Shown here: positions 1 through 64,000 of the stretch, in pieces
Layout: every line of letters begins with the position of its first letter
How positions within the stretch are numbered: the stretch's first letter is position 1
Source of the DNA: a virus
Virus genome (UHGV): UHGV-0120889
Direction: 5' to 3' (one strand)
DNA length: 64,000 bases
Program-made: the position numbers and the translations under genes
The notes under the pieces: generated by a model
Seen by the model: only the letters and a program-made list of their open reading frames with translations
Databases searched by the model: none
What the model was told of the DNA's origin: nothing

Positions 1-22
1 TTCTACGTCTGTACTCTGCCAT
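1..22 (-). CDS. N-terminal tip of a leftward gene continuing beyond the window (partial)
   Basis: ATG at 22..20 overlaps the TAA stop of the 22..402 gene (coupled overlap); rest of ORF lies outside window. Confidence 0.25.
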
Positions 23-402
23 TATTCTAACCCTTGCTGTTCCTTGTAAAGATCAACCGGGGTGCCGTATACAAGTTGTAGCTCAGATCTCGCCCCAAGG
101 TTATATCTTCCAACCCTGCCCCAATATTGATCGTCTTTAAACGACAGCGCCATCAATCTACCTTTCGGTAAATCGTCTCTGTAATGCAGTCCGTCTAAAA
201 TATCTTGACAAGCTGTTACTTTTCTGGTTACTAAAGGGCTGTCACCTACCGGACCAAGAGATAACCACCAGGACTCATCCCTCTCATTCCATTGCATACG
301 CATTTCATACGTCTCATTGTCTAAAACAACACGCATGGTTTGATCAGGAAAGCCGTCAATGTCCCACACAAAGGTGATTATGCACCAATCTTTAAGTTCC
401 AT
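22..402 (-). CDS. hypothetical tail/baseplate-region protein (126 aa)
   Basis: ORF track; tightly packed in late operon downstream of tape-measure gene; no motif recognised. Confidence 0.45.
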   Translation of the reverse strand: MELKDWCIITFVWDIDGFPDQTMRVVLDNETYEMRMQWNERDESWWLSLGPVGDSPLVTRKVTACQDILDGLHYRDDLPKGRLMALSFKDDQYWGRVGRYNLGARSELQLVYGTPVDLYKEQQGLE

Positions 403-414
403 TACACGCTCCCC

Positions 415-1326
415 TTATTTTCCGTTAACTTTGTTGTAGTTTCCCTGCTCAGATGGGACTATGGTAGAAGGTCTTCCATATTCCTGATAATACCAATCCG
501 CAGCAGATTGAGTAACACCGTTTTCATCCGTCCACATCATAGATTTGTAGGGCTGCCACTCTTCTGCGGCATTTGTTGATGCAGTGTCTGCAAATGCCCC
601 TGTGTCCCTCTTGTTACCTACGTTACTGCCATTCTTACAGTCGTTGACAGCACCTTTTTGCTGGGTCTTGCCTACTTTCTTAGGGTTGCTGTATACAGTT
701 GCATTAACAACCTTGTTCAAGTAGAATGTGCGGAACTCTGTAAGTTCTACATCAAACACCATCGCAGCACCTTCACCAACAGACTTGTTGGCAGAAAGGC
801 TGGTTATGATGTAGTTCTCAAGGAGTCTCTCCTCGGTAACCAAAGAAACCAACTGGCGCTTATTAATGATCTCAGTCAAAGCCTCCAGTGCAGCGCCTGG
901 TCGCATAGACGCTGCAGGGTTTTTAGAGTCAGTATTCCTGTCAATGTAGTTTTGCTCATAGATTATATGTGGTGATGTATTTACCCTACCAGTAAAAGAA
1001 AATACACCATCTTTAATTACAGCGTGGTCTGACAGGGTAGATTTATCTTCCACCGCAAACCCAGTCTTATCAACAGAATGTTTGAAAGAGTAATTCTCAA
1101 CCTGATCGAAGATGATGGCAAGATCGTTAGTAAAGTTTTTACCCTTCATCTCCGTATTGCGACCACCATAGTTAAGACCGCTGACAAACATAGTGTACTT
1201 TACATCGCTTTCAGTTTGCTGTTCTGCCTTTTCAGCCTTTGGAGATTTAACCTCTTGAGGCTTGTACAGGTCTTTTTCATCAACTATATTGCTTGGCATA
1301 ACCTCTCCAGGACACTCCGATACCAT
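415..1326 (-). CDS. putative distal tail/baseplate protein (303 aa)
   Basis: ORF immediately downstream of tape-measure gene; position-based call only. Confidence 0.45.
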   Translation of the reverse strand: MVSECPGEVMPSNIVDEKDLYKPQEVKSPKAEKAEQQTESDVKYTMFVSGLNYGGRNTEMKGKNFTNDLAIIFDQVENYSFKHSVDKTGFAVEDKSTLSDHAVIKDGVFSFTGRVNTSPHIIYEQNYIDRNTDSKNPAASMRPGAALEALTEIINKRQLVSLVTEERLLENYIITSLSANKSVGEGAAMVFDVELTEFRTFYLNKVVNATVYSNPKKVGKTQQKGAVNDCKNGSNVGNKRDTGAFADTASTNAAEEWQPYKSMMWTDENGVTQSAADWYYQEYGRPSTIVPSEQGNYNKVNGK

Positions 1327-1364
1327 CTAAATATTGTATCATAAAATAGCCGTTTTTACAACAC

Positions 1365-1392
1365 CGATAAAATAAAGGGGGCCGGAGCCCCC
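1365..1392 (-). terminator. rho-independent terminator-like hairpin downstream of tape-measure gene
   Basis: GGGGGC-CGGA-GCCCCC stem-loop (1377..1392) followed on minus strand by U-rich tract (plus 1365..1376). Confidence 0.55.
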
Positions 1393-1405
1393 TATGTGCT
1401 GTTTA

Positions 1406-3742
1406 TTACCAAAGATCTGTTGACATAAAGTTAATATCTTTGTTATTCTCCCACTCAAGTTTTGCATCAAGTATTTTGCTAAACTCACCCTCATCTATTG
1501 AAATCGTGATTTTCCCATCACTAATCTCTAAAGGTAGCATTTCCATAGTTCTTAATTGAGAAGCAAAACCAGGGCCACCTGGCAACGGAAAAGTACCGCC
1601 CGGTAAGGTGTCCAAAGGATTAACAAATCCGTTACCTCCCGATATGATATCTTTGCGAATCATATCGCTGATAGTATCCAGCTGCTGATTTCTTTCACTT
1701 AGTGGGTTGTAACGGTCATTAAATAATTCCCCGGCGCTTAGTATTGTACCGATAATACCCAGCTTACCGAGCAGACCAACTTTGCCACCAGGTGTCTTGA
1801 GGCCACCTCCCCCTTTTCCTGCCGGAGCGCCACCACCAGATCCTTCTGTAGTAGCGGCACCTGCTACTCCAGCTGCACCCCTTAAAGATCTAAGGTATTT
1901 AAAGGTTTTTACAAGCATAGATACCATGACAAAACCTTTTGTTAGGGCGTTGACGACCAGCATGATGGCAGCAGCAAACCCTGCCCATTTAGCATAGCTA
2001 AAGGTGTCATGAAGCTCTTCAGAATATTCCTTCGTCTTAGCTGTTATGAACCCCCATTTAATCCCCCATTCAAGGAAAAACATGCGGATCTTGACTATAG
2101 TGTTGTTCAGTTCACCAACTACCCAGTTAAGGCCTCTCACAAACCCGCTAACAAAATCACCAGAGGCATCCCACACAAATTGCAGAGTCTCACCAGTGCG
2201 GATTAGTGTATAATAGAACTCTGTTAGTTCGTCAGACCAACGGGTGAACAGTTTCTGACGAGTCAGTTCGATAAAGGTTTTCAGTCTGTTTTCTGCCAGC
2301 ACGTTAGACTTCTGCATTCTTTCATAACCAGCTGCAGATGCCTCGTTCATGTACTTAGCCACATACTTCATGATCTTGGCTGTTTTAACCTCACCTTTCT
2401 TCATCATGTCCATGAACTGATCCATGGAAAGTTCAGAAAGACCAAAAGCCTCTTTGGTGGCCTTGATAAAAGGTTCGTATGCACCAGGCAATGCTTCAGC
2501 AAGTTGTTGCTTCAGTTCTTCGGACATTACCTGTCCTTTCCCGAGCATCTGTTGGATTGCCATAATACCGCGCTGGTATTTTACCTCATCGGCACCATAA
2601 GCAGCAGCATACTGGGAGTATGCAGAAAACAGCTCATGCACTTCCTGATTTGTCATCTGGTTTTTGGCGTTTACCGACATCTGGGCGTAACCTTGAAGAC
2701 CAGATTTGAGATCAAAACCAAGACGCATAGCCTCTTGCTGGACAAACGCAACCTCACTGTTGGCTTTGTTTGGATCTCCAGTGACAGCAGTAAGAGCAGC
2801 ACTTGCCCCCTCCATCATGTGACCGGATCTGTTAACCGCAGCAAATCCAGAAAAAGCTGTATACGCAGCTGTTGCATTAATAACAGATCTACGTAAGTCT
2901 CTCATGGCATCGCCTAGTGTAAGCGTTTGGCTGGTGGCGCTTTTAAACCCAGACTGCAGCGCTGACAGGTGGGCGTTAAAGGTTGACTTCTTCATCTCCC
3001 CGCGAGCAAACCTGGACTCTAACTCTGAGTATCCTGGCAAGCTTCCACGGAATCCGGCCCCATACTTGGCAGAAAGTCTTATCGCGGAGTTGTAGAGGTG
3101 GGTTCTCCTTGCCTCACGATCCGACATAAGCCTATTATCCATACCAGCTTTACTGTCTCTTCTTAGCTGTCTATGATAACGATTCATAGCGGCTGTCTGA
3201 GCTTTCACAAGGTTAGGGTCGGAAGCCACACCACCCATATTAGGGTTACCTGGGATATATTTGAAAGATTTGGCATTAGCCAAAACTCTTGCCTTAGGTG
3301 CCTTATAACCACCGTAAGACACTGGTGCAGATTTGGCAGCCTTTTTGGCCTCTTTAGCTTGCTGCTGGTAGAACTTACGCATCCTAGCCATTTCTGGATT
3401 TTTAGCGGTAAGATTACCTACAGCTTGTTTACGTCTCGCATTCTCCCTACGTTCTATTGCAGCCCTTACTGCAGCCTCTTTCTTGGCCTGTGCTACGCTC
3501 TCTCTGTGCAGTTTAGCATTTGCCTGAGATTGCTGTCTGGCAACCCTCTGCATTGTCTGCTGGGTTTTAACAGCTACCGCCTGCCATCTACTCATGGGGT
3601 TGGCTGAGTTAAAATCCTCGCCCAGTTTCCTGAACTCCCTCCCAATACTGCGAATTTTCTCTACAGCTTTTTTGTAGGAGGAGTTCTCTATCTCAAAGCC
3701 AATCTTGTTGACTGTTGTGGCAACTATTTTGTTTGTAGCCAT
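1406..3742 (-). CDS. tail tape measure protein (778 aa)
   Basis: Longest ORF of the tail module; Ala/Gln/Lys-rich helical N-terminal half, Gly-rich block (GSGGGAPAGKGGGGLKTPGG); preceded by chaperone-like ORF pair. Confidence 0.85.
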   Translation of the reverse strand: MATNKIVATTVNKIGFEIENSSYKKAVEKIRSIGREFRKLGEDFNSANPMSRWQAVAVKTQQTMQRVARQQSQANAKLHRESVAQAKKEAAVRAAIERRENARRKQAVGNLTAKNPEMARMRKFYQQQAKEAKKAAKSAPVSYGGYKAPKARVLANAKSFKYIPGNPNMGGVASDPNLVKAQTAAMNRYHRQLRRDSKAGMDNRLMSDREARRTHLYNSAIRLSAKYGAGFRGSLPGYSELESRFARGEMKKSTFNAHLSALQSGFKSATSQTLTLGDAMRDLRRSVINATAAYTAFSGFAAVNRSGHMMEGASAALTAVTGDPNKANSEVAFVQQEAMRLGFDLKSGLQGYAQMSVNAKNQMTNQEVHELFSAYSQYAAAYGADEVKYQRGIMAIQQMLGKGQVMSEELKQQLAEALPGAYEPFIKATKEAFGLSELSMDQFMDMMKKGEVKTAKIMKYVAKYMNEASAAGYERMQKSNVLAENRLKTFIELTRQKLFTRWSDELTEFYYTLIRTGETLQFVWDASGDFVSGFVRGLNWVVGELNNTIVKIRMFFLEWGIKWGFITAKTKEYSEELHDTFSYAKWAGFAAAIMLVVNALTKGFVMVSMLVKTFKYLRSLRGAAGVAGAATTEGSGGGAPAGKGGGGLKTPGGKVGLLGKLGIIGTILSAGELFNDRYNPLSERNQQLDTISDMIRKDIISGGNGFVNPLDTLPGGTFPLPGGPGFASQLRTMEMLPLEISDGKITISIDEGEFSKILDAKLEWENNKDINFMSTDLW

Positions 3743-3752
3743 GGTTTCCTCA

Positions 3753-3792
3753 TAATAAAAAGGGCCAGATCCCAGAAAAGGAATCCGGCCCT
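3753..3792 (-). promoter_or_regulatory. hairpin plus U-tract immediately upstream of tape-measure RBS (terminator/attenuator-like)
   Basis: Imperfect palindrome AGGGCCAGATCCC...GGAATCCGGCCCT at 3761..3792 with A-tract 3753..3760 on plus strand; sits between chaperone stop and tape-measure start. Confidence 0.4.
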
Positions 3793-3796
3793 TAGA

Positions 3797-4045
3797 TTAT
3801 CCTCTCCTGCGCTTAGCTTTCGCAGCAGCTGCGGCAGCCTTCTGCTCCCGCTCCATTTCCCTGTTTTGGACGGTATCTAGGAATTCTTCGATATCAAGAT
3901 ACTCACAGAGCTTCAGGAAATACGCCATATCTGCAAGATTTAGCGATTCAAAATTTTCCCCTTTGAAATTCTTGAGCACCCTGCACCAAAGAAAGTCGAA
4001 CCAGTTGAGTGAACTGTTCTTGGCTGCCCACTCACTGGCCCTCAC
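3797..4045 (-). CDS. tail assembly chaperone, downstream frame (possible frameshift extension)
   Basis: Small ORF between chaperone-like gene and tape measure; its frame stays open upstream into the 3' end of the 4057..4530 gene. Confidence 0.4.
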   Translation of the reverse strand: MRASEWAAKNSSLNWFDFLWCRVLKNFKGENFESLNLADMAYFLKLCEYLDIEEFLDTVQNREMEREQKAAAAAAKAKRRRG

Positions 4046-4056
4046 AACAGCCTTGC

Positions 4057-4530
4057 TTATTCCTGCTCTTCCGGAGTCTGATCCAGGTTGTTCACCTGCT
4101 GAATCATACCCATCTGCTGTAACATCTCCAGAAGGCTTCCTAAACCGTCTTGTGTGAAAAAACAGCCGTAGTTAACCTCCAGAACCTTACCTGCCAGCTT
4201 AATCATCTCCAGCAGATGCCCTGCAAACACAACATCCGGGTTAAGCTTATCCACACCATCTACGGTAATATCTTCGAACAAGATTTTAAATAGCTCTTCA
4301 ATAGAGTTATCATCAAGTTCTTGGAACAGGTAAGCCAGAGCTGTAGGAAGGACCTCTGCCATGTTCTGACCGCCTGAGATAATAGATCCACCGATAGCAC
4401 CTAGCGGGACAGCCACAATCTTACCGATTTTAGGCATGTTTTTCATTGCTTTCATCGGTCCCCAGTGGGTGATCACAAAGTTGTGCCCTGCTAAATCAAT
4501 CTCTGTTGTAGGTCTAAAGTTTATAGCCAT
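4057..4530 (-). CDS. tail assembly chaperone (157 aa)
   Basis: Conserved position between tube gene and tape measure; acidic C-terminus. Confidence 0.5.
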   Translation of the reverse strand: MAINFRPTTEIDLAGHNFVITHWGPMKAMKNMPKIGKIVAVPLGAIGGSIISGGQNMAEVLPTALAYLFQELDDNSIEELFKILFEDITVDGVDKLNPDVVFAGHLLEMIKLAGKVLEVNYGCFFTQDGLGSLLEMLQQMGMIQQVNNLDQTPEEQE

Positions 4531-4640
4531 TTTATAGCATCCTTATTAGTCATGTTGTGCACCATATTTGTGTATTTTACCATGATTATGGTGCATTGTC
4601 AATTTAACCTTTCAAGCAATTCAAGAACGTGTGTCAAAAC

Positions 4641-4675
4641 CATAAAAGCAAAAAGCCCCACCCGAAGGTGAGGCT
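4641..4675 (-). terminator. rho-independent terminator after tail tube gene
   Basis: AAGCCCCACC-CGAA-GGTGAGGCTT hairpin 4652..4675 with minus-strand U-tract (plus A-tract 4641..4651). Confidence 0.6.
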
Positions 4676-4692
4676 TATGCTAAAGTGTGCCC

Positions 4693-5166
4693 TTAGATAA
4701 TACCTGCAAGACCTGCGAGGCCAGTAAGAGCACCAGTGATGTTATCACGGTTGAGCCATGCATCCAGAATACCGATATCCCAGTCCAGCTGACCTACTTC
4801 GGTTCCGTAAGTCAGGTCAGGCTGTTTCTGGATCCAACCAATTGTGGAAATACCAGGGCCCTGGCTACCTTCCAGCAGAACCGGGAAGAATACCAGGCCA
4901 GTAATCGATGCCTGTTTCTGCCAGTCAGAAAGGTAAGCGTTCCATACAGAAGTGTTCTGCAAAGATACAGTCATAACACCAGATTGGTTACGAGACAGGG
5001 CAGCAGACATTTCGCCATCCACACCAACGTGAGGGTAGATGTTGTCTTCGTTTCTTGAAACAACGATCTTGGTGTCAGCAGCGAAGCCAGTGACACGCTG
5101 CTGCATCAGATACAGTTTGACCTTTTTAGGATCATAAGCATAAGGAGTTAAAATTTGAGTTTCCAT
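4693..5166 (-). CDS. tail tube protein (157 aa)
   Basis: Small ORF directly downstream of the 458-aa sheath-sized gene and upstream of chaperones (myovirus order sheath-tube-chaperones-tape measure). Confidence 0.55.
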   Translation of the reverse strand: METQILTPYAYDPKKVKLYLMQQRVTGFAADTKIVVSRNEDNIYPHVGVDGEMSAALSRNQSGVMTVSLQNTSVWNAYLSDWQKQASITGLVFFPVLLEGSQGPGISTIGWIQKQPDLTYGTEVGQLDWDIGILDAWLNRDNITGALTGLAGLAGII

Positions 5167-5176
5167 CTAGTCTTCC

Positions 5177-6553
5177 TTATTCAGTCATTGCAACAGCATT
5201 GGTGGATTTAGAACCAACTTTGTCCAGAAGGACGTTGATCCGGATACGAACGAAGTGCAGGGCGTTGTTATACACCAGTTCTACTTTCACACCTTCCAGA
5301 ACACGAGCAGCCAACTGATTGGTTGGAATCTCTGCACGTTTAGGAACTGTGATGATCGGGTCGTAGAACACATTGTTGTCTTCGTCAAAACCTGTCAGGA
5401 TCGCACCATTCTTAATGCCAGTGTTGATTGGGTTGTTCATCAGGACAGACTTGATAACCGGAAGATCATCATCAGACATCTTCATGCTTAAACCCATGTT
5501 GGAGCGACGATGCATGTACCCAAACATAGATTCTTCAGATCTGAACTTGATCCAGTGTGCAAAACGAATAGCGTCTGCATACTGACCTGAAGCACACTTA
5601 CCTTCCCAGAAAGCGCCAACACCGTTAATCATTCTGTAGAAGTTAACGTGGTTTTCCCAAATAGCCATACGCTGAGTTAAAGTCAGAGACGGTGCAATCA
5701 CACCTGGCATCTGTTTTAAGTGCAAGCTGTCGCCGTAGGACGGATCGTTGGATGCCATAGCACCTATGATACCACCCTCCGGGAAGTCCTTATCTGCACG
5801 AGGATCGTACATGCCAACACTGTCATATTGTGCAGCTTTCAGTTTGGTAGCGATGTTACTATCTTTGCCAGTCACATCTTCTGCAGTAGAGTAGACGTGC
5901 AGCTTGTAGTTGGCCTGAGCCCACTTAGCACATGCTTCAATGTCGGTGTGGTCTTCATGGCACAGGAAGTACCAATTGTCCCGCTCAGCATTGATCTTAT
6001 CAACTACTGTAGAAGGTTTTTCAGCATTGGCGATATTTTTAATTGTATAGTTACCAGTATGATAACCTACAGTGCAGTCACCAGTGATGGTGATAACACC
6101 GTCTTCAGCCGCTACAGTAATATCGTCCAAGTTATCATCTGCTTCGATTTTAGTCTTCATGGACTCTGCGATCTGAGTTGCAGCTGTCCCACCAGAGATA
6201 GGAACTATCAAAGAGGTATTGTAGCCACCTTTTGCAATAGTCATTACTACATCGGTATCAGCTGCGGCAGCAATACCTTTAAAATCTACAGTGGTTTTTT
6301 CTTTGGCCTGTCTGCCGATCATAACATATTGTGGAGGGAATACACCACCAAAAGCTTTTGCTGCAAACTCATACGCTGCAGAGCCTTGTGCGAAACCATC
6401 TTCCACCATCTGATCCAGCTCCGCATATACGCGAGCTCGCTCAGTAAAGTTGTTGTGGATAGCGATGAACAGGGGAGTTTCGAAACCTACAGTGTCAATA
6501 GGTTGGGTTCCGAGGTTAACTGTAACATCTACCACTTTATCTAAATATGGCAT
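5177..6553 (-). CDS. tail sheath protein (458 aa)
   Basis: Size and position upstream of tube gene; large ORF with no antisense competition; call by synteny. Confidence 0.6.
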   Translation of the reverse strand: MPYLDKVVDVTVNLGTQPIDTVGFETPLFIAIHNNFTERARVYAELDQMVEDGFAQGSAAYEFAAKAFGGVFPPQYVMIGRQAKEKTTVDFKGIAAAADTDVVMTIAKGGYNTSLIVPISGGTAATQIAESMKTKIEADDNLDDITVAAEDGVITITGDCTVGYHTGNYTIKNIANAEKPSTVVDKINAERDNWYFLCHEDHTDIEACAKWAQANYKLHVYSTAEDVTGKDSNIATKLKAAQYDSVGMYDPRADKDFPEGGIIGAMASNDPSYGDSLHLKQMPGVIAPSLTLTQRMAIWENHVNFYRMINGVGAFWEGKCASGQYADAIRFAHWIKFRSEESMFGYMHRRSNMGLSMKMSDDDLPVIKSVLMNNPINTGIKNGAILTGFDEDNNVFYDPIITVPKRAEIPTNQLAARVLEGVKVELVYNNALHFVRIRINVLLDKVGSKSTNAVAMTE

Positions 6554-6625
6554 TTGTTTCCTCTTAATATCTGTGCACGGATATCAAACACGCAGTGTAA
6601 TCATTACACTACACAATTATAACGA

Positions 6626-7177
6626 TTACTGACCACTGTCTGTAACCGATTTATCAGAATTGGGTGAAGGGAAGTGTGTGGTTATTTCAGCCTTAATTCC
6701 CTGAAGATCCTCAAAAGCCCCAATGTCTGTCTCAACAAACCTTACGTTAAATGTCAGCATTACCGTGGCTCTATTTTCATACGTCTGCTTATTCAACGGC
6801 ACTCTTTGAGGTGAGATTGTTGAATTGTTAGAGTAGGCAAAGCACGATCCCAGAGGGAAATACTTGTCATAAAACATTGGAAGGTTTATTGCTTGCAATA
6901 CTCTGCTAAGTGCAGCATATGCCCTGCCGCGATAAGCTGTTAACAGATAAGTAACAGTGTAACTGTGGGTGACGTAAGCATTACCTTCCGCATCTTGAAA
7001 CTCATTATCTTCCCAAGTGGTGGGATTGATCGCCAGGGTTTGCAAAAGTACAAACTCACCTTCCGGCTTCGGTATGGTAGAGCTTTCTGCCAGAACTACA
7101 GTTCTTCCTGTGGCAACCTTGACAAGCTTAGCGATGGTTGTTTCAAGATCAGAAAAAACTTTTTCGAAAGCTTCCAT
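6626..7177 (-). CDS. hypothetical virion protein (neck/tail-completion region)
   Basis: ORF track; between capsid genes and sheath gene. Confidence 0.4.
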   Translation of the reverse strand: MEAFEKVFSDLETTIAKLVKVATGRTVVLAESSTIPKPEGEFVLLQTLAINPTTWEDNEFQDAEGNAYVTHSYTVTYLLTAYRGRAYAALSRVLQAINLPMFYDKYFPLGSCFAYSNNSTISPQRVPLNKQTYENRATVMLTFNVRFVETDIGAFEDLQGIKAEITTHFPSPNSDKSVTDSGQ

Positions 7178-7602
7178 CAGTTTTCTCCTTCAGGCTCTTC
7201 TACCACAAAAAATCTATATCTTCCACCACCAGACGTGACATAAGCATCACATTTTAAAACGGTAAACCACTTCAGGTCACCACGGATGTCAGGCAGTTGA
7301 ATTTGATCAGCCATTGCATATGTTCCTTCGTCTGGACTATACAACTTGGTTGAGGAGTAAACTGTAAAAGCCTCGTACTGTCTGTCACCCTCAGGATTTA
7401 TCTGGGAGGAGTAATCTTTAGCTGCCCTTCCTGTCAACGGCTGCACAACACACTCTAAGACATCAAACTCTTCATACTCAAGTTCTAACCCCTCGTTGGC
7501 AAAAGGGCCACCAACTGTTTTGTTATACACTCTGTGGCGACCTTTGAATGTTTTACGAGGTATTAGTCTGTTCTTTCCTATCAGCTTATAACCTGCTGCC
7601 AC
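7177..7602 (-). CDS. hypothetical virion protein (neck region)
   Basis: ORF track; start overlaps stop of neighbour (coupled). Confidence 0.4.
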   Translation of the reverse strand: MAAGYKLIGKNRLIPRKTFKGRHRVYNKTVGGPFANEGLELEYEEFDVLECVVQPLTGRAAKDYSSQINPEGDRQYEAFTVYSSTKLYSPDEGTYAMADQIQLPDIRGDLKWFTVLKCDAYVTSGGGRYRFFVVEEPEGEN

Positions 7603-7618
7603 TCAACCCCCCTTATTT

Positions 7619-8089
7619 TTACTGTCCGATTTTAAAGGTTGCAGATTCAAGCAGCACATCGTAATGCCGCATAGCCTCGTTGAAGCCTTTCTCTTGTGCC
7701 CACTGCTCGCTAACAGTAGGATTACTAAACTGCCCAGCCTCAATAACAAACTGGATAGCTTTGGCCCCTGTGTCCCCCATCTGCTTAAGAATAGCCTCTG
7801 CACTCGATCCCCTAGCCATAGCTCTCAACAATTTTTCTGTCAAGGTCTGTAGTTGAGTACTATGAAATGCAAAAGCTGTCTCCATGAAATTGCGAACAGG
7901 CAGCCCGTTCCAACCGAAGTTGTGAATGGCTGCCAATGTTGCCATATTTAAGCCTGACGGGTGAGGTTCGTCATAAAAGCCGTAGGTTATTGTTTTACTT
8001 TCAAGTCTCACAAGCTCTTTGTAGAAGCGATCTAAACGCTTTAGGTTGAACCTTGTTTGACATTTAACCTTTAGCATTATATCCCTCAC
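7619..8089 (-). CDS. hypothetical virion protein (head-tail joining region)
   Basis: ORF track; late operon position. Confidence 0.4.
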   Translation of the reverse strand: MRDIMLKVKCQTRFNLKRLDRFYKELVRLESKTITYGFYDEPHPSGLNMATLAAIHNFGWNGLPVRNFMETAFAFHSTQLQTLTEKLLRAMARGSSAEAILKQMGDTGAKAIQFVIEAGQFSNPTVSEQWAQEKGFNEAMRHYDVLLESATFKIGQ

Positions 8090-8130
8090 TAATGTATTTT
8101 ACCACAAAGATGCATCAAAAGCAACAATTT

Positions 8131-8808
8131 TTAAAAACTGCGTTTGCGTCTTGGGTGGCGAGGAGGTTGGTTATTTAGACCACTGATAGGTGTAATCCCC
8201 TGGACATCGAACGGTCCGTTGCTGTTTTCATTAAATTTAACCCGAATTCCTTCGTCTACACGAACACCACCAATGATAATCATTCTGCTGTAAGCATCTA
8301 ACTCAGAATCTACATAGTCTGGGTGTGCCAGCAGCCAATCAAGAAAATCCTTCCATTGGGCGTAGGAAGATCCACCACGAATCTCTATGGTCTCATCACC
8401 TATTTTTTCCAGACGGGAAGTTATACTTGCATTACCACTGGACACTTCCTGCATCATCAGCCACCGCACAAGTTGCACAAGAACATTGTACTTAAGCAGC
8501 GGTAGCTTATCAGGATCTGCCGGATAATTTAGTTTCAACTTCTCCATGTCAAGGAATGTTTTAATTACCTCATCAGGGAGAGTTTCCTCATCAACATTGC
8601 CAAGCAATAACCTCATAATATCAATAAGAGGTTGGTCTGGATCAGGTTCCGGAGGCACAGGATCTTCTTTTGGTGGTTCTTCTGGGGTATCGACTACACC
8701 ATCATGGTTAGGCGGTGACGGGATAATCTCTTCATCTTCATACCATGCCATTTGAAAATACCTCGTAAAAATAAAGCCCCATTCCTGATTTGGAAGGGGC
8801 CTTAACAA
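8131..8808 (-). CDS. hypothetical virion protein
   Basis: ORF track; acidic Pro-rich central segment (PEEPPKEDPVPPEPDPDQP). Confidence 0.4.
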   Translation of the reverse strand: MLRPLPNQEWGFIFTRYFQMAWYEDEEIIPSPPNHDGVVDTPEEPPKEDPVPPEPDPDQPLIDIMRLLLGNVDEETLPDEVIKTFLDMEKLKLNYPADPDKLPLLKYNVLVQLVRWLMMQEVSSGNASITSRLEKIGDETIEIRGGSSYAQWKDFLDWLLAHPDYVDSELDAYSRMIIIGGVRVDEGIRVKFNENSNGPFDVQGITPISGLNNQPPRHPRRKRSF

Positions 8809-8810
8809 AA

Positions 8811-9638
8811 TTATGCCAGTGCAGCCTCAAAATCTTTCATCATATTTTGGAAAGTTTTTGCCTTACTTAAGGTAACACCGTACTCTTTAGCGAAGGTTTG
8901 GAGTGCATCTTTTGAACCACTTTTGTCATCTTCGTTGTTAAGAGCTGCGGCCTGTTTAAGGATTTCATCCTTATTCTCAACGGCTACAAATGAGGAAGAG
9001 GATACAGTCACATCTTGCGGATCTGCTACAGTAACTTCACCGTCACCACCAGGTTCAGTAGGACCTACAGGTGGCTCCGGCTCTGGTTCAGGCGGTGGAG
9101 CTATCGTAGAGACCAGTCCAAGATTTACAACCTGAGAACGTTTCTTAGGCCACTCAATGGTGAAAGTTTGGGTATCTTCTTCATAAACAATGTTGCATTG
9201 CTCATCGTTTATGGTCACTTTTTTAGGCATACCTTCAGGGTCCCACAGATGGCCCTCTGCCACGGAAACTTTGAAAGCAGCATCTACCTCTTTAAACACT
9301 GACGGAGTGAGTGTAATATTGACATCCCCGCTTTGCAGTGTTAAAGTGCTTTCATCAAGGTTCTCTGTGAAGAACAGAAGAATAACACCCATACGAATAG
9401 TTGAGATACCAGTATCAATTGGCAGGCCTGTGTGTTTTGCAATCTTCTCGAAGAAGTCTACAATCGTTCTGCACGGATAGTGAACACTGCCAATAACGAA
9501 TTCTGTTGGTGGCAGCAGGGCTGATAAACCAACATTGATTTCTGGATTGTATTGTGATAAAAATTGATAAAAACTTAACTGATTGTTGAAAACTCTTAAT
9601 AGAGGATCATACTCGACTGGATATACAGCTCTCTTCAC
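8811..9638 (-). CDS. hypothetical virion protein with Pro/Glu linker
   Basis: ORF directly downstream of major capsid gene; PPPEPEPEPPVGPTEPGGDG linker. Confidence 0.4.
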   Translation of the reverse strand: MKRAVYPVEYDPLLRVFNNQLSFYQFLSQYNPEINVGLSALLPPTEFVIGSVHYPCRTIVDFFEKIAKHTGLPIDTGISTIRMGVILLFFTENLDESTLTLQSGDVNITLTPSVFKEVDAAFKVSVAEGHLWDPEGMPKKVTINDEQCNIVYEEDTQTFTIEWPKKRSQVVNLGLVSTIAPPPEPEPEPPVGPTEPGGDGEVTVADPQDVTVSSSSFVAVENKDEILKQAAALNNEDDKSGSKDALQTFAKEYGVTLSKAKTFQNMMKDFEAALA

Positions 9639-9660
9639 GGGACACTCCTGTTAAACCCTA

Positions 9661-9694
9661 ATAAATAAAAAGGGGAGGGGAGAACCCCCTCCCC
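9661..9694 (-). terminator. strong rho-independent terminator after major capsid gene
   Basis: GGGGAGGGG-AGAA-CCCCCTCCCC hairpin 9672..9694, minus-strand U-tract (plus 9661..9671 ATAAATAAAAA). Confidence 0.7.
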
Positions 9695-9718
9695 ATATGG
9701 GATGAATCACCTTAGTGA

Positions 9719-10726
9719 TTATTCACTTTTCAGAGTTACTTTAACAACCAGCTCTGGACGGGTGTTAACTGCCAGCATAGAAGTTTCAGATTCAATCTTC
9801 TCTTCACGCAGGTATGCAGAGTGTTTATACCACATGTACAGTTCCTGTGCTGGAGTGTTTGCTTCGTTAACATCGTCTGCCGGAGCAAAGTGCAGCTGGA
9901 ACATCTGATCAATACCCATCGGCAGAATGCGAGCTTCTTTCTTAGGAATATTGCCAGAGATATCTTCGATAAAGGTGATACCTTTATGCTCAAACACACG
10001 GTATACGCTGTCTTGACCGCCAGCACCCAGACGGCGACGCAAAGGTTCCTGAGCAGAGCCGTAATAGGTGTATGCCAGTTCTACCAGCGGGTGATGAGTA
10101 ACAGCACTGAAGAACTCCGGTGAGCACAGGGCTACAATGCGATAGCCAGCTGCGTTATCACCAGCTTGCAGTGCGATGTGCAGACGAGCTTCTTCCAGAA
10201 CCTCCATAGGATCCTGATCTGCTTTTGCAGGGTCGATCTCAACAGACTTCTGAGACACACCCCACAGAGTGTAGTAATCATACTGGCAGGTAGCGTCACC
10301 AGGTGCATAGGATTTACCCAGAATAGCCTGGAACAGCGCTTTCTCACGCAGTGCTTCATGGGAAACACGGATACGGCGAACAACGCGGGTCACTACGTCC
10401 TGAACAGTTTTCGGAGCATCAGGGGTGAAGTAACGACGGAAGTTCTGGACATCTGCAGCAGTGATGCCTTTATCCAGAGGGAAGAACGGGATGTTCAGGT
10501 TTTTAACCTGAGCACGTTCATTACCAACGTAGTTACGCTCACCACCACGACGGCGTGCTGGAATGTCGGTTACAACTTCATCAACACGCTCAATCTGAGC
10601 AATTGTTGAGGTGCCGAGACGAGTTTCGAACAGATCCATACCGGTAATCAGGCGAAATTGACGCGGAACAAGGTCCAGAGTAGCACCTAAATCGACAATG
10701 CCAAATTCATCTTTACGAGTAATCAT
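9719..10726 (-). CDS. major capsid protein (335 aa)
   Basis: Size, position after scaffold/decoration-position genes and before a strong terminator; typical head-module order portal-protease-scaffold-(decoration)-capsid. Confidence 0.65.
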   Translation of the reverse strand: MITRKDEFGIVDLGATLDLVPRQFRLITGMDLFETRLGTSTIAQIERVDEVVTDIPARRRGGERNYVGNERAQVKNLNIPFFPLDKGITAADVQNFRRYFTPDAPKTVQDVVTRVVRRIRVSHEALREKALFQAILGKSYAPGDATCQYDYYTLWGVSQKSVEIDPAKADQDPMEVLEEARLHIALQAGDNAAGYRIVALCSPEFFSAVTHHPLVELAYTYYGSAQEPLRRRLGAGGQDSVYRVFEHKGITFIEDISGNIPKKEARILPMGIDQMFQLHFAPADDVNEANTPAQELYMWYKHSAYLREEKIESETSMLAVNTRPELVVKVTLKSE

Positions 10727-10778
10727 TTATTTCTCCAAAGTAAAACTTAAATATTTTTCCCGAACAATTTAGGGCTTA

Positions 10779-11165
10779 TTATTCACCAATAGTCTGGACG
10801 TGAACTTTGTTACCTAAAGCTTCCAACTTATCCAGAATTCTTTGGTCTGCTTTAGCTCCATCTGCACCTAACAGCATGTCTTTTGCAAAGGTGACACCAT
10901 GGACGGCAACAACCAGGTTATAGGATTGTCCTACTTCTAACGGTTTTGCAAGATGAACCGTACCAGCATCTTTGACAAGAGCACGGTCAACAAGAACGCC
11001 GTACACATCAGAACCGTCTGCGTTAGCGATGGTCCCGGTTTTTGTTACAACAGTGCCAGCGTGGTGATGCTCTGTCAGTGTTACCTTAATCTCTTTAAAA
11101 TTGTAGCCAGCATCGCTAGAATCAACTTTGCCGAGCACGATATCAGAATATTGAGCGGTAATCAT
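10779..11165 (-). CDS. hypothetical head protein (decoration-protein position)
   Basis: 128-aa ORF between scaffold-like and capsid genes; call by position only. Confidence 0.3.
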   Translation of the reverse strand: MITAQYSDIVLGKVDSSDAGYNFKEIKVTLTEHHHAGTVVTKTGTIANADGSDVYGVLVDRALVKDAGTVHLAKPLEVGQSYNLVVAVHGVTFAKDMLLGADGAKADQRILDKLEALGNKVHVQTIGE

Positions 11166-11185
11166 TTATTTCCCCCGTTAATGTC

Positions 11186-12163
11186 TTATTTGTTAGATTC
11201 TGCACGTGCACGAGCAAGTGCTTTTGCAACGTTTTCAGCAAGAATTTCTTCTGCGGATTTTGCAATATCATCCACAACAGGTTCGCCATCATTACCATGT
11301 TCAGTGGTGGCAAACTCTTCTTTGGTTTTATGCACCTCTGCTTCCAGCTCTTCAATTTTTGCTTGAGCTTTCTCCAGCATAGCTACGATAGGTTCGTTAG
11401 CTTTTTCCAGCATGAAGTCAACTAGGGTTGCATGATCTTCTTCACCAACAAAGCTTAAAGCTTGAGCCTTAGTCAGCATTTTAGCTTTTTCAACTTCAAC
11501 CTGGGCCTTGATGATTTCTTCAGCTTTACTCTGGGTTGCTTTCAGCTCTTCTACTTGCTTCAGCAGATCCAGATACTCTTTAGTTTTGGTTACGTCCACC
11601 GGATTCTCCTCGGTATTTGCGGATTTTGCAACATCATCCACCTCGGCAGTTTTATCCACCTCAGCAGGTTCCTGTACCGCCTTGATCAGGTTCCCTTCTT
11701 TATCGAAGAGATCAGCGGTTACTTGTTCAAAAATCTGTTGTGTTTTTAACAGGCTGTACTGATCTACCACACTAAGCTGCTTACCTTCTTTTGCAGCTTT
11801 ATGAATGGTCACGTTATCACAACGCTCTTCCAGCCATGCAATACAAGACTCTGCGTCAGCTTGCGCCCATTCCCAATCAGGATGCTCTTTGGCCCAAGCC
11901 TCCTCTTCAATCTCAAAACCAAGCATGTGTGCAAGTGCTTTAGCATCATCATACCACATATCGAAGAAACGACGCAGGTATTCTTCAAAACTAAGCTCCA
12001 CAGTAACTTGGCGAAGTGCCTTAACAATATCGTCTGTTAACTGCTCAGGCTTAAGATCACTCTTCATCAAAAGAGATACAGGTCTGTTGTTAGCGCTATA
12101 GCCTTGCGCCTTATGGCACAGGGCAATCCCCTTCTCTTTAATAGTAATCGTTTTTTCAGACAT
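11186..12163 (-). CDS. putative scaffolding protein (325 aa)
   Basis: C-terminal half strongly helical, Glu/Lys/Ala-rich (coiled-coil-like); located between protease-like gene and capsid gene. Confidence 0.45.
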   Translation of the reverse strand: MSEKTITIKEKGIALCHKAQGYSANNRPVSLLMKSDLKPEQLTDDIVKALRQVTVELSFEEYLRRFFDMWYDDAKALAHMLGFEIEEEAWAKEHPDWEWAQADAESCIAWLEERCDNVTIHKAAKEGKQLSVVDQYSLLKTQQIFEQVTADLFDKEGNLIKAVQEPAEVDKTAEVDDVAKSANTEENPVDVTKTKEYLDLLKQVEELKATQSKAEEIIKAQVEVEKAKMLTKAQALSFVGEEDHATLVDFMLEKANEPIVAMLEKAQAKIEELEAEVHKTKEEFATTEHGNDGEPVVDDIAKSAEEILAENVAKALARARAESNK

Positions 12164-12594
12164 TATTCATTGCCCTCTTCTACAACACTGATCCCGAAGT
12201 TTACGTTGGTAATTTCACCAGTTTCTTCATCAACATTACCTGTTGCCTGAATGCTTAGGCCACCAACAATGCCAGCCTTCTTAGCTTCCCATAATTCAGG
12301 ATTATTGTATTTAACTTTAGCAACCCAAGAGCCAGCCTTGATGACCTGCTCAGTGCCAATTACTACAACATCAAACTCTTCTTGAATCCACGTCTTTTCA
12401 ATAGTGAAAGCATCTGTAGAGGTCAAGTGAAAAAGGTTTTCAGAAACTAGGCCTGCGGCGTATGCTGCGTCCCAGTTATCTTTAGCCTTTTTGATGGTGT
12501 CTTTACTCATCCACTCACCGTGAGCATCTTTAGTGTCAGGCTCGTAGATGATTTCGTAGGAAATCATTTCTTCCTGTGGCATCTTATTCCCCAT
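12163..12594 (-). CDS. putative prohead protease, HK97-like (start chosen at internal ATG 12594)
   Basis: Motifs resembling HK97-family prohead protease (LFHL...; GIVGGLSIQA; FGISVVE); upstream part of the long ORF would overlap portal so internal start preferred. Confidence 0.45.
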   Translation of the reverse strand: MGNKMPQEEMISYEIIYEPDTKDAHGEWMSKDTIKKAKDNWDAAYAAGLVSENLFHLTSTDAFTIEKTWIQEEFDVVVIGTEQVIKAGSWVAKVKYNNPELWEAKKAGIVGGLSIQATGNVDEETGEITNVNFGISVVEEGNE

Positions 12595-12649
12595 GTGGAT
12601 TATTTTATCACGCCAAAGGAGGTTTTGCAACCCCCTGTGTTGATAATTT

Positions 12650-14206
12650 TTAATTTTCCATGTTGGATATGGAATTATCTCTGGTTGATGACATCTTAGA
12701 AGTGCCGTTGCCAGTGGATCCTGCAGCCATTCCATCACCAGCCCTACTGATGTCCTGGCCCAAGAGCTTCATCAGCTCTTCCTGATCCATGTCCTCGTCA
12801 AATCTTTCATCAAACCCGCCTACTTCAAGAATCTTATTAATTACTGCAGGAGTTTTTGGCAAGTAACCTACAGCACCGATCCTCTGGACAAACTTGGAGA
12901 AGCTCTCCATATCCACTTCTTCAATCAGACCAGGTTTCAGTTTAGGCATATCATCATCTTCAAGGATGATACCATTCAATGCCAGAAGCTGCGGAATAAG
13001 ATCTTTATTGAAGGCCTCAGTGATAATATCTATATCACGCTGAACAAAATGACCATGGATAGACTGTTTTGACTCAGACAGAGAGAAGGACCCAACGTTA
13101 TCGTTACCGAGGTTAATAAAGCCAGCACCGAAACGGTCAAGAATCGCCTTCTTACGGGCATCAATCAAATCTTTAGTGGAATACTGCTTACCCATACCGT
13201 CAACCCCCTTCAGGGTCATGGAGTAAAGCTCTTTACCAGACTTATCTCTATCAGACGGAAGTATAAAGAAACTTTGCTCACCACTATGGGCGTTTGCTGC
13301 GTCAAGCATAAGGTCTGCAACCATTCTCCCTTCCATTGAATTCGGGTCAATGCTGGCCTTGTTCAAAATATTGGAAGGAATTTTCAGCTCAAGCACACCA
13401 CCAAGGTCTTTGGAACAGCCAACAACCTCAAGGTTTTCAATCAGAACTTTCTCACGGAAAGATCTGTAGCAACCTATCATCGGTGACACACCTGCAGGGT
13501 TAGATTCTGTTCCTGACAGGGTCATGAGCATAAGCTTTTTAGCAGGGATGAAAATTTCAGGCTCATTAAAGCCTTTTGAAGGCATTGCAGCAAGAGGTCC
13601 AGCCCAGCGTGCATTCTGAGTGTTTAGAAATGCATTAGGTGATTGATAAATACCTGTCAGTGTTCTACTATTCTTGTCAAAGACAAACGGCTCTGATCTG
13701 GACAAACTGGCCTGAGGTCGGAATGCAATTTTATCAATAAGAAGCATCCCGGCATATTTACCTTCTTTCTCTCTGCGGTATACTTTCTCAAACAGTGAAA
13801 AACCATACTCGTTAAAGGTAGCTGCACTTCTTGCAATATCTCGAAGAGTTTGTTGGTTTGCCAAATTACGCAAAGAATACTCTATAAGCTCGGCAGCTTT
13901 CTTAGAGTCTTCACTTTTAACATTATAAAGGATCTTAAAATCATTAAATGCTTTCGTGATGAAAACATATTTTGTATCTAAGGCAGTAGCAACTGTGGAA
14001 TCACATTTCATAGTCTCCACTGTAGCAATCAGCTGAGGCCAACGCAATTCCTCAACCATCATAGATTGCGATTCTGCCATAATTTGGGAAAGTGCGCCAG
14101 AACCGATCTCACTCATACGAACATTATGAGTTGGTGCGCCTGCGTTCCCAGATTTATTCACAGTTTTGGCTGTGGCGTTGTGTTTCCTGCGGTTCTTTTT
14201 GGACAC
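12650..14206 (-). CDS. portal protein (518 aa)
   Basis: Large ORF between terminase and head-maturation genes; size typical of portal; synteny-based. Confidence 0.65.
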   Translation of the reverse strand: MSKKNRRKHNATAKTVNKSGNAGAPTHNVRMSEIGSGALSQIMAESQSMMVEELRWPQLIATVETMKCDSTVATALDTKYVFITKAFNDFKILYNVKSEDSKKAAELIEYSLRNLANQQTLRDIARSAATFNEYGFSLFEKVYRREKEGKYAGMLLIDKIAFRPQASLSRSEPFVFDKNSRTLTGIYQSPNAFLNTQNARWAGPLAAMPSKGFNEPEIFIPAKKLMLMTLSGTESNPAGVSPMIGCYRSFREKVLIENLEVVGCSKDLGGVLELKIPSNILNKASIDPNSMEGRMVADLMLDAANAHSGEQSFFILPSDRDKSGKELYSMTLKGVDGMGKQYSTKDLIDARKKAILDRFGAGFINLGNDNVGSFSLSESKQSIHGHFVQRDIDIITEAFNKDLIPQLLALNGIILEDDDMPKLKPGLIEEVDMESFSKFVQRIGAVGYLPKTPAVINKILEVGGFDERFDEDMDQEELMKLLGQDISRAGDGMAAGSTGNGTSKMSSTRDNSISNMEN

Positions 14207-14238
14207 AAGCTTTACCCCTCAAAACAGTATAACAAAAT

Positions 14239-14258
14239 AGCCCTCGTGTTAGAGGGCT
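14239..14258 (-). other. stem-loop between terminase and portal genes
   Basis: AGCCCTC-GTGTTA-GAGGGCT hairpin; weak U-tract so terminator function uncertain. Confidence 0.3.
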
Positions 14259-14308
14259 AGTATCTCCGATTACTCTATTCTACCACATCTAATTAAGATT
14301 GGCAACAC

Positions 14309-15397
14309 TTAGATAAAACGCTTGAACATAGAAGGTGATGAGATTGATGGAATCACACAAGGAAGTGCTACTTCCTCTTTCTCCAGGAAATTAATAGCAG
14401 AAGCTACACAGTCAGCCCAGTCGTCTTTTCTGTTAAATGTTGATCTTTCCCCGTTGAATTTTTCAAGTTCAGTCAGAAATGCTTCCAGAGTATCAGGATG
14501 GAAACTGGATTTTACAATCCTCACCATTCCTTGTTGGGCAAGATTGGCAAAAGGTGAGAACCTTGTCAGTTTAGATTTGTTGGAAGGCATTGGGTCTTCT
14601 TCAACCCTAAACCCTTCGGCAAGCAAGGATCTGGAGGAGGTTAAGAACTCACTCTTACCTGCCTGACCGGGGTCCACAGAGAATACGATTATACAATCAT
14701 CACCATCAAACTGCGCCTGTTTCCTGATGATCACATCTCGTTCACCAGCCTTTTTACAGAACTTGCCTTCTAGACCTGTGGAATACCTCCCGTCATCCAC
14801 GTTCTCAGGACAATAATCACCGGACAGGTAATAAAAGCCGTCGCTATCTTTACTTACCTTAACACTGGCGGTAAAGTCAGGAAATTTATTACCGGAAGTT
14901 CTCTCGGTTCCTGCCTTATCCCATGCCCTGCAAGATACTGATCCAAGGGGTACTCTATCGGCATCACGAAGGAAAGATCTTTGAAAATAGTTTGCGCCCT
15001 CAGGCTTTGCAAACCAGTTACCATGAAGAAGCTGAGCTTTTTCCAGTTCCGGCAGACCTTCAAGGAAAGCAAGGTATTCTGGGTTGTCTCTTAAGCAAAC
15101 AGGATTATCGAATATTGTTGCGCCTATAAACGAGAATGACAACGGTCTTGGCTTGATCTCCACACCAAGTCCGTTAACCGTGGTGTATTTCTCTATCAAC
15201 TCTTCTTTAGAGTCCCCCCAGATAAATTCACCGTCGCGTCGGATAAAATATCTTTTCTTACCGCATTTCTCCGGATCTGGATACCCTTCATCGTCCAACC
15301 ACCACCTAACCAGTTTGGCAAGCATGTGTTCTGAATCGGGGTTACAGCTGATAACCATTCTTGATGGATACTTTGACTGAGATCGCAGACGAGACAT
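14309..15397 (-). CDS. terminase large subunit, C-terminal (nuclease) segment; 5' boundary approximate (exon 2)
   Basis: Same strand, immediately downstream of the ATPase segment after a ~340 bp ORF-less gap; frame open upstream of first Met to 15433. Confidence 0.75.
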   Translation of the reverse strand: MSRLRSQSKYPSRMVISCNPDSEHMLAKLVRWWLDDEGYPDPEKCGKKRYFIRRDGEFIWGDSKEELIEKYTTVNGLGVEIKPRPLSFSFIGATIFDNPVCLRDNPEYLAFLEGLPELEKAQLLHGNWFAKPEGANYFQRSFLRDADRVPLGSVSCRAWDKAGTERTSGNKFPDFTASVKVSKDSDGFYYLSGDYCPENVDDGRYSTGLEGKFCKKAGERDVIIRKQAQFDGDDCIIVFSVDPGQAGKSEFLTSSRSLLAEGFRVEEDPMPSNKSKLTRFSPFANLAQQGMVRIVKSSFHPDTLEAFLTELEKFNGERSTFNRKDDWADCVASAINFLEKEEVALPCVIPSISSPSMFKRFI

Positions 15398-15746
15398 CAG
15401 ATAGTCTATCTGCTCCCATTCGAATTGTGTCGTTTATGTTCGGGCAAGGTCGCTAGTCTTGCCCCGCCATTTTCAGGCAGCTGCATGTCTCCATGCAGAC
15501 CAGACTATATCTTATAAGCGACAACAACCGCTTATCCTCCCGTTTCGAATCGCTTGATTCTACGTCTTTCGACTAGTCGTTGAACGTTCATCCTCTCGGA
15601 TGCTTCGCTGCGGATTATCTAAATTAACACACTGTTACCATACCTTCGATCTCTCTTCGAAGCCTCTATCATGTTACCATGACAGGTTGGTGGTATTAAT
15701 AGTAAAGATTTCCCCGCAATTAGGGAGGTTTTACGAGAGCTACAAA
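15398..15746 (-). other. ORF-less intervening sequence inside terminase large subunit gene (putative self-splicing intron)
   Basis: No ORF in any frame; multiple perfect hairpins (CTGCATG/CATGCAG, CTTCGA/TCGAAG, GGGCAAG/CTTGCCC); separates Walker-A/B ATPase part from C-terminal part. Confidence 0.5.
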
Positions 15747-16175
15747 TTAACCCTCATCGAAGCAAACCATGGTGTACTCAAGCCCTTGATGGTTAAGCTT
15801 ATCTTGTACATACTCCATGTGGCAGTATTTTACAACAGCTCCCTTTTTGCTTCTATCCCACTTGCCAGTGTTCGGATCAAACCGTGGAAAAATGAACTTA
15901 TGATCCTTCTCTCTGAACTTTGGCTTAATGTTTTCAGGCAGATCACTATAAATAGCTACCGCTTTAGGCCATAGTCCACCCTCACCTTCCAACTGCGGGG
16001 TTGTTCTTCGGAACATAACCACAGAGCTGTGGGGGTCATCAATAATTTTAAGTGGCATCAATTGCAAGAGGAACGACTTGCCAGACCCTGCGGCACCGCC
16101 GATTACCAAAATATCTGCATCGTTTTCGAGGATCATCTTCTGCTTTTCAGAACACGGTCCGTAAATCTTAGACAT
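15747..16175 (-). CDS. terminase large subunit, N-terminal ATPase segment (exon 1; 3' boundary approximate)
   Basis: Walker A VIGGAAGSGKSF and Walker B-like VCFDE motifs characteristic of large terminase ATPase domain. Confidence 0.8.
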   Translation of the reverse strand: MSKIYGPCSEKQKMILENDADILVIGGAAGSGKSFLLQLMPLKIIDDPHSSVVMFRRTTPQLEGEGGLWPKAVAIYSDLPENIKPKFREKDHKFIFPRFDPNTGKWDRSKKGAVVKYCHMEYVQDKLNHQGLEYTMVCFDEG

Positions 16176-16462
16176 TAACCGCTCTCCTTTGGAAACAGTG
16201 TTCTAATATAGTCTTGCAAAATGATCAATTTAGCTCTATCATTGCTACAAGACAGATTATTATCCCTCATAATGCCAGAATTCACTGCATCTGGCGCACC
16301 TTTCTTCAAAGGCATAGCTTTAGCAGGTGGTTTCATGGCACCTTCCGGGGGTTTAACAATCAACCTTCCTACATCCGGAGGGTCAATCTTGTATTCTCTC
16401 TCAACGTTGGTTGCACACCCACATAATAACAAGCACACAATAAACAGTGTAGCAACTCTCAT
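16175..16462 (-). CDS. o-spanin (Rz1-like outer-membrane lipoprotein)
   Basis: Signal peptide with lipobox-like LLLCGC, Pro-rich mature region, 4-bp overlap with preceding Rz-like gene. Confidence 0.6.
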   Translation of the reverse strand: MRVATLFIVCLLLCGCATNVEREYKIDPPDVGRLIVKPPEGAMKPPAKAMPLKKGAPDAVNSGIMRDNNLSCSNDRAKLIILQDYIRTLFPKESG

Positions 16463-16857
16463 CGATCCTCCTGATTGATACTCTCATTATAAATATCTAT
16501 AAGCTGATCAGGGAGTGTTGACTTCTTGCCTTCAGGTGACTGGAGGTAGATAATCTGCTTTTCTTTACCTGCCTTCTCAGCCATATTTAATTTATCCTGC
16601 AGATCAGAAAGGGATTTTTCAAGGTTTTTAACCTCCTCTGCGTGGCCCATTTTAATTTTGTCGGCCTGCTTTTGTTGCTGATCAAGGATCCGTTCCCACT
16701 TTAACTCTGTTGCTGACACACCCTCTTGGTAGGCTTCATTAAGCTTAAAGTTAAACCAATATACGGCTCCAAGATAAGCTGTACCTAGCGCAGCTGCAAA
16801 AACTAAACCTTTTATGATCCCTCTATACCTACTCAGCCATGTTAAAACTGAAATCAT
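16459..16857 (-). CDS. i-spanin (Rz-like)
   Basis: N-terminal TM helix (LVFAAALGTAYLGAVYWF) followed by charged coiled-coil region; paired with lipoprotein gene. Confidence 0.55.
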   Translation of the reverse strand: MISVLTWLSRYRGIIKGLVFAAALGTAYLGAVYWFNFKLNEAYQEGVSATELKWERILDQQQKQADKIKMGHAEEVKNLEKSLSDLQDKLNMAEKAGKEKQIIYLQSPEGKKSTLPDQLIDIYNESINQEDR

Positions 16858-16870
16858 TTTAAGGCTCCAG

Positions 16871-16906
16871 AAACGAAAAAACCCCGCAGCTATACAGCTA
16901 ACGGGG
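16871..16906 (-). terminator. rho-independent terminator upstream of spanin genes
   Basis: CCCCG...CGGGG hairpin 16882..16906 followed on minus strand by U-tract (plus 16871..16881). Confidence 0.5.
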
Positions 16907-16962
16907 CGGGTTAAAATTGAGTAACCTAAATAGATCGAAACTAACTAAAAGGAGACTAATAC

Positions 16963-17232
16963 TTATCGAGGCACTCGGTGGATGATTCTAACAGTAACTG
17001 CATTTTCATTCATCAAGTATGCATCTACATCTCTGTAAATATAAAACTTCTGCTCACTATCAACAACACAAGCTACCGCCCCTTCAGAGTTGTCTTCAAA
17101 AAAGACCACCACTGCATCGCAGCTGAGTTCATGATATGACTCTCGAAGATTTACAGCCAGAGGATTGAAATCGTCACGAAAATCTACGGTATGGGTTGGA
17201 TTTACACGCTCTACAATTTTAAGTGTATACAT
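16963..17232 (-). CDS. hypothetical protein (90 aa)
   Basis: Internal ATG at 17232 with AAGGAA RBS; longer ORF-track start would run into tRNA-Pro. Confidence 0.45.
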   Translation of the reverse strand: MYTLKIVERVNPTHTVDFRDDFNPLAVNLRESYHELSCDAVVVFFEDNSEGAVACVVDSEQKFYIYRDVDAYLMNENAVTVRIIHRVPR

Positions 17233-17278
17233 TTTAAAGGTTCCTTTTGTTTGTATATGTTTAAAGTATAACTGAAAG

Positions 17279-17355
17279 TGGTCTCCACGGAGTGATTCGA
17301 ACACTCGACCTCCTGATCCCAAATCAGGCGCTCTACCAAGCTGAGCTACGCGGAG
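17279..17355 (-). tRNA. tRNA-Pro (anticodon UGG)
   Basis: Manual cloverleaf: acceptor CTCCGCG/CGTGGAG, D-arm GCTC..GAGC, anticodon loop UUUGGGA, T-loop TTCGAAT, encoded CCA. Confidence 0.85.
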
Positions 17356-17366
17356 TATTTATTATT

Positions 17367-17441
17367 TGGTGGCCCTGGGTGGAATTGAACCACCGTCTGG
17401 CGATTATGAGTCGCTTGCTTGAACCTTCCAGCTACAGGGCC
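17367..17441 (-). tRNA. tRNA-Met (anticodon CAU; could be Ile-lysidine type)
   Basis: Acceptor GGCCCTG/CAGGGCC, anticodon loop CUCAUAA, T-loop TTCAATT, encoded CCA. Confidence 0.8.
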
Positions 17442-17442
17442 A

Positions 17443-17518
17443 TGGTGCTGATGGCAGGACTTGAACCTGCAACCTATTGATTACAAATCAATTGCACTAC
17501 CAATTGTGCTACATCAGC
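17443..17518 (-). tRNA. tRNA-Thr (anticodon UGU)
   Basis: Acceptor GCTGATG/CATCAGC, D-arm GCAC..GTGC, anticodon stem ATTGA/TCAAT loop UUUGUAA, T-loop TTCAAGT, CCA. Confidence 0.85.
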
Positions 17519-17524
17519 AAAAAA

Positions 17525-17623
17525 GGTGCTAGGTGATGGAATCGAACCACCTATGTATTCAACGACTACCTCGTCTATTTTCAGGATTAAAAATCCTCGC
17601 CCTTGCCAAAGGGCTTACCTAGC
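17525..17623 (-). tRNA. atypical tRNA-like gene (possible anticodon UUU; ~30-nt extra arm)
   Basis: Acceptor GCTAGGT/ACCTAGC, D-arm GCCC..GGGC, T-arm GGTGG-TTCGATT-CCATC present, but 99 nt long with oversized variable region and no encoded terminal A. Confidence 0.3.
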
Positions 17624-17721
17624 TCAGTATGTTGACCATGTTGCTAGTCGGCGATGACGACTGTAACATTTGATAATCCGGTTCTGCTTCCGGCTTTCGC
17701 TTAATTACAAGGTCAACAATA

Positions 17722-17812
17722 TGGCTGAGGGTAATGGAATCGAACCATCATCGAGTCATCCTCAACGGGACGGTTTTCAAGACCGCTTGAGCACCATTGC
17801 TCCCTACCCTCA
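17722..17812 (-). tRNA. tRNA-Ser (anticodon UGA), type II
   Basis: Anticodon arm GCGGT-CUUGAAA-ACCGT, long variable arm, T-loop TTCGATT, acceptor TGAGGGT/ACCCTCA, CCA. Confidence 0.75.
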
Positions 17813-17926
17813 TTTATAAACAATACTGATAATGACACTGATTTTCGAGCAGTTAGTGACTAGTATAAACGACGATAAATATCAATGCCATTATCTGTAT
17901 GATTTATGCATTTAAAACTATAAATT

Positions 17927-18013
17927 TGGTGGGGAGTGGTGGAGTCGAACCACCCGAGTCGTAATGACAATAGATTTACAGTCTACACCGCTACCTCTAC
18001 GGGATAACTCCCC
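17927..18013 (-). tRNA. tRNA-Tyr (anticodon GUA), type II
   Basis: Anticodon loop CUGUAAA and variable arm TGTCATTACGACTCG closely resemble bacterial tRNA-Tyr; acceptor GGGGAGT/ACTCCCC, CCA. Confidence 0.85.
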
Positions 18014-18017
18014 AATT

Positions 18018-18092
18018 TGGCACCCCGTACTGGACTCGAACCAGTGTCAACGGCTTAGAAGGCCGCTGCTTTATCCACTAAGCTAACAGGGC
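18018..18092 (-). tRNA. tRNA-Arg (anticodon UCU)
   Basis: D-arm GCTT..AAGC, anticodon arm GCGGC-CUUCUAA-GCCGT, T-arm ACTGG-TTCGAGT-CCAGT, CCA. Confidence 0.8.
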
Positions 18093-18150
18093 ACTGGGTG
18101 GCTTTCTTTTACACCTTAGCCGCCAGAAAAGGTGGGAGACCATGTTTACA

Positions 18151-18179
18151 ATATTACACTGTTAAGCAAAGTTTGTCAA
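18151..18179 (-). promoter_or_regulatory. sigma70-type promoter for tRNA cluster
   Basis: Minus strand TTGACA (18179..18174) - 17 bp - TAATAT (18156..18151), just upstream of first tRNA. Confidence 0.6.
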
Positions 18180-18188
18180 GAAAATATT

Positions 18189-18527
18189 TTAGCTATTGCT
18201 AACAGGTTGTATTTCTGTGGTAAATGGCATAAAAGGTGCTGGTTTTTCAGCCTCTTCTACTACCACCTCTTCCTCTTCACCAAACATCTCATCATATTCT
18301 TCCTGCATTCGGTCTGCCTTATCAAGAACATACTCTGCAATGCTTTGACGAATATTTTGTTTGGTTTTCGGGTCCAACATCAGCTCTCTTAGAACTTTGT
18401 GAGCTTCTGGAACCATCGCTATAAAAGATTCCTTCATATCGAGGATGTTCTTCTCTAGCTGAATGGCGTTGGACTCCTCTTTCAGAGGTCTGCCTCTACG
18501 GCGACGCTTTTTAGTTGTATCCGCCAT
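18189..18527 (-). CDS. hypothetical basic/acidic protein (112 aa; internal start)
   Basis: ATG 18527 with GGAGG RBS; N-terminal KKRRRRGRPLK basic patch, acidic C-terminus. Confidence 0.5.
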   Translation of the reverse strand: MADTTKKRRRRGRPLKEESNAIQLEKNILDMKESFIAMVPEAHKVLRELMLDPKTKQNIRQSIAEYVLDKADRMQEEYDEMFGEEEEVVVEEAEKPAPFMPFTTEIQPVSNS

Positions 18528-18877
18528 GTTTCCTCCATTATCACGTGATAGGTGGATTTTATCATAGCAAATACTGATTGTCAAGTTCGCCGCAGGGTGG
18601 TATTCCCTGCGACTTGTCCAGCGTCCTGGACCAGCAAGACCCAACAAGTGGGTTTTCCAGCTATACCCATTACCGCGCACAGGCTCGACCTTATTACAGG
18701 TTGGCTGGGGTCACATCGTCATGTGCTGGCTGCCCCTACCATTTTAAGTGTGGTGCACTATCAAGCCCTCTAAGGGGAACTCAGCTTTCTCCGAACCCTG
18801 TTTCAAAGCATCCGGAGATAAAAAGCCATCAAATTCATCTTTAAATTGGATATTCATCATGATACACGAAAACAACC

Positions 18878-19120
18878 TCATTGTAAAGCACAAATAAATA
18901 AAACATACTTGATTTGTTTGTTATCGGGCTCAGGGTAGAAGTAGAAGATCTTGCTATCACCGATCTGAACACCACCATCCCAACAGCATAGCCCATAACC
19001 CGTATTCATACAAGCTAAGTCGTTGGCAAAATCTATTGCATCATCCAGTGCACGAAATTCACCTTCATCTTCTAAATAATCCTCATTCATGGAACGAAAA
19101 ACGAGCTTAACCTTAAACAT
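18878..19120 (-). CDS. hypothetical protein (80 aa)
   Basis: ORF track. Confidence 0.4.
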   Translation of the reverse strand: MFKVKLVFRSMNEDYLEDEGEFRALDDAIDFANDLACMNTGYGLCCWDGGVQIGDSKIFYFYPEPDNKQIKYVLFICALQ

Positions 19121-19196
19121 AGCATTACCTGTAGACCTCGTAAGTTAAAATTGTATCACATCATATTGCAGATCTTATCAGGTAACATTATTTTTG

Positions 19197-19406
19197 TCAA
19201 CAGATTCCGGCCTTATCCCTCCTGTCTGCGTATTCTTTAATCGCAACCTCATCTGCATTGGTGACTAAATCTTCAAAGTAACTCTCAAGCTCCTCGTCAA
19301 TGTCAGGAAACCAACTCTTTTTCCTATCAGTGTGAATCGCAGACTTGTTGAATTTATTACAGTTCTTTGCTACCGGATTGTTCATTAATCGCCCCTCAGC
19401 GTTCAT
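19197..19406 (-). CDS. hypothetical protein (69 aa)
   Basis: ORF track; overlaps upstream gene stop. Confidence 0.35.
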   Translation of the reverse strand: MNAEGRLMNNPVAKNCNKFNKSAIHTDRKKSWFPDIDEELESYFEDLVTNADEVAIKEYADRRDKAGIC

Positions 19407-19974
19407 AGTAAATCTTATTTAACATTACCTCATCCTTTGCAGAAAGAATACCGAGATATGCATCACCGAACCTACCTGCAACAACCTCTACATGATACAT
19501 AACTTCGTTAATATCGTCAAGAGTGATAACTGGATGACCGTACCTCTCTGAGTATTGTCTCAGAGTGCGATGTAGGGAATCATCATCGTAGGCAGACTTT
19601 TTAATATCACAAACACGACGAATAGCCTTGATGTCGAAAAACCCTGTGCGATACCAACCAAGAAAAAGGTTTCGTACAGTGTCAACACCTACATCAACAC
19701 CGTCAAGAACCTTATCTACAAGATAGCTGTCATCCTTTGGACCTGCTTCCTTAGTTCGAATGTAGTTGCCATCTTTTCCTGGTGACAGCTCCTTCTCATC
19801 ACCAACCTGAATGCCATCATTTGGCGGTGTTAACCACTTATCCGGATGCTTACGATCACGAGCGTTAGAATGATTACGCTGGAAACCTGGCTTCCACTTG
19901 AAAGTTTTCTCCATCTGTTCTTCATTCTGATAACGTTTTGCAATCTTTTCACGGTCATCTTTGCGTGGACTCAT
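19396..19974 (-). CDS. hypothetical protein (192 aa)
   Basis: ORF track; GAGGAGG RBS upstream of ATG at 19974. Confidence 0.5.
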   Translation of the reverse strand: MSPRKDDREKIAKRYQNEEQMEKTFKWKPGFQRNHSNARDRKHPDKWLTPPNDGIQVGDEKELSPGKDGNYIRTKEAGPKDDSYLVDKVLDGVDVGVDTVRNLFLGWYRTGFFDIKAIRRVCDIKKSAYDDDSLHRTLRQYSERYGHPVITLDDINEVMYHVEVVAGRFGDAYLGILSAKDEVMLNKIYYER

Positions 19975-20480
19975 AGCTGCCTCCTCTTCAAGTTATAGAA
20001 AAACTCACTGTATCGCTTTGTAACGAGCTTTTCTATCAAACTGGTGCGATTGCCTTACCTGGTATAGTTTATATAGCTGTGGAGCGATTTAGGGGCCTTC
20101 TTGTCCGTTTCCACACATAAACTTCATCCAAGCTCGCGCGGGAGACTCTCAACCGACTCCTTACGGCGCTGGCAAGCTTTCGTCGGTGGTCCACATCAGT
20201 GCTCGGCCTTTGGCCTGCGCTATCGCTTCGCTCCCACACATGTTAACAGACCTTCATGTATGCACTTCTGTTATTGTGTGCACCAAGGAGGCCCGGCATC
20301 TCGCCCCTCGTAGGCGAGTGCCAATGAAGGGCCGACACTACCTATAGTAAGTAATAAATTTAAAACATGGTACTTAGGATCTAGTATATTCTACATAAGT
20401 TAAGTATATGTACTTAGTACCATAAGTACTAGATCTTTTATTTTTTTTTTATTATTTAGTTATTTTAGTTATATTCTTTA

Positions 20481-20567
20481 TGTGTCCGTATCACGGACAG
20501 TTAGTGTCCGTATTACGGACAGATGTGTCCGCGTGACGGACAGTAGTGTCCGTATCACGGACAGTTA
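20481..20567. repeat. array of four 17-bp palindromes TGTCCGT-N3-ACGGACA at ~21-22 bp spacing (operator/iteron-like)
   Basis: Read directly: TGTCCGTATCACGGACA, TGTCCGTATTACGGACA, TGTCCGCGTGACGGACA, TGTCCGTATCACGGACA. Confidence 0.8.
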
Positions 20568-20630
20568 CTAACCTCTGTTCCAGAGTGAACATAAAACATA
20601 CGAATCCTTATAGTACAGATATTTAAGTTT

Positions 20631-20990
20631 TTACTGGTCTAACCAGTTGTTGACATTCGAATAACTTCTTCTGGTGGCAAAACTTTGGAAAATGTGCATC
20701 TTTTTACCTCTCCCTTGTGTGGATATTTCAACCACTCCTGCACATTCTAAAGTTTTAACGCACGCTGCTGCTTTTGTTTTCTTTATCCCAATATCTGCTG
20801 CAATTTTCCTTGTGCTGGGCGTGAAGCGTGAATTTCCTCCAAGCTTATACCAGTTGTGCAGGTAGCAGTATACGATCTTGTCATATAAGTCAAGAACAAC
20901 AACCTCACCAGTTGTGTCATTCAAAACTTTTGACATAGACAGTATTTCAAGGGGGACTTTAAGATATAGCAGCTTATCCCCATCTTTCAT
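20631..20990 (-). CDS. putative HTH DNA-binding protein (119 aa)
   Basis: Helix-turn-helix-like segment (RKIAADIGIKKTKAAACVKTLECAGVV); adjacent to palindrome array. Confidence 0.45.
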   Translation of the reverse strand: MKDGDKLLYLKVPLEILSMSKVLNDTTGEVVVLDLYDKIVYCYLHNWYKLGGNSRFTPSTRKIAADIGIKKTKAAACVKTLECAGVVEISTQGRGKKMHIFQSFATRRSYSNVNNWLDQ

Positions 20991-21037
20991 ATCTCCTGAT
21001 TCTCCTTGTGTGGCAATTTTCTTTAAAATAGCAGGGA

Positions 21038-21592
21038 TTACTCCACGCTGTCAATAGCAAGACTCATTGCAATACGGTATGCCTCTTCTAATGGTAAGAG
21101 TCTCCCCCACACATCCCAACCGACATCAAACTGCCTGCCAAACAACTGCTGTGTGGTTCCGTGAGCATGACCGAACAGTTGGACCGATCCGTGAGGCTTT
21201 CTGTTCCACTTTGCAAACTGGTAATGGCTCATACAGATCAAATTCTTGTTGTGGCGAAGCTCGTAATAATCTACAACCTCATGACCGAACTCTTTCATAA
21301 TTCTGACAGTCGTCCTTGTGTCATGGTTACCACGAACAAGAATAATATGTCCGTTCAACATATTTAGAACATCTGGGAGCAATTTGTTAATATTCTTATC
21401 ATTAGTGCACGCAATATCTCCTAAGTGAAACACAGTGTCTGCAGGTGACACAACAGAGTTCCACTTGGTGATGATCCCCGCATTCATACTGTCAAGATTG
21501 TGATCATACTGAGATCTGTGTTTTTGACATGAGTCAAACTCCATGACCCGCTGGTGGAGAAAGTGTGTGTCGCTTGTTACAAAGTATTTCAT
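21038..21592 (-). CDS. calcineurin-like metallophosphoesterase (putative polynucleotide 2',3'/3'-phosphatase)
   Basis: Metallophosphatase motifs VTSDTHF, HLGDIA, VRGNHD, GHAHG; start at internal ATG 21592 with GAGGAA RBS. Confidence 0.65.
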   Translation of the reverse strand: MKYFVTSDTHFLHQRVMEFDSCQKHRSQYDHNLDSMNAGIITKWNSVVSPADTVFHLGDIACTNDKNINKLLPDVLNMLNGHIILVRGNHDTRTTVRIMKEFGHEVVDYYELRHNKNLICMSHYQFAKWNRKPHGSVQLFGHAHGTTQQLFGRQFDVGWDVWGRLLPLEEAYRIAMSLAIDSVE

Positions 21593-21599
21593 ACATTCC

Positions 21600-22010
21600 T
21601 CATTTAAGTTTAATGCAGTTTTTAAGCTGGCGTTCCATACGATCCACAACCCTGTCTGGAACATCATGAATGCTTTTACTACCATGGCGGTTTTCAACCA
21701 CGATTACGGTATAACTATACCCATGACTGATCGCCATGTCAATATATTCTTGCACATATTTTTCTTTTGTAAATGTATTACTTACCACGATACGGTCGTA
21801 TCCCATACGCATCATATCTTCTACGTTATCTTTGCACCATTTTGCTGCAAGTGTTACTTTACTTGCATCCCAGTTGTAATTTCCATCATCGTCGTACCAG
21901 AACATGTCGTTCTCAAAATGTGGATACAGACCTTCTAAAGATAGCGCACTTGCCAGTGTTGATTTGCCAGACCCTGGTAGACCACGCACGATATATAGCA
22001 TTTTAGACAT
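21600..22010 (-). CDS. P-loop polynucleotide 5'-kinase-like protein
   Basis: Walker A GLPGSGKST, VVSNTF and ENRHGSKS...R motifs resembling Pnk kinase domains; ATG 22010 with GGAGG RBS. Confidence 0.55.
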   Translation of the reverse strand: MSKMLYIVRGLPGSGKSTLASALSLEGLYPHFENDMFWYDDDGNYNWDASKVTLAAKWCKDNVEDMMRMGYDRIVVSNTFTKEKYVQEYIDMAISHGYSYTVIVVENRHGSKSIHDVPDRVVDRMERQLKNCIKLK

Positions 22011-22110
22011 AGTAATCCTCCGTTTTAATTTCAACGATAGTATACCTAACTGTTTTGTTAATTTCAAGTGTTGACACTAGGTTATTTGTGTGGCAGGATA
22101 GACTGACAAA

Positions 22111-23046
22111 ATGACAAATGAGGAACGTATGATGAAGTATTTTAATGCAGACGACCTAGTTGACAAAGGTCTTGTAACCAGCAGATATCACCCAGACCTT
22201 GGGTTAAAGATCTATAAATATGCCAGAAAAGTATTCTACAACAACTTATGGCATTTGTCTCCTCGATTACTGGAGTGCCGAGGCATTGTTGTCGGTAATG
22301 AAGGAAATGTTGTGGCATGGCCCTTTACAAAAGTGTTTAACTTGGGAGAAAACTCCACCAACCTGCCTGACAATAAGCTTGTGACGGCGGTAGAGAAAAA
22401 GAACGGATTCCTTGGTGTGGTGTCATCTCATAAAGGTGAACTATTGTTCTCAACAACCGGGTCTCTTGATTCTCCATATTGTAACCTTGCAAAGGAAACC
22501 ATCCAGGAGCAATGTGGTAATTTAGATCTTATCAAGAAGGTTATGGGCAATGAAAATATGACATTCATGTTTGAAATTTGTCACCCATCAGATCCGCATA
22601 TTGTTCAGGAAGATCATGGCGCATATTTGATAGGTTGCAGATATAATGATTCTGGAATAATGCTACCAGAAGCAGCTTTAGATTGGATTGCCAAATACCT
22701 TGGTGCAAAACGTCCTCACACTGTGCGTGAAATTCCGTTCAGTTATGCAAAAGAATTAGCTGCAGAAACAAGAGGTGAAGGGTATATGATTCGTAAGCCT
22801 TACTACCCTTATGATCTGCAGCTGAAGATTAAGTCTCCATACTATCTGGCACAGAAGGCCGTAATGAGGGGTAAAGCTTGGAAGATTTGGGATGATGATA
22901 TCTTTAAACGTGTTGACGAAGAGTTTTACGGCATGGTAAACTTCATTCGTAACAACTACACAGAGGATGTATGGAACTGCCTCCTGGAGCAGGAACGCCG
23001 TGAGATACTCGATTACTATTTCCACAACGAGAACTATATGCAATGA
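22111..23046 (+). CDS. RNA ligase, Rnl1-like nucleotidyltransferase
   Basis: Motif I KKNGF (lysine ~97), motif IV EGYMIRK, motif V LKIKSPYY; divergent from kinase/phosphatase genes. Confidence 0.6.
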   Translation: MTNEERMMKYFNADDLVDKGLVTSRYHPDLGLKIYKYARKVFYNNLWHLSPRLLECRGIVVGNEGNVVAWPFTKVFNLGENSTNLPDNKLVTAVEKKNGFLGVVSSHKGELLFSTTGSLDSPYCNLAKETIQEQCGNLDLIKKVMGNENMTFMFEICHPSDPHIVQEDHGAYLIGCRYNDSGIMLPEAALDWIAKYLGAKRPHTVREIPFSYAKELAAETRGEGYMIRKPYYPYDLQLKIKSPYYLAQKAVMRGKAWKIWDDDIFKRVDEEFYGMVNFIRNNYTEDVWNCLLEQERREILDYYFHNENYMQ

Positions 23047-23393
23047 AGAAGTTGATTGTGTGGCTAGATGACTTGAGAGATCCGTCAAAGTACGGGCTCC
23101 AAGACGCTGTTTGGCTAAAGAATTCCTCCGAGTTTATAGATTTTATTAACGATAATAGAAAGCTCTACAGACGCGTTTCTGAGTGGCATATGGACAACGA
23201 CCTTGGAGAGGTATTCGAAGGGTACGATTGCCTATCTATGTTGGAGGAAAAATTTGTATTTGGTAAGCCTCCTGTAGTTGACAACGTGAAGATTTTCGTG
23301 CATACTTCTAACCCATCAGCGGCTCGTAAATTCATGCTTGCAGCTGACTCGTTTAAAAAGTTTGGAATAGAGATTAAACAAAACATCTACTGA
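23043..23393 (+). CDS. hypothetical protein (116 aa)
   Basis: ORF track; overlaps ligase stop. Confidence 0.45.
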   Translation: MKKLIVWLDDLRDPSKYGLQDAVWLKNSSEFIDFINDNRKLYRRVSEWHMDNDLGEVFEGYDCLSMLEEKFVFGKPPVVDNVKIFVHTSNPSAARKFMLAADSFKKFGIEIKQNIY

Positions 23394-23401
23394 GGACACT
23401 T

Positions 23402-24163
23402 ATGCGACGACTGATTATTATCTCCGGTGCTGGTTTGAGCGCTGAATCTGGTATTCCCACTTTCCGATCTGGTAGCACTGCAATGTGGGAGAATTTCAGC
23501 ATCGATGAGGTGTGCAACATCCACACCTTTGCCAAGAACTACTATAAGGTGCATGACTTTTACAATGCACGTCGTGTAGCTTTAGGCAGTGTTGAGCCTA
23601 ACCTTGCACATCTTCGGATCGCTGAGTGGTATTCCCGCTGGTCTGGTCGTGTGATCAACCTTACCACCAATGTAGATGATTTGCTGGAGCGTGCTGGTGT
23701 AAAACATGAAGATATTTTACATGTCCACGGGTATTTGCCAGAAATAGTCTATGAGGACGATGAAGGAAGTGACGTCATTAAGGACATTGGATACTCTGAG
23801 GTAGACGCAGGAAAGTATACCTGGGTTAAGCCTAATGTGGTGTTCTTCGGAGAAGTAGCTCCGAAGTATACAGACATGTATGACCTGTTGACTTCTCTTA
23901 CGAGCAATGATATGGTTATCCTTGTAGGGTGCTCCAACACAGTTATCAATTTTAACTGGGAGCTATTCCCTGCCTGCAATAAGGGAACCAAACTACTGAT
24001 CGTTAATAAATACGACTCACAGCATCTAGAGGAGAATGGCATTTCACGTAGTGATATTTACCAGTATGAGGATCGTGGCATCCCAGTTTGGTTTAACGGT
24101 GCGGTTGATGCCTTCTCTGATAAAACATTCATTGAGACTGTAGAAAACTTTATGGAACTTTAA
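23402..24163 (+). CDS. Sir2-family (sirtuin-like) NAD-dependent protein
   Basis: NAD-binding motif ISGAGLSAESGIPTFRS, catalytic HG (LHVHGYL), FFGE and LVGCS motifs; no CxxC zinc-ribbon pairs visible. Confidence 0.7.
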   Translation: MRRLIIISGAGLSAESGIPTFRSGSTAMWENFSIDEVCNIHTFAKNYYKVHDFYNARRVALGSVEPNLAHLRIAEWYSRWSGRVINLTTNVDDLLERAGVKHEDILHVHGYLPEIVYEDDEGSDVIKDIGYSEVDAGKYTWVKPNVVFFGEVAPKYTDMYDLLTSLTSNDMVILVGCSNTVINFNWELFPACNKGTKLLIVNKYDSQHLEENGISRSDIYQYEDRGIPVWFNGAVDAFSDKTFIETVENFMEL

Positions 24164-24176
24164 AAGGAGACCTTTA

Positions 24177-24890
24177 ATGCTGAATACTAAATTAATTGAC
24201 AACCTGGAAAAACTATCCCAACCTGAAAACTACCTTTGGTCTGCCAACTGGGTGGAAAACTGGAACCGTGTGGCAGCTAAAGTGAAAAAATCATACACAC
24301 CATTCGAATTACAGCTTAGCTTCATTAAGGAAGAGTTCAATGAAGTTTTGGAAGAGCTGGAGAAAGGTGATGGTGGAGATCACCTGCTAAAGGAGGCCTG
24401 CGATCTTCACGTTGTCACAAGTTATGCAGCTTATCTTGTTAATGACAATCACGAAAAGTGGTCAAACCTGTTTGATAATCCACGAGGTCTTAAGTTCAAG
24501 ATCGGTGAGTTCTATGACACACTGATCGCTGCGAAAAACACATCCAAGCAAAGAGCGTCAGCTTACCGTTTAGCGGAGTTGTCAACAGCTTTGCTGTTCC
24601 AGCTTCGCGGCGATGTGTGCGGGATGATGCGTAAGGTTCTCAAATCGAATGACAGCAAGTTTGCACGGGTCAACCATCTACGGTATTCACACGGTGCCAG
24701 TGCAGATATGCCTGCTGAACAACTCATAGAGTTGGAGATTAAAGATCTTGAGCGACGCTTTGATGGTCGATATGAAGGTTTTGTTGCTAAGGAAGAATTC
24801 TACAACGGTAATAAAGTTATCATATTCCTTGACAGTAAAGGTAAGATCATGAAGCCTTCGAGCTTCAAGGATGTAGCAGAGTATATTTAA
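24177..24890 (+). CDS. hypothetical protein, possibly MazG-like NTP pyrophosphohydrolase
   Basis: EEFNEVLEELEKGDGGDHLLKEACDLHVV resembles MazG EExxE...D motif; weak. Confidence 0.35.
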   Translation: MLNTKLIDNLEKLSQPENYLWSANWVENWNRVAAKVKKSYTPFELQLSFIKEEFNEVLEELEKGDGGDHLLKEACDLHVVTSYAAYLVNDNHEKWSNLFDNPRGLKFKIGEFYDTLIAAKNTSKQRASAYRLAELSTALLFQLRGDVCGMMRKVLKSNDSKFARVNHLRYSHGASADMPAEQLIELEIKDLERRFDGRYEGFVAKEEFYNGNKVIIFLDSKGKIMKPSSFKDVAEYI

Positions 24891-24897
24891 CAACATG

Positions 24898-24920
24898 GCC
24901 GGGATTACCCGGCTTTACTT
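24898..24920 (+). terminator. rho-independent terminator
   Basis: GCCGGG-ATTA-CCCGGC hairpin followed by TTTACTT. Confidence 0.6.
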
Positions 24921-24923
24921 GTT

Positions 24924-25262
24924 GTGGAAAGTATGCAAGTGAGGCAGATAGTTATGTACAAGCACTCTAGAGATCTTGAAAACGATGCTGTGTTTGGGGA
25001 TCAGATGAAAGAGTTGGTTAAACTTATAGGCAGGATAGAGGATAAGTTTGACACTAAGATCTACATCGACAGCAAAGTATTCAACCACAAAATATGGACA
25101 AATCTGTGTGTTGGACTACATGGAGATAAAGATGTGGTAAATTTAGTTGTAATTAAGTTCATAGTGTGGCAGAATAAAACTATAAATTATTACGATCCAC
25201 ACCTGCTTGTTTACCCAATAAAAGATCTATTAGATAAGGAGGACTGCAATGCCGTTATTTAA
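24924..25262 (+). CDS. hypothetical protein (112 aa)
   Basis: ORF track (start may be ATG at 24933). Confidence 0.4.
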   Translation: MESMQVRQIVMYKHSRDLENDAVFGDQMKELVKLIGRIEDKFDTKIYIDSKVFNHKIWTNLCVGLHGDKDVVNLVVIKFIVWQNKTINYYDPHLLVYPIKDLLDKEDCNAVI

Positions 25263-25518
25263 TCTTGCTAAACCTGTAGAAGCACACCAGTTTGACGGAA
25301 GCTCTTCATCAGTATCTGATCTGCAACGGTGGATTGATACAGGTGTGTTTACATCGTCACCTGTTCGGACCAGAGATCTTCGTCGCATGTGTGAGCTTGT
25401 AGAGCCGTTTGGTAACCTAGTCTTGTACCAGGGTGATTGGCTTGTTGATTTTATGGGGGACTGGTTGGTAATGAGTAAAGAAGAGATGTTTAAAATTTTT
25501 AAGGAAGAGGCCGAGTAA
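25249..25518 (+). CDS. hypothetical protein (89 aa)
   Basis: ORF track; stop overlaps ligase start. Confidence 0.4.
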   Translation: MPLFNLAKPVEAHQFDGSSSSVSDLQRWIDTGVFTSSPVRTRDLRRMCELVEPFGNLVLYQGDWLVDFMGDWLVMSKEEMFKIFKEEAE

Positions 25519-26801
25519 TGCATCAAATCAAAACAACACTGTACGCACTGAACAAAGATGGCAGCTACCAACAGTGGAAAGTATTCACGGATGGTGATAA
25601 GGTTATCGTAGAGTTTGGCAAGCTTGATGGTAAACTGCAATACAAAGAGACGATCTGCACACCTAAGAACGTGGGTCGCGCCAATGAAACTACAGCTGAG
25701 CAACAGGCCGAGCTGGAAGCGATCAGTAAGTGGGAAAAACAGGTCCGACTCGGGTACGTGGAAAGTATGGAAGATTGTGAGCAAGGTGTTGATCTTTTAC
25801 CCATGTTGGTGCATGACTACCTGAAGCGTGGCAAGGCACTTAAATTACCTTGCTGGATCTTGCGTAAGTTAGATGGCCTTCGTCTACTTGTTGTTTTCCA
25901 GAATGGTGAGCCTAAATTTATTTCCCGTGGTAATAAGTCCTACCCTATTCAAGGAAAGCTTCTGGAGCAACTTCGCTCTTTCCACCTAACCACCGGGATT
26001 AAACAGCTCGACGGAGAGCTCTATATTCATGGTCTACCTCTGCAGAAAATAGTGTCTCTTGCTAAACGGTGGCGCACACAGGAAGAAATTCAGGCCGAGA
26101 TCGATAAAGACTACAAGGCAGATAAAAAACGCCGTCAGGCTGCGATTAAAGCAGGTTTAGCAACATACAAAAACTTCAACAAGGTGGACATTCCTGTTGA
26201 TGTTGAGCCTGTTCGTGATGATTTGCGTTACGGAGGGTACTGCAGCTACGACTTAGAGTATCATATTTTCGATATTCCTAGCGATAAGGTGTGGTGGGAT
26301 CCTGAAACAGAGTCTGGTCGCTGTAAGGATCTTATGGAGGCAAACGGTGCTATTACTTCTTTGATGCTTGATCATATTAAGGTTGTTGATGCAGAGCTTG
26401 CATATACGGTTGATCGGTGCGAAGAGTCTGTTGGTATATTTATGTCTGAAGGATATGAAGGTACCATTATGCGTAACTTCTGTGGTAAATATGAGTATGG
26501 TCAGCGAACATCTGAAGCATTGAAATGGAAAAAGTTCAACGACGCAGAGGTGAAAGTTATTGACGTTGAGAAAGATAAGAATGATGAAGGTGTTCTTATC
26601 TGTGTTGACAAGGAAGGTGTTGTTGTTAAAATGAAGATGAAAGGCACGCACGAGGAGCGTAGCTATGACAGGATGCAGGAAATGATCGGCAAGTTTGTCA
26701 CCTTCAAATATCAAGCAAGGACAGAAGACAACAACTACCAATTCCCTGTCGGTATCTGCGTCCGAAATGTTAACCCAGATACTTGGGAGGTTCTGGAATG
26801 A
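25518..26801 (+). CDS. ATP-dependent DNA ligase-like nucleotidyltransferase (427 aa)
   Basis: Motif I KLDGLR, motif IV EGTIMRN, motif V LKWKKF; larger than the Rnl1-like protein. Confidence 0.6.
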   Translation: MHQIKTTLYALNKDGSYQQWKVFTDGDKVIVEFGKLDGKLQYKETICTPKNVGRANETTAEQQAELEAISKWEKQVRLGYVESMEDCEQGVDLLPMLVHDYLKRGKALKLPCWILRKLDGLRLLVVFQNGEPKFISRGNKSYPIQGKLLEQLRSFHLTTGIKQLDGELYIHGLPLQKIVSLAKRWRTQEEIQAEIDKDYKADKKRRQAAIKAGLATYKNFNKVDIPVDVEPVRDDLRYGGYCSYDLEYHIFDIPSDKVWWDPETESGRCKDLMEANGAITSLMLDHIKVVDAELAYTVDRCEESVGIFMSEGYEGTIMRNFCGKYEYGQRTSEALKWKKFNDAEVKVIDVEKDKNDEGVLICVDKEGVVVKMKMKGTHEERSYDRMQEMIGKFVTFKYQARTEDNNYQFPVGICVRNVNPDTWEVLE

Positions 26802-26925
26802 TGTAGGATGGTTTAGTAGGTAACGGTAGCCAATTGAATGATGGTTTTTCAATTGGCACCTACATAACCACACTATGCAGTGTTGTTGATCGGGTTAGTT
26901 ATGAGCAAACTGGAGAGTATGAAAA

Positions 26926-27396
26926 ATGAAACTTGATAAAAATGTTCAACGAAAAGCTTTCTTGGATATGATCGCATATTCGGAAGGAACAGATAATGGT
27001 AGACAACCTACCAAGGATCGGGGGTACGATGTCATAGTCGGCGGCAAGCTGTTCAGCGATTACAGCAAGCATCCAGGTGTTTACGTTAAGCTAAATGCTA
27101 AACTTACCTCCTCCGCTGCTGGTCGTTACCAGGTTTTGGAGAAGTTTGCTAAACACTACATGAAACAGCTAGGATTACCAGATTTTGGCCCTGCCAGTCA
27201 GGACAAGATTGCGTTGCAACTGATCCGTGAGTGCAAGGCTCTCGCCGACATTGACGAAGGGCGTATCCACGAAGCTATCCGCAAATGCCGTTCCCGCTGG
27301 GCTTCGTTACCCGGCGCTGGATATGGTCAGCATGAACAGAAGATCGAGAAGTTGATCGAGGTGTTTAAAAAGGCAGGCGGCATTGTCCTGGATTGA
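26926..27396 (+). CDS. endolysin, lambda R-type lytic transglycosylase
   Basis: Near-identical motif string to lambda R: QRKAFLDM, SEGTDNGRQ, GYDVIVGG, GRYQ, WASLPGAGYGQ. Confidence 0.85.
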   Translation: MKLDKNVQRKAFLDMIAYSEGTDNGRQPTKDRGYDVIVGGKLFSDYSKHPGVYVKLNAKLTSSAAGRYQVLEKFAKHYMKQLGLPDFGPASQDKIALQLIRECKALADIDEGRIHEAIRKCRSRWASLPGAGYGQHEQKIEKLIEVFKKAGGIVLD

Positions 27397-27459
27397 TCAT
27401 TGACATAACCACACGGACGTGGTATTGTTACCTCATAAAATGTTATGGAGTGTTTAACC

Positions 27460-27666
27460 ATGAAAGATTTTCTGTTGGCAATTTTGTTCATGGCAGCATG
27501 TCTGGCCTGTGGTGTCGTGTTTGCAGGTGAAACAGCGTATCTTGTCGATGTGTATCGGGACAATGGTAAACGTATTTGCCTTTATGAGACAAGCCAAGGT
27601 GAGCTCTACGAGCTTGTGAAACAAGGCGAGGCAGGTTCCTGCCCTCGCACCCATTTCTTTGAATAA
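27460..27666 (+). CDS. small secreted/lipoprotein-like protein (68 aa)
   Basis: ATG 27460 with GGAG RBS; N-terminal hydrophobic signal-like segment with Cys (LFMAACLACGVVFAG). Confidence 0.4.
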   Translation: MKDFLLAILFMAACLACGVVFAGETAYLVDVYRDNGKRICLYETSQGELYELVKQGEAGSCPRTHFFE

Positions 27667-27675
27667 GGGGGATAC

Positions 27676-28140
27676 GTGGAAGACGGACGTTTAATGAGGT
27701 CTGAACGCAGGCTTATTGTGCAACTGATCCCAGAAACAGCTTGGTATAATAACCTCCGAAACGCTGTGAAGAAGAGTGAGTGGGATAAGATCCGTAAGAA
27801 GTGCTACAGAGAGGCAAACTACACTTGCGAGGTGTGCGGCGGTAAAGGCAGCAAACATCCAGTGGAGTGTCATGAACTTTACACTTTCGAAGAGGGAGTG
27901 ATCCGGCTTGTCGGACTGATAGCGTTGTGCCCAGATTGTCACACATCGGTACATCCTGGATTAGCAAATATCCGTGGAAAGTATGCTCAGGCAGTTAATC
28001 AGTTGGCTAAGGTGAATAAGATCACCAGAGGTATGGCAGAGGCGTATTACCGAGACTGCTTTGCAGAGTGGCGCGAGCTTAGTAAAGTTCCAGAATGGAA
28101 GACTGACTTTTCGTGGATAGAGGGTTACCTTGATAGCTAA
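27676..28140 (+). CDS. zinc-finger protein, possibly HNH-like nuclease
   Basis: CEVCGG...HPVECHELY...CPDCHTSVH Cys/His arrangement. Confidence 0.35.
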   Translation: MEDGRLMRSERRLIVQLIPETAWYNNLRNAVKKSEWDKIRKKCYREANYTCEVCGGKGSKHPVECHELYTFEEGVIRLVGLIALCPDCHTSVHPGLANIRGKYAQAVNQLAKVNKITRGMAEAYYRDCFAEWRELSKVPEWKTDFSWIEGYLDS

Positions 28141-28423
28141 GAGATCTGTAAAAGAGAAATTCGATAAGACAGCTTTTGTATTCGATACACCTCTGGACGA
28201 TATCATCAGGGGTATGCAAGCCTTGTATCGGAAGGCTGAATCTGAGCAGTTGTCTGAATCAGAACTTTACTGGCTTGGTTGGTGGGAGTTAAACCTGCCT
28301 AAAGCTGAAAGCTCTTGTCTGAGAACTGTTAAAACGTGCGCCCAAGAAAACGCTGCACTTGGAATCTACCACAAAAGGAAAAGATCAACAAAAAGCTCTC
28401 CAAGAAAGACTAAAAAGTCTTGA
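28130..28423 (+). CDS. hypothetical protein (97 aa)
   Basis: ORF track; basic C-terminus. Confidence 0.4.
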   Translation: MIAKRSVKEKFDKTAFVFDTPLDDIIRGMQALYRKAESEQLSESELYWLGWWELNLPKAESSCLRTVKTCAQENAALGIYHKRKRSTKSSPRKTKKS

Positions 28424-28449
28424 CAAAAGTGTTATTAATCTGATATTAT
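28420..28449 (+). promoter_or_regulatory. sigma70-type promoter
   Basis: TTGACA (28420) - 18 bp - TATTAT (28444). Confidence 0.55.
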
Positions 28450-28482
28450 CGGTCAGATATCTATAAACTAGGAGAACTAGGT

Positions 28483-28791
28483 ATGCTTAAAATTTTTATT
28501 GTTGAAGATAAAGATATTGTCCAGTTGTATGCAAACGAGAATCATAAAGGTATGATTCTGAAGAAGGCAAGCAACCTTCATGAAAACACAATTCAACCTG
28601 GCGATGTAATTAAGATCTGTGGTTATATGATACCGGACTCCTTGATGAAAATAACCCACCACTGGGGGTCTAATCCGTTCCTTTTTGAAAAGTATTGGGA
28701 TGTTGAGTCACTTATTGCAGGGAGTGATGATGCATTCCATTACAGCATCCAACCATCTTGCAGAATAACTAACAGGAGGGTCTTTGAGTAG
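28483..28791 (+). CDS. hypothetical protein (102 aa)
   Basis: ORF track; AGGAGAA RBS. Confidence 0.45.
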   Translation: MLKIFIVEDKDIVQLYANENHKGMILKKASNLHENTIQPGDVIKICGYMIPDSLMKITHHWGSNPFLFEKYWDVESLIAGSDDAFHYSIQPSCRITNRRVFE

Positions 28792-29923
28792 AGAATATCC
28801 ACTTATTGAGTCCATAGATTGTCTGGCTGATCTTCTTGAACCTGACGCTATAGTTTATTATGACTTCGATCAGGTTGCATATCAAGCTGCAGCAAGTTGT
28901 GAAAAAAGGACAATTGAGGTAACACACAAAGCCTCCGGACGTAAGAAGATGTTTAAAACACGAACAGAGTTCTGGGGGCGGCAGAAGAACACCGTTGGTG
29001 GTTGGCTAAAAGCTGAGAATACCAACCGTGAAGCCGCATGTAAAAAGTCTGGTAAGGAGTTTATTCCGTGGACACGTGAAGATTTTGATGTCTTGGATAT
29101 CCAAACACCTGACCCTGTAGAGAACTGCTTGCACACAATAAAATGTAAGGCAAATGCAGTTCTTAACTATCTTGGTATTCCGGAAGAGCGATGTGTCGGG
29201 GTGTTGGGAGGCACAGGTAACTTCAGACTAGATCTTCCAATGCCGGAAAGATACAAAGCCAACCGTAACAATACTCTTCGACCACTGCTGCTTGGAGATG
29301 CAAGACAGTATCTCCAAAAGCAGTATAATGCTCAAGTGATCAACGGTATCGAGGCTGATGACTGGTTAGCTATCCAGCAATTTGAAGGTTGGAACCACTA
29401 CCAAAAAACAGGTAAGTTCAACAAGTTTATTATCTCTATTGATAAGGACCAAAGAACACTACCGGGGCTTGTGTTCGATCCCATGCGAAACGATAAGGGA
29501 GATTTTGTAAGGGAAACCCCTATGCTGATCGATAACGGTATGGGGAACATCTTCATGAAGCCTAATGGAGAGGTTGGTGGTTACGGAATGCTGTTCTTCG
29601 GATACCAAATGCTGTGTGGTGACTCTGCTGACAACATCAAGCCGTATCAAGGACTTATCGGTAAGGGTAAGTTCGGAGATGCCTCAGCATTCTACCTACT
29701 GTCTCAGTGCAGCACTCCAAAGGAGATGTGGGTGGCTATTATTGATCAGTACAAGAAGTGGTTCCCGAAAGGTGTTGTTAAGTATACTGACTTCAATGGT
29801 ATTGATCGTAGAATCTCCGTAGGTCAATGGATGAGTATAATTTTTGACTGTTTGTATATGAAGCGAACATTCAATGATCAAACAAAACTTGTTAACGTTC
29901 TTAGAAATGTTGGAGCAATTTGA
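28784..29923 (+). CDS. 5'-3' exonuclease / flap endonuclease (FEN family)
   Basis: GIEADDWLA and LCGDSADNIKPYQGLIGKGKFG (H3TH GDxSDNIPGV-like) motifs. Confidence 0.7.
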   Translation: MSREYPLIESIDCLADLLEPDAIVYYDFDQVAYQAAASCEKRTIEVTHKASGRKKMFKTRTEFWGRQKNTVGGWLKAENTNREAACKKSGKEFIPWTREDFDVLDIQTPDPVENCLHTIKCKANAVLNYLGIPEERCVGVLGGTGNFRLDLPMPERYKANRNNTLRPLLLGDARQYLQKQYNAQVINGIEADDWLAIQQFEGWNHYQKTGKFNKFIISIDKDQRTLPGLVFDPMRNDKGDFVRETPMLIDNGMGNIFMKPNGEVGGYGMLFFGYQMLCGDSADNIKPYQGLIGKGKFGDASAFYLLSQCSTPKEMWVAIIDQYKKWFPKGVVKYTDFNGIDRRISVGQWMSIIFDCLYMKRTFNDQTKLVNVLRNVGAI

Positions 29924-30255
29924 TGACTAAAAATTCTGTAGATAACGCAATTATGGAAGCTGTTTTTGAGGATGATCACACAACAGGGACACTTAAAACA
30001 AAAAATACATTCGTTGTTGCCACAGGTATGTGGCGGTTGTATGAAGATGACACCATTTCATACATCCTGTACACGGATGATTACGCAGATGACCGTGTAT
30101 GGTCTGCTGTTTTAAAAGAGGATTGTGAGCTGATTGAGGGCGAGCGGTTATGCATGTTCACCAGTGTGGAAACAGATGTTAAGCTTTGCTCTCTCGTATT
30201 GTTCAAAGATAAGGCTTATGCTCCTGATGAAGGAGAGGAGGATGAGGAAGCATGA
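29920..30255 (+). CDS. hypothetical acidic protein (111 aa)
   Basis: ORF track; C-terminal EGEEDEEA. Confidence 0.4.
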   Translation: MMTKNSVDNAIMEAVFEDDHTTGTLKTKNTFVVATGMWRLYEDDTISYILYTDDYADDRVWSAVLKEDCELIEGERLCMFTSVETDVKLCSLVLFKDKAYAPDEGEEDEEA

Positions 30256-30881
30256 GAGAGCGTCTATTATCCATAGACCAGTCGTTGACACACACAGCTT
30301 GCGTTGTATGGGACGATGGAAAGCCTGTTCATAAGGTTGTGTTACGAACTCAAAGCTCATCTGCAAAAGAGAAGAAACCAGGGACGGTTTCTTTTGCAAC
30401 AGCTGCTGAGCGTATTGACTGGATCTGCAAACAGGTCAGATATTATATCCACACGCACGGCGTTGACACTGTAGTTATGGAAGGGCTTTCCTTTGGATCA
30501 CGCGGGGATGCCACACGTGAACTGGCTGGGTTGTTTTACGGTCTTGAAGTTATGCTTTGGGATGCCTTAGCTGATTGTGAAAATGACGGCCTGTTTAAGG
30601 TCCACACAGTGACACCAACAACTGCCAAAAAGTTTGCTCGTGGTCATCTTCCTGAGGAACTTGCTTTCGAGGAGAAGAAAAAGCTTGACAAAAAGACAGG
30701 TAAAGAGCATACTGTGAAGAAACCTGTTACGATGGATAAAAAGTTGATGGTTAAGGCCTGCGAAGTATCTGAACCTGGGTTCCTAGATGGGATCAATTTG
30801 GTACAAGGTAAGGCCGATCTCGCAGATGCTTATTGGATAGGCAGGGCGCATCTGGAGGGATTATCGCAAAGCGTAAAATAA
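30252..30881 (+). CDS. RuvC-like Holliday junction resolvase
   Basis: RuvC-pattern acidic residues: LLSIDQS (D), VVMEGLSF (E), DLADAYWIGRAHL (D) with overall RuvC-like spacing. Confidence 0.55.
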   Translation: MRERLLSIDQSLTHTACVVWDDGKPVHKVVLRTQSSSAKEKKPGTVSFATAAERIDWICKQVRYYIHTHGVDTVVMEGLSFGSRGDATRELAGLFYGLEVMLWDALADCENDGLFKVHTVTPTTAKKFARGHLPEELAFEEKKKLDKKTGKEHTVKKPVTMDKKLMVKACEVSEPGFLDGINLVQGKADLADAYWIGRAHLEGLSQSVK

Positions 30882-31438
30882 GAAAGAAAGCTGTCAAAGC
30901 CCCCGTTCATAACGGGTGGTTAAAAGATTCTAAGGACATAGCCAACTTTCGAAAAGAATTGTCAGAGGAGCAGGATGGTCTTGATCCTATCTTGTGCGAG
31001 CCACTTCGTAAGCCTTGTTTGGATCATGACCATCTGACTGGTCGTTGCAGGGGTGTTTTGTCCCAATGCACTAATACCTTTGAGGGGTATGTGCTTAAAT
31101 ACTGGATGAAATACTGTAACGAGTATACAGATTGCAGTTTATCAGAGGCGTTGCGCCGGATGGCTGACTATTTGGAGAAAGACTACAGCGACTTCCCGCT
31201 CCACAAAAACTACAGAGATGATATGACAAAGTTCTTGAGGAGATGCTCTAAAGCTACGATCATTGCACGAGCAGAATCAGATTTCAATCTTGTCATTAAT
31301 CCGGAGTGCACCAAGCATGAGGCTATTGAGTTCTACATGCAGGAGTTTATAAAGAAAACTGAGGAGAGAGATTTCTATGGGGATGAAAAAGGTATTCAAT
31401 CCTTGCGATTCAGTTCTGATCAGGATGAAATACCGTAA
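30833..31438 (+). CDS. endonuclease VII-like (T4 gp49-type) protein; start uncertain
   Basis: CEPLRKPCLDHDHLTGRCRGVLSQCTNTFEG matches endo VII H-N-H/zinc motif (LDHDH...RG.LC..CN); no clean ATG, TTG at 30833. Confidence 0.5.
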   Translation: MDRQGASGGIIAKRKIRKKAVKAPVHNGWLKDSKDIANFRKELSEEQDGLDPILCEPLRKPCLDHDHLTGRCRGVLSQCTNTFEGYVLKYWMKYCNEYTDCSLSEALRRMADYLEKDYSDFPLHKNYRDDMTKFLRRCSKATIIARAESDFNLVINPECTKHEAIEFYMQEFIKKTEERDFYGDEKGIQSLRFSSDQDEIP

Positions 31439-31598
31439 CTGGAAAGGTGTTGTTGCAGATCGCTGCGTTACTGAGCCTAATTTATGGTTTGGCTCTACAG
31501 AGTATCATAAAGAAGAGCAATGGTTGATGCGTGCCTTCGATGTAGACAAGGGCGAATATCGTGACTTCGCTTTAAAAGACATTCTTCAGTTTTACTAA
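31377..31598 (+). CDS. hypothetical protein (73 aa)
   Basis: ORF track; overlaps 3' end of previous gene in another frame. Confidence 0.3.
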   Translation: MGMKKVFNPCDSVLIRMKYRNWKGVVADRCVTEPNLWFGSTEYHKEEQWLMRAFDVDKGEYRDFALKDILQFY

Positions 31599-31610
31599 GG
31601 AATCTTAACG

Positions 31611-32594
31611 ATGATGACAAAGTTAACTCTTGAGCAAATTTTAACACTAAAGCAACAGGGATACACTAATAGACAAATTGCTCGTGAATTTTTAGGCCGT
31701 GAGTCACGTGAGAGCTGGATCCGACTACAGCTTAAACGTGCACAAGAGAATATGTCAGAGATTCTAGGAGAAGCAACGGAGCGCTTCCTTGAAGAGCACA
31801 AAGGTGCTAAAGTTTGGGTGTATGATACAGAGACATCTCCAACAAACGGCTGGTTCTTTGGGCACTATAAGACCAACATTCAAACCTGCGGTATTGAAAT
31901 TATGCCCTACATGCTAACTTTCGCAGGTAAGTGGTTAGACAGTCCTAGTGTGGTTGACTGCGCTCTTCCTGATTACAAAATGTGGGATGAGGATATTCAC
32001 AATGATCTCGAATTGATTCAGGATTTGTGGTATTATCTGGATAAATGTGATGTCGCAGTAGCCCACAATTCAGGTTTTGACTGTGGGTGGGCCAACCAAC
32101 GATTTGCATTTCACGGATTGCCTCCAACAAGCCCCTACAAAGAGGTTGACACCCTTAAAATGATCAAGAAGGCATTCCGTTTGAATGCAAACACTTTGGA
32201 GTATGCATGCAAATACTTCCAACTTGCCCGACAGAAACTGATTGACCACACATTTGAAATGTGGATCAAGTGTGTTCACGGTGATCTTGAGGCGTTTAAA
32301 CAGATGCGGGAGTACAATGTTGGCGATATCCTATCTCTGGAAGGCCTGTATTTGCTGGCTCGCCCGTTTGCTAAGCAGCACCCCAACATGTCATTGTACT
32401 ACCAGGATGAGGAGCCAAAAGTTCGTTGCCCACGCTGTGGTGGAGAACACCTTCACGAGGAAGAAGCTTTGGCGTATACTCAACTGAGTGCATTTAAAAC
32501 ATACCGCTGCGAAGGTTGTGGATCTGTTGTTCGTGACCGTAACAACATCCGCACCAGAGAAGAAATGAAAAATACCCTGATTCAGATAATCTAA
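31611..32594 (+). CDS. DnaQ-like DEDD 3'-5' exonuclease with N-terminal HTH and C-terminal zinc ribbon
   Basis: Exo I VYDTETS, Exo II AHNSGFD, Exo III YNVGD; N-terminal QQGYTNRQIAREF HTH; CPRCGG...CEGCGS. Confidence 0.55.
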   Translation: MMTKLTLEQILTLKQQGYTNRQIAREFLGRESRESWIRLQLKRAQENMSEILGEATERFLEEHKGAKVWVYDTETSPTNGWFFGHYKTNIQTCGIEIMPYMLTFAGKWLDSPSVVDCALPDYKMWDEDIHNDLELIQDLWYYLDKCDVAVAHNSGFDCGWANQRFAFHGLPPTSPYKEVDTLKMIKKAFRLNANTLEYACKYFQLARQKLIDHTFEMWIKCVHGDLEAFKQMREYNVGDILSLEGLYLLARPFAKQHPNMSLYYQDEEPKVRCPRCGGEHLHEEEALAYTQLSAFKTYRCEGCGSVVRDRNNIRTREEMKNTLIQII

Positions 32595-32602
32595 CAATTA
32601 TA

Positions 32603-32630
32603 GGGAGGCTTGCGCCTCCCTTTTCCTTTT
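32603..32630 (+). terminator. rho-independent terminator
   Basis: GGGAGGC-TTGC-GCCTCCC perfect hairpin followed by TTTTCCTTTT. Confidence 0.75.
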
Positions 32631-32639
32631 GGAGGAACT

Positions 32640-33458
32640 TTGAGCAAGAAAGAGTCCAACGACAAATACTACACAAACCCTGAGTATGCAGAATATCTTG
32701 TTGGTAAAGTAAAAGATAAGTATGGGAATTGTGCATACGTTGAGCCTTCTGCTGGAAGGGGTTCTTTTTCAAAACTATTTTCAGAGATACTGTCGTACGA
32801 TTTAGTACCAGATCCTGAATTTGAAGGACCAACACCGTGCATTCAGGCAAACTTCTTGGAGGTGCATCCCAAGGCAGATGTCTTCATAGGTAACCCACCA
32901 TTTGGCAAGAATTCATCCTTAGCTTGCAAATTCTTTAACCATTGTGCATCATTGCTAGAGCTTGGAGGGGCTATAGCCTTCATCTTGCCACGGACATTTG
33001 AAAAAATATTTTTTGCAAACAAACTGGACATGTCGATGCACCTTGTCTACAGCGAAAGGTGCCCTAAGAATTCGTTTTTACTTAATGGCAAACCTTATGA
33101 CGTGCCATGTGTTTTCCAAATTTGGGAGAAAAAGGCGTGCAATAGGGATCCTGTAGAGATTGGAGAGAATAAGTTATTTTCTTTTAGCACACCAGATGAC
33201 TACGACTTCTGTGTAAGACGTGTTGGGTATAATGCTGGAAAAGTATTGGGGGATGATGACCCAAAATCTGAAGAATCAACATATTTCATAAAATCTTTAG
33301 TTAACGGTGTTGACAGAGTGTTTGCTGAATGCTATTCTTCTTTTCAAGAAGAAGCAGGTAAGACTGCTGGAATGAAGAGTATAGGTAAGAAAGAACTACA
33401 ATACATTTTGGAGACCAGGTATGATCAAAAGCATAGACTTGACCAAAGAACTTACTGA
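32640..33458 (+). CDS. DNA methyltransferase (NPPF motif; N6-adenine or N4-cytosine), TTG start
   Basis: Motif I VEPSAGRGSF and motif IV FIGNPPFG; GGAGG RBS then in-frame TTG after the terminator. Confidence 0.55.
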   Translation: MSKKESNDKYYTNPEYAEYLVGKVKDKYGNCAYVEPSAGRGSFSKLFSEILSYDLVPDPEFEGPTPCIQANFLEVHPKADVFIGNPPFGKNSSLACKFFNHCASLLELGGAIAFILPRTFEKIFFANKLDMSMHLVYSERCPKNSFLLNGKPYDVPCVFQIWEKKACNRDPVEIGENKLFSFSTPDDYDFCVRRVGYNAGKVLGDDDPKSEESTYFIKSLVNGVDRVFAECYSSFQEEAGKTAGMKSIGKKELQYILETRYDQKHRLDQRTY

Positions 33459-33879
33459 TGCAAAAGCTTTTGGTGAGACAGCGGTACAAAGAGGACAGGC
33501 GATGGGACTGGCACTACCTTTCGTCTTAAAAGAGCACTTTACAGATTTTCAACTTATCAAAGGTGATAAGGGAATGCTTATCCTGGAGCATAAGTTGAGT
33601 AAGAAACGCTATAAAGTCGTTTTTAATTCTAAAGCTCCAACAAAACTGGGATTCAGAACTTACAATCTTAACCCATCCTACACTAAGGGTGTTGGAAGGG
33701 TAGAACAACAGCATTTCAGTGCCAGAGCTTCTTTAGCCCCTTTGATGCTAAATTTCTCAGGGGTGGCTTTAGGATACCTTGATAAGAAAAGGGTTCTTCA
33801 TGTTCGTTTCACAGACTTTGTAACGCTTTTAGCTAACAACGAGGTTGATGAGAAGGGACGTGTAAAAACAAACTTCTAA
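33421..33879 (+). CDS. hypothetical protein (152 aa)
   Basis: ORF track. Confidence 0.4.
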   Translation: MIKSIDLTKELTDAKAFGETAVQRGQAMGLALPFVLKEHFTDFQLIKGDKGMLILEHKLSKKRYKVVFNSKAPTKLGFRTYNLNPSYTKGVGRVEQQHFSARASLAPLMLNFSGVALGYLDKKRVLHVRFTDFVTLLANNEVDEKGRVKTNF

Positions 33880-33894
33880 TAACGCATAGTATGA

Positions 33895-34098
33895 TTGGAG
33901 ACCGAAATGACACTAGAGTTAACAATTCCAGACAGCTTTTCAGAAAACTTTATCCCAGAAATGATGAGTAAGATGCGATCATTGCTTGATCAGATTGAGG
34001 AGGCTGTTTGGGAAGACGATGCTGTAGTGGCTAACGAGCTGGTAGATAAGTGTAAAAGTATTATTGATGCAGTTGAAGAATACCACGGAGGTTTTTAA
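33895..34098 (+). CDS. hypothetical protein (67 aa)
   Basis: ORF track; GGAG RBS; stop overlaps next start. Confidence 0.4.
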   Translation: METEMTLELTIPDSFSENFIPEMMSKMRSLLDQIEEAVWEDDAVVANELVDKCKSIIDAVEEYHGGF

Positions 34099-34715
34099 TG
34101 GATATTATTGTTCTTAACGCCCCACCCAGCAGTGGTAAGGATCACATTGCAGATCTCTTGTTGGAAGCTATTCCTAACTCACACCACCGTGAGGTTAAGG
34201 AAATGCTCTTCAGTGTGGCAATTAAGGCAGCTGGTGTAACTCCTCAACTCTGGAATGCACTTTATGACGACCGCCACTACAAAGAAGAGCCTTGCCCTTT
34301 CTTAATGATAGACGGCAAGCATGTTTCTCCGCGAGAATGGATGATCCATTGTAGTGAAAATCTGATTAAACCTATCTTTGGTGAAGATGCTTTCGGTAAA
34401 GCCGCAGTCGCATCTTTGAAGAAAGATTTCCCTGAAGGTAAAGGGGTTATTGTTTACTCCGATGGGGGATTCAAAGAGGAGCTGGCATGCCTTAGCGAGT
34501 ACGCATACAGCACAGGTGGAGATCTGTTGTTGTTCCGTATTCACCGTGTAGGATATGACTGGGGAAATGATTCCAGAACCTATCTAAGTCTGGAAAAGAA
34601 CGGAATAAAAGGGGTTGAGTTTGATGTTGTAAACCCTGAAGGTGCACCTTGGGAGTGTGCATCGGAGATTGTGTGCAAGTATATTGATGCTAAAGAGGCC
34701 CAAGAAGAATGTTAA
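34098..34715 (+). CDS. deoxynucleoside monophosphate kinase-like P-loop protein
   Basis: N-terminal IIVLNAPPSSGKDHIADLL resembles T4 gp1 dNMP kinase P-loop (LSG..SGKDT.A). Confidence 0.5.
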   Translation: MDIIVLNAPPSSGKDHIADLLLEAIPNSHHREVKEMLFSVAIKAAGVTPQLWNALYDDRHYKEEPCPFLMIDGKHVSPREWMIHCSENLIKPIFGEDAFGKAAVASLKKDFPEGKGVIVYSDGGFKEELACLSEYAYSTGGDLLLFRIHRVGYDWGNDSRTYLSLEKNGIKGVEFDVVNPEGAPWECASEIVCKYIDAKEAQEEC

Positions 34716-35302
34716 TCGGAATTGATGTAGATCTGACACTGGTAGATTCAGGAACAGCATGGTGGGAGTGGTTGGAGCGTTTGTATGGTCCAGCCAGTAA
34801 GACAGTAGCTAAACCTTCTAATGGGCTAATGTATTACGATCTGTCAAAGTATTGGCCTGATCGTCCCAAAGAAAACATCATAGGACCTTTTGATTTCTGG
34901 AGTGATCCGTTCCTCTACGACTTCCTTAAGCCTGAAGAGGGGGCTATTGAGGTTATGAAAGATTTGGTGGCTCGTGGTCACAAGCTTGCATTTATCTCGG
35001 TATGCAAGAAAGGTCACCTTGCATCTAAATCAAGGTTCTTAAAGCGTTGGACCAGTGATTTTATGGATCTGGACGATCACACCCAGGGCCACGGCTTCTA
35101 CGCCACACATTTCAAAGGGAATGTGGCTGTAGATGTTATAATTGACGACAGGCATGAATACCTGAACCAATTCGCTTCACGACCTGAAGTTATTAAAATC
35201 CTAAAAGATACGCCTTATGAGCAATTCGAGGAGTTAAAGGTCAGTGTTGACTATACCGCTAATAGCTGGTATAAAATAGGAAAATTTTTAGAAGGTATTT
35301 GA
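34709..35302 (+). CDS. HAD-superfamily phosphatase (5'-nucleotidase-like)
   Basis: HAD motif I IDVDLTLVD (DxDxT), motif IV-like VDVIIDD. Confidence 0.5.
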   Translation: MLIGIDVDLTLVDSGTAWWEWLERLYGPASKTVAKPSNGLMYYDLSKYWPDRPKENIIGPFDFWSDPFLYDFLKPEEGAIEVMKDLVARGHKLAFISVCKKGHLASKSRFLKRWTSDFMDLDDHTQGHGFYATHFKGNVAVDVIIDDRHEYLNQFASRPEVIKILKDTPYEQFEELKVSVDYTANSWYKIGKFLEGI

Positions 35303-35303
35303 A

Positions 35304-35504
35304 ATGGGCAGATGTTCTAAAGGTGGCGATCCTGTAGTCAGATACGGTGACTGGCTAGAGGTGTATGATCTAGGAGGTAAGCTAGTGTATGCCTCTAGGA
35401 TCACCCAAGATATGTGCTCTGACATGTTCAACAGATACCTTGCATTTAAGGCCAACATAAACCCAGACGAAATTTCCAAAATTAAAACAAGGAGAGCTAA
35501 ATAA
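35304..35504 (+). CDS. hypothetical protein (66 aa)
   Basis: ORF track. Confidence 0.4.
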   Translation: MGRCSKGGDPVVRYGDWLEVYDLGGKLVYASRITQDMCSDMFNRYLAFKANINPDEISKIKTRRAK

Positions 35505-36487
35505 TGCTAAAACTGTGCACTGCAAAGATTATTGCTGACAGCATTTCCGAGAAAGGTAAGCGTATCACCACTTTTGAACTAGAGTATCCTCGAATTATTC
35601 ACTCAGAGCTTATGACGCACCGAGTGTTCAGCCGAAACGCCATGTCTTCCCGTGCAGTGCCTGTCGGCAAGATGCTGCAACAGATTGTGGAGAATCCGGC
35701 AATGCCAGTTCGCTTCGGTGTAAATAAGCGAGGAATGGAAGATGGTGGGGAACACGATCAAAAGATCCGTGTAGAGTACACTGACATGGAGCTAACTCCT
35801 GAAGAGTTTTGGAAAGAAGCTGCAAAAAACGCCGCTTGGCATGCAGAGAAGTTCGCCCTTGCTGGTTACCATAAGCAAGTATGTAACCGCTTAGTGGAGC
35901 CGTTCCAGCGCATGAAAACAGTTGTAACAAGCACCGAGTGGAATAATTTTTTCCACCTCCGTTGCTGGCACGATGCGGATCCTACGATTCAGATGTTAGC
36001 TAATTGTATGTGGGAGGCTCTTGAGAATAGCACTCCTGAAATCCTTAAACCGGGTCAATGGCACACCCCATATGTAGAGCACGTTTATTTGGACGGAGAG
36101 TTTAACTACGCTGTACGTGACACAGAAGGAAAGCTCTGCATTCTCGATACTAAAGAAGCTCTGTCTATCAGTGCTAGTTGCTGTGCACAAGTATCTTATC
36201 GAAATATTGACAGCACGTTTGAAAAGGCAGATAGTGTGGCTAAAAAATTGATTGGTGGGGATCGTATTCATGCAAGCCCTTACGAGCACCAGGCAACACC
36301 TATGGATCACGATAACGCAATGGAACGTTTAAACTACTACCTGTCTTCATGTGAAATCACACAAGACATCAGTACTTGGCAGGAAGGTGTAACCCATCAA
36401 GACCGTGATGGTAAATTCTGGTCTGCCAACTTTTGTGGGTGGGTTCAGCACAGACAACTGCTTAATAACCACTTCGTGAAAGGTTAA
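35504..36487 (+). CDS. thyX: flavin-dependent thymidylate synthase-like (ThyX-like)
   Basis: THRVFSRNAMSSRAVP resembles ThyX RHR...S.R signature; sits in nucleotide-metabolism block. Confidence 0.45.
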   Translation: MLKLCTAKIIADSISEKGKRITTFELEYPRIIHSELMTHRVFSRNAMSSRAVPVGKMLQQIVENPAMPVRFGVNKRGMEDGGEHDQKIRVEYTDMELTPEEFWKEAAKNAAWHAEKFALAGYHKQVCNRLVEPFQRMKTVVTSTEWNNFFHLRCWHDADPTIQMLANCMWEALENSTPEILKPGQWHTPYVEHVYLDGEFNYAVRDTEGKLCILDTKEALSISASCCAQVSYRNIDSTFEKADSVAKKLIGGDRIHASPYEHQATPMDHDNAMERLNYYLSSCEITQDISTWQEGVTHQDRDGKFWSANFCGWVQHRQLLNNHFVKG

Positions 36488-36516
36488 TCCTATCACAGCG
36501 ATAGGTAACTTTTGTG

Positions 36517-36545
36517 TTGACTAATAGTATTAGATAATCTATAAT
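36517..36545 (+). promoter_or_regulatory. sigma70-type promoter
   Basis: TTGACT (36517) - 17 bp - TATAAT (36540). Confidence 0.6.
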
Positions 36546-36546
36546 A

Positions 36547-37047
36547 ATGGCTCACTTTGTTGGTGAGCCAGAAATGGAGACAGATATGAGTAATGTTATG
36601 ATTCCTAAAAAGACATTTATTTCAGTTACTTTAGATTTTCTATCTACCGTCCCAGGGTTTAACGTTCGCACACGAAACGGTCTCCGAGCTGCACTCTTTG
36701 CCGTAGGGTTTGATTTAAAAAGTATTGATGTTCTTCGTGGAAAAAACGTTCGATGCAAAAATAAGCCAACACATTATCGAAAGGCAGATGTATTTGCTGG
36801 TGTCATGCGTGCAGACTTTAGATACCCACAAATGTATAACGGTGTAGATATTTTAGATGTAGATAAAGCACCTGGTGAGGCAATGCTTGTTCAAGATCTC
36901 CCGTATGATATCCCTGTAGAGGATCGTGTTAATGTAAGAAAGTATACAAAACAATCTGAAAAGGCTGAAGATATTCATATTGTTGATGAACCTTTCAATT
37001 TTGAAGATCTGCATCGCCTGGAAAAATTATTCGGTATTGAAAGCTAA
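36547..37047 (+). CDS. hypothetical protein (166 aa)
   Basis: ORF track. Confidence 0.4.
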   Translation: MAHFVGEPEMETDMSNVMIPKKTFISVTLDFLSTVPGFNVRTRNGLRAALFAVGFDLKSIDVLRGKNVRCKNKPTHYRKADVFAGVMRADFRYPQMYNGVDILDVDKAPGEAMLVQDLPYDIPVEDRVNVRKYTKQSEKAEDIHIVDEPFNFEDLHRLEKLFGIES

Positions 37048-37057
37048 GGTGGTGAAG

Positions 37058-37288
37058 ATGAGTCATAACTCCAAGTGGAAGGATCTTGGTTTTGCAAGTC
37101 GGGCAGAGTATGTTGGTTGGCTTTGGTTCAATGGCCTGACAAACGATATTAAAATGTATGATGATGTCTATTATGACGAGTATACAGGTAAAATTATAAA
37201 TATCTCTGTAGAAGAGGATACTTTTATCCAGCAAGATACTGATACCTGCCTTGATAAATACGTTAGTGAAGTGGAGGAAGCAAATTGA
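37058..37288 (+). CDS. hypothetical protein (76 aa)
   Basis: ATG 37058 with AAGGTGG RBS; stop overlaps nrdA start. Confidence 0.4.
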   Translation: MSHNSKWKDLGFASRAEYVGWLWFNGLTNDIKMYDDVYYDEYTGKIINISVEEDTFIQQDTDTCLDKYVSEVEEAN

Positions 37289-39600
37289 TCACCAAGGTAA
37301 TTAAAAGCAACGGATGTGAAGTGGCATTCGATCCAGAACGTTTAAATAAGGCAGCTATTTTCGGTGACGATGGTAACGGCAATTGGTCACATATTGCACT
37401 GGATGCCTACAAGCGGTTGTATGATGGATGTACAACCAAAGAAGTTAACCAAGCTATTATAGACTCTTGTGTTAGCCGTAAAGACGAAGCACATTCCCGT
37501 ATGGCTGGTCGTGTTCTTATTGGTCAGATCTATAAAGAGGCTTTTGGAGGGTTTACAAAGATCCCTTCCTTACCATCATTTTACAATGACATGGTTGAGA
37601 AAGGTTATTGGGAGGATATGGGTTATAGCTTTACCGAGCTGAACACTTTAGACGCTGTTATTGACCACAGTAAAGATCTCGGTTATGGCTATGCAGTCCT
37701 TAAACAGTTTCGCGACAAATACGGGATCAAGGATACTCTTAAAGACACCTTGTTTGAATCTCCCCAGATGATGTTTATGGGGATAGCAATGGCTGTCATG
37801 AAGAATATGCCGAAAGAACGTCGTATCAACGATGTTGTAAAATTATACACTTATCTGTCCGACTTAAAGATCAATGCCCCAACACCGTACTTAAACGGGC
37901 TGCGTACAGGTAAGACAGGGTATGCATCTTGTTGTGTAATAAAAGCTGACGATACAGCAAAATCTATTGGTGTGGCACGTGAAGTTGCGTACACAATGAC
38001 GGTTAACCAAGCAGGTATCGGCTACTACTTATCCTCAAGATCTGCAGGCGATGGTGTTCGTGGTAACACTATTAAACATATGGGTAAGATTCCATATTAT
38101 CGAGGTATTGATGCTGGGGTTAAGGAGAACAGACAACAATCACGTGGTGGTTCTGCAACAGTATCATTCCTTGCACTGGACCCGCAGATTGATGAGCTAA
38201 TCCGTTTGAGAAACCCTATGACTGTTGCTTCAAAAAGAATCAACACCATGGACTACTCCATCGGTATTAATAGGTCGTTTATCAACCGTGTGGCTAAGAA
38301 TTTAGATTGGATGCTTGTTTCTTATAAGCACGCGCCTCAACTGCATGAGGGTATCTTCACCATGTCTATGGAGGAGTTTGATGCAGAGGTTGATCGTATT
38401 GCTAAAGATGACAGTATTCCTAAAACATGGATCCGAGCCAGAGATCTTGCTGTTGAACTGATCACGCAGCGTACTGAGGTGGGAAGGCTGTATGTATACT
38501 GGACAGATGAGATGAATAGGCATACACCTTTTAAAGATGTGATCTATTCAAGCAACCTGTGTGCAGAAATAGCCCTCCCGACAAAAGGCTATTCAGATAT
38601 GCGTAATATCTTCAAGTACGATGTTGATGATGGTGAGGTTGCATTGTGCTTCCTGTCATCTCTTGTAGCTGGAAGGGTTACCCCAGAGGAGTATGAGGAT
38701 GTTGCATACTACACGGTGCTTATGATTGACAATGTTATGGAAATCATGACATATCCGTATGAAAATATGGAGAGCACTGTTAAAAAACGCAGATCCATCG
38801 GGGTTGGCCTTACCAATGTTGCACATTTTATTGCCAGCCACAAGGTTACTTACGGATCTCCTGAAAGTAAACAGCTCGTTCACGATCTTGCAGAACTTCA
38901 CAGCTACAGCTTGCATAAGGCAAGTTTACGGTTGGCAAAAGAGCGTGGTGTCTGCGAGTGGATGCATAAAACAAAATATCCAGAAGGTTGGTTACCAATC
39001 GACACCTATAACAAAGAGGTCGATAGCGTGGTGAAAGATCCTTCTCTTAAACAGGATTGGGAAGGGTTACGTAAAGAAATCATTGAGAATGGTGGGCTAC
39101 GTAATAGCGTTCTTGAAGCATATATGCCTAATGAAAGCTCTTCGCTGGCAACAAACACCACTAACGGGGTTTATCCTGTCCGTGAGCACATTATCTTTAA
39201 AAAGTCGCCACAAGGGCAGGTGCTGTTTATCGTTCCTGACTATGATGAGTTGAAAGAGTATTACACCTCGGCTTGGGACGTTGATACTAACGACATGATC
39301 GATATGTATGCCGTGATTCAAAAATTCACAGGTCAGGCAATCAGCGCGGATTTATACATAGACTACACCAAGTTGAAAGATGGTAAAATTTCAATGAAGG
39401 AGCAGTTAGGGTACCTTATCCGTGCCACTAAATTCGGGATGAAGACATGGTATTATTTAAACTCTAGGGTTGGTGCTGGTGACTCCTTGGCAGAGGAACT
39501 TCATGCCAAGAAACAGGCTGAAGATGAAACCAGAAAGAACTATCCTTTGATTGCAGATAGTTCAGTTGAAGATCCGTATTGCGAAAGCTGTGCACTATAA
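37285..39600 (+). CDS. nrdA: ribonucleoside-diphosphate reductase large subunit (class Ia NrdA)
   Basis: 771 aa; active-site region SSNLCAEIALP and C-terminal Cys pair (CESCAL) typical of class I RNR alpha; followed by nrdB. Confidence 0.8.
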   Translation: MITKVIKSNGCEVAFDPERLNKAAIFGDDGNGNWSHIALDAYKRLYDGCTTKEVNQAIIDSCVSRKDEAHSRMAGRVLIGQIYKEAFGGFTKIPSLPSFYNDMVEKGYWEDMGYSFTELNTLDAVIDHSKDLGYGYAVLKQFRDKYGIKDTLKDTLFESPQMMFMGIAMAVMKNMPKERRINDVVKLYTYLSDLKINAPTPYLNGLRTGKTGYASCCVIKADDTAKSIGVAREVAYTMTVNQAGIGYYLSSRSAGDGVRGNTIKHMGKIPYYRGIDAGVKENRQQSRGGSATVSFLALDPQIDELIRLRNPMTVASKRINTMDYSIGINRSFINRVAKNLDWMLVSYKHAPQLHEGIFTMSMEEFDAEVDRIAKDDSIPKTWIRARDLAVELITQRTEVGRLYVYWTDEMNRHTPFKDVIYSSNLCAEIALPTKGYSDMRNIFKYDVDDGEVALCFLSSLVAGRVTPEEYEDVAYYTVLMIDNVMEIMTYPYENMESTVKKRRSIGVGLTNVAHFIASHKVTYGSPESKQLVHDLAELHSYSLHKASLRLAKERGVCEWMHKTKYPEGWLPIDTYNKEVDSVVKDPSLKQDWEGLRKEIIENGGLRNSVLEAYMPNESSSLATNTTNGVYPVREHIIFKKSPQGQVLFIVPDYDELKEYYTSAWDVDTNDMIDMYAVIQKFTGQAISADLYIDYTKLKDGKISMKEQLGYLIRATKFGMKTWYYLNSRVGAGDSLAEELHAKKQAEDETRKNYPLIADSSVEDPYCESCAL

Positions 39601-39607
39601 TTTTAAA

Positions 39608-39627
39608 GGGGCTTCGGCCCCATTTTA
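39608..39627 (+). terminator. hairpin/attenuator between nrdA and nrdB
   Basis: GGGGC-TTCG-GCCCC followed by ATTTTAG; short U-tract, nrdB RBS immediately after. Confidence 0.4.
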
Positions 39628-39638
39628 GAGGTAGAATA

Positions 39639-40727
39639 ATGGCTGTATTTAATGCTGAGAACACCGCTCATAAAACTGGTGACTATCCGCTGTTTCTGGG
39701 ACAGCAAATGGGTATGTACGACTCTATCAACAAAAAATATCCACAACTGTTTGAACTATACAAAAAACAAAAAGAGCAAGATTGGGCAGAGGATGAAGTG
39801 GATTTGTCGCAATCTATTTCAGATTTTGTAACATGCTCAAAATCAACTTATGACGTGATGGTGCAGACCTTGATGTGGCAATGGGAGGCTGATAGCGTTG
39901 CGGCAAGATCGATCATCTGCCTCTTTTCACCATTCATCACTAATAGTGAGCTTTTCACTCTATTGATGAAACAGTCAGAGATTGAAGTTCTTCACGCACT
40001 AACTTACTCAGAGATTGTTAGACAATGCCTCCCCAATGCCCGTGAGATTATAGAAGAGATTCAGGAAAACCAAAACGTTCTGAGCAGATCCGGCGTTATT
40101 GTCAAATACATGCAAGAGCTTGAGGTTATTGGTGCAAAATACCGCCTGGATCCTTCTAGTGTTGAAGAAGATATTGTGCGGAAATGCATTCTTAGAGCGC
40201 TTTTTGCGCTTTTAGCTCTGGAAAGTATTGAGTTTATTGCAAGTTTTGCATGCACTTTCGCAGTAGCTGAACAGGGTATCTTTGTTCAGGTGGCGCAGCT
40301 TGTTCAAAAAATCATGCTTGACGAAATGCTACATTCGAAAGGTGATTTTGCCATCATTGATATCTTGCTTAATGATCCCGCATGGGAGAAAAGCTTCCTT
40401 GAGATAAAGGGGGAGTTAAAAGAGATTCTTGATGAAGTACGAACCAAAGAGTACGGTTGGAGTGACTATATTTTCAGCGAAGGAAGAGCGATTATAGGTC
40501 TTAACTCACCGTTGCTTAAAGAGTGGGTTGACTATAACTGCTCACCGATTTATGATTACTACGACATCGACAAAGACTTTGTGCCGCCAACAAAGGACCC
40601 GCTACCGTTTATGCAGGTGTGGATGAAACCTTCATTACAACAGACGGCGAACCAAGAAATGTCGAACACTGACTACCGCGTCAACACAACTGTTAACGAC
40701 GCTGAAGAAGAAATTTGGGAGTTTTAA
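39639..40727 (+). CDS. nrdB: ribonucleoside-diphosphate reductase small subunit (NrdB)
   Basis: ATG 39639 with AGAGG RBS; 363 aa helical protein adjacent to nrdA; di-iron ligand-like E/H motifs (MLDEMLHSKGD). Confidence 0.7.
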   Translation: MAVFNAENTAHKTGDYPLFLGQQMGMYDSINKKYPQLFELYKKQKEQDWAEDEVDLSQSISDFVTCSKSTYDVMVQTLMWQWEADSVAARSIICLFSPFITNSELFTLLMKQSEIEVLHALTYSEIVRQCLPNAREIIEEIQENQNVLSRSGVIVKYMQELEVIGAKYRLDPSSVEEDIVRKCILRALFALLALESIEFIASFACTFAVAEQGIFVQVAQLVQKIMLDEMLHSKGDFAIIDILLNDPAWEKSFLEIKGELKEILDEVRTKEYGWSDYIFSEGRAIIGLNSPLLKEWVDYNCSPIYDYYDIDKDFVPPTKDPLPFMQVWMKPSLQQTANQEMSNTDYRVNTTVNDAEEEIWEF

Positions 40728-40730
40728 TAT

Positions 40731-41009
40731 ATGAGCTGCGAAAAATCTTTTTTCATCATCATTTACGGTAAGGATAACTGCCCACATTGTGTCAGAGCAA
40801 AAGAATTTGCAATCAGCAAAGGTCTGCCTTTTGTATATAAGACACTTGGCGAGGGCTACACAAAAGAAGAGCTTATTGAGAAGTGCAGTCCAATCGTCCC
40901 CCGAACGTTGCCGCAGATCTTCTTAGAAAGCGATCTTGACAGTATCCATATAGGCGGTGCCGACGATTTCATCTCTTTTGTTAAGAATGGTTTTGGAGAG
41001 AAAAAGTGA
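40731..41009 (+). CDS. glutaredoxin/NrdH-like redoxin
   Basis: CPHC active-site motif in 92-aa protein between nrdB and nrdD. Confidence 0.65.
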   Translation: MSCEKSFFIIIYGKDNCPHCVRAKEFAISKGLPFVYKTLGEGYTKEELIEKCSPIVPRTLPQIFLESDLDSIHIGGADDFISFVKNGFGEKK

Positions 41010-41869
41010 AAGTTGTAAAACGGGACGGTAGAGAAGAGTTCTATAACGGAATTAAGGTGATCAAGGCGGCAGAGTCCGCCTTACTTGAGTCTGGACATAC
41101 TGAAGAAGAAGCTTACCGGATCGCTTGTGCGGTTAATGAAGTTGTTGCTAACAATCTGCCAACCGACCAGTGCACGATCTCTGTAAAAAATATCCATATC
41201 CTTGTTGAAGATGCTCTTATGGATATGGGTTTAAAATGTGCAGCCAGAGAATACATCCAGTATAGACAGACAAGAGATAATAACAGAGAGGCAGGTGGAA
41301 AACTACTTGCAGATATTAGTGGCTTCTTGGATCGAACTTGTGATGAATTTACAAAAGAAAACGCAAATAAGCCCACTAATCATGTACACACTCATCGTGA
41401 CCTGCTTGCAGGCATCCTTAGCAAACACCTTGCATCAACACAGATCCTGCCAGACCGTGTTTCAGAAGAGCACAATAAAGGCTTCATCCATGTGCATGAT
41501 CTTGACTACTTGATCAGTCCGTTAACAAACTGTTGTTTGGTAAATTATCCAGATATGTTGGAAAACGGATTCAACATTGGCAACGCCCATGTCAGTAAGC
41601 CGAAGTCAATAGGGGTTGCAACAACAATCCTTAGTCAAATCTCTAGCGCGGTAGCTAGTGCTCAATATGGTGGTCAGACTATGAGCCATATTGATCATTA
41701 TCTGGCACAGTATGCTGAAGCAACCTATGAGAAGAACCTTAAATTTTGCCAGGAACATTGGTTGCCGGATGCTGAAACTGTTGCAATGCAAATGACAGAT
41801 AAAGATGTATTTGACAGCATGCAGACTTTGCTCTATCAAATCAATACGTTAACCTCTGTCAACGGTTAA
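41006..41869 (+). CDS. nrdD: anaerobic ribonucleoside-triphosphate reductase NrdD, exon 1 (3' boundary approximate)
   Basis: ATP-cone start MKVVKRDGREE, IHVHDLD and NCCL motifs; ORF ends where intron-like sequence begins. Confidence 0.7.
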   Translation: MKVVKRDGREEFYNGIKVIKAAESALLESGHTEEEAYRIACAVNEVVANNLPTDQCTISVKNIHILVEDALMDMGLKCAAREYIQYRQTRDNNREAGGKLLADISGFLDRTCDEFTKENANKPTNHVHTHRDLLAGILSKHLASTQILPDRVSEEHNKGFIHVHDLDYLISPLTNCCLVNYPDMLENGFNIGNAHVSKPKSIGVATTILSQISSAVASAQYGGQTMSHIDHYLAQYAEATYEKNLKFCQEHWLPDAETVAMQMTDKDVFDSMQTLLYQINTLTSVNG

Positions 41870-42717
41870 CAAACTGGCCGTTGTAAAACTCTCCTAACCT
41901 CATAAGAGGGGTCGGTAAATCCGGCTAACGGGGAACGCTAAGGCGAAAGCTATGCCAATCCCGTGACTAGTTCTTACAGGAGTTGGAACGGTTGTAACGA
42001 CTAACGAAAGGCAGAGATGCTTGACAAACATTTCTGAACCAAGTAGTGTAGGGGTTAGTTGAAATACTAACTTCGAAATGGAGAGGCTCTATGAAAAAGA
42101 TCATTCTTAATGGTGAAGAATCGAACTATGTGATTGATGAGGTTGGAAACGTATACGGAAAACGTGGAATGCTACACCCAATATTGTGGGGAGGTTATGG
42201 AAAAGGTAACAAGCATGTTAAACGCCGTTATATGTACTCTTTCAACCACAAAGGTAAAAAGATTCGAATCCAAACCTCAAGGGTTGTTGCCTTGTATTGT
42301 TTGCCAGATGTCCCAGAAGACCCTGAAAACTGGGAAGTGAATCATAAAGATGGCAATACATTGAATGATCATCCGTCTAACCTAGAGTGGGTTTTGCCGG
42401 AAGATAATAAGAGACATGCTTTCCGAACAGGACTTTGTCCAGGTAAGTGCTATAGGAAAGTGCAGGCATACAAAGGGAAAATCTTGGTGGGTGAATATCC
42501 TTCACTCTATGCCTGTGCAAAAGCCTTAAATTTGAACGTAGGTAACGTTCACAGGGCTATCGAAGGAAATGCCGAAGGTAAGCATCTCACAATAAAGGGT
42601 TATTATCTTATTGAAGTAGAGTAAGAGATAGTCTGGCCCTGTGGAAACACAGGGAGGAGACAGCAGACTCCATTCATCACATTAAGTTTAGGACTAGATA
42701 CCTCGGTCTTTGGTAGA
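41870..42717 (+). mobile_element. putative group I intron in nrdD carrying an HNH homing endonuclease gene (boundaries approximate)
   Basis: ~850 bp interrupts nrdD between N- and C-terminal halves; contains free-standing HNH ORF; flanking non-coding parts are structured. Confidence 0.55.
42091..42624 (+). CDS. HNH homing endonuclease (intron-encoded)
   Basis: Classic HNH motif EVNHKDGNTLNDHPSNLEWV; located inside nrdD intervening sequence. Confidence 0.75.
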   Translation: MKKIILNGEESNYVIDEVGNVYGKRGMLHPILWGGYGKGNKHVKRRYMYSFNHKGKKIRIQTSRVVALYCLPDVPEDPENWEVNHKDGNTLNDHPSNLEWVLPEDNKRHAFRTGLCPGKCYRKVQAYKGKILVGEYPSLYACAKALNLNVGNVHRAIEGNAEGKHLTIKGYYLIEVE

Positions 42718-43926
42718 ATGATTACCAAAAACTACTTGAAAGTCCACAAAATGGGTCTTGGTGAAGAACGTATCACACCTGTGTTCCCTAAAGTGCTGTT
42801 CTTCCTGGAAGAGGGTGTCAACATGAACCCTGGGGATCCTAACTATGATTTGAAACGATTAGCTCTGGAATGCTGTGCAGAACGTATCTATCCTGACTTC
42901 GTATCTGTACCACTAAATAGAAAAGTGACAGGCTCGACAGATGGCAAAGTAACTAGCATGGGTTGCAGGAGTTTTCTTAGCAAATACAATGACTTGGAAA
43001 CAGGCGAGGAGAAATACCTTGGCAGATTTAACTTAGGCGTTGTTAGCCTTAACCTGCCAATGATTGCGGCAAAAGCTAAAACGGAAGGTGTTGATTTCTT
43101 TGCAGTTCTTGACGAATACCTGGATCTTGCATACGAGGCTCACCTTGTAAGGGTTAATCGTCTAAAAGGGACAAAGGCAGGGCAGAACCCTATCATGTGG
43201 TGTGAAGGCGCTCTTGCTCGCCTGGACCCTGAAGAGAGTATTGATAAACTCTTCTATGACGGGTACGCTTCCATCAGTATTGGGTATATTGGTGTGTATG
43301 AAACCTGTCAGATTTTGGGCAGAGAGGGTGACAAGGCTTTAGCTCTTGGAATCCTTCAGCACATGAGAGATGCTTGTGAGCGACACAAGAAGGAAAGTAG
43401 ACTAGCGTTTAGCTTGTACGGCACCCCTTCTGAGAGTCTATGCTATAAAGCTGCAACCTGTCTGGATCGTGAATATCCTGAAGTGTTGAAGCACGAGCAT
43501 GAATATCTCACCAACAGTTTCCATCAGCCAGTATGGATCAATAGCTCTCCTTTTGATAAGTGGGAGTATGAGGAAGGTTTTGCTATGATCTCCTCTGGTG
43601 GCAACATCGGATACGTAGAGACACCAAATCTGAAAAACAACTTAGATGCTTTGGAAGCTCTTGTTGATTTCGGATATAAACACATTATGTATTTTGGTAT
43701 TAACCAACCTGTGGATAAATGTCTCAAGTGTGGTTTCTCTGGTGAGTTCAGTGCAACAGCTAAAGGCTTTGTATGCCCAGAGTGTGGAAACCATGAAGAG
43801 GGAACGATCAGTGTAATTCGACGTGTGTCTGGATACCTTTCCAGTCCTAACTCCCGTCCTTACAATAAAGGTAAGCAAGCGGAAGTTATCGAGCGAGTTA
43901 AGCACTACGGAAGTTGTGGTTGCTGA
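42718..43926 (+). CDS. nrdD: NrdD exon 2 (5' boundary approximate; frame open from 42625)
   Basis: C-terminal zinc ribbon CLKCGFSG...CPECGN and glycyl-radical motif RRVSGYL. Confidence 0.7.
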   Translation: MITKNYLKVHKMGLGEERITPVFPKVLFFLEEGVNMNPGDPNYDLKRLALECCAERIYPDFVSVPLNRKVTGSTDGKVTSMGCRSFLSKYNDLETGEEKYLGRFNLGVVSLNLPMIAAKAKTEGVDFFAVLDEYLDLAYEAHLVRVNRLKGTKAGQNPIMWCEGALARLDPEESIDKLFYDGYASISIGYIGVYETCQILGREGDKALALGILQHMRDACERHKKESRLAFSLYGTPSESLCYKAATCLDREYPEVLKHEHEYLTNSFHQPVWINSSPFDKWEYEEGFAMISSGGNIGYVETPNLKNNLDALEALVDFGYKHIMYFGINQPVDKCLKCGFSGEFSATAKGFVCPECGNHEEGTISVIRRVSGYLSSPNSRPYNKGKQAEVIERVKHYGSCGC

Positions 43927-43989
43927 TTCTTGACAAAAGCCACAAGAATGTGGCATATTATTGACACACAGTGAGCTAGGAGGTGCAGT

Positions 43990-44106
43990 ATGTCATCAGG
44001 TATTTATAAAATTTGCAAGTGCGGCTGTAGTTGTAATCTTCGTTGGTGCAAGGCACTAGACGATTTTATTTGGCATTGCCCTAAATGTGATGCGGAGTAT
44101 CTATGA
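43990..44106 (+). CDS. small Cys-rich zinc-ribbon-like protein (38 aa)
   Basis: AGGAGG RBS 6 nt upstream; CKCGCSC...WHCPKCD; stop overlaps nrdG start. Confidence 0.45.
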   Translation: MSSGIYKICKCGCSCNLRWCKALDDFIWHCPKCDAEYL

Positions 44107-44576
44107 ACATTGCTGGATACACAGAAATATCTTACACCGAAGGACCAGGTATTAGAACTGCCTTGTGGGTATCTGGGTGCCCACACGCTTGCCCTGGTTG
44201 CTTTAATCAGGCATTTTGGTCAAAAGATAAGGGGAGGAAGTTCACTGAAGAAGACTTGCAAAAAATCTTGTCAGATTTAGATAACCCGTCTGTGTGCGGT
44301 ATCTCTCTACTAGGTGGAGAACCCTTAGCATACTATAATGAGCCAGATATTATTAGCCTGATGGAGAAAATTAAGGAAAAATTTGGTGACAAGAAAACTA
44401 TTCTTGTATATACTGGGTTCACATTTGACCATATCTCTAGTGATGTTCTTAAACTGGCTGATATCATCATTGACGGTAAGTATGTAAAAGATTTACCAAC
44501 CAAGAAACCGTTCCGAGGCAGTGATAACCAAAGAATGTTTAAAAAAGTATCAGGCGGTTGGGTTCAGGTAGACTAG
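44103..44576 (+). CDS. nrdG: anaerobic RNR activating protein NrdG (radical SAM)
   Basis: CPHACPGC cluster motif near N-terminus; 157 aa; directly after nrdD. Confidence 0.75.
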   Translation: MNIAGYTEISYTEGPGIRTALWVSGCPHACPGCFNQAFWSKDKGRKFTEEDLQKILSDLDNPSVCGISLLGGEPLAYYNEPDIISLMEKIKEKFGDKKTILVYTGFTFDHISSDVLKLADIIIDGKYVKDLPTKKPFRGSDNQRMFKKVSGGWVQVD

Positions 44577-44579
44577 TTG

Positions 44580-44609
44580 TTGACAAAGCTTTGTTGAGTT
44601 GGTTATAAT
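44580..44609 (+). promoter_or_regulatory. sigma70-type promoter
   Basis: TTGACA (44580) - 18 bp - TATAAT (44604). Confidence 0.6.
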
Positions 44610-44638
44610 TGCCGTAATGAAAGCAGAGGAGGTGCCAA

Positions 44639-44752
44639 ATGGCTAAAAAAGCCTTGAAGAAGGCGTACAAGAAAGAGATTGCGCTTGAGCTTAAGAAAAA
44701 ACACAAGCGTGAAAAGAAACATCATGAAGATGAAGAGGGGGTGCAACAGTGA
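44639..44752 (+). CDS. small highly basic protein (37 aa)
   Basis: GAGGAGG RBS; Lys-rich MAKKALKKAYKKEIALELKKKHKREKKHH. Confidence 0.4.
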   Translation: MAKKALKKAYKKEIALELKKKHKREKKHHEDEEGVQQ

Positions 44753-45099
44753 CACAAGAACGTATCGATTTGGCTAATAAGTTTGTAGATCTCATTTTGC
44801 CACGGTTAGTTACTCAACATGCAGATGCTATTTCTACTAATCTTGATGGCTTACGCCTAATGCTGAATCGCACAGATGACCCTCGTATTCGGGCTGATTT
44901 AGAAGCCTCTGCCAACAAACTGGAAAAGTTCTTGCAAGTAGACACGCAAGAAGCCTTGCACAAGATTATGGTGGAAGGTTTCTCTAAAGAATTTACCATT
45001 AAAGAGCTTAAGGAGCTGATCCACCAAGAAGAGATGAATATCCGAGTTCAGGCTGTTGCAAGCAGCATGGAAGCGGCTATTGAAAAACTGTTGCAGTAA
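44749..45099 (+). CDS. hypothetical protein (116 aa)
   Basis: ORF track (GTG start overlapping previous stop). Confidence 0.4.
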   Translation: MTQERIDLANKFVDLILPRLVTQHADAISTNLDGLRLMLNRTDDPRIRADLEASANKLEKFLQVDTQEALHKIMVEGFSKEFTIKELKELIHQEEMNIRVQAVASSMEAAIEKLLQ

Positions 45100-45137
45100 A
45101 AGTACTTGGCACATCTCAATCTGAAAGGAGTCCCAAC

Positions 45138-45926
45138 ATGGGTCGAGCTAAAGAAACAAAACGCATGCGTGATGAAGCTAGAGAGGCTCGCAAATCTGAT
45201 CGCCTGCGTAAGGCTGCTGAGAAATTTGCTGACGAAAGAGAGCACACCGCTCCAGCTCTCCGACCAATGAATAAGAAGCAGCAAAAGTATCTTGATTATC
45301 TAGGGTCACGTAAGATTATTATTGTAAACGGTGTGTTTGGATCTGGTAAGACATTCATGGCATCTGCATATGCAGGTGATCTTCTGCGTAAGAACGAGAT
45401 TGATAAGATTATTGTTGCACGTCCTTACGTTCAGACAGGAAAGACTTCAGGATTTAAACCTGGAAATGCAATGCAGAAACTGTGGCCCTATCTTCGAAGC
45501 ATGATGGACACGATTTGTCGTCGTGTTGGCAAAGGTGCTTTTGCCGCAATGCTGGGAGACGGTCAGAACAGCCGTATCGAGATTTGTGAAGTTGAAAGCA
45601 TTCGTGGTCGTAGTTTCGATGAGCGATGCTTTGTCCTGATTGACGAGGCACAGCAAACTAACCCTGAAGAAATGTTGTCAATTATCACAAGGATCTCTGA
45701 TCAAGCCACCCTTGTAATTATGGGTGATAATAGCCAACGTGACATCCCTGGTAAATCTGGCCTTGCATGGGTGACGGATTTCTTTACTCGTCATCCAGAT
45801 CCTGAGGTTGGAATGATCAGCTTTGATAGTCCAGACGATGTCGTTCGTTCTGGGTTGGGTCGTCAGATCGCACTCAATCTTATTGAGGATCGTGCAAATC
45901 ATATTTGGACCCCTGTTTCCGAGTAA
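45138..45926 (+). CDS. phoH: PhoH-like ATPase
   Basis: Walker A GVFGSGKTFMA, PhoH-like layout, Walker B-like VLIDEAQ. Confidence 0.75.
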   Translation: MGRAKETKRMRDEAREARKSDRLRKAAEKFADEREHTAPALRPMNKKQQKYLDYLGSRKIIIVNGVFGSGKTFMASAYAGDLLRKNEIDKIIVARPYVQTGKTSGFKPGNAMQKLWPYLRSMMDTICRRVGKGAFAAMLGDGQNSRIEICEVESIRGRSFDERCFVLIDEAQQTNPEEMLSIITRISDQATLVIMGDNSQRDIPGKSGLAWVTDFFTRHPDPEVGMISFDSPDDVVRSGLGRQIALNLIEDRANHIWTPVSE

Positions 45927-45970
45927 TACAGAAGGGTGGTTATTCCACCCTTAAATATCTAAAACAGTTG

Positions 45971-45999
45971 TTGACAAATAGGTAAGCTTTAGATATTAT
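45971..45999 (+). promoter_or_regulatory. sigma70-type promoter
   Basis: TTGACA (45971) - 17 bp - TATTAT (45994). Confidence 0.6.
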
Positions 46000-46027
46000 T
46001 ATCGGACAAAACAGAGAGAAGGACAGT

Positions 46028-46339
46028 ATGGCTACAATACAAGAGAAACTGAATAAAATATACTGCCTGTTTGTCTATAACGGCGAGACAATTTTGGCAA
46101 ATAAAGGATCCAAGAATGTGTGGACCAAGGACAGTGGTGGTAATATAATTAACTTAGCGTTGCTACGTGAGCGCCGACACAGATTCTTTATCGAGTCTCG
46201 AATTATTGAAAGCAGCACTTGCTACAGAACAGGCGATAAAGTAATTGTTGACAATGATACGTGGTATGTGGTAGACTGGCAATCATTGAGTTGTGATGCT
46301 TCTGACAATCGTAAGTATTCCCTAGTGATTGCTAAATAA
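46028..46339 (+). CDS. hypothetical protein (103 aa)
   Basis: ORF track. Confidence 0.4.
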   Translation: MATIQEKLNKIYCLFVYNGETILANKGSKNVWTKDSGGNIINLALLRERRHRFFIESRIIESSTCYRTGDKVIVDNDTWYVVDWQSLSCDASDNRKYSLVIAK

Positions 46340-46399
46340 AGGTAAATGTGAATCAGGTTTAAATAAATAGCTTTCAACTTCCAATATTAAGGATTTCTC

Positions 46400-47449
46400 A
46401 TGAATTTAACACCTCGCAGCACCATGGTACACGGCATGAAAGAAAAACAGAACGGTTTCGAACCTATGAGTAATAAAATGTTTGGTATGCCGGGTGGTAT
46501 TATGGAAACATACAGCTACCCAACACCTGTTGTTGACCACGTTCTTTATATCGACGATTTGGAAGACCTGCAGGATCATATGTCTCGTCTGCAGACGATC
46601 CGTATGGCTCAGCCGGAAGAAAGCATTCGGGTGATCATCAATAGCCCTGGGGGTTGCGTGAACATTGCAATGGCTTATCTACAGGCATTCCGCGAGTCTC
46701 AGGCAAGCGTTGTTGCACATGCTGAAGGGATGTGCTGCTCTGCGGGAACAATCTTATGGCTGGGTTGTAAAGAACGCACTGTGGCTCCGGACACAGAATT
46801 TATGTTCCACTACTATCAAGGTGGCACCTATGGTAATGGTGTGAACATGAATACTCAGGTCAGCTACTGGAAAAAACGTTTTGAACGCCTGATCGAAAAA
46901 TACTACGGTGGGGTGCTGACAGAAGATGAGATCGCATCCATCACAGCTGGTGGTGAAGTGTGGTTGGACGGAGAGGAGCTGGCAGCTCGAACTGGAGCCA
47001 TCGTTCTGGATGAAGGCAACATACAGCGCATCCAGAACGGACAAAAACCTAAAAAGCTTTTGGCAAAAGGTGATGAAGAAGGTGTGCTAGGTGAAGCAGG
47101 TCTTCCGGAGATTCACCAGTGCACCTCTTTAGATGAGCTAGTTCATGCTGTTGAATCTGCAAAAGCGGGTGGTTCGAAAGGTGATGTTCACACTGTGTTC
47201 CTGAACCTGCAGATGGAAAGTGGTGAGACCGTTAAGATTGCCTTAGGCGAGATTACCTCAGAAGATCTGCAGCGATTCTCTGTCGTTGAACTTCAAGACA
47301 TTCTGTCCCAATTGAAGACAACCCTGAACGGCGGTGAAGAGGTTAAGGTAAAAGATAAGACTCGCAAGCGTCTGGTGGACAATATTATTAAAACAGCAAA
47401 AGAGCTCAATGAAAAAATCCTGGGTGCAGGAATTGTCGAAGAAGCTTAA
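46400..47449 (+). CDS. ClpP-like serine protease (S14/S49 fold) with N- and C-terminal extensions
   Basis: INSPGGCV, GMCCSAGTIL (Ser) and FMFHYYQGG (His) align with ClpP catalytic core motifs. Confidence 0.65.
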   Translation: MNLTPRSTMVHGMKEKQNGFEPMSNKMFGMPGGIMETYSYPTPVVDHVLYIDDLEDLQDHMSRLQTIRMAQPEESIRVIINSPGGCVNIAMAYLQAFRESQASVVAHAEGMCCSAGTILWLGCKERTVAPDTEFMFHYYQGGTYGNGVNMNTQVSYWKKRFERLIEKYYGGVLTEDEIASITAGGEVWLDGEELAARTGAIVLDEGNIQRIQNGQKPKKLLAKGDEEGVLGEAGLPEIHQCTSLDELVHAVESAKAGGSKGDVHTVFLNLQMESGETVKIALGEITSEDLQRFSVVELQDILSQLKTTLNGGEEVKVKDKTRKRLVDNIIKTAKELNEKILGAGIVEEA

Positions 47450-47462
47450 ACATTAATTCTAA

Positions 47463-47487
47463 AGCCCTCTTCGGAGGGCTTTTATGA
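47463..47487 (+). terminator. rho-independent terminator
   Basis: AGCCCTC-TTCG-GAGGGCT hairpin followed by TTTATGAT. Confidence 0.55.
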
Positions 47488-47500
47488 TCTGGAGATTTGC

Positions 47501-48034
47501 ATGACTTGTGCTCGAAAACCTGATGAACAACGTAACGCCTACGATGAGTATGTGACACCGGAGTGGTGTGCAGAAGGGCTGTACGACCTTATTCCGTTCC
47601 CAGAAGACTGGACCTACTTAGAGCCTTGCAGGAATAGTGCCTCAGGTGTGTTCTACTCCCGTATGCCGTTAGGATCTGCATGGGGAGAAATCCAAGAAGG
47701 TGTTGACTATCTGAATACAGAATACAACCATGTTGACTGTATTATCACCAACCCACCATACAGTTTGGCTCGTGAGTTTGTAGACAAGGCGTTGAAAGAT
47801 GCTGACGTAGTTATTATGCTTTTGCGTCTTAATTTTCTGGAAAGCAAAGCCAGATTTGAATGGTGGCTTGATAATGCACCTACCACTGTGATCACAATAT
47901 CTAAGCGTCCATCTTTTCAATCAAATGGCAGAACTGACGGGCAAGCATATGCATATTTTGTGTGGGATAAGAAAAACCGTTTAGGCTTGCCGCCATTTAT
48001 GTGGTTGGCACCCCCAGAGGTAGACCTGAAATGA
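47501..48034 (+). CDS. small DNA N6-adenine methyltransferase-like protein (NPPY)
   Basis: Motif IV IITNPPY plus upstream YVTPEW; 177 aa. Confidence 0.55.
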   Translation: MTCARKPDEQRNAYDEYVTPEWCAEGLYDLIPFPEDWTYLEPCRNSASGVFYSRMPLGSAWGEIQEGVDYLNTEYNHVDCIITNPPYSLAREFVDKALKDADVVIMLLRLNFLESKARFEWWLDNAPTTVITISKRPSFQSNGRTDGQAYAYFVWDKKNRLGLPPFMWLAPPEVDLK

Positions 48035-48315
48035 AAATGAGTGCTAAGGACAAATTACACCAGCTAGCGCTAAAACGCCCTGTAACGCTCCCTGACGAGC
48101 TTAACTCCATTTATGATGCGATTGTAGGGGAGATACAAAATAAAGCGTTAGCAGGCTTTCTGGGGTGCGGATTTTCGATAAATCTACCCTCGCATCTCTC
48201 AGATTACTTCCCGCACATTGTTGGAGATTTAAGGGCAGGAGGTCTGCAGGTAGATGTTGTTGGCATCTCCCCAGAGAAAAATAATACGGTTGCCTACTTG
48301 ACAGTAACCTGGTAG
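48031..48315 (+). CDS. hypothetical protein
   Basis: ATG 48031 overlapping methyltransferase stop (ATGA). Confidence 0.4.
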   Translation: MKMSAKDKLHQLALKRPVTLPDELNSIYDAIVGEIQNKALAGFLGCGFSINLPSHLSDYFPHIVGDLRAGGLQVDVVGISPEKNNTVAYLTVTW

Positions 48316-48351
48316 TTGTGTATTGTTGTTTTCAACAAGAGGGGGTCATTT

Positions 48352-48591
48352 ATGTACAAGTCATTTTCAATCTACTCAAGACAGGCGAAACACTACACAG
48401 AGATCCTGATCACTCAGAAAAAATTTGTGGAAGGTGAGTGGGAATATCACCATAAAATGTTGCGTCCAGACTGGGTTTTTGATAGACTTATTGCTATGAT
48501 CCCTCTCGGAGAAGTATACCCTCTGACAGCCCATCGCGATGCTTGGGATTTAATTGATTACATAGATTCATTTAAGGAGCCTAGATTATGA
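48352..48591 (+). CDS. hypothetical protein
   Basis: ATG 48352 with GAGGGGG RBS. Confidence 0.4.
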   Translation: MYKSFSIYSRQAKHYTEILITQKKFVEGEWEYHHKMLRPDWVFDRLIAMIPLGEVYPLTAHRDAWDLIDYIDSFKEPRL

Positions 48592-48986
48592 AGATTGAGA
48601 TTACTAAAGAAGGTAAGAAAGTGTCCGGCAACTATGCAACAGTAATTCGGGATTTAATGTTTGAAGCCACCAAGATCGGTACATCTAAAGTTGGTCAAAC
48701 TGTTAGTGTGAAAAGTAATATCTCCACAGGAGAGAAGGTATTCATTGTGGTCAAAGGGCAGGATCCCGTGGAAGGAACAGTGGGCCGAGGTGGCTACCTG
48801 TGCATTTCTGAAGAGCCGCGTATGTTAGTGGCTGACGCTACTATGGGTGGGAAACGTGTGTGCGAGGCGGATGAGGTAATGATTATCCAACCTGTTGATC
48901 CAGATGACCCAGCAACTTGGGTGGTAGGAAATGAAATCTTCTCTTTAGAAGAGTTATCCTTCCCAGCACCGCGCTCTGTTCAGTAA
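48588..48986 (+). CDS. hypothetical small protein (MKIEIT N-terminus)
   Basis: ORF track. Confidence 0.45.
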   Translation: MKIEITKEGKKVSGNYATVIRDLMFEATKIGTSKVGQTVSVKSNISTGEKVFIVVKGQDPVEGTVGRGGYLCISEEPRMLVADATMGGKRVCEADEVMIIQPVDPDDPATWVVGNEIFSLEELSFPAPRSVQ

Positions 48987-49023
48987 TAATTTATCTTACC
49001 AGGGACGGTAGGTAGGAGGTAGC

Positions 49024-49257
49024 ATGAAAGTTAAATTTCTTACAGATTTAGGGTACCCTTCCTTGGTTGACTGTGTTGGTAAAATTGTGGAAGCAAAACG
49101 GCTATCTGCAAACGAGAATGTTGTCCTGGTTAAAGGGAAGGATTTACTAGCTGCAGGTGCAGAGTCTGGCAGGATCTCTCCTGATTATATGTATTACCTA
49201 TCTTTAAGTAATCTGCCAGAGCGAGGCGGTAAAGGCCTTGAAGTTGTGGAGGAGTGA
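49024..49257 (+). CDS. small acidic protein, paralog family member
   Basis: MKVKFLTD N-terminus and acidic C-terminus GLEVVEE shared with other family members. Confidence 0.45.
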   Translation: MKVKFLTDLGYPSLVDCVGKIVEAKRLSANENVVLVKGKDLLAAGAESGRISPDYMYYLSLSNLPERGGKGLEVVEE

Positions 49258-49787
49258 CAGGTATGCTTCTGATTAACTGGGAAGACCTCTATGGGGACAA
49301 AGACCCTGTTGCGTTTGTTGATCGTAGGTGGAGATACACTGAAGAACAACTGGCGGCAAAAAATTTAACTGCAAAACGCAGAAAGATCATCCAGTGCAAG
49401 TACAAATACGCACAGTTTGCTGCAAAAGTGTCTCCACAAATCGAGAGCTTTGTGCTTAAATTGTATGACGAGTACCTCAAATTCAAATTGGATTTTGTGC
49501 AGGTGTACCGTGCACAGGTACGACCAGATACCAACATATGTAGATGGAAGGTTGTTTGTGACGGTAAAGATTTGCCGCTCAGCTTGACAATTGAGTGGCG
49601 TTATGGGTATCATGAGTGTGGTCTGTATGATATTTGGGATGTCATTGTAGATCCTGCTAAGCACCTGAACACAGAGGAGCTGGAATATATCAATAAGATT
49701 ATTCTTGATATGTTTTTCAGCTACACCCGTGAAAACTCTGGGAAAGAACGGGATAATTTTCTTGACACCCTCAGCGACCATTTGTAG
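49254..49787 (+). CDS. hypothetical protein (177 aa)
   Basis: ORF track. Confidence 0.45.
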   Translation: MTGMLLINWEDLYGDKDPVAFVDRRWRYTEEQLAAKNLTAKRRKIIQCKYKYAQFAAKVSPQIESFVLKLYDEYLKFKLDFVQVYRAQVRPDTNICRWKVVCDGKDLPLSLTIEWRYGYHECGLYDIWDVIVDPAKHLNTEELEYINKIILDMFFSYTRENSGKERDNFLDTLSDHL

Positions 49788-49790
49788 TAT
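49762..49790 (+). promoter_or_regulatory. sigma70-type promoter (overlaps 3' end of previous gene)
   Basis: TTGACA (49762) - 17 bp - TAGTAT (49785). Confidence 0.45.
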
Positions 49791-49817
49791 ACAATTTAAC
49801 CTACAAAGGGAGGCCCA

Positions 49818-50045
49818 ATGAGTATAAATGTTGTGCTAATAGGTTACCTGGTAATATCCGTTATAACAGCGGTATTCTTGACAGGTATATGCATCGTGTC
49901 CAGACGAAGGGTGAAGTTTGATGATTTTATCACCATCATCACTGCTGCGCCTTTTTGGCCTGTTGTTATCTTCATCGTAATAATGTGCCTAGTTGATTAC
50001 TACAAGAATATCCGGAAGGAGAGTAGGGATGGAGACCACACCTAA
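49818..50045 (+). CDS. small membrane protein (two predicted TM helices)
   Basis: Hydrophobic stretches VVLIGYLVISVITAVFLTGICIV and IITAAPFWPVVIFIVIMCLV. Confidence 0.45.
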   Translation: MSINVVLIGYLVISVITAVFLTGICIVSRRRVKFDDFITIITAAPFWPVVIFIVIMCLVDYYKNIRKESRDGDHT

Positions 50046-50181
50046 AACTGTTTATACTGTTCTTAAAGAGATTGCGTTCTACGCAGATCTTAGCCAGGCA
50101 CCTTTATGGGAAAAGAGCATGTATTTAAAATGGTGCGTTAATTTAGGGAGACCTTCCAGTGTTTCAAGCCATGTTTATTGA
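50029..50181 (+). CDS. hypothetical small protein
   Basis: ATG 50029 with GGAAGGAG RBS; overlaps previous gene by 17 nt. Confidence 0.35.
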   Translation: METTPKTVYTVLKEIAFYADLSQAPLWEKSMYLKWCVNLGRPSSVSSHVY

Positions 50182-50278
50182 GATGCTATCTGGGGTATTG
50201 TTACTGGTAGCCATCTTAGGTGGTGCAGTTCTGATGTATAACTATCTTGAAAAAGGAGACAGCAATGGCAAAAAATAA
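50171..50278 (+). CDS. micro-ORF encoding hydrophobic peptide (35 aa)
   Basis: MFIEMLSGVLLLVAILGGAVLMYNYL; no clear RBS. Confidence 0.3.
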   Translation: MFIEMLSGVLLLVAILGGAVLMYNYLEKGDSNGKK

Positions 50279-50450
50279 ATCTTTAGAGCAGGCTGAAAAC
50301 CTTCTCCACGAGCTGGTAAAGGAGTGGAAAGTTGAATACTCAGATTTTAATGCACGAGAGGGTGAAGATTATTGGCCTACGGAGCGCTCAGAGGGCGAAT
50401 GGTATCAAGATTTTATAGAGTGGTTATATCAGACGTGCGATGAGGGGTGA
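50265..50450 (+). CDS. hypothetical protein
   Basis: ATG 50265 with AAGGAG RBS. Confidence 0.45.
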   Translation: MAKNKSLEQAENLLHELVKEWKVEYSDFNAREGEDYWPTERSEGEWYQDFIEWLYQTCDEG

Positions 50451-50908
50451 CGATGTTTGTTAAATATGTAAAAACGTGCCTCAACAGTCTTGGCAGAGAG
50501 CATTGGTACACCTTACTTGAAAAAGGAGAAATTTTAACAAAATCTGGAAAGATAACTTTGATACCCTTGGACGATAAAGACCCGTCACTCCTTGTCATAG
50601 ATGATTACGTTACAGGTGTGTCGTACGAGGTCTCTGTGGAGAGGTTAATACGCAGAGCTGGCGGCCCTTATGACCGAAGAGAGTATATTTTCGATTCTGT
50701 TACAGAGAAGGAAGATCCGTCTCTAATGTTCAGGATGGTAATCAGGGATATGAAATCATCTATAAATAGGATCGTAAAGGACATTAAGGAGCCTTTTAGG
50801 GTAAAAGTTAAGAAGTTTTTTGATTCTAAGATTAACATACTTGCCGTTGTGCTAGGCGTAATTCAACTTCTGTTAATTTTGCACTATCTTGAACTGTTGT
50901 TTAAGTAG
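50447..50908 (+). CDS. hypothetical protein with C-terminal TM segment
   Basis: ORF track; C-terminal NILAVVLGVIQLLLILHYL. Confidence 0.45.
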   Translation: MTMFVKYVKTCLNSLGREHWYTLLEKGEILTKSGKITLIPLDDKDPSLLVIDDYVTGVSYEVSVERLIRRAGGPYDRREYIFDSVTEKEDPSLMFRMVIRDMKSSINRIVKDIKEPFRVKVKKFFDSKINILAVVLGVIQLLLILHYLELLFK

Positions 50909-50968
50909 TGTGCAATAAGGCACAAAGGATGTGCCATAACTAAATAAACTAAGAAAGAGGTAGAGAGA

Positions 50969-51316
50969 ATGCCAAAGATTAAATCGATATTAATGTGGGT
51001 AGCTGTTGTAGCTTTTGTAGGATACTGGACTTGGGAAACTGAATTAAAAGATATTGGATATACTAGTTTTGAGAGCAAGGCGTGCATTGGTATAACCGAT
51101 GCGTTCAGGCAAAATGCTATGGATCACGAATGTGTTGATGCAGATATAGATGAGAAACTGTCTAAGGACAAAGATTTTTACCATGGGCATGCTTTGCTTG
51201 ATAGTGGTGATACTGTAGAGTTCTGGTCGTGGTTCCGTGAAGATGGAACAATAAAAACAGCAGTAAAGATCTCTAACAAAGAGTTAATGCTGTTGCAGCA
51301 GAAGGAGGCTCAATGA
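50969..51316 (+). CDS. hypothetical protein with N-terminal TM/signal segment
   Basis: AGAGG RBS; N-terminal ILMWVAVVAFVGYW. Confidence 0.45.
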   Translation: MPKIKSILMWVAVVAFVGYWTWETELKDIGYTSFESKACIGITDAFRQNAMDHECVDADIDEKLSKDKDFYHGHALLDSGDTVEFWSWFREDGTIKTAVKISNKELMLLQQKEAQ

Positions 51317-51600
51317 TCTGGATATCCTATGCTGATGGCACCATGCTGTATACTGCAGGTACCAGATATGAAGTTCAGGAGAACGATAAAAAATTTATCG
51401 TAAGAACATTTGACAAGGACGACAACCTTTTGCTAGAATTGACTTACAAGGTTGGAGAGGTATCCAATATCCAATTGGATTGTGGTCATAAAGATAATCC
51501 ACTCAAAAAACCTGGAATAGGCAAGGCTTCAGAAGAACGTTTGTCTCGTATTGCAGAAAGCGTTTCTACACAAAAATCTAAGAAGGGGACTAGAAAATGA
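51313..51600 (+). CDS. hypothetical protein
   Basis: ORF track; coupled overlap. Confidence 0.4.
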   Translation: MIWISYADGTMLYTAGTRYEVQENDKKFIVRTFDKDDNLLLELTYKVGEVSNIQLDCGHKDNPLKKPGIGKASEERLSRIAESVSTQKSKKGTRK

Positions 51601-51791
51601 AAAACTTACGTTTTAACACTTATTACTACAACACATTGAATGATTTGTACTATATTGTTCGAAGTAAAAGTCCTGAAACAGTCCTATTCTGCCGTGAACC
51701 TTTCAAAGGGGAGGAAGTAGAGTCTGAGATGAATGTTAGCCAAATCACCTCTTTGTTGCTCTCAGGCGCAATGGAAGAAGCAATATTCTAA
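51597..51791 (+). CDS. hypothetical protein
   Basis: ORF track; coupled overlap. Confidence 0.4.
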   Translation: MKNLRFNTYYYNTLNDLYYIVRSKSPETVLFCREPFKGEEVESEMNVSQITSLLLSGAMEEAIF

Positions 51792-51809
51792 ACCGGGCGG
51801 GAGGGTTTT

Positions 51810-51995
51810 ATGAAGCACTATTGCCTGTCTGGTAGAATGGGTGCAGATTGTGATTGGGTTTTCTTAAAACTTGTCAGCATTCGAGAGTTCATCCCAGAGG
51901 AAGAGCAAGAAAGCGAGCTGATGTCATGGATCAACCATTATGGTAACACTTTTCGACATGTTAAGGTAGAAGAGTTGCCAAGCGAGGCTGATTGA
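51810..51995 (+). CDS. hypothetical protein
   Basis: ORF track. Confidence 0.4.
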   Translation: MKHYCLSGRMGADCDWVFLKLVSIREFIPEEEQESELMSWINHYGNTFRHVKVEELPSEAD

Positions 51996-51997
51996 CT

Positions 51998-52087
51998 ATG
52001 ATTGCATCAATATTAACGTTTATGGGTGGCGTGGCATTCGGATTCATTGTTTGCCTGTTTATAGTGATTATGTCTATGCGAGGCTGA
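51998..52087 (+). CDS. micro-ORF encoding hydrophobic peptide (29 aa)
   Basis: MIASILTFMGGVAFGFIVCLFIVIMSMRG; fills gap between genes. Confidence 0.35.
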   Translation: MIASILTFMGGVAFGFIVCLFIVIMSMRG

Positions 52088-52090
52088 ATT

Positions 52091-52387
52091 ATGAAACTTT
52101 TTGAGTGGTTTAAAAAGTTTAAATATAAAGCTGTAGCCATCGTGCCGTGGTCAATTCAGTGGGTTGATGAAGGTGGTCTACCAATACCTGGTGACAAAGA
52201 TACTGGGTACTGGATTATGATGGAGAACGGGTTTGGAAAGCGAAAGTATACGTGCACAAACTCTACTCGATCTGCACTTAATAGAGTGCCTGGTTACAAA
52301 CTTATGGTTGTGTGGAAAATGTCAGGCGTCCCTCCAGCCAATGCTCAATTTCTTACTGACAATCCTACCACGGTAGAGGAAGATTGA
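52091..52387 (+). CDS. hypothetical protein
   Basis: ORF track. Confidence 0.4.
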   Translation: MKLFEWFKKFKYKAVAIVPWSIQWVDEGGLPIPGDKDTGYWIMMENGFGKRKYTCTNSTRSALNRVPGYKLMVVWKMSGVPPANAQFLTDNPTTVEED

Positions 52388-52671
52388 TAATGAAAAAGAT
52401 TAACAGTAGTGAAGTCGAGTTTAAACTTGTCGGAAAAGGCACTTACTGGGAAGTTCGTCAAAAGGTATATTTGTTCGGTCTTATTCCTTACTGGTCTAAA
52501 TTCTACTGGGGAGCTAACGAGTGGGGAAGATACGCCACCAAATCAATGGCACTTATTGGTATAGCAGAGTACATTGCAGCCAGAGATAGGGTTGGAGACA
52601 CTTATTACTATACTGCGGACGATATTCGTAACAGTGTTTACGTCCCACAACCACCTGATAGAGACCGTTGA
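52384..52671 (+). CDS. hypothetical protein
   Basis: ORF track. Confidence 0.4.
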   Translation: MIMKKINSSEVEFKLVGKGTYWEVRQKVYLFGLIPYWSKFYWGANEWGRYATKSMALIGIAEYIAARDRVGDTYYYTADDIRNSVYVPQPPDRDR

Positions 52672-52882
52672 TGAAAGTTAAAGTTTTAGATTCAAGCTTC
52701 TATATTGGTCAGGAGCCCTTAGTGGGGAAGTGTTTACTGCTGTCCCTAACGAAGATTACCCCGACCTTTTAAAAATAAAAGGAGCAGACCTGATCACCGC
52801 TGGTGCACCTGAATATTATTTCGGGGAAGAGTCCTATTATACCTTTGGGGTAGGGTCAGATGCAGATATTGTAGAGCTGTGA
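52671..52882 (+). pseudogene. frameshifted member of the small acidic protein family (or programmed -1 frameshift)
   Basis: 33-codon ORF MKVKVLDSSFYIGQEP... stops at 52770; -1 frame continues KIKGADLITAGAPEYYFGEESYYTFGVGSDADIVEL with family-type C-terminus; junction in TTTTAAAAATAAAA run. Confidence 0.4.
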
Positions 52883-52894
52883 TGGGTAACCGTT

Positions 52895-53293
52895 GTGAAA
52901 AATAAACTGTTCAAAGTTACAATGAAAATTCGCGGAGCTTGGAGCGTAAAGCAAGGGCGTATTCCAGAATTTGAGAAAGACTTCTACGTAGTCTCCACCT
53001 CGGAGGAGGCTGCATGCTGGCAAGCTGGCTATGCCTATGCAAGAACCTGGTACGAAGGATACCAGACTGGGGGCTATGACGGAGAAATTATCAGCAAGGG
53101 TGTAGAAGAAATTAATGTGTTGACAAGTGAAAAAGTTTTTGTTATAGTGCATCCAGATTCCAGAGTGAAGCATTACTGGAATGCCAGAACAAAAACTTGG
53201 ACACCGTTTGCAGATTCTGCTACGCCACTTTTAAACCAGAAAGCTCTTGACTCTGCCCCAAGTTATGGGGTTGTTGAAGAAAAGCTAAACTGA
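52895..53293 (+). CDS. hypothetical protein, paralog of 55100..55495
   Basis: Shared C-terminal motif HP.S...YW.....WTP....AT.L with 55100..55495. Confidence 0.45.
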   Translation: MKNKLFKVTMKIRGAWSVKQGRIPEFEKDFYVVSTSEEAACWQAGYAYARTWYEGYQTGGYDGEIISKGVEEINVLTSEKVFVIVHPDSRVKHYWNARTKTWTPFADSATPLLNQKALDSAPSYGVVEEKLN

Positions 53294-53310
53294 AACAGTG
53301 AGGTGCCACT

Positions 53311-53601
53311 ATGATGGATTTAGTTCTGAATATTGATAACGCAGGAGAGCTTAAAGACGATGGTGTAACAAGCATGGACAAACCCTGCTCTGCCGAGGTT
53401 GACTCAAAATGGACCTACAAGTTTGACGGAGAGATCTTCGCAAATGATGAGAAGGTTGTAGATGCTGCAGCCATTTTGAACGCTTTAGGGTACGACCCTG
53501 TGAATTCTTTGATCAAGGATCCTGTTGAGTTTGCAGAGTATGTTCGAAAAATGGCAGATCTTGCTGTGGATATTTTAAAAACTATCGATAACAAGCTGTA
53601 A
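53311..53601 (+). CDS. hypothetical acidic protein
   Basis: ORF track; AGGTG RBS. Confidence 0.4.
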   Translation: MMDLVLNIDNAGELKDDGVTSMDKPCSAEVDSKWTYKFDGEIFANDEKVVDAAAILNALGYDPVNSLIKDPVEFAEYVRKMADLAVDILKTIDNKL

Positions 53602-53607
53602 AAACTG

Positions 53608-53636
53608 TTGACACAACGCTTCAGATTTAGTATCAT
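53608..53636 (+). promoter_or_regulatory. sigma70-type promoter
   Basis: TTGACA (53608) - 17 bp - TATCAT (53631). Confidence 0.55.
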
Positions 53637-53683
53637 TGTTTTCAAAGAGGGTTTGGTTCCCTCTTCTTTAAAAGGAACACGTT

Positions 53684-54001
53684 ATGCAAATTGAAATCAC
53701 TGGCAACGTAGAAATCACTGAAGGTATGGTGTCTTTCATTTCCCACAAAATGTCTAAGCTGGAGCGTTTGCACCCCTCTGCCAACTATGCACGTGTGAGT
53801 GTAAAAGTTGAAAATGATCACCAGGAAGTTATGGCGTTCATTTTTGACAATTCCGGAAAAGAAGTTATTGCCAAAGCTAAAGGTAGCGATGCTTACGAGG
53901 CAACTGACCGTATGGTAGATGTTGCAGCACGTCAGCTGGCTAAATGTGGTGGAAAGAAAGGTAAGGGGAAAGGCAAAGTAAAGATTGACTTTGTAGAATG
54001 A
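53684..54001 (+). CDS. ribosome hibernation promoting factor / RaiA (YfiA) homologue
   Basis: MQIEITGNVEITEGMVSFISHKMSKLE...AKGSDAYEATDRMVDVAARQLAK matches HPF/YfiA family pattern (ITG..EIT....KL....D.Y.A.D....RQL.K). Confidence 0.7.
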   Translation: MQIEITGNVEITEGMVSFISHKMSKLERLHPSANYARVSVKVENDHQEVMAFIFDNSGKEVIAKAKGSDAYEATDRMVDVAARQLAKCGGKKGKGKGKVKIDFVE

Positions 54002-54138
54002 GGTGCTACAATGAGCGTGATTAAGAAATTAGTCCCAAATGTAGAGATTGCATGCTTTGAAATTATGTTTGCAATCGCAGTTGTAGTTAATGTGTTAGGT
54101 TACGGCTATTAATATCAAATAATTGAGGAGACCTCTAA

Positions 54139-54408
54139 ATGAAAATTAAATTATTCAAAACTGAGCTGGCAGACAAAAACTGTGGACTGGTTGAAGGCAT
54201 GATTGTTGAAGCACAACCAGTGGACTATATGAAGGTGGTTCGTGATGCCCTGGGTGAAGGTTTTGATCTGATGGAGCCAGCTCTGCGAGAAGATGTTATC
54301 GAGATGGCTAAAAAGCACACACCTGAGGGTTTGGTGGTGTTTGTTGCACCTGGTAATGGAGAAGAGTTGATTGTAACTCCTGATGTGTATGAGATTGTAG
54401 AGGAATAA
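54139..54408 (+). CDS. small acidic protein, paralog family member
   Basis: MKIKLFKT N-terminus; C-terminus TPDVYEIVEE. Confidence 0.45.
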   Translation: MKIKLFKTELADKNCGLVEGMIVEAQPVDYMKVVRDALGEGFDLMEPALREDVIEMAKKHTPEGLVVFVAPGNGEELIVTPDVYEIVEE

Positions 54409-54499
54409 TCCTGCTTGGATTAGCATACTTCCTCGCTAAGGAAGATTTGTAATTATTTGTGGGAAAGGAATCCCAATCTCTTACCAGAGGTGATACTAT

Positions 54500-54763
54500 A
54501 TGATTGTTTATTTTAAAACTTCAGGTGGATACCCTGATTCTCAAAGCTTGATCGGAAAAACGTGCACAGCATACTCACCTCTTGATGAGGAGGTAAGTGA
54601 TATTCTACGAAATATGTATCGGATTGACCCCCAAGAAGCTTTTGATCAAAACCTTGTATTTGTCAAGGGCTCAGACATGAAGTCTTTGGGAGCATTCCCT
54701 GAAGCAGATGATGATGCCGTTTATTCGTTCATGACTCCTTTTGAAGCTATGGTTGTTGGGTGA
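54500..54763 (+). CDS. hypothetical small protein
   Basis: ORF track. Confidence 0.4.
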   Translation: MIVYFKTSGGYPDSQSLIGKTCTAYSPLDEEVSDILRNMYRIDPQEAFDQNLVFVKGSDMKSLGAFPEADDDAVYSFMTPFEAMVVG

Positions 54764-54767
54764 TAAT

Positions 54768-55100
54768 ATGAAAGTACGCTTTATTGGTGAAACAATTCCT
54801 GTGCATCTCCGGTCTCCTGAGGATTCTGCAGATCTTGCATCTCAAAAGGCGAGAGGTTATGATAAGAAAGTAACCTCAACTGATGTAGTGCTTGAGGCTA
54901 CTAGTCTACCTGACCCTGCTGCATTCTTTAATCATTATGGGTACTATTTCAGCAATCTGATGAATATCGGTGAGCTTGTGTTTATTAGTGGTGGAGAGAT
55001 TGTTAGCAAGCTTGGCGGCGATCCGGATGTCTTTCATGAAACCTGTCCTTTTGCATTTGTGGTAGGTTCAGATGTGGAAGTTATTGAGGAGGTGCGGTAA
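54768..55100 (+). CDS. small acidic protein, paralog family member
   Basis: MKVRFIGE N-terminus at internal ATG 54768; C-terminus SDVEVIEEVR. Confidence 0.4.
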   Translation: MKVRFIGETIPVHLRSPEDSADLASQKARGYDKKVTSTDVVLEATSLPDPAAFFNHYGYYFSNLMNIGELVFISGGEIVSKLGGDPDVFHETCPFAFVVGSDVEVIEEVR

Positions 55101-55495
55101 TGGTAAGCCTATACCGTGTTGAGTATAGCTCAGATACTGTATACAACGTAAGAAGCAAAGATCGCAGCGACAGAGTGCAAGAAATGTATGTTCTTGCCGA
55201 CAGTCCGTTATCTGCAGCGTTCAAGGCAGGGGCTCTTGCATCTCGTTGGAAATTTGAAGGCGGATCTTTCTATGAAGAAACCCTTGAAGATTCTGTTGTT
55301 ATTTCTTCTGTAGAGGTTTCAGATGACTACGAAGGGAAAAAGTTCGTAATGCGGCACCCACACAGCAACATTGCGTACTACTGGGATGTTCTGAACAACG
55401 AGTGGACCCCAGATCTTCAGAAGGCTACTGTGCTAACACCGTTTTTGGCAGATAAGTTCCCACCAGAAGGTAATTTATCCGCACTGTTTCAGTAA
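55100..55495 (+). CDS. hypothetical protein, paralog of 52895..53293
   Basis: Shared RHPHSNIAYYWDVLNNEWTP...KATVLTPFL motif block. Confidence 0.45.
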   Translation: MVSLYRVEYSSDTVYNVRSKDRSDRVQEMYVLADSPLSAAFKAGALASRWKFEGGSFYEETLEDSVVISSVEVSDDYEGKKFVMRHPHSNIAYYWDVLNNEWTPDLQKATVLTPFLADKFPPEGNLSALFQ

Positions 55496-55513
55496 TTTTC
55501 TTGCACACAGGTG

Positions 55514-55544
55514 TTGACAACGCCAACCCTGTGTGAAATAATAC
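55514..55544 (+). promoter_or_regulatory. sigma70-type promoter
   Basis: TTGACA (55514) followed 18-19 bp later by ATAATA/TAATAC. Confidence 0.45.
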
Positions 55545-55574
55545 CTTCATCTTAACAAGACAGGAGACCGATTG

Positions 55575-55832
55575 ATGAAGATTAAATTGAAAAACCTTGA
55601 AACGGCAGAGATTCAGGACGGTGTTGATTTCCGTTCTAAAGATGGTGACATCTTAGAGGTAAATATTCCAACCTACGAGCTGATTAAAGGTTTTGGCAAC
55701 GTTCCGGAAGAGGATATTACAGAAATTCTTATGATGTTGATTCTTGACGGAACTGTGTTTGTAGGTGAAGGTGAGAACGCTATTGCAATCCCAGGCCATT
55801 TTTATGAAGTAGTTGACGAAGAGGTGCTGTAA
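55575..55832 (+). CDS. small acidic protein, paralog family member
   Basis: ATG 55575 with GGAGA RBS; MKIKLKN N-terminus; C-terminus FYEVVDEEVL. Confidence 0.45.
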   Translation: MKIKLKNLETAEIQDGVDFRSKDGDILEVNIPTYELIKGFGNVPEEDITEILMMLILDGTVFVGEGENAIAIPGHFYEVVDEEVL

Positions 55833-56183
55833 ATGAAAGTAGAAATTACTGGTTTTGATGTTAATGTGGTTCCGGAAGATATTTTAGCTAAACTTCCGGA
55901 AGGTTTTGGTAACGGTGTTGTGGTGGATGCTGTTCCTCCTACTAAAGACATTCTGCTGCAGTATGGTGTAGCAGAGGAAGATGTCGATAAAGTTCTTACA
56001 ATGATGGCAATCGATCGTGTTGTCGTTGTTAAAGGTCTCGATAATTTTGAGAGTGATCCACTGATTATTCGTGGAGATGACTACAAAATCATCGATAATG
56101 AAGGCCAAGAGTTCTATGAGCCTTGTGCAGAAGATATTCTTAACTTATTACTGGAAGCAGGCACCGAAGAGGAGGACGAATAA
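55833..56183 (+). CDS. small acidic protein (MKVEITG N-terminus)
   Basis: ORF track; acidic C-terminus EEEDE. Confidence 0.4.
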   Translation: MKVEITGFDVNVVPEDILAKLPEGFGNGVVVDAVPPTKDILLQYGVAEEDVDKVLTMMAIDRVVVVKGLDNFESDPLIIRGDDYKIIDNEGQEFYEPCAEDILNLLLEAGTEEEDE

Positions 56184-56512
56184 TGAAGATTGACCCGTTA
56201 CTGAAGGCTCGTGCAGAAAAAGCGTACACCATTAAGTTGACCAACTTGGTTCCTACTTGTCATCCGGATGTAGGTTGGCCCGAAGGTTTGGTGGAGGGAA
56301 CTGTAACAGCTGCATACCTTCCTAACATCAAATACCTCATGGAAATCTTGGAGCTGGATGAGGAAACGGCAGAAGAGTTCCAGTTGGACATGAAACAAAG
56401 TGGGACTCTGGTTATTCACGGGTGGTACAATACTAAAGATGTAGAAGACCCTCTGGTAACTTCTAATCTGGCATATGAAATCTTAGGGCCTTTGAACCTG
56501 GAGGAAGACTAA
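56183..56512 (+). CDS. small acidic protein
   Basis: ORF track; coupled overlaps on both sides. Confidence 0.4.
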   Translation: MKIDPLLKARAEKAYTIKLTNLVPTCHPDVGWPEGLVEGTVTAAYLPNIKYLMEILELDEETAEEFQLDMKQSGTLVIHGWYNTKDVEDPLVTSNLAYEILGPLNLEED

Positions 56513-56799
56513 TGAAAGATCTGGTTAAGATTAAGATTAAAGATACCAATGGAGAACTCAGCCATTTTGGAATTAATGATGGTGACGAGCTGATCGCACA
56601 CCTGCCTACCAAGGAGGTTGTAAGCAAAGCAGTTGCCGGAGAAGAAGCTGCAATGCAGGCTGCAGGTGTGGATGAAAACTATGTAGCTATGTGCATGTGC
56701 CGAGATCAGGTTGTTCTGTATAAAGCGTATCGACCAAACGGAGCCACGGAGTGGCTTGTATTCCGACCCGAAGGATATGAAATCTTAGAGGCACTATGA
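56512..56799 (+). CDS. small acidic protein, paralog family member
   Basis: MKDLVKIKIKD N-terminus; C-terminus PEGYEILEAL. Confidence 0.4.
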   Translation: MKDLVKIKIKDTNGELSHFGINDGDELIAHLPTKEVVSKAVAGEEAAMQAAGVDENYVAMCMCRDQVVLYKAYRPNGATEWLVFRPEGYEILEAL

Positions 56800-56879
56800 T
56801 AAATCTTGCCAAGGTTGCAACGGCACTGTTAATTATTTGCTGGTCAGTAACCTTAACACTGTGTCTTGTATTTCAGTGA
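56796..56879 (+). CDS. micro-ORF encoding hydrophobic peptide (27 aa)
   Basis: MINLAKVATALLIICWSVTLTLCLVFQ; ATG overlaps previous stop (ATGA). Confidence 0.3.
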   Translation: MINLAKVATALLIICWSVTLTLCLVFQ

Positions 56880-56888
56880 GGTGCTTGT

Positions 56889-57152
56889 ATGAACATCCTG
56901 ATGTGGGTTATAGCAGTGGCGTTTGTTGCATGTTTTTGCTGCTGGGTTGCGGTGAGGATTTCTGTAGCTACCCTTCGGAAGTTGGGGTTCTCAGAATGGG
57001 ATATTAATATCCTTTCTTTTCGCAATGAAACAATCTCAGCCGCCCTGCTTTGTAAGAAATTTAAGTGGGAACCTTGTGAGGTCATGAGCTATCTAAGAAC
57101 AGGCGATATCCCTGAAAGATTTAAAAAAGTTCTTGACGGCAAGGATAAATGA
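56889..57152 (+). CDS. small membrane protein (N-terminal TM)
   Basis: GAGGTG RBS; N-terminal ILMWVIAVAFVACFCCWVAV. Confidence 0.45.
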   Translation: MNILMWVIAVAFVACFCCWVAVRISVATLRKLGFSEWDINILSFRNETISAALLCKKFKWEPCEVMSYLRTGDIPERFKKVLDGKDK

Positions 57153-57180
57153 CAGTATAGTGACTAACAAGAGGTGAGGG

Positions 57181-57321
57181 GTGACTGATTTTACTGAAGC
57201 TTTAATGATGGCCTTGTCTGTTTTAGCGCTATCGGTGTGTTTTGGGGCGTTATTCACATCTCTGGTTAAAGTTTTACATACAGTATTATTACCCAAGGAG
57301 CGCAGTAATGACGAAGATTGA
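57181..57321 (+). CDS. micro-ORF encoding hydrophobic peptide (46 aa; GTG start)
   Basis: GAGGTGAGGG RBS; ALMMALSVLALSVCFGALFTSLV; 3' end overlaps next gene. Confidence 0.3.
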   Translation: MTDFTEALMMALSVLALSVCFGALFTSLVKVLHTVLLPKERSNDED

Positions 57322-57559
57322 CTTGAATGCTGGTGATCATGTTGTTGTCAAATGCGTTGGAGATTATCTTGGATTCACAATCGGCAATACTTACGAGGCG
57401 GTAGTGGCGAAGGTTTATCATGATAAAGTCCTCAGTCTTGTATTTGACTGTGATGATGACGGAGATGACCGTTACGTCTGTGAGGTGCTGGCTCGTGACG
57501 ATAGTGAAGACCAGAAATTCCTGGTTATTGAACTGAACGGTATTTTTGTAGAACGTTAA
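57308..57559 (+). CDS. hypothetical protein (83 aa)
   Basis: ATG 57308 with AAGGAG RBS. Confidence 0.45.
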   Translation: MTKIDLNAGDHVVVKCVGDYLGFTIGNTYEAVVAKVYHDKVLSLVFDCDDDGDDRYVCEVLARDDSEDQKFLVIELNGIFVER

Positions 57560-57587
57560 TTTAAAACAACATAAGGAGACTCTTACT

Positions 57588-57893
57588 ATGGCTAAATCTA
57601 AAGTTGAACTGTTCACCTCTCTTCCTTCTGACACTGCAGAACGTGATCGCCTTCGCAAAACAATTGAAGAACTGGTGGAACTCCAGCTTCAGATTAAAGA
57701 TTTGAAAGATGCCATCAAGGATATCATTCTTGTTGAGAAGCAGGATCATCTGTATTCTCCTAAATTCATCAAATCTTTGGTGGCTACAGAGTTTGATATC
57801 CGCTACGAAGCTGAAAAACGTCGCGCTAAGATTGAAGAAGAGGTTGAGCACATGTCTGAGGCAGACATTCTGTTCAAACGCTCTGTAGAATAA
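57588..57893 (+). CDS. hypothetical coiled-coil protein
   Basis: AAGGAGA RBS; helical charged sequence. Confidence 0.45.
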   Translation: MAKSKVELFTSLPSDTAERDRLRKTIEELVELQLQIKDLKDAIKDIILVEKQDHLYSPKFIKSLVATEFDIRYEAEKRRAKIEEEVEHMSEADILFKRSVE

Positions 57894-57894
57894 T

Positions 57895-58266
57895 ATGGCA
57901 GAGGGGCCCCTCTTTCACTATTTGCAAAAGGAACCAGCTATGAGAATGCCAATCACTGTGAAAGAGCTAAATGAACGTGATGCAGGTGGTCTATGGCCTG
58001 CACGAAAAATCCGCTGCGTCTATATGAAAGAGAATCTTGAACATCTTGATCAACAGATCAAGGTCGGTGATATTTTCGAGGTCTTCTATTCCAATCGTCG
58101 CAACTGGGAAACCATTCAGCCTTCTGGTTTTGTTCTTGCCAAACTTGACACTGGAGAAGTGATTATTCCTGGGTTGGATATTGTCTTCGAAATTATCCAG
58201 GAGTGGGATCCGGATAAGATTAGATATGAAGAGTTATTCGGTGAAGGTATTATCAAACCTGTGTGA
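57895..58266 (+). CDS. hypothetical protein (start may be 57940)
   Basis: ORF track. Confidence 0.4.
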   Translation: MAEGPLFHYLQKEPAMRMPITVKELNERDAGGLWPARKIRCVYMKENLEHLDQQIKVGDIFEVFYSNRRNWETIQPSGFVLAKLDTGEVIIPGLDIVFEIIQEWDPDKIRYEELFGEGIIKPV

Positions 58267-58574
58267 GGTGGATTATGTCTACAAAGGCGGCTAAATACTC
58301 CTATATGCCATCAACCTCTGCAGAGGTAGACTTTAGTTTCGATGTGTTTCCACTGTTTGAGGTGGTTCTGGCATACCCAACAATACTATCTACTCCTGAA
58401 TCACTTGTGCCTGTTAAGTTGCAGAACGCTATGCATTCCATGCACTACAACAACAAATGTAGGCACAGATGGTGTCAGGACGAGGAAAAAGATTTGGATA
58501 GTTTGAGAGATTTTGACAGTCACCTTTTGACACCTTTCAGCTACTCCAACCTTGATAAGCCCTCGTGGGTATAG
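58263..58574 (+). CDS. hypothetical protein
   Basis: ORF track. Confidence 0.4.
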   Translation: MRWIMSTKAAKYSYMPSTSAEVDFSFDVFPLFEVVLAYPTILSTPESLVPVKLQNAMHSMHYNNKCRHRWCQDEEKDLDSLRDFDSHLLTPFSYSNLDKPSWV

Positions 58575-58598
58575 CAAAATATCAAATTTAAGACACCT

Positions 58599-58627
58599 AG
58601 GACGCTCTGTGGCGTCCTTTTCTTTAT
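58599..58627 (+). terminator. rho-independent terminator ending the plus-strand gene block
   Basis: AGGACGC-TCTGTG-GCGTCCT hairpin followed by TTTCTTTATC. Confidence 0.65.
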
Positions 58628-58787
58628 CTGGTGCACGATTGCATACCTTGGGTAGTTAATCTCATTACAGAGCGTTTAAGAGCTCCCTACAAACAACTCC
58701 ATATTTCGAGCGTAGCGAGAACGCACGTCCGTTTTGACCCAAATCACCATACGCTCGGATTTTAACCAAACCCTCGCGGCGTTTCTG

Positions 58788-58816
58788 TTGACACATTGCC
58801 GATCCAGTGATAGTAT
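58788..58816 (+). promoter_or_regulatory. sigma70-type promoter
   Basis: TTGACA (58788) - 17 bp - TAGTAT (58811). Confidence 0.5.
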
Positions 58817-58848
58817 CCACACATAGTTTGTAGAATATGGAGTACACA

Positions 58849-58938
58849 ATGAGAACATTGTCCGAAGTTTTAGTGGTGATCCTGATGATCATTACGTCCA
58901 TAGTGGCTGTTGCCGGAATACTCACGGGTGGAACATGA
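58849..58938 (+). CDS. micro-ORF encoding hydrophobic peptide (29 aa)
   Basis: MRTLSEVLVVILMIITSIVAVAGILTGGT; stop overlaps next ATG (ATGA). Confidence 0.35.
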   Translation: MRTLSEVLVVILMIITSIVAVAGILTGGT

Positions 58939-59147
58939 TAAACACACATGCATCTGAAGAGACATCCAAAGGAGTGACTATATGTCCCTTGACTGAGCCA
59001 GTGAAAGAGGAAAACTTCGATTCTGAAGATTCTCCATCTTCGCTCCAGGTAGATCCTGAGGTTGATGACCTAACGTGGGAGGACATCGTAGATATCTGGT
59101 TCTCTATTATGCCTGAGCACGAAGAGTTCAGGGGCGGCAGACTATGA
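58935..59147 (+). CDS. hypothetical acidic protein (70 aa)
   Basis: ORF track. Confidence 0.4.
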   Translation: MINTHASEETSKGVTICPLTEPVKEENFDSEDSPSSLQVDPEVDDLTWEDIVDIWFSIMPEHEEFRGGRL

Positions 59148-59186
59148 AGCACCGAGCCCACACAGGTTCCTCATGCTAAAGCATGG

Positions 59187-60376
59187 CCTGAAGAGGCAAA
59201 CGTGCATAATTCCAGCGTATTGGAACGCATAAAACCCTGTTCACACTCTCATTTTCCAGAGGAGATTTCATGAAGATAGAAATATTTGGTGGAGCTGACA
59301 ACACTCGTGGCCTGATTTACCTTGAATTCGAGGAATCATACCTGCCAGAGGTGTTAAATATAGACTCTGTTGCTGAGGCTTTGGGAGTAAACCCTAAAGA
59401 ACTCCACTCTTGTGCTGAGATCGATGGTTGGGAAGAGACCATGAACATTGATTTCAGTGAAGTAGAGGATGAACCGCTGGACTGACACACAATTAGCTGC
59501 CCGGCTAAAGTGCTGGAAGCACCTATAACACATCTTTCAACTAAATTTCCTACCACCACAATCACTTACCTCCCACACATGACTGTTTGCTTGTTTAGTG
59601 AGCAGTCATGCCTTGACATTCTTGCCTATCTTGATAAAATTAAGTTCTTCTCTTTTCTTTTACCGAGTAATTCGGGTTTTCTGTTCTCTTCGGTTTGAAG
59701 GGGTATGGAGATACACCTGAGTGAACAGGGTGAACAACCGAACCTTTGGCTATGGCATTAGCATGGCGAAGCGGACGGGTGACGAAAGAGGGGCCGGAGG
59801 ACACCAGTCACTGCCATATGATATATGGGTGATAACCTGAAGAGTCTGAATAAGTGTTTAAGTACCAGTCAGAGGAAAAGGTGAATGGTAGCCGAAGGGG
59901 GAGGGGGGTTTCTTGTATCTTTAATTTGTATATTATGTATACACTTGTAAACCAACACCATCTGAATTTGTTTACCACAGAAAGCGGATAGAGACAAATA
60001 TTACCTATTAAACTTGAATTATTTATAGAAAATACCACAACACCACTTAAGTATTTGATTTTACACATAAATCCTACAGATATTCACCCTCCATATTTAA
60101 CATACTTGTAACATATTCCATACTCTACCTGTCTGATCAATTTCCCCAACTACACCCACCATATTTTCCCTGTCTGTACCACCCCTGACCCGCCGGGAGT
60201 CCCGTCATATCTGGCTTTCCAGCAAATATCACACCCACAAATATCATTGCCTGAAGAGGGTTTCATCCCATAATACATGCCTTACCTGAAGAGCGCTTCA
60301 TACACCACGTAAATTTTTTAATTGACCCCCTCCCCGCCGCCGGAGAGGTTGTCTTTTCCCACACAGACCTGAAGAG
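59187..60376. repeat. five dispersed copies of 9-mer CCTGAAGAG in an ORF-poor region
   Basis: Exact copies at 59187, 59836, 60250, 60285, 60368 (all same orientation). Confidence 0.8.
59270..59485 (+). CDS. small acidic protein (MKIEIFGG N-terminus)
   Basis: GGAG RBS; N-terminus like family members. Confidence 0.4.
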   Translation: MKIEIFGGADNTRGLIYLEFEESYLPEVLNIDSVAEALGVNPKELHSCAEIDGWEETMNIDFSEVEDEPLD

Positions 60377-60903
60377 TCAGTCAGAAATATCTGAATGGAC
60401 CCAATTCTGCCCTGTCATGAGCGGTAGCGACTGGAGTGCTGCCAGGCGGACGAAATGGGAATACTTCTCATTCTTATAATAATTCTCAAATATCGAGGCA
60501 GTGAGGAAAATTAATAGGTGAGGCCGTTCACACAGTGGCACAACATTTGCAACCTATCTTGTGGGGGTGAATGAGAATACCTATCATTGTGAGAATAGTT
60601 ATCATTACGGGCAATTTAACATAATACCCATTATGCGCACCACTGGCGATCCATACAGGGATTGATAACATGAGTTACAGTTTACGCATATAACAATCAT
60701 ATTTCTTACTATTTGTGTGGGATATAGTTAGCAGCCGATAGATTAGATATTGACCTGTGGACTTCCAACCATCTAGACGTCTAAACGCCCACACAACAAG
60801 GATTATACATACATTACTGAATGTAAACAGGGCCGCAAAAATGCTACCATACCAGTTTGTAAATTTTTCATGCAGCACTTGACAAAGAGGAGGAAAACTT
60901 GTC

Positions 60904-61028
60904 TGACATAATGTGACCTAACTGACACAACATGACACTTTTACACACCTATTAGTTTACACACTGGATTGTTTACATTCCTGATTGTTCACATGCTAAC
61001 CATTTACATGATTGACTGTTTACACACC
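60904..61028. repeat. iteron-like arrays: TGACA x4 then TTTACA(C/T) x6 at ~16-bp spacing
   Basis: TGACA at 60904-60937; (T)GTTTACA-type units starting 60940, 60955, 60972, 60988, 61003, 61019. Confidence 0.7.
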
Positions 61029-61036
61029 GATAATCA

Positions 61037-61287
61037 GCCATGCCATTCGTTTGCATGACAATAATTATACATGACAATAATCGCACTGATTATAATTAGC
61101 ATGACATAATATAAAAGCAGGGCAACTATTAGCAGATCTATAGTTGCCTTGCTTGTCATGTCATGATTAACTAAATACAAGGCAACTATGATCTGATTAA
61201 TAGTTTGCAGACAAACTATCACGGGGGTGATGGTTACTGCTTTTATATTATGTCGCGACTCCGTCGCGCCATGCCATTCGTTTGCAT
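61037..61287. repeat. 251-bp element bounded by perfect 20-bp direct repeats with nested inverted repeats
   Basis: GCCATGCCATTCGTTTGCAT at 61037..61056 and 61268..61287; inner 15-bp inverted repeat 61106..61120 / 61237..61251; palindromes GGCAACTAT-N10-ATAGTTGCC (61121..61148) and 61181..61208. Confidence 0.8.
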
Positions 61288-61949
61288 AGTTGCCTTATTG
61301 TTACAGGTAAAATAATTGTATTGTTAATTATTTCTTATCTTTCTATTAGTCATCTAATGATTCCAGTTAGTATAGTAACGTACAGTAAACATTAGACGAC
61401 TAAAGATTTCTCTGCTTATGATAACCTAACGTGACAATTTCAGACTGTTTACGAAAAATGTTGACACCTGAGCTGATTTATGTTATGCAGTTTACACGAA
61501 TAATTATTTTATGCAGGTATTGACTATTCCGTTATTCTATGGTTGGAATAAATACTTAGCAGACTATAGAATGGTGAGCGTACGTAAATTCTGAGATCTG
61601 TCGGCTATAGTTATACTCGATTTTTCACGTAGAACACGCTTTTTGGTTTGTGTAAGTGTATGACTTATAAAGATTTTTAGTTGTTGACAAGATATTGGAG
61701 ATGTGCATCAGATTAAATTTTGTGCAATAGCTACATTACGTGCACTTTTGGAAGAAAAAACGTGTAAAAATGGCCCTGCTACCACACAATGAAAGATTAT
61801 GCAATAGTTATTTTATATGTATATTTGTACAGTGTGTGGGATTAATGGCTAGTCAATTATTCCACTTGCCAGGTAGGGCCGTTTATGGTAGGAGAAGAGC
61901 AGACAAAAAGAAAGGGGCCTTTAAGCCCCTTGATAATTCAATTAAGAAA

Positions 61950-62369
61950 TTATAATGATTCGTATATTTCAAAAATCCGATTTGCCAGGTCGTTACGGTA
62001 GCGGAATTTTTCATCACGCTTGATCATTAAATCCTTATAGCCGTACTCTTTAAGCACTTCATTAACTTTATGGCGGCATACCTGCATATTATCTTGAGCG
62101 TCACCAATAAATCTGTTGCTATGGTGCATGGCTTTAATTTCTTCTTCCAGGACCAGGGCAACTATGCGGACCGGATCAAGCTGATAGGCGGTAACATCCA
62201 TGCGGCATTGTAAACGGCTTTTTACGTCTGCCACCGGATATACTGCAACCTCTTCCCCGTCAACATTGACAATAATTAGTTTACCATCGATTTCGAATCC
62301 TTTCGCCGCCGGACCGTGACAAAAAGCGTTATCAAAGCTATATGCCGGATTATTAGATTTAATGTTCAT
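61950..62369 (-). CDS. hypothetical protein (139 aa)
   Basis: ORF track. Confidence 0.45.
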   Translation of the reverse strand: MNIKSNNPAYSFDNAFCHGPAAKGFEIDGKLIIVNVDGEEVAVYPVADVKSRLQCRMDVTAYQLDPVRIVALVLEEEIKAMHHSNRFIGDAQDNMQVCRHKVNEVLKEYGYKDLMIKRDEKFRYRNDLANRIFEIYESL

Positions 62370-62513
62370 GGTGTTTTTACCTCTTAGTTAATTTTCTTAC
62401 AACTTCCCTTCAAAAAAGAATATAGCAAAACTGCCGATCCCTGTCAACCAGGGATAGCATAATTTTTATGTGATCAAGGGGCTTTATTGCCCCTGACCAT
62501 GTAACTTGTTGTA

Positions 62514-62777
62514 TTATTTGTTGCTCATCCAGTTTTCCCAAGCTGCCTGATAATCTGCCTCACTACGGCGGATCTCTTCTTGCTCTTCAAGGCGGATCTC
62601 TTCTTCCAGGTACCCCAAGATGTCAGCCTTTTTAGTCTGGCGTAGCATCCAGTCATCTTTTTTGCGAGTGAAGATCTTATAAGCTTTCTCGCAAACCTCT
62701 TTTTTGCTACCTTTCTGGACTTCAAGAACACGATAAGCCATATATTGAACTAATTTGAGCTGATCAAGACGTTTCAT
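62514..62777 (-). CDS. hypothetical protein (87 aa)
   Basis: ORF track. Confidence 0.45.
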   Translation of the reverse strand: MKRLDQLKLVQYMAYRVLEVQKGSKKEVCEKAYKIFTRKKDDWMLRQTKKADILGYLEEEIRLEEQEEIRRSEADYQAAWENWMSNK

Positions 62778-62837
62778 GATGTTTACCTCTTTGTGCGGTT
62801 CTGATTAGTGGGCCTTTTGGCCCGTGTCATTATCTTA

Positions 62838-63110
62838 TTACTTATGACGGCAGAGTTCAAGCGTTTTTAATTGATAATCTTCCTCAGCTTGGAGTACGAC
62901 CGCCTCGATCATTTCGTTGGCATTGTTAAAGCCATAACCTTTAGCGAACTCATCCGCGCCACCTTCGTGATCATGTTCTGCGTTCATCGCTTCCACAAAA
63001 TGGAATTCCAAATTGTTGAGGTAGGGGCTTGATGTTCCGTCCTCTTTTTCGATGAGATCCCAAATAGCATTAAAACGTGATTCGACTTCTTGATTAATCC
63101 AGCTTGACAT
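62838..63110 (-). CDS. hypothetical acidic protein (90 aa)
   Basis: ORF track. Confidence 0.45.
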   Translation of the reverse strand: MSSWINQEVESRFNAIWDLIEKEDGTSSPYLNNLEFHFVEAMNAEHDHEGGADEFAKGYGFNNANEMIEAVVLQAEEDYQLKTLELCRHK

Positions 63111-63327
63111 AGTGTTTTCCTCTCTCCTGGTTGTTGTGTGGGCACTTTTGCCCCTTCAAGATAAATGTTACCTCACCCCATGGCAGATGTCAACGGTTTT
63201 TATAGTTCTTATATGACAGGCAGGCCCGGTGATTGTCTCCCCCTGTTCCCAAGTGCCGCCCGTTTAATAAGAATAGCAAAAGGGGCCGAACAAGTCAACC
63301 CCAAAATCAGTACCAAAACACTTTTAT

Positions 63328-63639
63328 TTATACGGTCCGATCATTGGCCTTTGTCCAGGACCTGGCGATCCGTTTCCCGGTCACCTGGAACGGAGGCTGC
63401 ATTGTGTGTAATGAGTCCAGAGTAAGGGAGGACCGTTTACGGCGTATCTTCAGGATCGCTAACGTATTGTCCATCTCACGGCCAGGTCCTGGGCGGTATG
63501 GTGTGCCTCCAGCGTTAAGGTTGATGATCTCATGTATTGAGATCCGGCGTTGTTTTGCTTCCGCATCTTTGAAGATAGCCAGCGGAGGCGCTATGCGTTG
63601 CCGATACCAATCTAAAACGGTTGGCGTAATAGCGATCAT
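63328..63639 (-). CDS. hypothetical basic protein (103 aa)
   Basis: ATG overlaps stop of upstream gene (ATGA); unusually GC-rich. Confidence 0.4.
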   Translation of the reverse strand: MIAITPTVLDWYRQRIAPPLAIFKDAEAKQRRISIHEIINLNAGGTPYRPGPGREMDNTLAILKIRRKRSSLTLDSLHTMQPPFQVTGKRIARSWTKANDRTV

Positions 63640-63827
63640 ATTTTACCCCCTATGTAGTCCGGTCGGTTTTTCTCTGTCATACGCTTAAGCAATTCTTGCA
63701 TGTTGCTTATGGCTTGTAGTGTATCCTCTTCAAGGGATGAATCAAGATAATCAGGATCATTCTTCACCTTGCAATGATTATGATAACGCAGTACCGCCAG
63801 TACTTTTTTAACTTCTTCCGCTGTCAT
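63636..63827 (-). CDS. hypothetical protein (63 aa)
   Basis: ORF track. Confidence 0.4.
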   Translation of the reverse strand: MTAEEVKKVLAVLRYHNHCKVKNDPDYLDSSLEEDTLQAISNMQELLKRMTEKNRPDYIGGKI

Positions 63828-63835
63828 TATCGCGC

Positions 63836-63970
63836 CTAAAACAATGAGTTAATATATAACACCAGATCGCTGACTACCAGGACAACATTAATCAGCACAT
63901 ACCTAACCATAAAGGGAAAGATCGCCAACATTGCCGCCACGATCCCCATGGTAATAATTATCTTTCTCAT
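63836..63970 (-). CDS. small membrane protein (44 aa)
   Basis: ATG at 63970; hydrophobic MRKIIITMGIVAAMLAIFPFMVRYVLINVVLVV. Confidence 0.35.
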   Translation of the reverse strand: MRKIIITMGIVAAMLAIFPFMVRYVLINVVLVVSDLVLYINSLF

Positions 63971-64000
63971 GGTTAACGGTTCACGTAAGTTTTCCCGTTT

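Follow-up and report, generated by a model that had tools for sequence, protein, structure and literature searches.

Phage homologues of hibernation factors are among the few cases of a virus carrying a direct ribosome ligand, and whether such a protein silences, protects or re-awakens ribosomes matters for understanding how lytic phages deal with hosts that are starved and dormant. One candidate lies in UHGV virus genome UHGV-0120889, of which we analysed a stretch of 64,000 nucleotides (hereafter, the window). A first-pass annotation had proposed that an open reading frame (ORF) of 105 amino acids (aa) at 53684–54001 encodes a phage homologue of the hibernation factors HPF and RaiA, with its own consensus promoter and placed among early genes. 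Is this a genuine hibernation factor, to which lineage does it belong and what might it do to the ribosomes of the host? The ORF is exactly as described: it lies on the + strand, starts with ATG and encodes 105 aa plus a stop codon (translation MQIEITGNVEITEGMVSFISHKMSKLERLHPSANYARVSVKVENDHQEVMAFIFDNSGKEVIAKAKGSDAYEATDRMVDVAARQLAKCGGKKGKGKGKVKIDFVE, from the ORF list). Judged from its sequence, it is a genuine phage version of HPF, the ribosome-hibernation factor of bacteria. The gene is also already known, as the long-annotated, published HPF of rV5-like coliphages, because it is annotated in the rV5 record and was published by Mizuno et al. in 2019; the homology has been public since that record, and no new entity is added here. 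New are the isolation of the clade, strong purifying selection on the gene, a partly remodelled set of ribosome contacts and the lack of an RMF homologue in the phage collection. The locus comprises the following elements:

53608–53636, + strand: sigma-70-type promoter-like site, TTGACA-17-TATCAT (rV5 'P144'), from a consensus scan (11 of 12 positions)
53645–53665, + strand: short GC-rich hairpin in the 5' leader, AGAGGG-loop-CCCTCT, from reading of the sequence; of doubtful significance
53672–53676, + strand: Shine–Dalgarno-like AAGGA, 7 nt before the ATG, from reading of the sequence; phage Murica has an annotated ribosome-binding site at the equivalent position
53684–54001, + strand: hpf-like coding sequence, orthologue of rV5 ORF144 / gp139, from the ORF list, with PF02482 and TIGR00741 above their cutoffs
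53684–53950, + strand: folded part of the protein before the tail, from the AlphaFold2 model, Foldseek and omega of 0.03–0.11
53951–53998, + strand: Lys/Gly-rich C-terminal tail, residues 90–105 (GKKGKGKGKVKIDFVE), predicted to be disordered

The similarity of the protein to the HPF family is far beyond chance. In the profile search that had been suggested as a check, Pfam PF02482 (Ribosomal_S30AE) scores 48.3 bits (gathering score 23.7; E = 1.8e-12; profile positions 1–83 of 88), and TIGR00741 (HPF/YfiA family) scores 45.9 bits against a cutoff of 40.9. The motifs on which the first-pass annotation relied (MQIEITGNVEITE, KLE, D69-Y71-A73-D75 and RQLAK) are all there, as is the Lys/Gly-rich tail, GGKKGKGKGKVKIDFVE, at the end of the protein. 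The best sequence matches in the PDB are E. coli HPF (2rql, 4v8h and 6h4n; E of around 5e-12), with RaiA chains far weaker. An AlphaFold2 model (overall pLDDT of 83, with around 90 over residues 1–80 and 79 over residues 81–90) has its strands and helices in the order expected for the S30AE/HPF family (E2–7, H13–29, E33–43, E46–55, E60–67 and H70–89). Foldseek superposes this model on V. cholerae HPF (4hei) with an rmsd of 1.0 Å and on ribosome-bound E. coli HPF (6h4n_x) with an rmsd of 1.1 Å, and every one of the top 36 PDB matches is a chain of HPF, YfiA, pY or a related hibernation factor (best TM of 0.91–0.94). The structure is a predicted rather than an experimental one, and the S30AE/HPF fold is present in it. 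Profile scores, PDB matches and the fold search establish membership of the S30AE/HPF–YfiA superfamily, and the proposed homology to HPF and RaiA is borne out by the profiles, the predicted fold and the comparison with solved structures. The accompanying suggestion of the first-pass annotation, that host translation is manipulated directly, is speculative.

Superfamily membership is established; the assignment to a subfamily is not. The best NCBIfam model is that of the short HPFs (NF007780), with identities to E. coli HPF in the range of 41.5–44%, and globally the protein is 41.5% identical to E. coli HPF and 25.7% identical to RaiA. The score for NF007780 is nevertheless 55.8 bits against an equivalog cutoff of 125, and that for the RaiA/YfiA equivalog (NF007654) is 17.7 bits, with the cutoff at 158. 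Given this NF007654 score and the identity of 25.7%, the product name 'RaiA' in RefSeq is generic and assigns no subfamily. Short HPFs have around 95 aa and end soon after helix alpha2, whereas the phage protein has 105 aa and a 16-residue disordered tail. The C-terminal dimerization domain of long HPFs was not found; PF02482 is the sole detected domain in the 105-aa protein, which ends in a disordered tail.

The surroundings of the gene indicate the kind of phage that carries it. A 4-kb stretch around hpf is 97–98% identical to Vequintavirus (rV5-like) coliphages (121 matching records), the protein is 99% identical to the rV5 protein cluster (P0001), and the window is that of an rV5-like Vequintavirus. 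Of the 121 phage records covering the region, 119 carry the gene. By tblastn, the window protein was detected in 119 phage records; in 118 the identity is at least 90%, and the other one, at 42%, is a contig of a Salmonella genome within the phage collection. Detectable HPF homologues in this collection are essentially confined to Vequintavirus. Eighteen records named 'Campylobacter phage' are rV5-like coliphage genomes with around 96–99% protein identity, and are for that reason probably mislabelled or contaminants.

The names given to the gene differ among records. It is variously labelled 'sigma 54 modulation factor', 'ribosome hibernation (promoting) factor' or 'RaiA', it is mislabelled 'ATP-dependent protease La type I' in vb_EcoM_bov10K2 and NWU phages, and ORF144 of the rV5 reference record is described as 'similar to Klebsiella oxytoca probable sigma(54) modulation protein'. 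The cellular gene owes its old name, 'sigma-54 modulation protein', to its rpoN-operon context; we dismiss sigma-54 modulation as a mechanism for the phage gene. An 89-aa gene two genes downstream (54139–54408) is labelled 'sigma 54 modulation factor' in phages pangalan, APCEc02 and A6-1; it has neither a Pfam match nor similarity to HPF, so we reject it as a second such factor and regard the label as a propagated annotation error.

Outside the genus, relatives of the protein are distant. A word-index protein search returned only the phage copies and one 64%-identical cousin, and cellular relatives were reached only by an exhaustive HMMER search of 1.84 billion cluster representatives. Even this search gave only 22 matches at E ≤ 1e-3 and only one below 1e-10, a protein of 103 aa (P0004) that is 64–65% identical to the window protein; all other genuine HPF matches are 27–45% identical, and one further match (P0006) was discarded as a spurious repeat protein. 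In phage-like contigs of about 125 kb from metagenomes, the gene for P0004 is found at the syntenic position. The window HPF belongs to an isolated phage clade, and recent capture from an enterobacterial host does not fit this isolation. The metagenome contigs themselves (L002–L005, around 125 kb) represent an uncultured sister lineage of Vequintavirus with the syntenic, 64%-identical HPF, the same −35 block and a short leader without a hairpin; this lineage was not found in the phage genome collection.

Purifying selection on the gene is strong. For the core of 88 codons, omega is 0.03–0.11 in 9 of 10 pairwise Vequintavirus comparisons, with dS of up to 0.72, and the tenth comparison, with rV5, has zero non-synonymous changes. 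Variants and dN/dS were taken from GenBank records, as a scan of IMG/VR gave only 2 loci. Between the window and the P0004-type lineage, HPF retains 64% amino-acid identity, compared with 37% and 58% for the flanking genes. No homologue of RMF was found among 50,697 phage records, and PADLOC defence models gave zero matches for HPF or its neighbours.

One departure from cellular HPFs lies in the contact surface. We aligned the phage protein with 106 enterobacterial HPFs and 18 diverse homologues (E. coli numbering throughout). The fold-defining residues G7, T13, L27, E44, G58, A63, D69, Y71, D75 and D79 are kept in the phage proteins, as are the contact residues K23, K26, E60, R83, Q84, K87 and K91. 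Both phage lineages replace the contacts E51 (by M or S), T53 (F or R), H55 (F), K80 (V or T) and K89 (G or S), as well as M70 (A) and A72 (E), and the conserved cellular DMYAAID motif reads DAYEATD in the phage protein. In a recent cryo-EM preprint, K80, R83, K87 and K91 are the ribosome contacts shared by HPF and YfiA, with R83 the single essential arginine at m4Cm1402, whereas E51, T53 and V62 form the m2G966 motif and H55 and E60 contact uS9 (10.1101/2025.10.07.680626). Position 80 also varies in cellular long HPFs that bind ribosomes (V, T or Q in 4 of the 18 diverse homologues). On the basis of the contact residues that are kept and those that are replaced, the interface appears partly preserved and partly remodelled.

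The second departure from cellular HPFs is the tail. Residues 90–105 have pLDDT below 50 and include 7 Lys, and they make the protein around 10 residues longer than the 95-aa HPFs; 106 of 119 enterobacterial HPF clusters have 93–96 aa. The tail ends in an aromatic–acidic motif, which is DFVE in the window, DFGE in most relatives and WDY in P0004, and it is not demonstrably homologous to the tail of RaiA. It is encoded by G/A-rich runs and is polymorphic: frameshifts in these runs shorten the protein to 99 aa in Murica and 101 aa in APCEc02, and these may be real variants or sequencing errors. The 'TGNNVEIT' residue that is missing from the window protein is restored in some relatives.

The promoter claimed by the first-pass annotation is a real motif match. 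The site is annotated in the rV5 record (NC_011041) as 'Sigma70-type promoter; P144', and its −35 block (AAACTGTTGACACA) is invariant in 9 of 9 aligned phages, including the divergent P0004-type lineage in which HPF is 64% identical. Promoter-like sites as a class are not enriched in the region (21 found versus 16.6 expected); the extended −35 motif is enriched in the window (10 matches versus 2.1 expected). Transcription of hpf is probably by host RNA polymerase from this sigma-70-type promoter. That the gene sits among early genes, as had been suggested, we infer from the many small + strand ORFs arrayed here, which have promoters of the sigma-70 type. The leader hairpin was rejected as a regulatory element or terminator: it folds no better than shuffled sequences (z = −0.53) and is not conserved, being absent from the P0004-type lineage.

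Several other features of the neighbourhood were recorded. A conserved ORF encoding a hydrophobic protein of 33 aa (MSVIKKLVPNVEIACFEIMFAIAVVVNVLGYGY; 54011–54112) starts 10 nt past the hpf stop codon; a promoter-like site of its own (53985–54012) overlaps the end of hpf, and in relatives its product is called a hypothetical or membrane protein. On each side of hpf lies one copy of a duplicated two-gene module (52730–53293 and 54741–55495). The two proteins of 132 aa and 131 aa are paralogues by blastp (1e-8), weak similarity links the small ORFs upstream of them, and the proteins of the module have zero Pfam matches. Farther downstream, around 2.5 kb between the + strand array of small genes and the following − strand array (59500–62000) is poor in ORFs, with GC content down to 0.35, and the corresponding stretch of rV5 (104013–106618) has no annotation. 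Its repeats (cluster at 61037–61303) comprise a 20-nt direct repeat with perfect copies 231 nt apart, a 15-nt hairpin (AAGCAGGGCAACTAT/ATAGTTGCCTTGCTT) with a diverged second copy, and a perfect inverted repeat of 18 nt. An Rfam scan of 52500–62500 gave zero matches; the stretch may be a replication origin or a regulatory region. Elsewhere in the window, a tRNA cluster on the − strand (17279–18092) encodes tRNAs for Pro, Met, Thr, Ser, Tyr and Arg. Within it, ARAGORN reports a 99-nt 'tRNA-???' with a four-base anticodon (17525–17623), which may represent a pseudo-tRNA, a tRNA with an intron or one that resembles a frameshift suppressor.

Hibernation factors bind vacant ribosomes in a salt-labile manner and are abundant mainly in stationary phase, and a salt wash of the 0.5 M NH4Cl type probably strips them. 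These properties matter for reading the one experiment on a phage member of the family. Mizuno et al. (2019, PMC6375957) identified the proteins of rV5, FV3, JES-2013, FFH2 and typing phage 14 as viral HPFs and suggested that they might compete with the cellular factor, preventing the formation of ribosome dimers. When the rV5 protein was expressed in E. coli, its peptides were detected in crude extract and none were detected in purified 70S or 100S ribosomes, and 100S ribosomes were unchanged (PMC6375957). The cells were harvested at an OD600 of 1 (late-exponential) under continuous arabinose induction and ribosomes were pelleted through a sucrose cushion with 0.5 M NH4Cl; the authors themselves listed growth phase and salt stripping as possible causes of the negative result (PMC6375957). 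The HPF annotation was repeated by Mathieu et al. in 2020 (PMC6969025), and our literature searches found no later functional study. The assay conditions would probably strip any hibernation factor and, owing to the late-exponential cells and the 0.5 M NH4Cl wash, the negative result is weak evidence against ribosome binding. Growth to an OD600 of 1 under continuous induction, with normal ribosome profiles, argues against a potent shut-off of translation.

We favour, with somewhat better than even confidence, a protein that binds vacant host ribosomes in the manner of RaiA, either parking idle 70S ribosomes or averting 100S hibernation of the host. It would bind vacant 30S or 70S particles in the cleft of the decoding centre through the kept residues of helix alpha2 (R83, K87 and K91), together with K23, K26 and the extra basic tail, and idle ribosomes would be parked as intact, inactive 70S monomers. 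Ribosome binding in this cleft is the best-supported reading: the fold is intact, R83, K87, K91, K23 and K26 are kept, lysines have been added and the gene is strongly constrained. In RaiA, the tail is directed toward the RMF site, and the protein inhibits the assembly of 100S ribosomes by RMF (sources include 10.1101/2025.10.07.680626). Because the phage tail runs past the end of enterobacterial HPF, and it is the extended tail of RaiA that blocks RMF, function would be nearer to that of RaiA than to that of an HPF that matures 100S ribosomes with RMF. The C-terminal extension, the lack of a phage RMF and the lack of a rise in 100S ribosomes on expression all favour RaiA-like behaviour. The phage would benefit from a ribosome pool that is preserved or controlled, or kept from 100S hibernation by the host, rather than from an outright shut-off of translation. 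Against this reading stand the single experiment in which peptides of the phage HPF were absent from purified 70S and 100S ribosomes (after 0.5 M NH4Cl, in late-exponential cells), the replacement of E51, T53, H55, K80 and K89 in both phage lineages, a core that is nearer to HPF (41.5%) than to RaiA (25.7%; 17.7 bits for the RaiA equivalog model) and a tail that lacks demonstrable homology to that of RaiA and is cut short by frameshifts in two or more deposited genomes.

The main rival is that ribosome binding has been lost, and that the fold has been re-used for another RNA or protein partner or the gene is a dispensable passenger. It would account for the negative ribosome pull-down (Mizuno et al. 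2019, PMC6375957), for the five contact positions replaced in both phage lineages, with DMYAAID turned into DAYEATD, and for the isolation of the clade, the best matches of which, besides the 65%-identical phage cousin, reach at most around 45% among 1.84 billion representatives. However, the strength of purifying selection and the near-universal presence of the gene across the genus speak against a passenger, and the kept R83, Q84, K87, K91, K23 and K26 with the extra lysines fit RNA binding; K80 is variable also in cellular long HPFs that bind ribosomes. The salt wash used in the negative assay is, moreover, one that probably strips hibernation factors. We regard loss of binding as unlikely, although it deserves serious consideration. 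A version of ribosome binding that we hold to be doubtful is an anti-hibernation decoy, in which the altered beta3/alpha2 surface and the poly-Lys tail would let an HPF-derived protein sit in the HPF/RaiA site and keep RMF out, yet be displaced with ease. Such a decoy, if real, would keep host ribosomes from 100S dormancy or from an RMF-inducing, dormancy-type phage defence, and rV5-like phages could then replicate in stationary-phase or stressed gut E. coli.

It is very unlikely that the protein is a true HPF-type co-factor that acts with host RMF to mature 90S into 100S particles and drives host ribosomes into hibernation. Its core does most resemble the short gammaproteobacterial HPFs (NF007780 is the best model, with 41.5–44% identity to E. 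coli HPF), its best structural matches are HPFs and RMF is supplied by the host in stationary phase. However, the score of 55.8 bits falls short of the 125-bit equivalog cutoff, K80 and K89 are lost, and the protein is 10 aa longer than the 95-aa HPFs, at an end that in RaiA points toward the RMF site. Expression left 100S ribosomes unaffected (Mizuno et al. 2019, PMC6375957), and hibernation of all ribosomes would also halt the synthesis of phage proteins. The first-pass annotation had raised the shutting down of ribosomes during takeover, and a factor of this kind, which would block both the A site and the P site of host ribosomes and silence host translation, is the least probable reading, and a highly improbable one. 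Cellular members of the family do occlude the mRNA and tRNA sites, and the gene lies within a small-gene cluster with a sigma-70-type promoter. Yet the family binds vacant, not translating, ribosomes and cannot tell host from phage mRNA, and E. coli reached an OD600 of 1 while arabinose induction was continuous, the protein was detectable in extracts and ribosome profiles were unchanged. For RaiA-like binding and its rivals alike, the isolated, strongly constrained clade and the partly remodelled contact surface with its added basic tail offer handles for a functional test.

Among known systems, the closest is rV5, in which ORF144 / gp139 (ABI79209, YP_002003641) is the same gene, with 99% identity, the same position, promoter P144 and the same neighbours. 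Compared with rV5-type relatives, the window protein has V104 where most have G104, with no biological difference of note. The HPFs of jumbo phages (Cronobacter phage GAP32, K4F6Q6; Escherichia phage PBECO4, L7TII8) are S30AE-fold proteins of around 110 aa (compare Table 1 of PMC6375957) that are only 18–20% identical to the window protein over the structural alignment, and they were not found by tblastn with the window protein at E ≤ 1e-3. This low identity and the lack of detection suggest that the HPFs of Vequintavirus and of jumbo phages are independent acquisitions.

E. coli short HPF (YhbH, 95 aa; PDB 2rql and 6h4n chain x) is 41.5% identical to the window protein and shares with it K23, K26, E60, D69, Y71, D75, D79, R83, Q84, K87 and K91. 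Unlike it, the phage protein carries a 10-aa Lys/Gly extension and has E51, T53, H55, M70, A72, K80 and K89 replaced, and the phage gene lacks the rpoN-operon context and had no effect on 100S ribosomes when expressed (PMC6375957). E. coli RaiA (YfiA or protein Y, 113 aa) differs more in sequence, with only 25.7% identity, and the phage tail is shorter and much more basic than that of RaiA. RaiA nevertheless has the same fold and, as in the phage protein, a flexible C-terminal extension beyond helix alpha2, and both tails end in an aromatic and acidic motif (DF[GV]E or WDY in the phages, NFVEEVEEE in RaiA).

Follow-up and report, generated by a model that had tools for sequence, protein, structure and literature searches.

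This locus raises the question of why one 9-bp sequence, CCTGAAGAG, recurs in a single orientation beside and within a gene-free gap of a phage genome. More than 100 Escherichia phages in the genus Vequintavirus, the rV5-like myoviruses, matched the 3.4 kb of DNA around the repeats at 93–96% identity, and the whole stretch of 64,000 nt analysed here (the window) is assigned to this genus on the basis of its sequence. Similarity to the region at the DNA level ended at the genus border. An ORF scan of the window placed the gene-free gap at 59486–61949 (2.46 kb), with + strand genes up to 59485 and − strand genes from 61950 on; two transcription units thus converge in the gap. The 2013 paper on rV5 drew the gap as a grey box marked "non-coding", with genes 163 and 164 on either side. 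The authors of that paper expected bidirectional terminators in the box and found none, and they noted a shift of GC skew at the box, which is confounded with the change of gene orientation there. Copy A lies upstream of 59270–59485, the gene with which the + strand block ends. An IMG/VR look-up of a neighbouring 71-aa protein returned three loci only. A neighbouring gene for an 87-aa protein is labelled "DNA translocase FtsK" in some records; a link with FtsK was rejected because the protein had neither an FtsK-gamma domain nor any other significant Pfam match. A ColE1-like plasmid origin was also rejected, as plasmid homology was limited to one record, which is rV5-like and is filed under plasmids.

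The preliminary description had reported five exact copies of CCTGAAGAG, and all five were found where it had placed them, every one on the + strand (copies A–E, Table 1), with spacings of 649, 414, 35 and 83 bp. The "2.2-kb ORF-poor region" to which they had been assigned corresponds to the 2.46-kb gap, which contains copies B–E and leaves copy A outside. The preliminary description had noticed no copy of the 9-mer elsewhere in the window, but additional + strand copies occurred at 34931, 35798 and 43228. These three copies were in-frame CCT-GAA-GAG triplets (Pro-Glu-Glu) inside ORFs and are therefore coding coincidences. The hexamer CCCA(C/T)A, described as preceding three copies by 10–14 bp, did so at copies C and D, with gaps of 10 and 12 nt; at E and A the gaps were 4 and 24 nt, and copy B had no such hexamer upstream.

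Clustering of the 9-mer was well above chance. The window contained eight copies, compared with 0.61 ± 0.72 (maximum 3) in dinucleotide shuffles, and the complete rV5 genome (138 kb) contained eight on the + strand and one on the − strand, compared with 0.4–1.0 expected per strand. The genome-wide count that had been proposed as a check was thus above expectation in both. Within the non-coding box of rV5, four copies were observed against 0.006–0.014 expected, and CCTGAAGAG was the sole 9-mer in that genome to reach at least four copies within 1.3 kb. Avoidance of restriction sites was rejected as an explanation, as CTGAAG, the Eco57I/AcuI site, had 60 and 54 copies genome-wide against approximately 50 expected.

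The second proposed check, conservation in relatives, was also passed. Among 12 relatives, 56 of the 60 copy-by-genome cells were intact, and no CCTGAAGAG was found on the minus strand at the homologous loci. Divergence was 0.7% in the 9-mers and 4.0% in their 12-nt flanks, so that the 9-mers were about 5-fold better conserved. Copy B was unchanged in all 12 genomes, copies A and C were intact in 11 each, and copy D in 10; copy E showed 0% divergence, compared with 5.9% in its flanks. Single mutated copies occurred in four of the 12 relatives, and therefore no copy is individually indispensable. The five-copy cluster is real, non-random and selected.

The copies fell into partly related contexts. 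Copy A was found in the context CATGGCCTGAAGAGG-N8-CATAAT, and copies A and C were identical at 14 of 15 nt, with CAT.GCCTGAAGAGG in common and CATAAT 9–10 nt further on. An CCCACAAATATCATTG element was located upstream of copy C. Copies C and D head a tandem 35-nt unit and have a 20-nt repeat in common (17/20 identical, 85%), and copies B and E both carried CCTGAAGAGTC...TGAAT. A degenerate copy, CTGGAG, was found at 60431–60436. In one relative, L005, a 46-bp hairpin-rich sequence was inserted immediately 3' of copy A.

Table 1. Positions in the window of the features discussed in the text. A caret marks a boundary of the terminal repeat.
Feature	Position	Strand	Remarks
Copy A	59187..59195	+	Spacer between two small ORFs; ~1250 bp left of repeat boundary
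Near-consensus sigma-70 promoter (predicted)	59613..59640	+	TTGACA-N16-TGaTAAAAT; 11/12 matches, extended -10
Ultra-conserved block, ~270 nt	59647..59920	+	Candidate non-coding RNA or origin element
Copy B	59836..59844	+	In ultra-conserved block, past strong promoter; ~600 bp from boundary
Copy C	60250..60258	+	Start 195 bp left of terminal-repeat boundary
Copy D	60285..60293	+	35 bp past C; start 160 bp left of boundary
C-rich box CCCCCTCCCC and GC hairpin	60323..60352	+	Between copies D and E
Copy E	60368..60376	+	End 69 bp, start 77 bp left of terminal-repeat boundary
Degenerate copy and putative cut-site box	60431..60451	+	CTGGAGTGCTGCCA^GGCGGAC; left repeat boundary 60444^60445
Direct terminal repeat, 459 bp	60445..60903		Genome ends of close relatives; concatemer junction
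dif-like XerCD site	60614..60641	-	GGTGCGCATAA-TGGGTA-TTATGTTAAAT; inside terminal repeat
Right-boundary box	60878..60907	+	CTTGACA-N19-TGTC^TGAC; conserved

The left part of the gap contained the predicted sigma-70 promoter, which was conserved in relatives and was aimed at the genome end, with copies B–E downstream on the transcribed strand. The block that followed diverged by 0–1.7%, compared with 5–28% in neighbouring genes and spacers, and was 97.5–99.7% identical in 33 full-length Vequintavirus records among the matches listed. It ended with the G-run GGGGGAGGGGGG and was followed by an AT-rich stretch (59920–60100). To the right of this stretch, a C-rich segment contained copies C, D and E together with several AAATATC boxes. 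A promoter-like sequence, TTGCCT-N16-CATAAT, was located at 60247–60274, and a hairpin with a U-run at 60323–60356. Other iteron-like arrays were also present in the region.

The segment with copies C–E leads to the ends of the genome. Terminal redundancies of 458 bp were reported for the phages EdH4 and HdK5 (Korf et al. 2019), and in the EdH4 record the first 458 bp were the same as the last 458 bp and mapped to 60445–60903 of the window. The Gotham record has an annotated repeat_region at 1–459, and the repeat was present at two places. The records of bov10K2 and bov22_2 began exactly at the left boundary of the repeat, and those of Pr121LW and EcoIv14a_Aya, in reversed orientation, exactly at its right boundary; both boundaries thus agreed among records from several groups. 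They are boundaries taken from database records of relatives and from one paper. Fixed ends are at odds with two papers that, from PhageTerm, described Vequintavirus genomes as circularly permuted or headful. Nevertheless, a direct terminal repeat of 459 bp is accepted for Vequintavirus with good confidence, and in the records of the relatives the genome ends are fixed and carry a short, exact repeat in direct orientation. With the terminal repeat at this place, copies C–E are therefore situated 69–195 bp inside the unique right end, as same-strand short repeats in the unique DNA adjoining the repeat. The DNA to the right of the repeat contained a different array, TGACA/TTTACA.

A second element was found inside the repeat. 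The dif-like site has the XerCD layout, an 11-bp XerC arm, a 6-bp centre and an 11-bp XerD arm, and was identical to E. coli dif (GGTGCGCATAA-TGTATA-TTATGTTAAAT) at 26 of 28 positions, with both arms the same and two changes in the centre. When E. coli chromosomes were compared with the 2.5-kb region, one match per genome was obtained, at the dif-like site only, and a host origin of the region was rejected because the match was limited to this site. The site was found in all 12 relatives and, over a total of 259 records, in six further genera (Seuna-, Avuna-, Mydo-, Certre-, Henuna- and Septuagintavirus), in every case within the same convergent ORF-poor region. The XerD arm was invariant across genera, and the centre differed from that of the host in each genus, which argues against integration at the host dif. 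No mention of Xer or dif in Vequintavirinae was found in the searchable literature. The arm–centre–arm layout is that of E. coli dif and of the plasmid sites cer and psi, and both arms here are those of E. coli dif. The known exploiters of Xer, such as CTXphi and TLCphi, are filamentous phages, microviruses and plasmids, whereas the carrier here is a virulent 137-kb myovirus. In P1, loxP is located in the terminally repeated DNA of some virions, where Cre/loxP can circularise the genome, and the dif-like site resembles it in being located in terminally repeated DNA. A dif-like site is present in both terminal repeats, and recombination between the two would therefore circularise the injected genome. 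That a dif site inside the repeat is kept across a subfamily of virulent myoviruses makes it a more surprising element than the 9-mers.

The dif-like site served as an anchor inside the repeat on which seven genera were aligned. In the non-coding DNA to the left of it, the core hexamer CTGAAG occurred 15 times on the + strand and twice on the − strand, and 500 shuffles gave 1.0 ± 0.96 (maximum 4) for the + strand. The + strand copies, which stand to the left of the boundary box described below, numbered four in Vequintavirus, three each in Seuna-, Avuna- and Mydovirus, and two in Septuagintavirus, and the flavour of the repeat varied by genus (CCTGAAGAG, ATCTCTGAAGG or GTCTGAAGTG). Copy E is located 246 bp to the left of the dif-like site (−246), and an exact CCTGAAGAG was found at −277 in 4MG and at −308 in A5-4. 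The gene for a "transcriptional regulator" (57588–57893) was rejected as an anchor of synteny across genera, because it is located elsewhere in the genomes of the other genera.

Both boundaries of the repeat fell inside conserved boxes. The left boundary was located in a cross-genus block, ...CTG(C/T)(C/T)A^G(A/G)CGGAC; in four genera the block has the sequence TAGACGGAC. The hexamer directly abutting this box was an exact CTGAAG in Avunavirus and a one-base variant in two other genera (Seunavirus, CTGATG; Mydovirus, CTGAGG); in Henunavirus the box was present with only TCTGATC beside it and without an exact CTGAAG. The cross-genus consensus was tCTGA(A/G/T)G.G.TAGACGGAC, and the sequence at 60431–60451, with the degenerate copy next to the boundary box, was homologous to tCTGA(A/G/T)G.G.TA^GACGGAC of other genera. 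The right boundary was located in a conserved box, CTTGACA-N17-19-TGT(C/T)^T.A.CA, and CTTGACA...TGTT^TAGCA boxes were found in 4MG, KNP2 and pEa55. At the place equivalent to that of the C-rich box, Avunavirus also had a C-rich box, and in Seuna-, Mydo- and Henunavirus such a box was accompanied by a small GC hairpin. The CTGAAG copies of 4MG and KNP2 were likewise preceded by a conserved promoter, and the first copy was in the loop of a hairpin, AUCUCC-UGAAGCG-GGAGGAU.

The CCTGAAGAG copies, with CTGAAG as their core, are tentatively interpreted as cis-acting packaging or concatemer-junction DNA elements, a reading that falls somewhat short of probable. The copies occur in DNA that runs up to the terminal repeat, and packaging or end-processing signals are therefore likelier than promoters. 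Of the functions suggested in the preliminary description, packaging or replication gained strong positional support from a cluster that runs into the 459-bp repeat, and further support from the recurrence of the core hexamer in other genera, at the same place and in the same orientation, beside a box that matches the boundary. On a replicating concatemer, the unique right end with copies A to E would lead into a single 459-bp repeat. The same-orientation array could mark the junction and its polarity, and would be read by the packaging machinery, most plausibly by the small terminase or an accessory DNA-binding protein. The large terminase would cut the conserved boxes flanking the repeat, CTGCCA^GGCGGAC and TTGTC^TGACA, and the proposed role would be that of PacB and PacC in T7. 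The comparisons show how CCTGAAGAG is clustered, oriented, conserved and placed, and that its core recurs in other genera; that it is bound by a terminase and required for packaging is our inference.

A relative reported as permuted supports the packaging reading. The Certrevirus CB7 looks circularly permuted by BAL-31 digestion, and its aligned region had neither + strand CTGAAG copies nor the GACGGAC box. Several points weigh against this reading. Copies A and B, 1.25 and 0.6 kb from the boundary, are farther away than known pac elements, and copy B is situated in an ultra-conserved block that is predicted to be transcribed, where the constraint may be unrelated. The boundary box of Henunavirus stands without an exact CTGAAG, and the permuted or headful calls made for Vequintavirus in two papers are contrary to it.

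The arrangement was compared with known packaging systems. In T7, Pac consists of PacB, which is recognised by the small terminase gp18, and PacC, which is cut by gp19. When the T7 ends were examined, a terminal repeat of 160 bp was found with 16 copies of CCTAAAG in or beside it, of which 11 belong to the left end and five to the right, all on the + strand. A CCCCC-ATA-GGGGG hairpin was located among the heptamers, the terminus reads ...GTGTACGGAC, and the promoter phiOR, aimed at the junction, precedes the right repeat by about 550 bp. To our knowledge, the role of the T7 heptamer arrays is not firmly established. T7 and the window have in common a short exact direct terminal repeat with one-strand short repeats in the flanking unique DNA, and the heptamers, CCTAAAG in T7 and CCTGAAG in the window, are one base apart. 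Both also have a hairpin of a C-run and a G-run among the repeats and ACGGAC at or near the terminus; the predicted upstream promoter of the window would, like phiOR, fire toward the junction. Unlike T7, the window has only five exact copies, spread across 1.2 kb on one side of the repeat, and a predicted promoter of the host sigma-70 type instead of the phage-polymerase type. The genome is also that of a 137-kb myovirus with a dif site in the repeat, and a different array is found on the other side of the repeat. The likeness to T7 is best regarded as a resemblance in organisation, not as demonstrated homology of terminase or junction.

Repeats recognised by small terminases are also found in the R sites of lambda cosB, the pacL and pacR boxes of SPP1, and the TGATCA/G hexamers of P1 pac. 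Like the copies here, these are clustered short sites near the terminase cut that mark position and polarity. The window differs from them in the irregular spacing of its copies, two of which are far from the cut, and in a duplicated 459-bp repeat in place of cohesive ends or a headful series.

The main rival is a role at the RNA level, which is unlikely. On a non-coding RNA transcribed from the predicted promoter, CUGAAG(AG) would serve for protein binding or processing. Such an RNA might, for instance, prime replication or form an R-loop, might be associated with packaging, or might be a short sRNA-like product, such as one of about 75 nt that begins near 60281 and carries copy D at the 5' end. 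Copies B–E are all on one transcript strand, and their orientation is therefore equally consistent with an RNA-level role, for which the co-orientation of all non-coding copies with the promoter also speaks. The near-consensus promoter followed by 270 nt of such high identity in the 33 full-length records listed is in its favour, as are the promoter and hairpin loop of 4MG and KNP2. The promoter-like site at 60247–60274 and the hairpin with U-run at 60323–60356 would frame a small RNA, but the U-run after the C-rich hairpin was missing in other genera. An Rfam search of 58500–62100 matched no family, even at E ≤ 10, and gave no meaningful score for a known structured RNA or sRNA. When both conserved blocks were folded on both strands, the z values were −1.3 to +0.7, no better than shuffles, and the sequences were too conserved for an assessment of covariation. 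The five copies had no consistent structural context, and copy A is upstream of the promoter. No transcriptomes of rV5-like phages were found in the literature search. Two specific RNA motifs were rejected. CUGAAGA fits the CUGANGA core of the hammerhead ribozyme, but no hammerhead model matched at E ≤ 10, and a stem with GAAA was seen by eye after copy B only, with a G-G mismatch at the closing pair. Mimicry of the tRNA-Phe anticodon loop, or another common hairpin, would require CC-UGAAGA-GG, which was found only in copies ending in G, and the copies had no common stem.

The remaining explanations are weaker than an RNA-level role. If the copies were iterons for a replication initiator, or accessory sequences for XerCD at the dif-like site, their place at a convergence of transcription units, near the confounded GC-skew shift of rV5, would be fitting, as would the AT-rich stretch after the G-run, the iteron-like arrays and the dif-like site to the right of copy E. 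However, classical iterons are regular repeats of about 17–22 bp beside an AT-rich element, and the copies are shorter, as 9-mers, and irregularly spaced. Accessory sequences of plasmid Xer sites are located on the XerC side of the core, unlike the CCTGAAGAG copies, which are on the XerD side; the 9-mer did not match KOPS (GGGNAGGG), and no ArgR, ArcA or PepA site was seen in it. An origin or Xer function is thus improbable. Slightly less probable again is the promoter element offered in the preliminary description, which proved to be poorly supported. In this case the 9-mer would be a box at about −30 for a phage activator of the MotA type, or would overlap the −35 hexamer. In the middle promoters of T4, a MotA box precedes the sigma-70 −10 element by about 12 bp, and copies A and C resemble these in having a 9-bp box 9–10 bp before CATAAT, with CAT.GCCTGAAGAGG in common. 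Copy C is also part of the promoter-like sequence at 60247–60274, and copy A precedes the gene at 59270–59485. The pattern was missing at B, D and E, which have no −10-like hexamer at this distance and no ORFs after them, and no genome-wide class of promoters was apparent; in complete rV5 the motif was upstream of no other gene, and the remaining copies were in coding sequence. A fixed distance between box and −10 element with one temporal class of genes, typical of activator-dependent promoters, was not found, with two of the five copies fitting. Furthermore, the putative −35 TTG at copy C was CAG in four relatives, and the count of 17 promoter-like matches in the region did not stand above the shuffle expectation (12.7 ± 3.9). 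Functionless, neutral relics of local duplications would account for the C/D 35-nt tandem, the A/C identity and the sequence common to B and E. This reading is disfavoured by the roughly 5-fold better conservation of the motif than of its flanks and by same-strand enrichment of the core hexamer in genera with unalignable flanks, and it is the least probable of those considered.

The packaging reading can be extended to an end-processing module shared by Vequintavirinae, in which a CTGAAG array, T7-style cuts at the conserved boxes and post-injection XerCD recombination at dif are combined; as a whole, this scheme is rather unlikely. The terminase would read the CTGAAG array and make T7-style cuts at either side of the 459-bp repeat. 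Once the genome is injected, the host XerCD would recombine the two copies of dif, and a circular genome would be formed or replicative multimers would be resolved. The altered dif centre would block integration at the chromosomal dif. In this way a strictly virulent myovirus would leave a step like that of Cre/loxP to its host.

Few coliphages are isolated as often as the rV5-like phages, which serve in therapy cocktails and in phage engineering. Repeat arrays beside a terminal repeat are already known from T7; for the 2.5-kb "non-coding" box, unexplained since 2013, the present reading is a first functional one. With the physical ends in the box, together with candidate packaging signals and a site for host recombination, there is a rational place to begin genome records, whose starts now fall almost anywhere, and the DNA to keep when phages are rebooted or engineered or when transducing particles are made is defined. 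If the Xer link is true, virulent tailed phages would join filamentous phages, microviruses and plasmids as exploiters of XerCD/dif, and dependence on a host factor would be predicted. Experiments on end recognition by a large virulent myovirus also become concrete; an altered form of CCTGAAGAG for comparison with the wild type is CCTCTTGAG.

The dif-like XerCD site lay within the terminal repeat. Its two arms were identical to those of E. coli dif, and its 6-bp centre contained two changes. The site was kept in all 12 of the Vequintavirus relatives compared and was also present in a further six genera of the Vequintavirinae (259 records), where the XerD arm was invariant and the centre was non-host. 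Shigella phage CM1 (L009) carried two such sites, which arose via a duplication of ~520 bp. No report of a dif-like site in Vequintavirinae was found in the literature searched. Palindromes resembling a Fur box, AATGATAATCATT or AATGAGAATCATT, were located near the site in other genera (L025, L027, and L028), and together with the tandem 17–18-nt repeat of the window these palindromes are possible sites for accessory proteins.

Features in the region around the terminal repeat and elsewhere in the window
Feature	Position	Strand	Description
Group I intron	15481–15759	minus	84 bits
tRNA gene cluster	17279–18092	minus	seven genes
Promoter and conserved block	59613–59920		near-consensus sigma-70 promoter, then ~270 nt
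G-run	59898–59909		GGGGGAGGGGGG
AAATATC 7-mers	60224, 60239, 60385, 60488	all on one strand	four, surrounding the motif cluster (9-mer repeats with core CTGAAG)
C-run	60327–60337		CCCCCTCCCC
Direct terminal repeat	60445–60903		459 bp; deduced from the records of EdH4, HdK5, and Gotham, plus four more whose sequence starts at one of the boundaries
Tandem 17–18-nt repeat	60572–60606		TGAGAATA..TATCATT; phages naswa and magaca have it annotated as a repeat_region
dif-like XerCD site	60614–60641	minus	GGTGCGCATAA-TGGGTA-TTATGTTAAAT
TGACA/TTTACA units	60904–61030		about 12, spaced 10–16 bp
Exact 20-nt direct repeat	61037 and 61268		GCCATGCCATTCGTTTGCAT
Perfect 18-nt inverted repeat	61103–61120 / 61237–61254

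The G-run and the C-run were mutually complementary, were separated by 430 nt, and both contained the FtsK-orienting pattern GGGNAGGG. At least one box with this pattern was found ~180–500 bp to the left of the dif-like site in six of the seven genera (L025–L030 and the window), while the nearest box in Henunavirus was at −665 from the site. The strand of the boxes differed from genus to genus.

The left and right boundaries of the terminal repeat were both located within boxes conserved across genera, and shared an 8-mer with the pattern TG(C/T)C(A/T)G(G/A)C, which was TGCCA/GGC at the left and TGTC/TGAC at the right (the slash marks the boundary). One of the AAATATC boxes, TCTTTACAAAATATC, barely inside the terminal repeat, kept its position in all seven genera examined. 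At the T7 concatemer junction (NC_001604, 39760–39800), TCTGAGTGACTA is directly followed across the junction by TCTCACAGTGTACGGAC, and the boundary region of Seunavirus and Mydovirus (L025 and L028, ~3270–3295) read TCTGA(T/G)GTG.TAGACGGAC. The strings TCTGAG(G)TG and ACGGAC were common to both, which may be a coincidence or may hint at a related terminase recognition. On the right, a repeat system of another kind adjoined the terminal repeat (60904–61300), and its repeats are possible elements of left-end packaging or of an origin.

The ~270-nt block was 97.5–99.7% identical among the 33 full-length Vequintavirus records listed, a conservation far above that of the flanking genes. ORF, Rfam, and folding checks gave no long ORF, Rfam match, or fold signal for the block, which is a candidate for a non-coding RNA or for a primer/origin element resembling phiOR. 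The block ended with the G-run and was followed by an AT-rich stretch. Small hairpin-rich modules were inserted in relatives at fixed points: 46 bp immediately after copy A of the motif cluster in one Vequintavirus relative (L005), and, in several relatives, 18–69 bp at ~60327 and ~30–50 bp at ~60420 (window positions), the latter shortly before the terminal-repeat boundary.

Elsewhere in the window, the group I intron was probably located in the large-terminase gene, whose rV5 annotation joins three pieces and includes an HNH gene. One odd call in the tRNA cluster was 99 nt long with a 4-base anticodon (ARAGORN), and its Rfam score was only 35.5 bits. About 18 records labelled 'Campylobacter phage' (host C. 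jejuni) were 93–96% identical to rV5-like coliphages across the studied region, and look like mislabelled or contaminant assemblies.

Follow-up and report, generated by a model that had tools for sequence, protein, structure and literature searches.

The window analysed here, a stretch of 64,000 nucleotides, is judging from its sequence an rV5-like myovirus of the genus Vequintavirus, and 120 phage records match it at 80-99%. The element under study (61037-61287, 251 bp) lies within a gene-free gap of ~2.5 kb (59486-61949) between two convergent gene blocks. The + strand genes to the left of the gap end at 59485 and the - strand genes to the right at 61950, with 1.6 kb of non-coding DNA between the element and the block on the + side and 0.7 kb on the - side. 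Nowhere in the window is the G+C content lower than at 61001-62000 (0.347), and the cumulative GC skew has its maximum at 59-61 kb. The rV5 paper noted that the GC skew switches where the direction of transcription changes, and a bidirectional terminator was expected in this "non-coding" box, yet none was located (Kropinski 2013). The proposal that no gene explains the element was borne out by the absence of a CDS at this place in annotated relatives. The coding reading of two small ORFs, 61034-61222 (- strand) and 61205-61315 (+ strand), was rejected because +1/-1 indels and variable inserts in the relatives break their frames. None of six neighbouring ORFs matched Pfam, including one of 87 aa that some records label "DNA translocase FtsK".

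A terminal redundancy of 458 bp was described in the vequintaviruses EdH4 and HdK5 (Korf 2019). In the EdH4 record the first 459 bp are identical to the last 459 bp, and they align to positions 60445-60903 of the window at ~95%. With the boundaries transferred from EdH4 at this identity, the left end of the virion DNA would be 60445 and the right end 60903. A box at the right edge of this direct terminal repeat (DTR), CTTGACAA-GAGGAG-AAAACTTGTC, is common to the window and to the DTR edge of the Mydovirus KPP-1. The sequence-only reading had asked whether the genome termini map elsewhere; the transferred right edge falls at 60903, 134 bp to the left of the first 20-bp repeat, so that repeat 1 would lie next to a physical genome end. 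From the DTR inward, the following features were delimited:

60445-60903, no strand: direct terminal repeat (DTR) of 459 bp, present as a single copy in a permuted or collapsed window
60904-61036, + strand: short iteron tract between the DTR edge and the first 20-mer, a repeat family
61037-61056, + strand: direct repeat copy 1 (GCCATGCCATTCGTTTGCAT)
61057-61102, + strand: hypervariable spacer
61103-61120, no strand: left arm of the inverted repeat
61115-61154, - strand: hairpin 1, on the GGCAACTAT palindrome
61178-61205, no strand: second, imperfect palindrome (GGCAACTAT ... ATAGTTTGC)
61207-61251, + strand: hairpin 2 (GCAG..AACTATCAC-GGGG-GTGATGGTT..CTGC)
61237-61254, no strand: right arm of the inverted repeat
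61254-61268, + strand: small GC hairpin (CGCGAC-TCC-GTCGCG), between the right arm and repeat 2
61268-61287, + strand: direct repeat copy 2 (GCCATGCCATTCGTTTGCAT)
61286-61294, - strand: fourth GGCAACTAT copy, overlapping the end of repeat 2

The direct repeat is perfect over 20 bp, as had been noticed at first sight, and its two copies lie 231 bp apart from start to start; a third copy is absent at up to 3 mismatches on both strands of the 64 kb, and two matches were obtained in 0 of 100 shuffles. The inverted repeat also exists, but its length had been underestimated at 15 bp: the arms GACATAATATAAAAGCAG (61103-61120) and CTGCTTTTATATTATGTC (61237-61254) are 100% complementary over 18 bp. This repeat, whose left outer half is rich in A and whose right outer half is rich in T, closes an inner 152 bp (61103-61254) that form a compound palindrome. 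Regarding the two palindromes that had been proposed around GGCAACTAT, the first is good (15-nt arms at 61115-61129 and 61140-61154, 93% complementary with one G.T pair), but the second is imperfect, and long-range pairing of its sequence with hairpin 1 is also possible. Of the motif GGCAACTAT itself the window contains 7 copies where 0.66 would be expected, a count reached in 0 of 100 shuffles; four of the copies lie within 61121-61294 and a fifth at 62157. The iteron tract is composed of TGACAY followed by TTTACA/TGTTTACA, with a spacing of roughly 16 bp. The hypervariable spacer holds CATGACAATAAT twice in the window and repeats of the CAAGTTAACAAT type instead in relatives; a TATAAT is found at 61091-61096, 6 nt upstream of the left arm.

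A stretch of 264 nt covering the element folds far better than its shuffles (z -8.3 on each strand). The suggestion of a long structured RNA therefore holds as regards a structured single strand; which molecule folds, and in which role, we can only infer. On the - strand, hairpin 1 (-21.1 kcal/mol, z -4.1) is directly followed by UUUUAUAUUAU and is a terminator candidate for leftward transcription, and the Murica record independently annotates a - strand terminator there. On the + strand, hairpin 2 (-16.6 kcal/mol, z -3.3) has its stem at 61207-61240, directly followed by UUUUAUAUUAU, with a match in the terminator scan at 61214-61235, and is a terminator candidate for rightward transcription. 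Each strand thus carries a stable GC-containing hairpin with a U-rich tract directly after it, as in bidirectional terminators, at a place between convergent transcription units, as is also characteristic of such terminators. The 18-bp inverted repeat corresponds exactly to the stem base plus the A-tract/U-tract of both signals, the left arm reading on the - strand as CTGCTTTTATATTATGTC, i.e., stem base and U-tract. After the end of the + block at 59485 no strong + strand terminator signal precedes the element, which in the terminator scan also gives the last - strand signal before the DTR, and this position favours a convergent terminator or insulator. The small GC hairpin (-9.6 kcal/mol) belongs to a box, GTC GC..CG.TCGCGCCA, which is common to two other genera of the Vequintavirinae. 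Rfam covariance models gave 0 matches over 59000-62500 on both strands (E<=1). Of the canonical sigma-70 promoters looked for just upstream of the core, none is conserved.

The conservation of the element was evaluated in 16 Vequintavirus-type sequences, including IMG/VR and metagenome contigs. Both 20-mers are kept in 15 of them, 227-339 bp apart; the first is perfect in 14/16 and shows one mismatch in phage isim and in the sole copy of phage FV3. The left arm is identical in all 15 core-bearing relatives. Repeat 1 and the left arm are 61 to 141 bp apart (start to start), depending on the sequence, and the right arm and repeat 2 are always separated by the same distance. Relatives are ~99% identical to the window across 61101-61300 and ~88-97% elsewhere in the gap, with the iterons and spacer at 68-81% over all relatives (for the iteron tract, 76-83% over aligned positions). 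The iteron tract is the least conserved part of the gap and, as seen in the alignment, iteron sets differ between relatives; the segment from repeat 1 to the left arm, made up of short AT-rich repeats, behaves as a swappable cassette. In Murica, TP5, phita32 and ev158 an extra hairpin cassette is inserted just upstream of the core, with a CACCC-CTTC-GGGTG stem followed by TTTCTAT on the + strand that looks terminator-like by eye; the minimum-energy structure of the Murica insert does not contain this stem.

The question of whether a relative exists that lacks exactly the interior plus one repeat copy was answered by FV3, in which one 20-mer remains, the interior is empty and both flanks are intact. 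It is the sole such site found among the 120 matching records, and no junction of this pattern was found in IMG/VR. Both flanks of the FV3 junction match isim, and its 20-mer is the repeat-1 variant of isim, so that, on the parsimonious reading, an isim-like ancestor would have lost the core when its two direct repeats recombined. The distribution, with this single empty site and with homologous modules in other genera, argues for deletion between direct repeats over mobile insertion. Provided that the FV3 sequence is correct, the propagation of this phage without the core shows that the core is dispensable for propagation, that is, accessory and not essential. Since FV3 lacks the interior, the packaging site and origin core contemplated in the sequence-only reading are excluded as an indispensable interior, and any essential packaging role would be limited to the retained 20-mer and iterons. 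The fourth GGCAACTAT copy is also kept in FV3.

Judging from comparison of the sequences, two other genera of the Vequintavirinae have the same parts next to the genome end, with other repeat and arm sequences. In five of five Septuagintavirus-like phages (LTH01, W70, UPEC06, A5-4 and A7_1, which are 79-89% identical to LTH01 in the region) a perfect 15-bp direct repeat, CCATACTCTGGCAAT, occurs twice, 406-430 bp apart, and encloses a perfect 16-bp inverted repeat, GACACTATAAAACGAG / CTCGTTTTATAGTGTC. The order right arm, GCTCCCTACGGTCGCGCCA, repeat 2 is that of the window. The Mydovirus KPP-1, with a 514-bp terminal repeat according to coverage and PhageTerm, has a perfect 21-bp inverted repeat ~310 bp to the inside of the mapped terminal repeat, followed by the ..TCGCGCCA box and by a genus-specific repeat pair, CCACGAT[A/T]ACGCGAACGA, that brackets the right arm only. 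The arms of the three genera, GACATAATATAAAAGCAG, GACACTATAAAACGAG and (AGC)GACACAATAACACGGGAG, respectively, are each perfectly complementary to their partner and can be aligned with each other, and paired substitutions preserve perfect complementarity in each. This covariation of arms over 116-164 bp points to pairing within a single strand. The direct repeats of the three genera (GCCATGCCATTCGTTTGCAT, CCATACTCTGGCAAT and CCACGAT[A/T]ACGCGAACGA) each form a pair after the shared ..TCGCGCCA box; they are partly alignable between genera (GCCATtCgtTtGCAT vs GCCATaCtcTgGCAAT), and both copies are alike within a genus. Such change in concert suggests a shared recognition factor or a need for the copies to be identical, and a one-off target duplication does not explain it.

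A counterpart is present in the Stephanstirmvirinae, namely in Phapecoctavirus, phi92 and Klebsiella phages, where it lies 208-250 bp to the inside of the terminal repeat in the cases in which the latter is mapped (Schickermooser, with a repeat of 329 bp, and phi92, with one of 343 bp annotated in its record). Counted from the DTR edge, the inverted repeat is reached after 200 bp in both the window and EdH4, after 208 bp in Schickermooser, after ~250 bp in phi92 and after ~310 bp in KPP-1. In Phapecoctavirus the counterpart is on the same side as a shared 139-aa gene, which is not annotated at that place in phi92 and the Klebsiella phage. In an alignment of seven sequences, which was itself fitted to the structural model, 97.7% of the cells are paired and 15 of 57 pairs show double changes. 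This covariation was equalled in 0 of 500 shuffles and was far lower in slid controls; several G.U pairs are invariant. One strand of the counterpart folds 14-20 kcal/mol better than its complement, and the same strand (the + strand of the window) is favoured by 5-12 kcal/mol in Vequintavirus. Altogether, the covariation makes the phi92-like counterpart a candidate for a new family of structured RNA.

The element of the phi92/phAPEC8/Klebsiella type resembles that of the window in its position relative to the DTR and the 139-aa gene and in its layout, consisting of an inverted repeat that closes the structure (5' arm rich in A, 3' arm rich in T), hairpins in the interior, and a small GC hairpin after the right arm followed by repeated motifs. 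The equivalent of the small GC hairpin covaries in the Stephanstirmvirinae, and one hairpin (AACTATC..GATGGTT) is in common, the inner part of hairpin 2 resembling, by eye only, AACTATC-GG-TGATGGTT of phi92. Unlike those of the window, its flanking repeats are copies of an arm motif, GCTAATNAT, and its strand asymmetry is strong, as against modest in the genus of the window. A covariance model built on this counterpart did not detect the Vequintavirinae elements, and a protein-anchored search for the locus in IMG/VR returned close relatives only. Since the model fails across subfamilies, homology between them rests on the layout and the one shared hairpin. Strand asymmetry, being strong in the Stephanstirmvirinae, weak in Vequintavirus and absent in Septuagintavirus-like phages and Mydovirus, was not made a main argument for an RNA strand in the window.

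Based on this evidence, the 251 bp are the centre of a conserved non-coding control module and not a discrete insertion. Of the models that can account for it, a transcription stop acting in both directions, with paired protein-binding sites on its flanks, is the most likely (probability roughly 0.35) and is preferred to a mobile insertion. According to this explanation, the hairpin and UUUUAUAUUAU on each strand would constitute a pair of convergent, overlapping intrinsic terminators, at which leftward RNA polymerase coming from the - strand block would halt at ~61104 and rightward RNA polymerase at ~61251. The latter would originate in the + strand block and cross the terminal repeat on concatemers. 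As an outcome, the region comprising the terminal repeat, the iterons and the packaging functions, as well as the antisense strand of the neighbouring genes, may be insulated. The two 20-mers would be putative recognition sites for a lineage-specific DNA-binding factor, possibly tied to end recognition, and as direct repeats they make precise recombinational loss of the core possible, as in FV3.

With bidirectional Rho-independent terminators the module shares the GC-containing hairpin followed by a U-tract on each strand, the A-tract and T-tract as outer halves of an inverted repeat and the location between convergent blocks. It differs from them in having two hairpins 60-90 nt apart within a 152-bp compound palindrome instead of one stem, in its extreme conservation, in the 20-bp direct repeats around it, in the terminus 134 bp away and in its sister-genus equivalents, which lack canonical local terminators. 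Indeed, the scan gave no terminator-like site at the arms of LTH01 or KPP-1 and only an internal hairpin match in Schickermooser; a terminator is thus not kept across the elements of sister lineages and may not be the function of the family as a whole. In Phapecoctavirus the flanking genes are co-directional, not convergent, and the better-folding strand is antisense to them. The size and conservation of the core (152 bp, 99%) exceed what a terminator needs, which counts against termination as the whole story, and a terminator model by itself does not explain the 20-mers. That the - block has a terminator of its own at 61931-61912 also counts against the terminator reading of the module.

The main alternative to the two-way stop, though a somewhat doubtful one, is an element for packaging or for processing of the concatemer junction, in which the core and the repeated sites would aid recognition by terminase or duplication of the DTR; in a variant, terminase might be recruited by polymerase that pauses or halts at the structure, as reported in T7. 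The module lies in unique DNA beside the DTR in every lineage in which the DTR is known, the iterons occupy the interval from the DTR edge to repeat 1, and the packaging of KPP-1 was called T7-type by PhageTerm. However, the constant position may just reflect shared ancestry and synteny, FV3 was propagated without the whole core and one repeat, so that at most the retained 20-mer and iterons are essential, and two other reports describe vequintavirus genomes as circularly permuted or headful. Repeated short sites by the cut, with lineage-specific sequences, are known from the R-sites of lambda cosB and the hexamer clusters of P1 pac. Compared with these, the module has just two copies, with putative cut sites 134 bp and 592 bp away, and a spacing whose variability (227-339 bp) argues against a fixed protein-DNA geometry.

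The T7 concatemer junction is a parallel in that T7, too, is a short-DTR phage whose signal, of the structure or pause type, lies in unique DNA next to the repeat, and the likeness makes a link between transcription stop and end processing possible by analogy. A hairpin end of the T7 concatemer is said to have been proposed in 1990 as a processing intermediate. T7 relies on an RNA polymerase of its own and on a short class II signal with no sequence similarity to the module, and the core of the module is dispensable in FV3. Packaging of T7 starts when the RNA polymerase, paused at the concatemer junction, engages gp18/gp19 (PMC3276506); rV5-like phages are reported to have no phage RNA polymerase (Kropinski 2013).

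It is unlikely that the module encodes a stand-alone or processed structured non-coding RNA of ~150-190 nt, with its ends paired through the arms, which would have a regulatory or anti-host role unrelated to the genome end. This reading draws on the strong covariation and invariant G.U pairs of the phi92/phAPEC8-like counterpart, on the strand-biased folding in that counterpart and in Vequintavirus, on a core that is more conserved than its flanks and dispensable in FV3, and on the TATAAT upstream of the left arm in the window together with a TTGACA box upstream of the left arm in Septuagintavirus-like phages. Against it stand, besides the absence of an Rfam match, a promoter scan without any + strand site from 60274 to 61347 and the hypervariability of the DNA upstream of the left arm, where the terminator-like hairpin of the Murica type leaves no space for a promoter. 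The strand asymmetry is absent in Septuagintavirus-like phages and Mydovirus, and since the covariance model from the other subfamily misses the element of the window, the evidence for an RNA is by analogy.

A replication origin or single-strand initiation signal, in which iterons, an AT-rich region and a palindrome would load helicase or primase, is improbable. The G+C minimum, the GC skew peak, the iteron arrays and the repeated GGCAACTAT sites are compatible with it, and the better-folding strand in the Stephanstirmvirinae and, modestly, in Vequintavirus runs 5'->3' from the DTR inward and would serve as lagging-strand template when forks enter from the repeat. Like iteron origins such as lambda ori and those of plasmids, the module has direct repeats co-evolving with a presumed binder, AT-rich DNA and a palindrome; unlike them, it consists of two long sites and not an array, its core can be deleted and no initiator gene was identified, the neighbouring ORFs being those without Pfam matches. 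The skew switch, moreover, is confounded by the change in transcription direction, and FV3 lacks the core. The loss of an origin is tolerable in phages that also replicate via recombination (T4, T7).

That the element is a miniature mobile insertion flanked by a target duplication of 20 bp, or is excised at the 20-mers by a site-specific recombinase, is most improbable and effectively excluded, although FV3 offers a precise empty site holding one repeat copy: the arms lie 46 bp (left, variable) and 13 bp (right) from the direct repeats and do not abut them, the element occurs as one copy per genome and in one place per record, only 1 of the 120 matching records is empty, the repeats change in concert, and homologous modules are found in other genera beside the same gene and, where mapped, the terminal repeat. 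Terminal inverted repeats that abut short target-site duplications, and multiple copies or copies at unrelated loci, as expected of miniature inverted-repeat elements, were both lacking, and 20 bp is longer than typical transposon duplications.

Searches beyond the matching phage records gave the same picture of a single locus. No match to the 20-mer was obtained in 185,579 GTDB species genomes, and none to the element in 5,426 E. coli genomes, by which a host attachment site or host origin was rejected; in IMG/VR and metagenomes the 20-mer was found in only four contigs of the same phage type, with two copies each. A CRISPR-like mini-array was rejected as well, the 20-bp repeats having 207-319 bp of conserved structured DNA between them where repeats of ~24-40 bp and spacers of ~30-40 bp would be expected.

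The kinds of signal that make up the two-way stop and its paired sites (terminators, terminus-proximal repeats and iterons) are known. What is new is their combination, a compound palindrome with co-evolving direct repeats beside a short terminal repeat, and no description of the module was found in the rV5 paper or in other papers on these phages. A similar position beside the DTR is seen in the lineages of both subfamilies in which the repeat is mapped. It can tentatively be hypothesized, as a possibility that falls short of being probable, that the module represents an unrecognised family of terminus-linked structured elements (RNA or single-stranded DNA) in Vequintavirinae and Stephanstirmvirinae, whose hairpin core and co-evolving direct repeats would be involved in making or recognising the DTR or in priming replication from it. 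If so, it would provide a cis-acting end-processing signal for a large group of myoviruses with T7-type packaging.

Therapy cocktails and typing sets make wide use of rV5-, phi92- and phAPEC8-like phages, and the ~2.5-kb "non-coding box" of these phages, within which a physical genome end is now placed, had never been dissected before. FV3 is a natural knockout, and the module can therefore be tested by deletion. If the module is only a transcription stop, it would be the bidirectional terminator missed by the original rV5 annotation. If it has a part in replication or in the processing of the ends, this phage group would have in it a first defined cis signal, with relevance for the engineering and rebooting of genomes as well as for the reading of terminus predictions.

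The window crosses a single, uninterrupted copy of the direct terminal repeat (DTR; 459 bp, 60445-60903), and therefore the source assembly is permuted or collapsed. The following features were recognized within this copy:

Right edge of the DTR, within 60445-60903: box CTTGACAA-GAGGAG-AAAACTTGTC
60572-60606, within the DTR: 18-bp repeats in tandem, TGAGAATACCTATCATT / TGAGAATAGTTATCATT

The right-edge box is similar to the sequence at the DTR edge in Mydovirus KPP-1 (CTTGACAAGGAGAGAGAATTGTGT), and Septuagintavirus-like phages also have a box like it. The tandem repeats, which are labelled repeat_region in Danish wastewater phage records, are related to a AATGAGAATAATT repeat in the KPP-1 DTR and similar to motifs of the AATGAGAATAATTATCATT kind in tuntematon; they may also resemble a Fur box (GATAATGATAATCATTATC).

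A non-coding, purine-rich block at 59651-59950 displays 98-100% identity in the relatives aligning there, a conservation above that of the adjacent genes, and is preceded by a predicted promoter:

59613-59640: near-consensus sigma-70 promoter (TTGACA, 16 nt, TAAAAT, with TG)

Folding of the block gave no unusual structure (z -1.0), and a search of 59000-62500 on both strands at E<=1 produced no Rfam match to it.

In relatives, the module formed by the 20-bp direct repeats and their hairpin-forming core can hold additional DNA:

L007 (locus of a related phage) 2620-2665, with equivalents in L008, L009 and L010: optional cassettes in the spacer that separates the left arm of the core from repeat 1

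One optional cassette, with two or three hairpins, was found in Murica, TP5, phita32 and ev158. Its stem (GGTGACC-TTT-GGTCACC), followed by CACCCCTTCGGGTG and then TTTCT, looks by eye like a terminator. TP5 and phita32 contain a separate 33-bp insert within the core.

A structured element of ~165-185 nt was detected in phAPEC8-like and phi92-like phages, where it adjoins the DTR (unmapped in the Klebsiella relative):

L022 533-695, L023 590-772 and L025 1496-1661, and also in L029, L036, L039 and L041 (loci of related phages): structured element

This element has strong support from covariation, G.U pairs that do not vary and a pronounced preference for one strand, and it is a candidate new RNA family.

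Three ORFs are also of note:

57588-57893, + strand: 101-aa ORF, conserved across Vequintavirinae genera
62514-62777, - strand: 87-aa ORF, which several GenBank records call 'DNA translocase FtsK'
61950-62369, - strand: 139-aa ORF of unknown function

Homologues of the 101-aa ORF (42-60% identity) occur in phages of Klebsiella, Salmonella, Cronobacter and Erwinia. In some records the ORF bears the name 'transcriptional regulator' or 'double-stranded DNA-binding protein'; its product might be a candidate for binding the repeats of the module. The 87-aa ORF had no Pfam match at E<=0.01, and its FtsK name is probably a propagated mis-annotation. The 139-aa ORF, which contains a fifth GGCAACTAT site at 62157, shares ~90% amino-acid identity with its counterpart in Phapecoctavirus, a member of another subfamily; where present it is always the gene closest to this genome end, and it is absent from FV3, nomo and EdH4. 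Altogether, this sharing across subfamilies, the end position and the absence from three relatives point to the exchange or loss of terminus-proximal genes.
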